From a virus (lineage: Duplodnaviria; Caudoviricetes), in IMG/VR virus record IMGVR_UViG_3300044448_007439, positions 1-26,875 of that record: 26,875 nucleotides of DNA. The stretch is one strand, 5' to 3'. The notes below the pieces were generated by a model. That model was not told the DNA's origin, searched no databases, and worked only from the letters and a program-made list of their open reading frames with translations. Each line of letters starts with the position of its first letter. The stretch's first letter is position 1. Of the stretch, positions 1 through 26,875 are shown one piece after another. A program made the translations under genes and the position numbers.

Positions 1-64
1 CTGCGGCGCACATGACTTTGAAAGCCAGCGCTTCTTTGCCTTTGTTGCTTAGCTTCTTTGCCAT
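1..64 (-). CDS. Hypothetical protein, N-terminal fragment (MAKKLSNKGKEALAFKVMCRR...), runs off the window edge
   Basis: ATG at 64 preceded by a GGAAGGAG RBS and a consensus-like promoter; frame open to position 1. Confidence 0.7.
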   Translation of the reverse strand, partial: MAKKLSNKGKEALAFKVMCAA

Positions 65-83
65 ATTTCTCCTTCCAATGCCT

Positions 84-112
84 ATTATAGTCGGCATCTA
101 TCGGAGAGTCAA
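84..112 (-). promoter_or_regulatory. Sigma70/SigA-type promoter TTGACT-N17-TATAAT
   Basis: Minus strand reads TTGACT ctccgatagatgccgac TATAAT aggcatt GGAAGGAG aaat ATG. Confidence 0.8.
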
Positions 113-1119
113 GCGAAGTGGCTATACCTCAACACTGTCCCGGCAGTTAAATCTTCCAATGCCGTCGTGTCTTTCTTCCACCGATGCCCCGCCCCAACTT
201 CGTCATCAACCGGGCCGGGGCGCAAAGCAACTACGACTCGGTCATCGAGAATCTCTCCAGCGTCGACATCTCGAGTCAGGACCAACGACCGGCGCGCCCC
301 ATGAACTGCTGCTCGCTCGACCTCACTGGTCTCTAACGAAGAGTCAGCAAACGCAAGCGCCGTGTACTTCGACAGCTTCACATACTCAGCGAACTCATCA
401 GGCGACAATGCCATCTCGTGATCTGGGCAAACAGCCGGGTCACCGCCAAGTGAACAATGTTTCTCTAACGCAATCGCGCCAGCCGCAGTCGCCGCACCAG
501 CAGACCAGAAACCAAGAGTGTGATCGGAGTATCCGACACCTCGAACGAATATGCGTTGGATCATTGCGTCGAGTCTTTCGATTCGCCCAACGTACGCTGC
601 TTCTGGTTCCGTCGGATACGAGAGCGTGCACGCAAGCAACGTAACCTCGCAGTCATGGCTTTCGAAGATCGACAAAGCGTGCTGGATTTCTGTGATGTTC
701 GCTCCACCAGTCGACAGAAAAACATGGTCCATCGACTCAGCTACAGCCTGCAACAGAATCCTGTTGGTGATATCGCCAGACGCTATCTTGGCCTCGGTTA
801 GCCCGTAGCCCTTCATCGCCCCAACAGCTTCAAGGTCAAACGGCGTCGTCAGAAAACCAACTCCCTGCTCGTGACACGTTTGAATTATCGGTGACCAATC
901 TGTGTAGGGAATCACTCCCCGAGCAAAGACGTCGTGCTGATCGTCTTCATCTTCGCCAGTAGCCCAGTACCGTGGAGCGTCGGAGCGGGCAATGCCGGTC
1001 GGTGTTAGCCATTGAAACTTGACGTCTGTTGCACCTGCTGAGGCGAAAGCTTCGATGCCTGCGATCGCAGTTTCGATATCACCTTCATGTGTTTGTCCAA
1101 GCTCGGCTATGTAACGCAT
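109..1119 (-). CDS. neuB: N-acetylneuraminate/nonulosonic acid synthase family protein (NeuB/PseI/LegI/SpsE-like) with C-terminal SAF-like segment
   Basis: Motifs IAELGQTHEGD, VKFQ, FLTTPFD, KIASGDITN, LSTGG, C..SYP, GYSDHT, EKH, DH.MALSP, RRSL; start MRYIAE at 1119 after GGAG. Confidence 0.9.
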   Translation of the reverse strand: MRYIAELGQTHEGDIETAIAGIEAFASAGATDVKFQWLTPTGIARSDAPRYWATGEDEDDQHDVFARGVIPYTDWSPIIQTCHEQGVGFLTTPFDLEAVGAMKGYGLTEAKIASGDITNRILLQAVAESMDHVFLSTGGANITEIQHALSIFESHDCEVTLLACTLSYPTEPEAAYVGRIERLDAMIQRIFVRGVGYSDHTLGFWSAGAATAAGAIALEKHCSLGGDPAVCPDHEMALSPDEFAEYVKLSKYTALAFADSSLETSEVERAAVHGARRSLVLTRDVDAGEILDDRVVVALRPGPVDDEVGAGHRWKKDTTALEDLTAGTVLRYSHFA

Positions 1120-2126
1120 TGATTCTCCACTACTCGCCACGCATCACGAACCATTGTCGGTAAACGTTTTTGTGCGTGCCACCGTAGAAAGTCATAAGCA
1201 AGCCGACTCGAAGACACAACACGGCCGATGTCACCGGGCCTGCGCTCCGCAAATTGCGTTTCGATGAACTGGCCGTTCGGTAATTCGTTGACTGCGTTGA
1301 GAAGCTGGATAATCGAGGTCGATGTTTCCGACCCTAAGTTCAGACACAGATAGTCAGGGAGTCTGCCGAAGTCAGCATGTAGCTCTTCGACTGCCAAACG
1401 GAATGCGGTAGCGATGTCGCTGACATGAACATAATCCCGCAGACAAGTCCCGTCCGGCGTCGGCCAGTCTTTGCCATTGATAATGAATCTGGCTCCTTGG
1501 CCTTGACGAGCAAGCAAAAGCCGCTGCAAGACTCCGGTCGGAGATTCAAGCGTTGGTTCCGCTAACAACCCGGACTCGTCCGCCCCAAGTGGGTTAAAGA
1601 TTCGGAAAGTGACAGCTTTCATGCGCGCTGACTTTGTTGCAGCTTCAATGACTTGCTCGACTGCAAGCTTCGTTTGCCCATACGGATTAGTGGCGCCGAC
1701 TCTGTCGATTTCCGTCAGTGGATGACTTGATTCTTCGTAGACCGCCGCTGACGATGCAAACACGATGCGTTTACAGGATGCGTGCTCCATTGCCAACAAC
1801 ACATTCAGCGTGCCAGAAACGTTCGAGTCCCAGTACTGAATCGGATAACGCAACGACTCTGGTAGCACCTTCAAAGCTGCGCAGTGAACGACCACGTCGT
1901 AGTCGCCTTGCTCGAACACAGAGCGCAAAGCAATCCTGTTGCGTATGTCAGCCGAAATGAAAGCTGGTGCTCGCCCTGTAATTCTGGCGATGCCTTCTCT
2001 AACTTTTGGACGGTCGACATTGTCAAGCAACATGACCGTGTGACCGTGACGCATCAGTTCTAACCCAATATGGCTACCGATATATCCGAGGCCACCAGTT
2101 ACGAGAACTCGCTGCTGGTGCAACAT
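1107..2126 (-). CDS. galE: UDP-glucose 4-epimerase family extended SDR (GalE-like)
   Basis: VLVTGGLGYIGSH Rossmann motif, ASSAAVY, catalytic YGQTK, R.FNP.GA, TPDGTCLRDYVHVSD, RRPGD. Confidence 0.88.
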   Translation of the reverse strand: MLHQQRVLVTGGLGYIGSHIGLELMRHGHTVMLLDNVDRPKVREGIARITGRAPAFISADIRNRIALRSVFEQGDYDVVVHCAALKVLPESLRYPIQYWDSNVSGTLNVLLAMEHASCKRIVFASSAAVYEESSHPLTEIDRVGATNPYGQTKLAVEQVIEAATKSARMKAVTFRIFNPLGADESGLLAEPTLESPTGVLQRLLLARQGQGARFIINGKDWPTPDGTCLRDYVHVSDIATAFRLAVEELHADFGRLPDYLCLNLGSETSTSIIQLLNAVNELPNGQFIETQFAERRPGDIGRVVSSSRLAYDFLRWHAQKRLPTMVRDAWRVVENQCVT

Positions 2127-2130
2127 TAGA

Positions 2131-2289
2131 CTATGACTCTACCGGGTCGTCTTTCCGTTGTCCAGCATTCATCCAAGCAGTCGGACAGTAAACCAACTGA
2201 TGACAATCGCACACTACGACCGGCTCAGGTGGATCGATCAGTCCTTCCTCCGTGAACACCTCTACTAAAGTCTTTGGCTCTTTACTCAC
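2131..2289 (-). CDS. Small hypothetical protein (52 aa, CDCH...C)
   Basis: Translated by hand: GTG overlapping the methyltransferase stop (GTGA), MSKEPKTLVEVFTEEGLIDPPEPVVVCDCHQLVYCPTAW...; fills the gap between neighbouring genes. Confidence 0.55.
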   Translation of the reverse strand: MSKEPKTLVEVFTEEGLIDPPEPVVVCDCHQLVYCPTAWMNAGQRKDDPVES

Positions 2290-3014
2290 AGTTTTAAGAC
2301 TCCTTGCGCTAATCGTTCGACGGCCATCTCGCAGTACCGTTCTTCGATTTCAATACCGATGGCTTTGCGGCCAAGATCTTTCGCTGCTCGGAGCGTCGTG
2401 CCCGACCCCATGAACGGGTCGCAGACCACGGCGGCAGTAGTAGCGGCAATCGCCCGTTTGGGAAGTGCCAATGGAAATGGTGCCGGATGCCGTTGGCTGT
2501 TTTCTGGGCGAATTGTCCAAACATCTCCCGCTTGTGAAGCGCTCTTGTCTGCAAGCACCCAATCAGGTCGCGCCCAGACCATAATCCACTCGCATTTCGG
2601 CAAGAAAAACGTCGTCGAAAAGTTAAGGCCGGTTTCACGATTCCAAATAACTACCTGACGCAACGGGATATCACCGCCATAAATCGTCGGAAGCTTCATT
2701 ACTCCGTTCATCGCTCGAGGTTTGTGGTTGTAGAAAATCGCTCCGTTATCGCTCAGGCTGTCCCACATCAGGCCCACCACTTCACGCTGCCAATCGTCGT
2801 ACTCGTGCTGAGGCATGTCGTCCGTAAACGACGCGTACCCGTTGACCAGCTTGCGCGCCGCCAAGCTGCCAGCCCCAAATTTGCCGCCGGTAGACGTCCC
2901 CAAATTGTACGGCGGCGACGTGAAGAACAAATCAACATCGGTCAACGTCGGCAGAATCTCGCGACAGTCGCCCAGATAGATCGTCACGCTGTCGTCCTCG
3001 TAATACGGAGTCAT
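2286..3014 (-). CDS. Orphan DNA methyltransferase, beta class (N6_N4_Mtase family; SPPY suggests N4-cytosine)
   Basis: GDCRE, FTSPPYN catalytic motif, HPAPFP, DPFMGSGTT SAM-binding motif, IGIEI..RYC. Confidence 0.92.
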   Translation of the reverse strand: MTPYYEDDSVTIYLGDCREILPTLTDVDLFFTSPPYNLGTSTGGKFGAGSLAARKLVNGYASFTDDMPQHEYDDWQREVVGLMWDSLSDNGAIFYNHKPRAMNGVMKLPTIYGGDIPLRQVVIWNRETGLNFSTTFFLPKCEWIMVWARPDWVLADKSASQAGDVWTIRPENSQRHPAPFPLALPKRAIAATTAAVVCDPFMGSGTTLRAAKDLGRKAIGIEIEERYCEMAVERLAQGVLKL

Positions 3015-3532
3015 GGCTTACAGGTCCAATACAACCACGAGTCGTTTCCGGTTTTCCAAATGTGGTAGGCCATCGCGACGTTGGTTTCAAAGTCAAGGAT
3101 CTTTGCCCAAACGTGGGCGGGCCATGCGTCTTCCCAAACGTCGTTGATTTGAAACCATCCTCTATCGATGGTGCCGTTGCGATTTGGTTTCGAGACCGCT
3201 TTCGGATTGTGGCTCGATTCGCACCAACTCACTGCAAGAGCTTCTTCGCAGTCCCACCTGTAAGCAGGGTTACAGACAACCCGTTCGATTGTGTTCTTCG
3301 GCGCTCGAGCAGCCTCCACCACGATGTTGTCAGGCTGAGTTGTCGTTGTCGTTGACGTTGTCGTCGTTGTGCTCGTTGTTGTCGTGCTACTCGTCGTCGT
3401 TGTTGTTACGATTGGTTCAGTCGTCGCCACTTTGAGATCCGGCACAACCTTGATCTCAGCGGAATCAACTTGAGTCGGACTACCGGAACAACTGACTAGG
3501 GCCAAAGTGGCGGCGGCTACCCAAATCCTCAT
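3011..3532 (-). CDS. Lipoprotein with Thr-rich linker and lysozyme-like/lytic transglycosylase domain
   Basis: Start MRIWVAAATLALVSC (lipobox-like, ATGA overlap with upstream stop); poly-Thr linker; AVSWCESS catalytic Glu, G.FQIN, N..MAY.IW, W..WTC. Confidence 0.8.
   Translation of the reverse strand: MRIWVAAATLALVSCSGSPTQVDSAEIKVVPDLKVATTEPIVTTTTTSSTTTTSTTTTTSTTTTTQPDNIVVEAARAPKNTIERVVCNPAYRWDCEEALAVSWCESSHNPKAVSKPNRNGTIDRGWFQINDVWEDAWPAHVWAKILDFETNVAMAYHIWKTGNDSWLYWTCKP
3338..3408 (-). repeat. Low-complexity ACN codon tract encoding the poly-Thr/Ser linker
   Basis: Imperfect (GTC/GTT)n on the + strand; protein reads TTTTTSSTTTTSTTTTTSTTTTTQ. Confidence 0.85.
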
Positions 3533-3687
3533 AACGCTTCGCATCTCCTCATCGCTGCAACCATCCACGGCGCTACGTCACACCGACTACAGCGTACGTC
3601 AACGTCGTCGGGATCTGCGTGCCAAAGATGCGATAACAGATCCTCTTTCGCTTGGCGTGTCAACGGCATTTCTGACTTAAGGTTCAT
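3529..3687 (-). CDS. Small hypothetical protein (H..H...CxxC...C)
   Basis: MNLKSEMPLTRQ...RCSRCDVAPW; tightly overlapping both neighbours. Confidence 0.55.
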   Translation of the reverse strand: MNLKSEMPLTRQAKEDLLSHLWHADPDDVDVRCSRCDVAPWMVAAMRRCEAL

Positions 3688-3829
3688 CAGTTTCGACCCG
3701 GTAATCAATGCCACACGTTTTGCATCGTGCCCAAATGAGCCGTGTGATTGTGCCTGCGGCGTCGGCTTCAGCTACTAAAGGCTGCCGATCATCCGAGCCG
3801 CAGAATGGGCATTGCGCATTGACGATCAT
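3677..3829 (-). CDS. Small zinc-ribbon protein (CPFCG...CKTC), 50 aa, Lar-like pattern
   Basis: Translated by hand: MIVNAQCPFCGSDDRQPLVAEADAAGTITRLIWARCKTCGIDYRVETDEP; TGATG overlap with upstream stop. Confidence 0.65.
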   Translation of the reverse strand: MIVNAQCPFCGSDDRQPLVAEADAAGTITRLIWARCKTCGIDYRVETDEP

Positions 3830-3969
3830 CAGTTGCCCCTTGCTTCGTCGATTTTCATGTCGATATACATTGACTCGGCGTTCTCTTGAGCTTCGATCAT
3901 TTCTTCGTACTCTTCTTCAGTCATGTCGGCGTACGGATCGTCAGGTGGCTCGAGGTGGCGGTCATCCAT
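3829..3969 (-). CDS. Small acidic hypothetical protein (46 aa)
   Basis: MDDRHLEPPDDPYADMTEEEYEEMIEAQENAE...; TAATG overlap with upstream stop. Confidence 0.65.
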   Translation of the reverse strand: MDDRHLEPPDDPYADMTEEEYEEMIEAQENAESMYIDMKIDEARGN

Positions 3970-4337
3970 TAGTGTCCCCATCCCCAGCCGGTCTCGCTCG
4001 CCGTTGGCAGTTCTTCGCTGCCAGCGATGAAGACCCGAGCGCCTGCTGACCTGTATCCGAGGTTGACCCATAGCTTGCCCTTATCCAGTTCCTCGACTTT
4101 CCTGTAGCCAGTCGTTTCGGCGTTCGAAAGAAAGCTCCCCGGTATCGGGCTGACCTTGACGGTCGGCTCGTTCCGATCACTGATATCTCGCTTGTGAATC
4201 CGATGGAGCTTGATGCGCCCCGTCTTGGATACCGCTACCACCTCGTAGTAGTCAATGTTGGTTTGGTTGTAACCCCAGTTGTTTTCGAAGATATCTCCGA
4301 CGGCAACTGGCGGTGTTGCTTTCAGTGTGTCGCTCAC
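3969..4337 (-). CDS. Hypothetical phage protein (VGDIF...WGYNQTNIDYYEVV)
   Basis: 122-aa ORF, AGGAAGGAG RBS, GTGA overlap with upstream stop. Confidence 0.75.
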   Translation of the reverse strand: MSDTLKATPPVAVGDIFENNWGYNQTNIDYYEVVAVSKTGRIKLHRIHKRDISDRNEPTVKVSPIPGSFLSNAETTGYRKVEELDKGKLWVNLGYRSAGARVFIAGSEELPTASETGWGWGH

Positions 4338-4873
4338 TTTGCTGCTCCTTCCTTAGCTTTTTTGTTGTTCCGGTCGATCGAGCCTTTAAGCCCTTTGACG
4401 AGCGCAGTCGCTTTACCCTTTGCTTCGACCGCTCGTTCAAACGCCAAGCTCAATTTGTGCCACTCGCTCGCACGGAGAACTTCGTTCGGGTCGTAGTTGT
4501 CGGTGTGCTTGCCGATCAGGTAGTCGTCCAACTCGATCGGCTCTCTCAAGTCGGGATCAGCGGTGGGCGGCCAGTGATCCTTGTGTCCGGTTCGTTTGCA
4601 GATCGACTTGAACAGTGTCCACCAGCCTTCTACATAAGCGCCGCCGGTTACATAACTGTCTCGGAACGAGGCAGGCTTTTCGTAGAGAAGCCAGAAACTT
4701 CCCCAGCTTCCTCTCGCCAGCTTGAACGCTTCGAGTCCTGCGAGCAGTTCGGCCTCGGTGTAAGCGCCAACCGCTTTCGGTTCCTCGATCACCGATTCGA
4801 GCGCTTCGATCATTACCATCGCCCTCGCCCGAGTCCTTTTCGGTCCTTTGTTGTTGCTCGTATATATGTTCAC
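4334..4873 (-). CDS. Hypothetical protein
   Basis: 179-aa ORF, GTG start with GGAAGGGG RBS. Confidence 0.7.
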   Translation of the reverse strand: MNIYTSNNKGPKRTRARAMVMIEALESVIEEPKAVGAYTEAELLAGLEAFKLARGSWGSFWLLYEKPASFRDSYVTGGAYVEGWWTLFKSICKRTGHKDHWPPTADPDLREPIELDDYLIGKHTDNYDPNEVLRASEWHKLSLAFERAVEAKGKATALVKGLKGSIDRNNKKAKEGAAK

Positions 4874-4887
4874 TTTGTTTCCCCTTC

Positions 4888-5112
4888 CTATTCGAATACC
4901 AGCACTGTGAGGCCGGTCGCTTCGAGACCCGCCTTTAGTTCTTCTGTGTCGAGCACTTCCCCGCCGCCGTAGATGGCAGTGGCTTTAGCTGACAGATGTT
5001 CGAGCACGCATTTGTGGCAATGTTCTGCGGTTGGTGGTCCGGCGAACCCGACGACTCCGCAGTCAAGGCACTCTCTCGTCCTCATCTTCTCAAACAGTGT
5101 TTCTGTTGTCAT
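4888..5112 (-). CDS. Small CxxC...CxxC protein
   Basis: MTTETLFEK...CLDC...CHKC; GGAAGGAG RBS and its own promoter. Confidence 0.7.
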   Translation of the reverse strand: MTTETLFEKMRTRECLDCGVVGFAGPPTAEHCHKCVLEHLSAKATAIYGGGEVLDTEELKAGLEATGLTVLVFE

Positions 5113-5132
5113 GCTTTCTCCTTCCACTCCCT

Positions 5133-5161
5133 ATTATAGCCGCTCTCTACTGGGATGTCTA
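5133..5161 (-). promoter_or_regulatory. Promoter TAGACA-N17-TATAAT
   Basis: Minus strand reads TAGACA tcccagtagagagcggc TATAAT agggagt GGAAGGAG aaagc ATG. Confidence 0.78.
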
Positions 5162-5295
5162 GCTCTGGCCCGCACCAATTCTTTGCTCCAGTACCACTTA
5201 CTCAGTTCGTGGCACCCAGTCGCAAAGAGCACTGCGGGGCATATTGCAATCGACAACAACAGAACCAGTTCAGCGAACTCACCTAGATCAGCCAC
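5134..5295 (-). CDS. Small putative membrane protein (53 aa)
   Basis: Translated by hand: MADLGEFAELVLLLSIAICPAVLFATGCHELSKWYWSKELVRARARHPSRERL; one hydrophobic helix and a basic tail. Confidence 0.5.
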   Translation of the reverse strand: MADLGEFAELVLLLSIAICPAVLFATGCHELSKWYWSKELVRARARHPSRERL

Positions 5296-5494
5296 TTGCC
5301 ACCGCCTCGAACAAACCGTAGCTTTCGCCGACTAATTCGCGAATGCCAACATGTTTGTATCCTTCTTCGACGCATTTATTGGCGAACCACCGAGCACTCT
5401 CCAGCGCGTGCGGCCCGTCATATATCCGGTAATCGGCGGCGTCATCGTTCTCGTCCGTTGCGTTCGCGAACACTATGTACTCGGGTCTAGACAT
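5288..5494 (-). CDS. Hypothetical protein, paralog of 5487-5726
   Basis: MSRPEYIVF...ALESARWFANKCVEEGYKHVGIRE; GAGGAG RBS. Confidence 0.7.
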   Translation of the reverse strand: MSRPEYIVFANATDENDDAADYRIYDGPHALESARWFANKCVEEGYKHVGIRELVGESYGLFEAVASG

Positions 5495-5726
5495 CGAACG
5501 ACTCCTCATCAATTTTTTCGTGGAAACCGCCGTAGAGACCGTCACTCACTTCACGGATCGAAACCATTTTGTATCCTTCTTCGATCATTCTCTTAGCGTG
5601 ATACCGAGCCGCTTCTAAAGCGCCTTTACCGGTCGAGATTTTCCAATCGGGCTTTTCCCAGTCACCTCCTTTTGAGGCGGCCAGCGTGATGTACGCCGGG
5701 AATGTTTTGTGGGCTATTGATGTCAT
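5487..5726 (-). CDS. Hypothetical protein, paralog of 5288-5494
   Basis: MTSIAHK...ALEAARYHAKRMIEEGYKMVSIRE; GGAAGGAG RBS. Confidence 0.72.
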   Translation of the reverse strand: MTSIAHKTFPAYITLAASKGGDWEKPDWKISTGKGALEAARYHAKRMIEEGYKMVSIREVSDGLYGGFHEKIDEESFDV

Positions 5727-5739
5727 TCTCTTCTCCTTC

Positions 5740-5871
5740 CTATACTTCCGAGACTCGGTAGCCAGCTTCACAATCGAAGCACTCCCAGCCGATTTCGCCG
5801 CTGAGAAGCTCCAACTCGGCGCCCTCTTCAGACGAACACACTGGGCACACTGTTAATGTGTAGTCGGTCAT
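5740..5871 (-). CDS. Small zinc-ribbon protein (43 aa, CPVC...CFDC)
   Basis: Translated by hand: MTDYTLTVCPVCSSEEGAELELLSGEIGWECFDCEAGYRVSEV; GGAAGGAG RBS. Confidence 0.7.
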   Translation of the reverse strand: MTDYTLTVCPVCSSEEGAELELLSGEIGWECFDCEAGYRVSEV

Positions 5872-5996
5872 TCTTTTTCTCCTTCCGCGCACGGAGCGCA
5901 GATCTCGCCGAATTTGAAACCGGGCGGCAGTAGGAAGAGTGGAAACTCCACCCCCGGCCCGCTCCGCTCACAAACTTTGCACTTTGGCTCTGTCAT
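5868..5996 (-). CDS. Small zinc-finger protein (42 aa, CKVC...CAPC)
   Basis: Translated by hand: MTEPKCKVCERSGPGVEFPLFLLPPGFKFGEICAPCAEGEKE; GGAAGGAG RBS; ATGA overlap with next gene. Confidence 0.7.
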   Translation of the reverse strand: MTEPKCKVCERSGPGVEFPLFLLPPGFKFGEICAPCAEGEKE

Positions 5997-6016
5997 TTCT
6001 TTCTCCTTCCAGTTCC

Positions 6017-6025
6017 ATTATATCA
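6017..6025 (-). promoter_or_regulatory. Extended -10 promoter TGnTATAAT
   Basis: Minus strand reads TGaTATAAT ggaact GGAAGGAG; no good -35 element. Confidence 0.6.
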
Positions 6026-6051
6026 GGACTCTAGCGGAAAAGAAAGTACAG

Positions 6052-7731
6052 CTACGGCAACCAGCGCGTCCGAATCGCTCGATCAAGCACCTCAACCACT
6101 GGCTCGCCCCTGCGAGACGGCTGCAAAGCCTTCCATGCCATCAAAGCGCCCTCAGACGCCTCCTCCGGCCGTGAGAGAAGCCCAGAGACTGTTGTGGCTA
6201 CACGGGCCGGGTCGAGGCTGTACTGCTCTACAGCGCCCATATAGACGACACCGGGCAACTGGTAGTGTGCTCGCTCTCTTGCGTTGACAGCGATTGAGAG
6301 CACCGGAGCGCCACACAAAGCGGCCTCGTATACCGTTCTACCCTGCGAAGTGACAACGAGCGCTGCAGACGCCATGAGCGCTGCCATCGAGGCAGGGTGA
6401 TGGACTACACGAAAATTGTCGACTGGGATATCCGACTCACCAATCGGTGGTGTTACCAGCGTCACTGGATGCTCAAGCCACGGCTGCACTTCCAACTGCC
6501 ACTGAATCGCCTCAGCTACAGGGAACGAAAGACCAGCCGGATCGGTACCCCCGAACGTCACCACAATGCCACGTCTGGGCCGCTCGACATCAAACCCGGC
6601 GAACTCTGAGCGAGGTAAGAAGAACTCGGGGCCAGACAACCGCCCGTCTTCTGGCGCTGCTAACGCATCAAACTCGAGGTCAGCGCTCCCAGCCGGTAAA
6701 GCGGACTCGAATGTAACCGTCAAGACACCGACCGATCGTAGAGCCTGCACCTCAGCTTGCGTAGTGAATGGGCCGTCGAACACAACCACGTCGAAGTCGT
6801 CAAGTGGTGTTTCGTCCATCACCGGGTAACCGTGGTCAGCGATCATGTGGTGATAGAACTCTTTGTCTTCGTCGATCGTGCGAACACCGATCACCACGTC
6901 GTGATGCGACATCAGATCAGCTAGCGTCAGCGCTCTGCGTAGATGTCCGCTGCCGATGCGATGGCCGACCTCGGCAACGATCCCGATTTGAGCTTTGCCG
7001 ATGGAGCGATTCGCTATGTACAAATCGTTGTGCGTGTCGATGTCCAGCGCTTGAGCTTCGGGCACTTCGATCAAATGGTGCGGTATTCCAATCATTGGAG
7101 ATCCGTACTCTGGCTCGAGCCGTGGGAAGTTGCGACATAGCTGCAAGCCGCCGGTCTCGCGCCACACAGTTGTTTGCCCATACTGGCGATTCGACCTCGA
7201 CTCATACAACGGGCCGTCCATGCCCCACAACAAATGGCGTTCCGGTACGACGGTCGCTGCAGACGCTAACTCTTCTTCGTGGTTCACGAACTCGTCAAAC
7301 GCTGATTCAAGCCAGCCTTCGTACATCAAAGGTGACGTGCACTGGTGAATCCCGACGACACTATATGGATTCTCTACTGGCGTGATCGGGTCATCCCAAT
7401 TCACATTGTCTAACGATTGGAATTCCAGTGGATCGATGCGCCCTACGTCCCGTATTCGTTGTAGGACTTGCTCGGCTGCTACATGAACCGGTTGATCGTC
7501 GTCGACTGTTGGTCGTAATGCGACCGTTATACCGTGAGCCTGACAGACTTCGGCGATCTGCATGTCGTCGGTTGCGACTACTGCTTCGATGTCCCACCCT
7601 TCTGGTTCTATGCCTAGACAGCGGTAGGCGGCGTTTACGATTAGGGGCAAACCCGCTACGGGTCTGAGATTTTTGCGTGGTATGCCTCTGCTTCCGCCTC
7701 GGGCGGGAATGACTATTAGGGCTTTGTTCAT
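6052..7731 (-). CDS. Fusion of acylneuraminate cytidylyltransferase (NeuA/PseF-like) and a PseG/SpsG-like GT-B fold domain
   Basis: N-terminal IPARGGSRGIPRKN, VATDD, Q.TSP, ETG, DIDT; C-terminal IGSGHLRRALTLA, VTFGGTDP, MAALM.SA.LVVTSQGRTVYEA. Confidence 0.88.
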   Translation of the reverse strand: MNKALIVIPARGGSRGIPRKNLRPVAGLPLIVNAAYRCLGIEPEGWDIEAVVATDDMQIAEVCQAHGITVALRPTVDDDQPVHVAAEQVLQRIRDVGRIDPLEFQSLDNVNWDDPITPVENPYSVVGIHQCTSPLMYEGWLESAFDEFVNHEEELASAATVVPERHLLWGMDGPLYESRSNRQYGQTTVWRETGGLQLCRNFPRLEPEYGSPMIGIPHHLIEVPEAQALDIDTHNDLYIANRSIGKAQIGIVAEVGHRIGSGHLRRALTLADLMSHHDVVIGVRTIDEDKEFYHHMIADHGYPVMDETPLDDFDVVVFDGPFTTQAEVQALRSVGVLTVTFESALPAGSADLEFDALAAPEDGRLSGPEFFLPRSEFAGFDVERPRRGIVVTFGGTDPAGLSFPVAEAIQWQLEVQPWLEHPVTLVTPPIGESDIPVDNFRVVHHPASMAALMASAALVVTSQGRTVYEAALCGAPVLSIAVNARERAHYQLPGVVYMGAVEQYSLDPARVATTVSGLLSRPEEASEGALMAWKALQPSRRGEPVVEVLDRAIRTRWLP

Positions 7732-7760
7732 AGTGTGGTGTGAGTGTGGTTGTGGTGTGG

Positions 7761-8054
7761 CTACTTACGGCTGAGTGGTTTGTTGCGCCATCCCACTTTG
7801 TAGAGCTTCTTTCCTTCTGCTTCTGTGAGTCCGTTGGGGTAGCCGATGTAGTACATGATGGTGGGCCATGTGTGGCCTTCGTCTATTTCCCATCCTCCGG
7901 CTGCTTCTGAGTGTCGGGTAGCTGAGCCGGTTTGTGCGGGTTCTAGTTCTTTTCTGGTGAGTAGCTCTACGAGGGCTTCGAACTGTTCGTCTCCGCTTTC
8001 TTCTGCTATGCGTGCGTCGACTAGTTCTTCGAGTTTGTCAAAGAGTAGGGACAT
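7761..8054 (-). CDS. Hypothetical protein (97 aa)
   Basis: Start MSLLFDKLEEL at a TAATG overlap with the upstream small ORF. Confidence 0.65.
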   Translation of the reverse strand: MSLLFDKLEELVDARIAEESGDEQFEALVELLTRKELEPAQTGSATRHSEAAGGWEIDEGHTWPTIMYYIGYPNGLTEAEGKKLYKVGWRNKPLSRK

Positions 8055-8206
8055 TATGGTTGCTCCGGGGCTTCGACCATTTCTTGTGTTCGTTCGTCGA
8101 ATACCATGAGTTTGCCGTTGCGGTAGATTTCGAGGTCGCCGTCTTCCCATGCGTATTTTCTGGCGACTTGGTCGGGTAATGCGGTGGTTGGTCCAGTGTC
8201 AGTCAT
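8054..8206 (-). CDS. Small hypothetical protein (50 aa)
   Basis: Translated by hand: MTDTGPTTALPDQVARKYAWEDGDLEIYRNGKLMVFDERTQEMVEAPEQP; GGAAGGA RBS; coupled at both ends. Confidence 0.65.
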   Translation of the reverse strand: MTDTGPTTALPDQVARKYAWEDGDLEIYRNGKLMVFDERTQEMVEAPEQP

Positions 8207-8355
8207 GTTTTGTCCTTCCCTAAGAGCTTAGCTGCGAGTGTAAGAGCGAGATCTTCGTCGATTGGTCCTTCGCCGTCCCACGGTGTCGTGATCTTTTTTG
8301 GTCGGTTGCGTGGGAGTGGTGGAACCTGTTTTGCTGGTTTTTTGCCGGTTGGCAT
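8203..8355 (-). CDS. Small hypothetical protein (50 aa)
   Basis: Translated by hand: MPTGKKPAKQVPPLPRNRPKKITTPWDGEGPIDEDLALTLAAKLLGKDKT; AGGAAGGAG RBS. Confidence 0.65.
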   Translation of the reverse strand: MPTGKKPAKQVPPLPRNRPKKITTPWDGEGPIDEDLALTLAAKLLGKDKT

Positions 8356-8378
8356 TCTTACTCCTTCCTATTAGATTG

Positions 8379-11300
8379 CTAGTCTACCGTTTCGGAGACG
8401 TAATTGCCAGCGTCATTACGAACGTATAGCTGCTGATTATCTCCATCCCACCAAGCCAACTGATTCTCACGTCTCGCTAGCCGACTCGCCTGCTCCGGCG
8501 ATGCACCCGTAAGTTTCACAGAAACATCCAGAAACAGATCGCCCGAGTCTTCGTCAAGCCACATGCCAACGTTCGCATCAGTCCGAGATCTCAAGCCTTG
8601 CTGAACATCGGGACTCTTCGACCAATCCACTATCGAATCAGCTACTGACTCCTCGGTCCAACCACCAGCGGGTGGACTGTATCGACCCTCGTACGCTTCG
8701 AGCGCCACTATCTTGCCGTCATCAACAAACGACTCGTTGCGCCAATCCCAAGTACCGCCGCCTTCGCCATAAGCACGTTGAGCTAACTCTTTCTTATAGC
8801 CCTGTACTCGGGTAGCCGAACGACGCCCATGCACTTTTTGGTCAGCGTGACCGGGATGCTTAAAAAACGAGATGCTCTTGTACACAGTCGGAGCATCAAC
8901 AACATCCAAATTAATTCGTATTGTTTTTTGTTCGCTCCCCCAAGTCTCGGGTTTATCCGAATCGAATCCTCCGGCGATCGTATTCGACTCAAATCGAGTG
9001 TTTTCTGTTTTGTAAGTGACTTTGAACCTACTGTTTCTTGGGAGAATGATTTCTCTCTCTTCACCGGAACCAGCGATTACTGTCTGACCGTCTTTTAACC
9101 GGATGACGGCTTCGACTCTGGTACCTTTTGCGTCCTCCATGAACCGCTGCTCCACACCGGAGTCTCCTGTGGTCGTTGACACAAAACCTTTATCGACGAA
9201 CTCATCGCCCTCTTTCACGTTCTCCCACATTTTCCCAGACTCGGAGTCTTGAGCAAATCCCATTCCCCGCATTACCGTGATCGGAGGAACCTCCACGCCC
9301 AACTGCTCAGAAGAAAACGCTCGATCCATATTGTCAATCTGATTGGCACCAACGGCGATCTGGGTGAAGTCTTCTGGAAAGTCACTATGTCGTAGCTTGT
9401 CGTTGACGTTGTTCCCGTCCACGTAGTCGGTTAGCTCTCTACGAACATTCTCATCAGCGTTTCTTCGTTTTTGGGTGCTTAGTTTGATTGCTTCTTTGGC
9501 GCTCGTTGCTTTGCCGCTACCGCCACCAGAACCAGCGGCACGACGACCGTGACTCTTCTGATCCTGATGCCCCGGATGCTTAAAAAACGAGACCGACTTC
9601 GCTGTCTTCACCGATGCTGCTCGGATCTCTTCCCACATTTCCGGTACATCATTTTCGTATCCGACCGGGTCTTCAAGCTGCCAACGAGCTATAACCGCTA
9701 CCACATCCTGTTCAGCTTTACTCATAGCTGCGTGCGGCCTCAAATCCATCGTGCCATTCCAATCACCTTGTTGGATCAGAGAGTCTCTGAAGTCTGGAGA
9801 CACTGCCGCCGCATCAATCAACGATTTGCCTTGAGCCTCCAAAGTCGACCGCTGCCTCGTGCTGTCCCAAAAGCCTTTTTCCGCCGCAGTAAGACCAAAA
9901 TCGCTAAATTGTTTCTGTCGAGCAAAATCCCCGAAATGCAAGTCAGACTGACCTTCATCGGGTTTATAGCCATATTTAGCCCACGTATAAGCACCGTTCA
10001 TCGAGTAGTGGGAAACAGCTTGGACTCGCTGATACTCAAACCCTGCAGCAGCAAGCTGCCCTTCGTGATGTCGAAGCATTGTCGTTCCGACACCATTTCC
10101 AGTATGGTCGTCGTAAATTTCCATTATGTCATTCTTGACAAACGCTGGCTTACCTTCCGAGCGTCCATCATTCAGCACTCTTTGAAGTGTCCCGGCGGTT
10201 TCCATCCCGGCTTCTGGAGTCATCACGTAAATGGTTGAGTCAACGGTGCCGTTCTTTCCACCAGCAAACTCGCTGTAGTGAACGTAATCGGCTTCTACGA
10301 TGTACGTTCCGTTTTTTGTTTCGATCTGCATTTCGTACGCATCTCGAGCGAACTCCTCAAACCCTTCAGCGTCATCGCTGTAGTTGTTTTTCATTTTTGC
10401 GGCTCTGACCGTACCAATCGGCGTTTCAACAGCGAAACCGTCCCGAACTTGACCAGCCGAATTAGTGAACTCGATGTCAGTCACACCTCCGCCAGTACTT
10501 GTGCCTCGCCGCCCATGAGCCTTTTGATCTTGATGACCCGGATGTTTGAACAATGGCACCGACTTATATACCGGCTTCGATTCGATTAGCTCAACGTCAA
10601 CAACAAGAATGTCTTTGCTGCCACCGGACCAGTTCTCGTTGTACTCATCGAAAACAGGTCTGCCGTTCTCTGTGCCCATCCATGTGTCCGGGTCGTCTTG
10701 GTCTTGGCCCTGTAAACGAGTCTTACCCGTTACTCGGAACTTGCTGCCCCTCGGCAAAATCAGTTCCTGCTCAGCGTCCATGCCGCCGATCACCGTTGTT
10801 CCAGCGGGAGCGGTGATGTTGAACTGAATGCCTTCCGACTCGCCACGAGCATCACGGTCAATGAAATCTCGAGTAACCGCCGTATTTGTGCTCGTCGATG
10901 TGAAACCCAGATCTGTGAACTCGTCGCCTGCCTCCAGCTTCGACATTGGATGAGCGTCAATACTTCTGTCTGCTTGAACGCCTCGATACAGTTTCGCATC
11001 ACGGGTCAACTCGACACCCATGTTGTCCTGCGAAAACGCTTTATCAAGATTGTCGACTCTGGCTTGCTTCACCGGCAGTGGCATTCCGCCAGTCGTCGTG
11101 TCAGATCTGCTTGTCATTGGGCCATCCGGGTCACGCAAGAATCCGTTAATTTGAGCGTGTTCTGATCCGATATACCCACGGTGCGCTATGCCAGCTTCAC
11201 TGTCCATAGAGTCAAGCGTCGATTTTTGTGTGCTGTATGCAAGAGCTTGCGACGGATAATTAGCTGTCGTAAAACCCCGCACATCGCCCTCTGATGCCGG

Positions 11301-14264
11301 GATATCCTCGCCGAGAAGCTGTCCTGAAGCTGACTGGCCTGACCTACGTTTCCGACCGTGACTCTTCTGATCGGCGTGGCCGGGATGTTTCACTATCCCG
11401 GTTCTTCTCCACAGTAAAATCGAAACCCGAGATCCGAGACTTGCTAAATCGTTGCGACCGGTTCGAACTTTTGGGGCTGCGCTACCAGCGTCCCCTTCTG
11501 CTTTACCGAAGCCTTCGCCGTACTGACCTAACCTTGATTCTGGGCTTTCGGTGCCTGCACGCTCCGACGGAACGATGCTGTAAGCGGCCGAACTCGATCG
11601 CTGACCCCTAGCTGGTATGCCGGGAACGACGTCGGGAGTTGGTCTTTGAGCGCGTGGAATCGAGCCGCCTTGCGCAGTACCAGAGAAGACTTCTGCTTCT
11701 ACATCGACTTTATTTGGGCCGCTCTTAGTGACTTTTGTCACTCGCAGTTGTGATCCACGATCAAGAATTGTTTCGCCTTGACTTTCGTTGCCAGCCAACA
11801 TGCGAGTGCCTGCTGGAACGTTAATAGCGTAATTGACTTGTACTTGTTGCCCGAAGCCTTGACGTCCGATTGCTTCCATGTCGCCTGCTGCATCGACAGA
11901 GTTTTCTCTTGTCGACATAAATCCCAGATCGACTGTTACATCGTTTTGTTTGATTTTGTTTCCAACGATCAGATCGGCTGAGTCTCCGGTTGCGGCGCTG
12001 CCAACTCGTTTTGTTTCTGAGCGATACACAGTTCGTGGTTGTTGCAACTCGAACGAAGCCTCATTGAAAGCTTTGTCCATGCCAGTTTGAACACTTCGTT
12101 CTTCTGGCGACAGATTTTCGTTTCGGGTGCGCAGTTTTTTGTTGACTGCGTTTGCCGTGTTGCCCTCGGTGTAGGAACGATGAGCGCTCTGCGCGTCTTC
12201 GCTTATTGGCTTACCTGTTTTCGGTGAATTTGCTTCACCTCTAATGATTCGTCGACTTTGTGCAGTGGGTTTGAATCCTTGCGAGTTGCCTTCATTTACA
12301 GCAGCAACTCCGCCGCGTCGTACACCGGTAGCTTCTCCTGCGTACGTTGCTCGGCGACCATGAGACTTTTGGTCCTGATGGCCCGGATGCTTGACCAGAA
12401 CGTAATCCCCGTTAGCTAACTTCCCAACTCTCATTGGTTCCTCTAACGATTTACGAGTCGAGAGTTTGTGGCCGCTCGGCAGTAAGTCAGTGTCGAACTT
12501 GCCTCCGGGGAAACGCCCAGTTCTCACTGCTCGCAAAAATGTGTTTACTCGAGCGTAAGCCCACTGATCGGGAGACTTTACGTTGGGTCTCACCGACTGC
12601 GGATTGGTTTTGTAAGCCCCAACGCCTCGCTCAAACACCGACGACAACATCCTCAACGTAACTTTTTTCGATGCTGCGTCGCCGTGCTTTTCGTTGTGCT
12701 CTTCGACTTTGCGTTGCAAGCCATCTCTAACTGATGCGCTAACTGCTTTGCTGACGTTCTTGTCTCGTTGCGAAATCTGCCGTGACCAAGCGAAACCTGC
12801 GTCGCCGCCCCACAACGCCCAAGCGATACGACCCGCTGACGGATACCCCGGTTCGCCTCTATTGAAGCCTTTACCTTTTTTGTCTACTTCGTGGCGAGCA
12901 AAGAAAGAGTGCATTCGTTTCACTGTTGACAGCGACAACGACTTACCATTCGAAATGTCTCGTGCTCTCGCAACACCAACAGCCGTTCCACCACGATTGA
13001 ACTCACGTCGCCACTCGAGACCACGTTTCGCTTCAGCAATCATTCCCGCTGTCGGCTTGTACGACTCTTGTTTCGCAAACATTGGCCCCGTCAAACCGGT
13101 ATCTCGACCTTGAAAGTCGCCGCCGGTTACCGCTCGTCCTTGAGTGCCACCCGGCAGATTCGATAACACCGGGGGAGCGCCCAACTGTTGGAGACGCTGA
13201 TTGCCTTGATTGACTTGCTCTCGGCCACCTATACGATGGCTCAGCAGAACGTTGCCGTAACCATTGGGATGCTGCGGCGTTTTAGAGTTATCGAACACAA
13301 ACGTTTCTTCGAAGTCGACACCAGAACCGGGTCGAGTAAGAATCTCAAAGTTTTCTCTGTTAGCTGTTTTAGCTCCCGGCACTCTGCCAGTGGGACGTGA
13401 CTCGGCTTCTGTCACTGCAGGCGGCACATAACGTCCACCGTGCTTATCGCCTCGTTTTTCTCCACCGACCCAACGATTCGATGCTGACTCGATCGCCATT
13501 TCTGGGTCAGTGTCAACCATGATCGCTCGCATTTCGTAACCAGCGCGTTTAGTTGACGAAATTTTGTCGATCTGCTTTTGCTCGTTTGTGCCCCCAAGTG
13601 TGCCGTCAATCACCACATTCTTTTTTTCGGCCAACAACCGATTGTGGTACATCTTCGAAATATGTGAGCTTTCTTCGTGCACCAAGTTGACCATTTCTCC
13701 GGCCGATGCGCCGTCAACTACTGGCACCATGCCTTTATCGGCCATGATTGATTTGATGTCGTCAGAGTTTTCTCCTGCGTGACTCTTAAACGATCCGTCG
13801 GCGTTCAGTTCAACTCCAACAGCGTCTGCGACCCCGTTTTCCGATTTTTTAAGTATCGATGTTTTACCTGCACCGGGTGGGCCTGCTAGCACGACAGCTT
13901 GACCGTCGGCCGGTACGTCAGCGTTCTTTGCCATCAACTCGTCAACGATTTGGTCGTGCATTGCGGCACGCTGCGGCGTGTAGCTGCCGTCTTCGCGCTT
14001 ATACAGATACTCTGTGTCGAACCGTTCGCCGGTCGCCCAATCTCCGCCATGCTTAGCGTTGTACTCGTCGATCGCTTCGGCTCGAGCTTTGACTTGATTG
14101 ACGTCGTCCCAGTCTTTGACTTCTGGACCATCAAACTTTGCCGCTTTTGCTGCTGCGCCTCGACGGCCTCGTCCATGCACTTTCTGATCCGAGTGACCCG
14201 GATGTTTCTTAACTGGTGTCAATGACACCCCGGCCCGCAAAGCAGCTATTGTCGAGAGTTTCAT
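8379..14264 (-). CDS. Giant multi-effector (polyvalent) protein, ~1961 aa: zeta-like kinase, two small unknown domains, three ADP-ribosyltransferases, GNAT and a C-terminal unknown domain
   Basis: Uninterrupted ORF; likely start MKLSTI at a TAATG overlap (14264); domain motifs listed as separate features; six KHPGHxDQKxHGR repeats. Confidence 0.9.
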   Translation of the reverse strand: MKLSTIAALRAGVSLTPVKKHPGHSDQKVHGRGRRGAAAKAAKFDGPEVKDWDDVNQVKARAEAIDEYNAKHGGDWATGERFDTEYLYKREDGSYTPQRAAMHDQIVDELMAKNADVPADGQAVVLAGPPGAGKTSILKKSENGVADAVGVELNADGSFKSHAGENSDDIKSIMADKGMVPVVDGASAGEMVNLVHEESSHISKMYHNRLLAEKKNVVIDGTLGGTNEQKQIDKISSTKRAGYEMRAIMVDTDPEMAIESASNRWVGGEKRGDKHGGRYVPPAVTEAESRPTGRVPGAKTANRENFEILTRPGSGVDFEETFVFDNSKTPQHPNGYGNVLLSHRIGGREQVNQGNQRLQQLGAPPVLSNLPGGTQGRAVTGGDFQGRDTGLTGPMFAKQESYKPTAGMIAEAKRGLEWRREFNRGGTAVGVARARDISNGKSLSLSTVKRMHSFFARHEVDKKGKGFNRGEPGYPSAGRIAWALWGGDAGFAWSRQISQRDKNVSKAVSASVRDGLQRKVEEHNEKHGDAASKKVTLRMLSSVFERGVGAYKTNPQSVRPNVKSPDQWAYARVNTFLRAVRTGRFPGGKFDTDLLPSGHKLSTRKSLEEPMRVGKLANGDYVLVKHPGHQDQKSHGRRATYAGEATGVRRGGVAAVNEGNSQGFKPTAQSRRIIRGEANSPKTGKPISEDAQSAHRSYTEGNTANAVNKKLRTRNENLSPEERSVQTGMDKAFNEASFELQQPRTVYRSETKRVGSAATGDSADLIVGNKIKQNDVTVDLGFMSTRENSVDAAGDMEAIGRQGFGQQVQVNYAINVPAGTRMLAGNESQGETILDRGSQLRVTKVTKSGPNKVDVEAEVFSGTAQGGSIPRAQRPTPDVVPGIPARGQRSSSAAYSIVPSERAGTESPESRLGQYGEGFGKAEGDAGSAAPKVRTGRNDLASLGSRVSILLWRRTGIVKHPGHADQKSHGRKRRSGQSASGQLLGEDIPASEGDVRGFTTANYPSQALAYSTQKSTLDSMDSEAGIAHRGYIGSEHAQINGFLRDPDGPMTSRSDTTTGGMPLPVKQARVDNLDKAFSQDNMGVELTRDAKLYRGVQADRSIDAHPMSKLEAGDEFTDLGFTSTSTNTAVTRDFIDRDARGESEGIQFNITAPAGTTVIGGMDAEQELILPRGSKFRVTGKTRLQGQDQDDPDTWMGTENGRPVFDEYNENWSGGSKDILVVDVELIESKPVYKSVPLFKHPGHQDQKAHGRRGTSTGGGVTDIEFTNSAGQVRDGFAVETPIGTVRAAKMKNNYSDDAEGFEEFARDAYEMQIETKNGTYIVEADYVHYSEFAGGKNGTVDSTIYVMTPEAGMETAGTLQRVLNDGRSEGKPAFVKNDIMEIYDDHTGNGVGTTMLRHHEGQLAAAGFEYQRVQAVSHYSMNGAYTWAKYGYKPDEGQSDLHFGDFARQKQFSDFGLTAAEKGFWDSTRQRSTLEAQGKSLIDAAAVSPDFRDSLIQQGDWNGTMDLRPHAAMSKAEQDVVAVIARWQLEDPVGYENDVPEMWEEIRAASVKTAKSVSFFKHPGHQDQKSHGRRAAGSGGGSGKATSAKEAIKLSTQKRRNADENVRRELTDYVDGNNVNDKLRHSDFPEDFTQIAVGANQIDNMDRAFSSEQLGVEVPPITVMRGMGFAQDSESGKMWENVKEGDEFVDKGFVSTTTGDSGVEQRFMEDAKGTRVEAVIRLKDGQTVIAGSGEEREIILPRNSRFKVTYKTENTRFESNTIAGGFDSDKPETWGSEQKTIRINLDVVDAPTVYKSISFFKHPGHADQKVHGRRSATRVQGYKKELAQRAYGEGGGTWDWRNESFVDDGKIVALEAYEGRYSPPAGGWTEESVADSIVDWSKSPDVQQGLRSRTDANVGMWLDEDSGDLFLDVSVKLTGASPEQASRLARRENQLAWWDGDNQQLYVRNDAGNYVSETVD
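8895..9445 (-). other. ADP-ribosyltransferase domain 3 (VIP2/exoenzyme-like, R-S-ExE), approximate bounds
   Basis: Y...VNDKLR, TVMRG, DKGFVSTT, EREIILPRNSRFKV. Confidence 0.85.
9735..10480 (-). other. GNAT-like acetyltransferase module, approximate bounds
   Basis: MEIYDDHTGNGVGTTML resembles acetyl-CoA binding motif A (Q/RxxGxG); downstream GAYTWAKYGY resembles the F/WxKxGF motif. Confidence 0.65.
10585..11190 (-). other. ADP-ribosyltransferase domain 2 (R-S-ExE), approximate bounds
   Basis: Y...INGFLR, KLYRGV, DLGFTSTS, EQELILPRGSKFRV. Confidence 0.88.
11685..12200 (-). other. ADP-ribosyltransferase domain 1 (R-S-QxE), approximate bounds
   Basis: YT...VNKKLR, TVYRS, DLGFMST, QGETILDRGSQLRV. 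Confidence 0.82.
13250..13990 (-). other. Zeta-toxin-like P-loop kinase domain, approximate bounds
   Basis: LAGPPGAGKTS Walker A, NSDDIK, VHEESS, NVVIDGT, R...GGRYVP. Confidence 0.82.
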
Positions 14265-14644
14265 TAGTACTGAGTAGAGTCGCGTGGAATCCAATTTGCA
14301 CTGCGTTTACGACGACGTCGGCCAGACCCGCCGTAACCACCCATGTATCTGCGTCGACGGCCGTAACCGTCCATTACGGAAATCATCTCGTCGTCCATGT
14401 CATCTTCGCCGAGAAGCTCACCTTGCGCCTGCATGTCGCCCAAAGCGTGGATTATCTCCATCAACGCTTGCCGCATTTCTTCTGGGGCTTGAAGCCTAAT
14501 AAAGCACTGCCACGCCATCAGAAGATGAGTCATCGGATCAGGTCCGTAATACTCCCCATCATCGCCGTGACCCATCGTGACTTCTTCTTCTTTGAAGACA
14601 CCTTCTCTTCGTTGGCGTTCATCCCAAGCTTCTTTGTCATTCAT
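14264..14644 (-). CDS. Hypothetical protein, acidic body and Arg/Gly-rich tail (126 aa)
   Basis: MNDKEAW start with GAGGAG RBS; stop overlaps the giant gene start. Confidence 0.65.
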   Translation of the reverse strand: MNDKEAWDERQRREGVFKEEEVTMGHGDDGEYYGPDPMTHLLMAWQCFIRLQAPEEMRQALMEIIHALGDMQAQGELLGEDDMDDEMISVMDGYGRRRRYMGGYGGSGRRRRKRSANWIPRDSTQY

Positions 14645-14795
14645 CACTGATCTCCTCAAGGTCAACACCAGCAGTTATTAGCGCCAACTCCGTTGCTCCT
14701 TGCATTGACGTCGAGTAATTAATTACTTCTTCGCCTAGTTCGTCGAAGACCACGTCGTTGAAAAACGGAAGATCGGGCACTTGTTCAAGCTTCAT
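14637..14795 (-). CDS. Small acidic protein (52 aa) directly after the MuF-peptidase gene
   Basis: Translated by hand: MKLEQVPDLPFFNDVVFDELGEEVINYSTSMQGATELALITAGVDLEEISDE; ATGA overlap with the MuF stop. Confidence 0.6.
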   Translation of the reverse strand: MKLEQVPDLPFFNDVVFDELGEEVINYSTSMQGATELALITAGVDLEEISDE

Positions 14796-17398
14796 AACAG
14801 TCTCCATTCTGTCAGAACTTTTTCAACTAAGGGCGCTATGTCTCTCTCGAACTCTTCTGCCTGCCACTGTGGCGATATCATGCCGCCGAAGTTTTGCTCG
14901 AACGTACTGCCTAAAGAATCAACAATTTCGTCTGTGTCCAAACCAACTAAGTCATCATCGATGGCTTTCAGAGCACCGGCAACTTCAGCACGTTTACCGA
15001 CACGAGTGCTCTGCAGGATTACCCACTGATGGAAAGCTCGCGCCCAAATTTCCATTGGGTTAGTCAAATACGTCATAGCTTCCGTTTTTGTTACCCCTTC
15101 TAGCGCTAAAGCCCCAGCGTCAACTGCTCGAAGAAGCGTTGCCATGCTGTTGCTGTTCTTAGCTGCTAGATAAAATTCCATTTCTGGACTGTCAGCGATG
15201 CTTAACGGCCCAAATCCTCTGATGTTGCGCATAATGGCTTCGTCGAGCGCTGCAGAGTTACCGCTAGTCAGCAAAGACTGATCTTCTATTTGGCGAAACG
15301 CTGCCTCTACTTGGTTCTTAAGTAGTTCGAAACGAGATTTAGCGACTGACCCTGCGCCCGGACTTTCAATGTTGAAGTCGATACGGTGACCGTATTCGTG
15401 GAAGAACGTTTGGATTGCAAGACCGCTAAGCGCTTCTGCGTCGCCAGTGATTGCGTCAGCTTGTCTGGTAATCCCGATTACTGGTGGTGCGGGCGACCCC
15501 GTTCGGCCTGCTCTCACATCCCAACGGTTGTTGATTGCTTCGCCATCGGTTGCTGCTGGTTTCTTCCTCGCTGGATGGAAGTACCCGTTTGCTTTGCCGA
15601 TCATTTCGTCGTTGTAGCGAACCTCAACGTTCCCTCTAACAAACGCAGGCGGTTTCTTCAACAGAGTAGACATCACTGCAACCGCTCGAGTTGTGAGCTT
15701 TCGTGCTCCTGAGTCTGGTTCGAACTCTTTGACCATGTCTTGGAAGTTTGATGAACCACGCTGTTCCGGCGGTACTTGCGGGAACAACGCTGGCCCCGGC
15801 TCAGCAAAGTCAATGCCTCCGGTCGGTAACGCTAGATCTTCGTCCGTGATCTGCAGATCTGGTAAGTACTCAACGATTCGGCATCGACAGTTGGGATGTA
15901 ACGGCGGGTGCTGTCCTTGCCATTTCTCTTTAAGGTCGGTCAACTCGCCTGTCGGAGTGAGTCGTTGGTTCGACTCAAACGTTCCACCAATTTCTTGTAT
16001 TTGGCCTGCCATCGGTGCGCAACGTGCACATAGACGATCGTCTTCAGTGACATCCCAAACCATGCGAGCGTTACGAGGAAGAATCCCGTTGTTTTGTGCG
16101 TTTGCTGCACCAGCAAGATACGCAGCGTTAGCGACTCGTATCGTTTCTGTGCGTGCAATTCGTTCAACTCTTATGTCTAGCTCGTGACTCATAGCTTTCG
16201 CCCAAGCGCTTTCGTCTCCTCGACGCGCCCACGAAGCGAACCGCAAACCCGCATTGTTGCGCTGTTTGCCTAACCATTTGCGACCTTTCGAGTCGAGAGT
16301 TACTGGTCGCAGGCCCGAGGTTTGTTGTTCGCCTACTCGACCGAGTGTGCGTCCGCTTTTTTTATCGAACAGAATGTCTCGGTTTCTTCCTCGAACTCCT
16401 ACTCGGTTTCGCACAATGTCGGGACTGATCGATCCTGAACGGTCTGTTGACCGCAAATCGAAGAACGTTTCACTGGCTAAATTTGCGTCGAACTCTTCGC
16501 TCAAAAACAGTTGTGCGCCCGGTGTTCGCTCAAAAAACTCTGGTGCGTAGCTGGCTGCAGGATATTTGAAACGTCTGCCGACTTGCCTCAGTTTGTTTAA
16601 CGAATCGTTACGGAAAGCTTGTTTCTCCAGATCACCCATGTACCGATTGGCTCGCTCGACTTGGCTAGGCAACAAACCGTAAGTTGGTTCTGCGACTTGT
16701 GGCAAGATGCGGCGTAACTCACCAATCAAACCACCTTGCCCGGTTTGACCCGCTATTCCAGCAAGCTCAGAATCTGCGGCTGCTTCGAGAGTCGCTACCA
16801 TTGCGCGTCTCATCGCTTGCACACCTTCTTCATACATATCGAGATAGCGGACTTGACCGAAACCAGCGACACCTGCTTGACGCATCACTTCGTCGGGAAC
16901 AATTTCGAAGCCTGTTGCTAAACCGGGAACTAACCCAGCTACTCCACGCTCAAAAACTCTGACAGCTTCAGCGCCCACACCAAACACTGCTTCGTTCATA
17001 GCGTCAGCGGCTGCTACTGCCGCCCGAAGGTTAAGTATCTCACCAAGGTTTCTTTCGTCTTCGGAAGGTTCAGCTTTGAACAACGTCCACGGAGGCGCTG
17101 GGCCACCTTCCTGAATGCTGAAAGATGACTGATTCAAGTGATACCCGACGACGCTCACCACGTTTTCGACTTCGTAAAGACTAATTGGTCGTTCTGGGTT
17201 ACCCATCAAATACGAGATTGCTTTACCGATGTCACGTTGATATATCTTCAACGATTTTTTTAAGTGCTTCCGTACTTCTGGCAAGCCTGCGTCAGCGACA
17301 GCTAGCAGCGGATCAGTTGCTTGTTTTTCTAAACGACCGAAACCGCATCTACGCCAGCTATTTGTTTTTACAGGTGCCGCTAATGTGAGTCCTTGCAC
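14792..17398 (-). CDS. MuF-family minor head protein with C-terminal zincin-like metallopeptidase extension
   Basis: RIARTE, W....DDRLCARC, HPPLHPNCRC MuF motifs; C-terminal HEYGH and Y....EIWARAF; lies after the portal; start codon uncertain. Confidence 0.88.
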   Translation of the reverse strand: MQGLTLAAPVKTNSWRRCGFGRLEKQATDPLLAVADAGLPEVRKHLKKSLKIYQRDIGKAISYLMGNPERPISLYEVENVVSVVGYHLNQSSFSIQEGGPAPPWTLFKAEPSEDERNLGEILNLRAAVAAADAMNEAVFGVGAEAVRVFERGVAGLVPGLATGFEIVPDEVMRQAGVAGFGQVRYLDMYEEGVQAMRRAMVATLEAAADSELAGIAGQTGQGGLIGELRRILPQVAEPTYGLLPSQVERANRYMGDLEKQAFRNDSLNKLRQVGRRFKYPAASYAPEFFERTPGAQLFLSEEFDANLASETFFDLRSTDRSGSISPDIVRNRVGVRGRNRDILFDKKSGRTLGRVGEQQTSGLRPVTLDSKGRKWLGKQRNNAGLRFASWARRGDESAWAKAMSHELDIRVERIARTETIRVANAAYLAGAANAQNNGILPRNARMVWDVTEDDRLCARCAPMAGQIQEIGGTFESNQRLTPTGELTDLKEKWQGQHPPLHPNCRCRIVEYLPDLQITDEDLALPTGGIDFAEPGPALFPQVPPEQRGSSNFQDMVKEFEPDSGARKLTTRAVAVMSTLLKKPPAFVRGNVEVRYNDEMIGKANGYFHPARKKPAATDGEAINNRWDVRAGRTGSPAPPVIGITRQADAITGDAEALSGLAIQTFFHEYGHRIDFNIESPGAGSVAKSRFELLKNQVEAAFRQIEDQSLLTSGNSAALDEAIMRNIRGFGPLSIADSPEMEFYLAAKNSNSMATLLRAVDAGALALEGVTKTEAMTYLTNPMEIWARAFHQWVILQSTRVGKRAEVAGALKAIDDDLVGLDTDEIVDSLGSTFEQNFGGMISPQWQAEEFERDIAPLVEKVLTEWRLL

Positions 17399-17404
17399 GA
17401 AGTC

Positions 17405-17569
17405 TCATTTCAAACGAACGACTGGTAGACAGAAATCTTCGCCGTATTCTTCGTTTAGTTGTTCTATGAGCGGCCAGTCGTCTTGATGATATGCGTCGTG
17501 TGTGTCGCAATAAGACGGCGTGCAATAGCCGTTATCAATTCCGTACTGGAGCCACTCCTGACCGTTCAT
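17405..17569 (-). CDS. Small Cys/His protein (54 aa)
   Basis: Translated by hand: MNGQEWLQYGIDNGYCTPSYCDTHDAYHQDDWPLIEQLNEEYGEDFCLPVVRLK; ATGA coupling. Confidence 0.65.
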   Translation of the reverse strand: MNGQEWLQYGIDNGYCTPSYCDTHDAYHQDDWPLIEQLNEEYGEDFCLPVVRLK

Positions 17570-17676
17570 CGATTGATAAAACGAGCGACCATGACCAGAA
17601 TTCCGCTACATGCGCTGATGGCTGCTATTGCTATCACCACTGCAGCATCACTGAAAGTTTGTATGTGAGCGAGCAT
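17566..17676 (-). CDS. Small single-TM peptide (36 aa)
   Basis: MLAHIQTFSDAAVVIAIAAISACSGILVMVARFINR; GAGGAGG RBS; TAATG overlap with the portal stop. Confidence 0.55.
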   Translation of the reverse strand: MLAHIQTFSDAAVVIAIAAISACSGILVMVARFINR

Positions 17677-19004
17677 TACACCTCCTCGAGATTCATTTGT
17701 GGTTGTGGGGCTTCTTCTTCTGCCTCGGGGATGTCGAGGTTTTCTGGTTGTGGTAGTCCTAGCAACGACCGCAAGAATCTTTCGTCTTCCTCGTCGGGTG
17801 ACAACATTCCAGCGTTCACAAGTCGCTCCAGCGCTAGCGCTAACTCCTCTGTGTCTGGTCGTTGTAGCGAACCTGCAACCATCTCAGGGTATTCGTCTAA
17901 GTCCCAACCGTTCATTTTCATTAAGCGTGGAATCTCGTGCCGGTTGATGACGTCAGCTACTTCCATGACTTGAGCGGTCAAGGACGAAAGCCACATTGAT
18001 TGTTTGACTGTTCCGAGCGCCAAACTTCCTACGTTTTCGTGTCCTAAAAGGATCACGTCAGAAAGCGTAGTCATCGCCATTTCTTTGGTGTGCCGGTCAA
18101 TGATTTCGTTTGTGTTGAGTTGCCGTGAACCGCCCGACGACAAAAGCTTCATGTCGACTAAACGGTTGCCTTTCTCGTCGAAGACTGACGGCAACACCAA
18201 AGAGGCTCGTTCGTTTCGTTTTAACTCTGACGCAATTTTTTTGTATTCCGAAAGCGCAGCTTTTTCTGTTGACGAAGCAGCACTGTCGAATAGCTCTTCG
18301 GGAGCGTAGAACACTGGCAACCCTGCAAAGTCACGTTCAACTCCGATTGCTTCGTACTCCATGATCCGACGTCGGTAGTACCAGCTTGTGTAAGCGTTCC
18401 TTAAGATGCTGCGACCCTCGGGATTGTTCTTGGTTCGTACTGTTCTGAATAACAGTGACCGGTTGATTGGAATGTACCGGTTAGCGCCGAGTTGATCCGC
18501 TTGGACCATGCCCTGTATGCCGCCAGTCTCATCGATGTCCCAATAACGAAGAGTGTCTTGCGCTCTTCCAGCGAATTTGCGCCAACCAATTCGACCGTCG
18601 TCAAAGTTCGATGAAGCTTTCTTGCCGTTTATCGGTTGAGTGCCGTCTCGTTTTTTGTAGACGACTTCGAAGTAGGACCATCCGAAGACAAGTTTTGACA
18701 ATGCTTCAGAGATGAAATCCCCCCAAGACATCGACATGTCCATCATGCAGCTTTCAACAAAAGTGGCTGCTGCTAAATCTTGATCGGTTTCGCCTCGTGC
18801 TTCAACCGTCCACGTCACACCACGAAGCTGCTGGATTATTGCGTGGAGCATTGCCCCCAAAACAGCGTCGTTGTCAGACATTTCTCGGTAAACGCGCATA
18901 CCTCGAGCGCCGGTCAGATCAGTCAACCATTCTTCTTGAATGATGCCGCGTGTCTGTTTTAGACCCGAATAGCCCGTTTCTGAGAAAATGTTTCGCGGTG
19001 CCAT
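17676..19004 (-). CDS. Phage portal protein (DUF935/Mu gp29-like)
   Basis: Follows TerL; G.SGL....G.I.EE, YREMSDND, FGWSYFEVVYK, NNPEGRSILR, E.IGVERD.AGLP; start MAPRN at 19004. Confidence 0.85.
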   Translation of the reverse strand: MAPRNIFSETGYSGLKQTRGIIQEEWLTDLTGARGMRVYREMSDNDAVLGAMLHAIIQQLRGVTWTVEARGETDQDLAAATFVESCMMDMSMSWGDFISEALSKLVFGWSYFEVVYKKRDGTQPINGKKASSNFDDGRIGWRKFAGRAQDTLRYWDIDETGGIQGMVQADQLGANRYIPINRSLLFRTVRTKNNPEGRSILRNAYTSWYYRRRIMEYEAIGVERDFAGLPVFYAPEELFDSAASSTEKAALSEYKKIASELKRNERASLVLPSVFDEKGNRLVDMKLLSSGGSRQLNTNEIIDRHTKEMAMTTLSDVILLGHENVGSLALGTVKQSMWLSSLTAQVMEVADVINRHEIPRLMKMNGWDLDEYPEMVAGSLQRPDTEELALALERLVNAGMLSPDEEDERFLRSLLGLPQPENLDIPEAEEEAPQPQMNLEEV

Positions 19005-19014
19005 ACGCTTGATC

Positions 19015-20487
19015 TTACATCGGTACTGGAACTGAGCGGCGAACATGCTGCTCAACTGATTGAGCCGGACGACTCTCTCCAGTTGGAATCGCTGCTCGTC
19101 GGTGACGACCGGGTGCACATGCCCACAAACCGGACAGCGTATCTATCGTGTCGTCGTGTACTCCGGGGCTAGGGAAGTGTGATAGTTCGTTGAGGATTGG
19201 ACCGTTCCAAGAGTCCTGCACGAATTGAACTCGGCGTTGTTCCATCGCTGCTGCAACCGCTTCGGCTCTTGTTCGTTTGTCTCCTGTTGGTCGATACCCG
19301 TGCACTGCTACGAGACCTTCAAGGTGTCGTTGTAGCTCTTCGAGTTGGGCTACCCCTCCTGATCCCGGTTCTTGCTCAACGAAGTATCTCAACTGGTTCT
19401 TGCCGTAAACCCGGATGTCTCTTTGAGCTACTGAAAGAATGCGTTCGTTTCTTGCGCCGGGTCGCAATCTAAAACGTTCCATGTCTTCGATTCGCCACAT
19501 TCTTGTACGTGTGTCAAGAGCGGCGAGTGTGCCAACAGTCCAGTCTGGGTCTCGATTCGTGTCGCTTGGTTCTGTTCCCGCCAGATCCCAGTAGCGGGCA
19601 CGCCACGGTTTGCCTTTTAGTGGAGCGTCCACCATCTCTATCCATGAGATGTCGAACATTTCGCCGACGTCTTCAAGAATTTCGGCGTAAAGCTCTTGTC
19701 GCCCTAACCGAGTGCCTCTTGTTGGTTCGATCACTTGGTCAATAAAAGCAGGAGCCAAATTCTGGACGTTGTCGAACGTTGATCTGCGGGTGACAACAAT
19801 CGACATGTCTTCGGCGGTGTCGGGTGCCGCTAGTTCTCTGGTGAGTTTGTTCGGTTTCGGGGTCGTGGTTATCACGATTTGTGGTTGATTCCCGAGTCGT
19901 ACGCCGTAACGCAGGTTCCCGAACGTGCTGTTCGTTCTATCGTTTAGTCCGAACCCGGCGTCTCGCCACGACGAAAGCTCGTCACACCATGCGGCGTGCC
20001 ACTGCGGTCCACGTAACCGGTCAGGTTTCTCGGCTGACGCAATTTTGAAATATGAGCCATCTGCGAGTCGTAGCTCTCCGAACGTTCTCCGCCACGAGTT
20101 GTCAACAGATCCTCCGATGAGTCGGCTCGGTGGAAGAACCGACAATAAACCTGATTCTCCTTCGATCATTGTTTCTCGAGCGTCAGCATTGGTCGGACCA
20201 ACGAGCGCACCTCTAAATTTTTGTCCCGTAGCGGACTGTATGGCACTGCGCTCAGCCATCCACTCAGCACCCGTCCGTGTTTTGCCCCACCCACGGCCAG
20301 CCAAGATTAGCCAGATGTACCAGTCACCTGTCGGTGTCCGCTGCTCTGGCCTAGCGAATAGCGACCAGTCGCGATCGAGAATGAGATCAATTTCGCTGTC
20401 GTTTAGCTCATCCCAAATTTCAGGATGTCGAGCGATAGTTTCTGCTGGAGCCAAAACGCTTGGGTCACGTCGTAGTTCGTTATCCAT
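19015..20487 (-). CDS. terL: Terminase large subunit
   Basis: LAGRGWGKT Walker A, LRGPQ, WCDE Walker B, ITTTP, RQELYAE, YWDLA, HDDTID nuclease motifs. Confidence 0.95.
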   Translation of the reverse strand: MDNELRRDPSVLAPAETIARHPEIWDELNDSEIDLILDRDWSLFARPEQRTPTGDWYIWLILAGRGWGKTRTGAEWMAERSAIQSATGQKFRGALVGPTNADARETMIEGESGLLSVLPPSRLIGGSVDNSWRRTFGELRLADGSYFKIASAEKPDRLRGPQWHAAWCDELSSWRDAGFGLNDRTNSTFGNLRYGVRLGNQPQIVITTTPKPNKLTRELAAPDTAEDMSIVVTRRSTFDNVQNLAPAFIDQVIEPTRGTRLGRQELYAEILEDVGEMFDISWIEMVDAPLKGKPWRARYWDLAGTEPSDTNRDPDWTVGTLAALDTRTRMWRIEDMERFRLRPGARNERILSVAQRDIRVYGKNQLRYFVEQEPGSGGVAQLEELQRHLEGLVAVHGYRPTGDKRTRAEAVAAAMEQRRVQFVQDSWNGPILNELSHFPSPGVHDDTIDTLSGLWACAPGRHRRAAIPTGESRPAQSVEQHVRRSVPVPM

Positions 20488-21010
20488 TGTCGACTCGATC
20501 TTCGACAGAAGCTAACCGCTCAGCGATTTCTGTGAGCTTTTCTTTCGCTGCAGTTTTCCGTTCTTCTTCTGTTTCCTGATCTTCAAGCGGTGCATCTACT
20601 GTTCCGACAGCTTCTCGTTCGATTCGAGTTGCTACGTCAAGCCACCTTGCTAGATCGCTTGGAGCGAGAATGTCAGGATCAATGTCTTCTAGTCGAATCA
20701 TTGCTTTGTCCAGAAAGCCTCGTGCGATTGTTGCGTGTCGGCGACGTACTTCTAATAGGTCTTCTAGGTTTTCTGCTTGAGCTTTTCTGTCGACGAACTC
20801 ATCCCATGCAGCGGCTCGGTTGACCCACATAAAACGGGACGACCATTCTTTTAGCTGACGGATCTGTACTTCCGTCGCTACTGGTACTTCGTAATGAATT
20901 GCTGCAGCAGCAGGTATCGATCTTGTTGTAGGAGGCAGATCTCTGTATGTGGTGAATCCTTGGAACGACTGATGAGTTTCCTCCGGCTGTCGATCCCAAA
21001 GCTCAGTCAT
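20480..21010 (-). CDS. terS: Putative terminase small subunit
   Basis: Directly upstream of and overlapping terL; W.RQPEET...F..YRDL and WS....WV.RA.AWD helical HTH-like pattern. Confidence 0.7.
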   Translation of the reverse strand: MTELWDRQPEETHQSFQGFTTYRDLPPTTRSIPAAAAIHYEVPVATEVQIRQLKEWSSRFMWVNRAAAWDEFVDRKAQAENLEDLLEVRRRHATIARGFLDKAMIRLEDIDPDILAPSDLARWLDVATRIEREAVGTVDAPLEDQETEEERKTAAKEKLTEIAERLASVEDRVDNG

Positions 21011-21012
21011 TG

Positions 21013-21267
21013 TTACTTCACGTCAGCTAATGCACTAACTGGTTTACCTCGACCAGTTTCTCGCGCCCAACGCTCTACGTTTCCCCACTTCCACAGTGGT
21101 TTACCATCAATGTTCAAATCTTCTGCGGGAAACCCAACATTGTGTGTTCCCGGTCCTTCGGGTCGCTCTGCTCTAGTGCCCCATCGATACTGTGTAATTG
21201 TTCGATGCGATAAACCCAAGCGCTCAGCAATTTGCTTGAGACTCACAATGTCTTCTGAGTCAGTCAT
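21013..21267 (-). CDS. Helix-turn-helix DNA-binding protein (AlpA/Xis-like)
   Basis: VSLKQIAERLGLSHRTITQYR...FP......PLW....VE.WA..TGR. Confidence 0.75.
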   Translation of the reverse strand: MTDSEDIVSLKQIAERLGLSHRTITQYRWGTRAERPEGPGTHNVGFPAEDLNIDGKPLWKWGNVERWARETGRGKPVSALADVK

Positions 21268-21287
21268 CTCTCTCCTTCATTTCGTAC

Positions 21288-21316
21288 ATTATACTGTTAA
21301 TCTTACGATTCGGCAA
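21288..21316 (-). promoter_or_regulatory. Promoter TTGCCG-N17-TATAAT upstream of HTH-terS-terL
   Basis: Exact 17-bp spacing, followed by a GAAGGAG RBS and the ATG at 21267. Confidence 0.65.
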
Positions 21317-21758
21317 GAACGGAAGCCTTCAGTTGTTCAAGGCTTTCCTCATCTCGCCAATCAATCGTGATGAAACGAAATCCATCACTTGGCTTAGATA
21401 TTTCCTCTAAGCCTGATTCGGTGATCCAGCGGACGCCATAGCCAATCGAACTCAGCTTCGCCGCAACCTTGCTCGCTCGAGCCATCATCATTCCGTCTTC
21501 TGCACTTGGTCTTACGTGATGATCTAACGCTCGTGGTTGCAGCGGGGCATACATCCGTAAGTAAGAACGAATTTTAGCGATAGTCGGGAAACGATCTTCT
21601 TCACGCAAGATTTGTCGAGCCGCTTTTTGTGCTTGCTCCTCAGTTGTGCGATCTGATGTCAATGCCTCAACGTAATGCTCGATGGTGCTTGCTTCGAGCT
21701 TCTTATTAAAGCCCTGAGATAAGGCTACGACCATCTGCAGTGTCTGTTGCCTGTTCAT
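21303..21758 (-). CDS. Hypothetical protein, possible helicase loader/inhibitor-like
   Basis: Follows the initiator gene; helical N-terminus ending FPTIAKIR; GGAAGGAG RBS. Confidence 0.55.
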   Translation of the reverse strand: MNRQQTLQMVVALSQGFNKKLEASTIEHYVEALTSDRTTEEQAQKAARQILREEDRFPTIAKIRSYLRMYAPLQPRALDHHVRPSAEDGMMMARASKVAAKLSSIGYGVRWITESGLEEISKPSDGFRFITIDWRDEESLEQLKASVLAES

Positions 21759-22521
21759 CGCTCTCCTTCCAGAATGAAGGTCCAGCGTCGGTGCTAGGTG
21801 ATAGATAGTTTACCAGTCCGCTACCATGCCGATCTTTAACGTGCGACAAGTATTTCGAGATGACCTCTTCAGGGTCATCGTCGAATCTGCCTTGATTCAA
21901 CCATGTCGCTGGGTGCGGCGTGAACTGCTTCACCTCATCTTTGTCAGCGCCGAACGCTATTGCTTGATCAAAGCACTGCCGCAAATGATTAACAGCTAAC
22001 AATGCTTTGTCTTGATCGCTTCCCGGCATTCGACCCCATACTTTTTCTGCAGCGCCTCTAGCTACCTTCCTCGGATACATCTTCCAGAAATCTTCAAAGG
22101 TATTTATTAATTGAGGTTGATTATTTAGTTCTCTTTTAGTTCGCGCGTTCTCATAACGCGACTCCCGCGTTGTAGCTACGCGAGGGGTCGCGTCCTCTGA
22201 ACGCGACGTCGCGTCAAATCGACGCGACCAGTCATAGACAGGTGGGAACTTCTCATTGTCCATCAATAAGCGGTATCGAGTGGCGTAAGCGCCGCCGCCG
22301 TCAGAGAGAACCTCGAGTGTTCCGTCGACTGCCATTTCTCGTAACCGCTTTCTCACGTTGCCGCCGCTCATTCTGACTTTGGCTGCTAAACGTTCGCTTC
22401 CCATCCAGAACTCGTTGTCGTGATCGGAGTTGCATACGTCAGCGATAGCGAGATGACAAATAAATTTCGCACCGGTGTACGGGGAATGCTTCCAGACCCA
22501 AGCTGTTGCTTCTGCACTCAT
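21706..22521 (-). CDS. Phage replication initiator (N-terminal wHTH, C-terminal replisome-organizer-like domain)
   Basis: MS.EA.AW.W...LAIAD N-terminus; FEDFWKMYPRKV...PHPATWLNQGRFDD C-terminus; internal iterons. Confidence 0.82.
   Translation of the reverse strand: MSAEATAWVWKHSPYTGAKFICHLAIADVCNSDHDNEFWMGSERLAAKVRMSGGNVRKRLREMAVDGTLEVLSDGGGAYATRYRLLMDNEKFPPVYDWSRRFDATSRSEDATPRVATTRESRYENARTKRELNNQPQLINTFEDFWKMYPRKVARGAAEKVWGRMPGSDQDKALLAVNHLRQCFDQAIAFGADKDEVKQFTPHPATWLNQGRFDDDPEEVISKYLSHVKDRHGSGLVNYLSPSTDAGPSFWKESDEQATDTADGRSLISGL
22098..22226. other. Putative replication origin: four dyad iterons CGCGT-N7-ACGCG plus adjacent AT-rich tract
   Basis: Iterons at 22144-22160, 22166-22182, 22189-22205 and 22210-22226; AT-rich segment about 22101-22141. 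Confidence 0.8.
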
Positions 22522-22574
22522 CGTTTGCTGTCCGATCGAAAGCGTGTAAGATCGTCCATGAGTTGAGTTGTCAT
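22518..22574 (-). CDS. 18-aa leader ORF translationally coupled to the initiator
   Basis: MTTQLMDDLTRFRSDSKR; strong GGAAGGAGAAGAGGAG RBS; stop overlaps the initiator ATG (ATGA). Confidence 0.5.
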   Translation of the reverse strand: MTTQLMDDLTRFRSDSKR

Positions 22575-22595
22575 TTGTACTCCTCTTCTCCTTCC

Positions 22596-22631
22596 AAAAG
22601 GACCGGCTGTCTCGGCAGTCGGTCCTTTATT
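22596..22631. terminator. Hairpin flanked by A/T runs (possible terminator or attenuator)
   Basis: AAAGGACCGGCTGT-CTCG-GCAGTCGGTCCTTT. Confidence 0.6.
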
Positions 22632-22633
22632 AC

Positions 22634-22666
22634 TTGCATACTACGTCTTTTCATTATAGAATGCAA
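22634..22666. promoter_or_regulatory. Overlapping divergent promoters: plus TTGCAT-N17-TAGAAT and minus TTGCAT-N17-TAGTAT
   Basis: Plus -35 at 22634-22639 and -10 at 22657-22662; minus -35 at 22661-22666 and -10 at 22638-22643; located at the strand switch. Confidence 0.75.
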
Positions 22667-22683
22667 CTAACGGAAGGAGAGAG

Positions 22684-22893
22684 ATGCCAACGAAAGTAAA
22701 TGAAGACGGCGTTCTACGGTGCACTAAATGTGATCGGCTTATGAAACTTGGTTCAGAGTTTTTCGGCTGGGAACCGCCCAAACCAAACGGGCCACCTGAT
22801 TGGCCCGTCCATGTTTGGAACGGTCGCGTCATATGTGACGGTGACCTTGATGCCTCATTACGACCACAAAAAGAGGCGGCAACCAATGGCTGA
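22684..22893 (+). CDS. Small Cys/His hypothetical protein
   Basis: GGAAGGAG RBS; CTKC...H...C. Confidence 0.65.
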   Translation: MPTKVNEDGVLRCTKCDRLMKLGSEFFGWEPPKPNGPPDWPVHVWNGRVICDGDLDASLRPQKEAATNG

Positions 22894-23143
22894 GATATTA
22901 GAGGATTACGAATTTGTAAAGCGTGGACGCGGTCCCGCATATCCGTACCACGAATGGTTTGATGGACGAATTTGGAAGCTAGAAGAATGGGACGACTTCG
23001 ACTGCAAACCAGTGAGTCTCCGCTCGGCACTCCACACCGCTGCAAAAAAGCAAAACCTGAAACTGAAGACGACTATCGGCAAAGACAGTAACGGGATGAG
23101 CTACGTGATTGTTCAAGCACAACCGAAGAAGGAGCAAGCATGA
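22886..23143 (+). CDS. Hypothetical protein, possibly DNA-binding
   Basis: Start MAEILEDYEF with GAGG RBS; RGRG..YP...WFDG..WKL. Confidence 0.65.
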   Translation: MAEILEDYEFVKRGRGPAYPYHEWFDGRIWKLEEWDDFDCKPVSLRSALHTAAKKQNLKLKTTIGKDSNGMSYVIVQAQPKKEQA

Positions 23144-23283
23144 CGAGTGACATGAAAAAAGTAAACGGTATTTGGGAAGTATGGGTCGGCAACCAATGTT
23201 GCTGGATCACTGACGACGGCATGGCCCACTACGATTTGAAGTCTGCCGAAAAGCGGAAGAAACAACTCAATGACCGTACATAA
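23140..23283 (+). CDS. Small hypothetical protein (47 aa)
   Basis: Translated by hand: MTSDMKKVNGIWEVWVGNQCCWITDDGMAHYDLKSAEKRKKQLNDRT; GAAGGAG RBS; ATGA overlap. Confidence 0.6.
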   Translation: MTSDMKKVNGIWEVWVGNQCCWITDDGMAHYDLKSAEKRKKQLNDRT

Positions 23284-23749
23284 AGAAGCTCAAGAAGCGT
23301 TCCAGAATTACTTGTTTCGAGTGATGAGCGACATGAAAGATTACGACACGTCGACTCAGATAGATGTGTTGAGACGAATCCGTCAAACAATCACAGACTT
23401 AAAGCTTTTGGAAAGCGACGTCGTGCAAGCAATAGCTAAAGGTCAACCGGCAGGCTCGATTACTGGCGAAGCTGCAGAAGTAACGTACTCACAGAAGTCA
23501 GTGAAGTGGGATCGCCCTGCAGCACAAAACGCAATTCTCCGACTCGAACGTGACATCGCTGTCACTGAAGATTTTGCTGTCGACCCTGACACCGGAGAGA
23601 AAGTACCGACATGGGACCAAGCCGTAAAAGTCATACAGAAGTACTGGCTGCTCGGCAATCCCCGCACGACTCCAATGAAAGAAGCTGGGATAGAACCGAA
23701 TGACTTCAGAGACTCAGACGGTTGGAACGTCGGAGTAAAACTGACATGA
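23270..23749 (+). CDS. Hypothetical protein
   Basis: 159-aa ORF within a tightly packed operon. Confidence 0.7.
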   Translation: MTVHKEAQEAFQNYLFRVMSDMKDYDTSTQIDVLRRIRQTITDLKLLESDVVQAIAKGQPAGSITGEAAEVTYSQKSVKWDRPAAQNAILRLERDIAVTEDFAVDPDTGEKVPTWDQAVKVIQKYWLLGNPRTTPMKEAGIEPNDFRDSDGWNVGVKLT

Positions 23750-24006
23750 ACGAAATGCGGAAGATGCACCAAGAGATAGAGAACTGCGAGCGTTGCGGTT
23801 CGACTCAGGGTCTCCAAGTGCATCATCGAAAGCTCCGCAAGCAAGGCGGCACCAACGACAGAGCGAACCTAATCATGCTCTGTATGGCTTGCCACAATTA
23901 CACTCACGCAAATCCGGCGTGGTCCAGAGAAACCGGATTACTGATCTCGGCTTATGCCGATAACCCAACCGAGCGGTGGATGCCGTCAACGACAGATCGT
24001 TTTTGA
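23746..24006 (+). CDS. HNH endonuclease
   Basis: CERC...VHHRK...GG.N...NL..LC..CH...H; ATGA overlap. Confidence 0.85.
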   Translation: MNEMRKMHQEIENCERCGSTQGLQVHHRKLRKQGGTNDRANLIMLCMACHNYTHANPAWSRETGLLISAYADNPTERWMPSTTDRF

Positions 24007-24047
24007 TGTCCCACCCCGCTCATACAATCTCTTTGGAAGGAGAAAAT

Positions 24048-24791
24048 ATGGAAATACAAACAATCAACGAACAACAACGACACTTCGAGTTAGTGATGCA
24101 GCAAGCAGAGTTGCTTGCGTCACCGAAGAACTCGATTGTGCCAGCGGCTTACCGCAATAACCCGTCGAACATAGTTGCTGCCGGTTTATTCGGTCGAGCT
24201 TTCGGCTGGGACGTAATGACTTCGATGATGAACATTCACGTCATCGACGGTACAGCGTCAATGAAACCAGAAGCCATGCTTGGACTGGTTCGCAGAGCCG
24301 GTCACTCGGTTGAGATCAGCATTCACCCGGACGGAGCAGTCGCAGTCGGGAAGCGCGCTGATACTGGCGACGAGCACACGGCACAGTTCACGATGGGCGA
24401 TGCCATGAATGCAGGACTTGATGGTAAGAGGAATTGGAAGCAATACCCAGAGGCCATGCTGCAGTGGAGAGCCGTGTCGAAACTTTGTCGATCATTGTTC
24501 TCCGACGTTGTGTTGGGGATCGGTTATGTGCCCGAGGAACTTGGTGAAGAAACTGGGCCAGACGGCGTTCCGGTTGAACTCGATATGTTCGTGACCTCTG
24601 CTGATGCGAAGCAACAACTCATCGATGTGTTCGGTAAGGAAGAAGCAATCGAACGTTGGGGCGATCGTGGCAACAACGACTTACGACAAAGTGAGTTGGA
24701 TGAACTAATGATTGTCGACGAGTTTATTATTCTGGATGTACCAGAAGTAATTGAAACACCTATAACGGAAGAAGAAACAAATGTCGTTTAA
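24048..24791 (+). CDS. RecT-like single-strand annealing protein
   Basis: VP.AYR.NP.N, NIHVIDG, GLVRRAGH, FT..DA..AGL, NWKQYP.AML..RA; next to ssb; ATG at 24048 after GGAAGGAG. Confidence 0.72.
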   Translation: MEIQTINEQQRHFELVMQQAELLASPKNSIVPAAYRNNPSNIVAAGLFGRAFGWDVMTSMMNIHVIDGTASMKPEAMLGLVRRAGHSVEISIHPDGAVAVGKRADTGDEHTAQFTMGDAMNAGLDGKRNWKQYPEAMLQWRAVSKLCRSLFSDVVLGIGYVPEELGEETGPDGVPVELDMFVTSADAKQQLIDVFGKEEAIERWGDRGNNDLRQSELDELMIVDEFIILDVPEVIETPITEEETNVV

Positions 24792-25185
24792 CAACAACGT
24801 TTATGTCACTGGCAATTTGACTAGAGACCCGGAGCTACGGTTCACGGCGCAAGGCGCTCCGCTTTGCAATTTCGGAATTGCATGGAATCAGCGGAAACAA
24901 AACGGTGAGGAAGTAGCACACTTTTTTGATTGCACTGCGTGGCGTGATCTTGCAGAGAACATCGCTGAGTCATTCAAACGAGGCGACCGGGTCAACATTC
25001 AAGGACGTCTTGATTTCCAAAAATGGGAAACCGACGGCAAGACGAATACGAAAGTATCGATCGTTGTCGAAGAAGCAGGACCGTCAACTCAATGGGCGAC
25101 AACTTCCCAAATGAAGCAGACTCGAGCAGAGACCTCCAGCCCAGAACGAGCAGCACCACCGATTCCTGACGAAGAGCCGTTCTAA
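24781..25185 (+). CDS. ssb: Single-stranded DNA-binding protein
   Basis: GNLTRDPELRFT, F.C.AWR.LAEN..ES..RGDRV...GRL, acidic C-terminal DEEPF. Confidence 0.95.
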   Translation: MSFNNNVYVTGNLTRDPELRFTAQGAPLCNFGIAWNQRKQNGEEVAHFFDCTAWRDLAENIAESFKRGDRVNIQGRLDFQKWETDGKTNTKVSIVVEEAGPSTQWATTSQMKQTRAETSSPERAAPPIPDEEPF

Positions 25186-25574
25186 TGAGCCAAGCATCAT
25201 TGTGGGATCAGGTCGGCGGCAAAGTATCTGACGCCCATCCAGTCACTAGCCATGTCGCTGCATCACGGGTGAAATCTGGTACGCAGAAAGCGCAAGCTCT
25301 AATCGCTTTGAAAGCTGTTTACCCCGAGGGCTTGACGGCGTTTCAACTCGCTGACCATATTGTCGATGGATCAGGACGCAACATCTCTCGGAATCAAGCA
25401 GCGACTCGACTCGGGGAAATCCGTGACAACGGTTGGGCCGAACTAAAGCTCAACGGGGCCGGACTGCCAGAAGAGCGAGCTACGACTCCGGGTAACACCG
25501 GGCAGGTCTACAAGCTCACCGACATTGGGTATCGAACGGCGGTGGGTGTGAACGCGGAAAAGCGCCCTCAGTGA
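25185..25574 (+). CDS. Putative winged-helix DNA-binding protein
   Basis: TSH.AA, GLTAFQLA, RLGEI...GW pattern. Confidence 0.55.
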   Translation: MSQASLWDQVGGKVSDAHPVTSHVAASRVKSGTQKAQALIALKAVYPEGLTAFQLADHIVDGSGRNISRNQAATRLGEIRDNGWAELKLNGAGLPEERATTPGNTGQVYKLTDIGYRTAVGVNAEKRPQ

Positions 25575-25581
25575 GAGCGCT
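25557..25581 (-). terminator. Putative intrinsic terminator after the inverted gene 25598-25810
   Basis: Minus strand AGCGCTCTC-ACT-GAGGGCGCT-TTT; lies between convergent genes. Confidence 0.55.
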
Positions 25582-25597
25582 CTCCGATTGGTTGAGG

Positions 25598-25810
25598 TTA
25601 GACGTAGGTTAGGATGAACTCACCGGCGTCGTTCTCGCGAATTTCACCGGGTCGGGACCAACCGAAGTCGTGTCCCCTCGCCATCTTGCTACTGGCATTG
25701 GCATATACGGTTGGTAGCCAAGCCTCTGCCTCCTCAAGAGTGGCGAAAGTCATCCAGCCAACCTTGCAACCGAAGTGGCGGCGAAGTGGCTCTGGTAACT
25801 TGTGTTCCAT
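25598..25810 (-). CDS. Hypothetical protein in a stand-alone inverted cassette
   Basis: 70-aa ORF with its own consensus promoter, GGAAGGAGG RBS and downstream hairpin. Confidence 0.75.
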   Translation of the reverse strand: MEHKLPEPLRRHFGCKVGWMTFATLEEAEAWLPTVYANASSKMARGHDFGWSRPGEIRENDAGEFILTYV

Positions 25811-25836
25811 ATCTCACCTCCCTCCTTCCAGTATTC

Positions 25837-25865
25837 ATTATAGCATAGATATATTGGAGTGTCAA
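25837..25865 (-). promoter_or_regulatory. Perfect consensus promoter TTGACA-N17-TATAAT with extended TG
   Basis: Minus strand reads TTGACA ctccaatatatctatgc TATAAT gaatact GGAAGGAG. Confidence 0.88.
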
Positions 25866-26218
25866 TGAGTCGCCCGTGGTCACCAGCCGAACTCGAGGAA
25901 CGAGCATTCAAGATACGGCGCGAGATAGACGAAGTAGTCACCAGCCTTCTTCAACTAGCAAGCGCTCAAGCTGGCGCAGTCAGAGACTACAAACTCGCTA
26001 AAGCAAAAGCGTTTCTTGAAGCTCGGGCGCGTCACCCTAAAGACACCGTGGACGAACGGCGAGCGCGAGTCGACGAACAAACCGCCGACCTCGAGTTTGA
26101 AGCCACAGTAGCTGAAGAGGCTTACCGCACTGCTCGGGAAAGAATCCGAGTTGGGTTAGCTGAGATTGATTTGCTTCGAACGATGATTGTCTCTCACCGT
26201 CGTTTAGTTGAGGACTAG
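25865..26218 (+). CDS. Coiled-coil hypothetical protein
   Basis: MSRPWSPAEL...; helical, Ala/Glu/Arg-rich. Confidence 0.65.
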   Translation: MSRPWSPAELEERAFKIRREIDEVVTSLLQLASAQAGAVRDYKLAKAKAFLEARARHPKDTVDERRARVDEQTADLEFEATVAEEAYRTARERIRVGLAEIDLLRTMIVSHRRLVED

Positions 26219-26427
26219 CCTTCCGTCACTCGACAAAAGCTAGCTGACTCGTCGCCAGTCTTGCGAGCAGTGATGGCCTTCGCTATTGCTACTAGTCCAG
26301 CTATTGCTCCCACTTTCACACTGTCCAGCAGATTTGGTCCCGGCACAAGAAAAGCTGCCGCCCACGCTTGCATCGCAGTTGAAACTGCTCGCTCTAGTAC
26401 GTCCATAAGAAATGCTTTTTGAAACAT
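26215..26427 (-). CDS. Holin (r1t-like)
   Basis: AF..D.LERAV.T..QA with two hydrophobic segments; follows the endolysin; AGGAG RBS. Confidence 0.8.
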   Translation of the reverse strand: MFQKAFLMDVLERAVSTAMQAWAAAFLVPGPNLLDSVKVGAIAGLVAIAKAITARKTGDESASFCRVTEG

Positions 26428-26435
26428 CGATACTC

Positions 26436-26875
26436 CTAGTTGTTCGTAAGTGCCGACCACGTCTTGGGGCCAATGCGGCCGTCTTTCGAAAGACGTCTAC
26501 GCTCTTGGAATTGCTTAGTTGCTCTTTCTGACTTTTTCCCAAATACTCCGTCGATAAGCCGGACACCGAGATGTTCTTGACACCATCGTACATCGGGACC
26601 ACGACTGCCGCGCTTGATAACCCGACCCGGATATGGGCGAGCCTCAGTCGTCACGACCGGGCGGGTCTGCTTGGCTCGAAGCCGAGACCACGTCTGCTTG
26701 CCCACAATGCCATCAACAGTTAAACGGTTTTTACGTTGGAAGCGACGAACTGCTAAATCTGTCGTAGCTTGAAATGAGCCATCAACACTGATTTTGTAGC
26801 CGATCGAGTTGAGCGCTTTCTGCAACGTCACAACATGGTCGCCCTTATCGCCCTTGCGCAAAGTAGCGCTGGCGT
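26436..26875 (-). CDS. Endolysin C-terminal region with two peptidoglycan-binding (PG_binding_1-like) repeats; N-terminus beyond the window
   Basis: LRKGDKG..V..LQ..L...G....VDG.F...T..AV..FQ....L.VDGIVG.QTW repeated twice; frame open to the window edge. Confidence 0.88.
   Translation of the reverse strand, partial: ASATLRKGDKGDHVVTLQKALNSIGYKISVDGSFQATTDLAVRRFQRKNRLTVDGIVGKQTWSRLRAKQTRPVVTTEARPYPGRVIKRGSRGPDVRWCQEHLGVRLIDGVFGKKSERATKQFQERRRLSKDGRIGPKTWSALTNN

Follow-up and report, generated by a model that had tools for sequence, protein, structure and literature searches.

A repeated His-rich peptide in a giant phage head-module polyprotein is a likely header of prohead-processed capsid cargo

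In a 26,875-nucleotide stretch of viral DNA (IMG/VR record IMGVR_UViG_3300044448_007439; hereafter, the window) we found a giant head-module protein that carries six copies of a short His-rich peptide, referred to here as the tag. The tag is a real, selected, and widespread feature, and it likely identifies prohead-processed capsid cargo with an undescribed, predicted header that would be retained after cutting. No published description of the peptide was found in full-text searches that covered article main texts, mostly outside subscription journals; the motif might be present in the alignment files of the 2017 polyvalent-protein paper (PMC5512222).

The gene lies on the minus strand, from an ATG at position 14264 to a stop codon at 8379, and codes for 1961 amino acids organized in eight modules with six tags (the form kept as protein record P0064); an alternative TTG start at 14294 would give 1971 amino acids. 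It follows, on the same strand, the genes of the small terminase subunit (20480 to 21010; phrog_6299), the large terminase subunit (19015 to 20487; profile match), a portal protein of the Portal_Mu/P23-45 type (17676 to 19118; PF06074, E value 1e-34), and an untagged MuF protein (14792 to 17398; PF04233), as found with Pfam and other profiles within the window. The original observation of an ORF of about 1960 amino acids downstream of portal and MuF genes holds. The C-terminal extension of MuF (14792 to 15799, minus strand) has an HExxH motif and a weak LPD1 match and might be a zincin, while no Pfam match to a zincin-like peptidase, a common though not universal part of polyvalent proteins, was found in the giant ORF.

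Directly behind the head module (109 to 2126 and 6052 to 7731, minus strand) there is a sugar-modification cluster with a NeuB-like synthase, an NAD-dependent epimerase, and a cytidylyltransferase fusion; the protease and capsid genes are absent from their usual place. Other genes in the window, at 2286 to 3568 and 26436 to 26861 (both on the minus strand), code for a DNA N6/N4 methyltransferase, an SLT-like lysozyme whose stalk is rich in Thr, and, at the contig end, a protein that resembles peptidoglycan-binding repeats by eye. The DNA of the window was found in seawater metagenomes: 12 of the 24 listed runs contain at least half of its sampled words, three of them being possibly the source, and none of the listed runs holding window DNA is an RNA data set.

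The tag, KHPGH[SQA]DQK[VSA]HGR, occurs in six exact copies starting at amino acids 20, 625, 959, 1240, 1562, and 1802. The first (14169 to 14207) comes after a leader of 19 amino acids and reads K followed by HPGHSDQKVHGR; the others are encoded at 12354 to 12392, 11352 to 11390, 10509 to 10547, 9543 to 9581, and 8823 to 8861, all on the minus strand and all located by pattern match. A degenerate DNA pattern of the tag gave these 6 matches and none in any of 100 dinucleotide shuffles. Pairs of copies differ at 7 to 14 of 39 nucleotides, mostly synonymously (5 to 9 synonymous and 0 to 2 nonsynonymous codon differences among 13 codons), so conservation acts on the peptide. Both the six copies and the peptide-level selection proposed at the outset are thus confirmed. 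The Gly/Arg-rich stretch after each tag, originally described as basic, is only mildly basic (1 to 4 R/K and 0 to 2 D/E in 15 residues), and in 35% of the wider family there is instead a Trp two residues after the motif. The tag was also considered as a DUF7211 peptide and rejected: a 41-amino-acid tag piece matched no Pfam family at E values up to 1, and a DUF7211 pattern gave no match in tagged loci. A tag profile had no match below an E value of 7 among PDB sequences.

The first module (amino acids 20 to 397; 13074 to 14207, minus strand, as for all the modules below) was assigned to the zeta-toxin-like P-loop kinases on the basis of a PF06414 match over the cutoff (E value 4.7e-12) and a Walker A motif. 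Three modules, ART1 (625 to 958; 11391 to 12392), ART2 (959 to 1239; 10548 to 11390), and ART3 (1562 to 1801; 8862 to 9581), match PF03496 over the cutoff (E value 6e-29) and the Alt-like family phrog_802. All three bear R, ST-type, and QxE (ART1) or ExE (ART2 and ART3) motifs, which we take to be those of the R-S-E (Alt/VIP2-like) ADP-ribosyltransferases, and were assigned to this group by motifs and profile. The assignment of the GNAT-like module (1240 to 1561; 9582 to 10547) is indirect, through its homologs: it has no Pfam match of its own and its single-sequence fold model has a low pLDDT (37), while five of nine aligned homologs match PF00583, and a PDB search with the homolog profile retrieves acetyltransferases (best E value 1.7e-4). 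The predicted zeta kinase, three ARTs, and GNAT behind tags are therefore supported by profile matches, the last through homologs only.

The last tagged module, M6 (1802 to 1961; 8382 to 8861), is a C-terminal alpha/beta domain of phages that belongs to no named family. Its AlphaFold2 model has a mean pLDDT of 85 with tag residues 1 to 16 below 50, so that the domain behind the tag appears folded, and fold comparison gave matches to viral folds. For an identity as SAM lyase the fold gives only a weak hint (top match 7ock_L; Z 3.5, rmsd 4.3, 92 aligned residues), which the sequence does not support, with an hhalign probability of 0.1% against T3 gp0.3. M6 (8382 to 8810, minus strand) is a widespread unnamed phage domain that also occurs in cultured actinophages, and the family is found untagged in cultured phages.

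Two further modules, located between the zeta kinase and ART1, have no tag. U1 (398 to 505; 12750 to 13073; phrog_2859, E value 4e-29) starts after F-A-K, and the DUF5824-like U2 (506 to 624; 12393 to 12749; PF19141, E value 1.2e-5) starts with A after V-x-K, the opening being N-V-S-K followed by A. The proposal of one tag for each of six modules must hence be amended to six tags on six tagged modules out of eight. U1 lacked the tag in all 11 distinct copies; it is a conserved, never-tagged domain of head-module polyproteins (present also in locus L065, 11480 to 11794) and is possibly a structural or loading domain.

Comparison with relatives showed that the tags mark module borders and that modules are exchanged from tag to tag. 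In P0065 the GNAT module is missing exactly tag to tag, and ART3 is only 55% identical between neighbors of 95 to 99% identity; P0066 lacks U1, U2, and GNAT and has one extra ART; and in P0011 the end of GNAT is joined to M6. These gains and losses support the modularity that had been anticipated. In four public runs there was no contig joint skipping a module from tag to tag, and no piece spanned the giant gene.

The same K sites can be followed by headers with fewer His residues (FNPNHDARGRF, FNPTGINQY, and YSEDQERDDHGRF). Other short headers after K sites were found in tagged genomes, some of them within the same proteins, and one M6 homolog has a GRF-type header in place of the tag. Headers of the forms FNPxHDxxGRF, NPxGxNQY, GGxGSGN, and YSEDQ..HGRF after the same genome-specific residue were seen in L003, L040, L041, L065, L091, L346, and P0061.

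Two degenerate scans of viral contigs (the second over 54 of 64 parts) located at least 199 tagged loci, which were collapsed into 99 contig groups carrying 299 different copies of H-x(1-4)-H-(x)-[DN]-Q-x-x-H-[GA]; three of the groups had no match to this pattern. Three His and an Asp are conserved, with one to four residues between the first two His. Searching 1.84 billion representative proteins with a profile built from the six tags yielded 63, of which 39 are without a Pfam family at E values up to 0.001. In all eight loci chosen to span K, E, N, R, F, and Y before the tag (98 of 119 ORFs scanned), the tagged genes lie amid portal, MuF, protease, or capsid genes. Their cargo includes ARTs, zeta, PI3/4-kinase/HipA-like kinases, GNAT, Nudix, metallopeptidase-like, DUF3626, and DUF7178 domains. 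Of 113 effector-type domains in loci that had been chosen for tag presence, 71 have a tag no more than 150 amino acids upstream and 42 have none, versus none tagged among 74 structural or untagged-type domains (portal, MuF, protease, ferritin, U1, and U2; local profiles, de-duplicated). These results support the head-module location and the position in front of interchangeable effector-type domains expected originally.

Short tag queries gave no tblastn match in 50,697 cultured phage records, which is weak evidence given the query length. Cellular genomes (4 of 64 parts), scanned with a loose DNA pattern, gave 121 loci, nearly all of them chance by eye and with mixed preceding residues; two look genuine, and E precedes both tags. 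An extreme cargo array was found in locus L081 (G037), with nine consecutive genes and 17 tags between MuF and an XkdF protease. Many related head modules contain ferritin-like genes, found between the protease and the scaffold/capsid genes in L027 (13200 to 13712), L049 (5883 to 6377), and L005 (2109 to 2753), and inteins are present within a portal protein (L015, 14231 to 17539) and a MuF-containing polyprotein (L042, 8750 to 12844). In the cultured mycobacteriophage I3, genes 110 and 111 (L343, 6084 to 9426), near the capsid gene, share an initial [IV]T[SA]AREQ motif that may represent a further leader system, and an M6-like domain is present in one of the two.

The leading K originally taken as part of the tag proved not to be so, as the residue before the first His (His1) is genome-specific, being K, R, E, N, F, Y, or A across related viral contigs (68 K, 10 R, 6 N, 4 F, 3 E, 3 Y, and 2 A in the first copy per group). 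This residue was uniform in 42 of 43 multicopy contig groups, compared with a permutation mean of 21.3 and a maximum of 31 in 20,000 (one L148 copy, in which the pattern caught an inner His, was recoded from G to K for this count and omitted from the pair-identity analysis). Pair identity within groups was 0.999 at position -1 versus 0.11 to 0.29 at positions -2 to -6. When only the 10 groups containing a non-K copy are considered, within-group pairs agreed in 62 of 63 cases, versus a proportion of 0.088 between groups. The independent protein set gave 32 uniform proteins out of 34 with several copies, and in 18 of 19 groups of mixed His-to-Asp spacer length the residue adjoins His1 whatever the length. 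Exceptions are L087, which mixes N and A, and the mixed proteins P0021 and P0034. Position -3 of the K copies is V, L, I, M, or F in 80% of cases, even leaders of three or four residues (MVK and MSVK) retain the site, and no copy in the sets of 299 and 116 has Met directly before His1. This residue is most likely the P1 of a prohead-protease site, in which case the His peptide would be a new N terminus retained after cutting.

The proteases encoded by the tagged phages agree with this reading. We surveyed 50 records, 27 non-K and 23 K, the latter picked for length. XkdF-type proteases were found in 10 of 23 K versus 0 of 27 other records (Fisher P = 1e-4), ClpP-type in 5 of 7 N versus 1 of 43 others (P = 6e-5), Mu-like in 4 of 7 F/Y (two of the four under the cutoff) versus 0 of 43 others (P = 2e-4), and HK97-type in 5 of 8 R versus 6 of 42 others (P = 9e-3), although these P values overstate independence, since surveyed records (e.g., G005 and G006) are related by descent. 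The HK97-type matches outside R come from both A records and, weakly, from 4 of 23 K records. No XkdF match was found in 13 of the 23 K records; many non-K records are fragments, and XkdF is present in none of the six that are at least 90% complete. The T4-type protease PF03420 had no match in the 50 records, an uninformative result since no positive control matched either. G027 combines a portal of the window type (by eye) with a Mu-like protease and F before the tag, which indicates that P1 tracks the protease and not the portal.

The residue before the conserved mature capsid fold, a boundary placed by position and read by eye, was the same as the tag P1 in 12 of 16 records (4 N, 4 R, 2 E, and 2 K), plausible in three (G022, G042, and G045), and mismatched in G026, where the tag follows A, yet the protease start and capsid boundary read K. 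The two E-type records whose capsid gene was examined have the common phrog_133/4523 capsid type. Overall, the tag fits a prohead-protease substrate, with a P1 that correlates with both the capsid maturation boundary and the protease family.

Within the window contig itself (51% complete), no XkdF protease (PF14550) was matched, and a NeuB search found no relatives extending it; L216, which continues 10 kb further downstream, has no recognizable protease by eye, and L200 and L201 are short. Among the scanned records, those with the closest tagged portals (G032 and G037 to G040, 45 to 47% identity) each encode an XkdF protease; the three protease sequences that were read start with A after V-S-K, like the opening of U2. 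From these relatives we infer that the window phage uses a Lys-cutting protease.

Considering these data together, we lean slightly toward a capsid-cargo polyprotein that is cut before each His and whose identical header acts afterward as a handle for each fragment. The precursor would be loaded into the prohead and cut there after hydrophobic-x-Lys, before His-Pro-Gly-His-x-Asp-Gln-Lys-x-His-Gly-Arg. That the prohead protease cuts before each His1 is, as a separate step, rather probable. Each released effector would then start with the same header, whose freed His1 amine, together with the three His and the Asp, may form, in the weakest step of the scheme, a small arm gripping metal and/or DNA that would keep the fragment in the head and/or lead it out with the DNA. 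The ARTs, GNAT, and zeta kinase would modify host targets early in infection, judging from their families. A single loading address suffices per polyprotein, yet every module keeps a selected header, and a role after cutting fits this pattern. The presence of the same header with different portals, capsids, and proteases suggests a generic partner: metal, DNA, or the exit path. Weighing against this reading are the mixed cases (L087, G026, P0021, and P0034), the K records lacking an XkdF match, the descent shared by related records, the untagged effector-type domains and untagged M6 relatives, and the headers with few His. More tentatively, tailed phages with unrelated heads might share a portable header family (HDQxxHG, FNPxHDxxGRF, NPxGxNQY, and GGxGSGN) that, exposed by whatever prohead protease is present, would grip a partner common to all of them, either metal and DNA or the exit channel, to hold and inject each cargo fragment, and so be a general ejection signal, although we consider this extension doubtful.

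A different role would be that of a loading signal that acts ahead of the cut by binding the scaffold, the capsid, or the portal, like the T4 capsid-targeting sequence (CTS), with the cut as ordinary trimming. Stand-alone genes have very short leaders that leave little else to serve as an address, and the tag is on effector-type rather than structural domains. However, one signal would load the whole polyprotein while the tag of each module is under purifying selection, and the same peptide with different portals, proteases, and capsid families is awkward for a protein-specific address. The T4 CTS, moreover, is cut away according to the accessible text (PMC9026906), and we regard a loading signal as unlikely. 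Even less likely is a motif that would serve just as prime-side sequence in protease recognition and make internal cuts efficient: it always adjoins P1, but it is common to at least four protease families, among them the ClpP type, in whose phages the capsid and protease sites lack the motif, and the K sites that precede U1 and U2 occur in its absence.

The header could also be a metal-binding peptide without a trafficking role (Zn, Ni, Cu, or Fe buffering in the head, or cargo folding or activation): three His and the Asp are conserved, a free His1 would suit chelation, as at N-terminal His sites, and many related head modules contain ferritin-like genes. Nevertheless, headers with few His occupy the same sites, even on the same cargo family, which indicates that three-His metal binding is not a universal function, and the His1-His2 spacing ranges from one to four residues; a purely metal-binding role thus seems improbable. 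Finally, the repeats could be recombination joints or relics of fused single genes, the peptide itself having no function in the polyprotein, which would suit the loss, gain, and swapping of modules exactly at tags (P0065, P0066, and P0011). This explanation was already disfavored by the mostly synonymous differences between copies, which imply selection on the peptide, and by the adjustment of P1 to the protease of each genome, and of the four it is the one to which we give least credence.

The choice, retention, and ejection of internal phage proteins are known for few systems, and in T4 the signal is discarded on cutting. A header retained after cutting and common to several lineages would be a directly testable peptide for cargo retention and ejection and a sequence marker for anti-host enzymes that are injected, among them the numerous unnamed domains found behind it. 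P1 would predict the cleavage rules of head proteases: XkdF (K), ClpP (N), Mu-like (F/Y), and HK97-type (R). If true, a portable header family would be a genome mark of injected effectors, and protease specificity could be read from sequence.

Among known systems, the giant protein resembles the polyvalent proteins and MuF-linked effectors, described in the accessible text as large multidomain proteins of the packaging gene block, with ART, GNAT, and zeta-like domains, for which packaging and injection have been predicted (Iyer et al. 2017, PMC5512222; Iyer et al. 2022, PMC9503650). With several effector domains (zeta, three ARTs, GNAT-like, and three unnamed) beside terminase, portal, and MuF, it fits this class of phage proteins. 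For polyvalent proteins, processing by zincin autoproteolysis or a fused assemblin has been proposed (PMC5512222, PMC9503650) and the accessible text names no repeated border peptide, whereas for the giant protein the evidence points to a prohead protease and a retained header. The CTS of T4 IPI to IPIII, as far as the available description goes, is likewise a short peptide that adjoins a prohead-protease site in nonstructural head cargo; however, it precedes the cut, at the N terminus, and is removed by gp21 (PMC9026906), while the tag comes after the predicted cut, is repeated internally, and is common to unrelated head types. All the conserved tag residues lie after the genome-specific P1 (the cut position being itself predicted), which sets the tag apart from a T4-type CTS. 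The P3-P1 rule of the K tags is similar to those reported, in the accessible sections, for T4 gp21, which cuts after I/L-x-E (PMC12991175), and for SPN3US gp245, which cuts ejection proteins after A-x-E (PMC10052503). SPN3US also applies one short P3-P1 rule to capsid, portal, and ejected proteins. Its propeptides are removed, and the available text describes no polyprotein whose modules are separated to share one mature N terminus, which is what is predicted for the giant protein.
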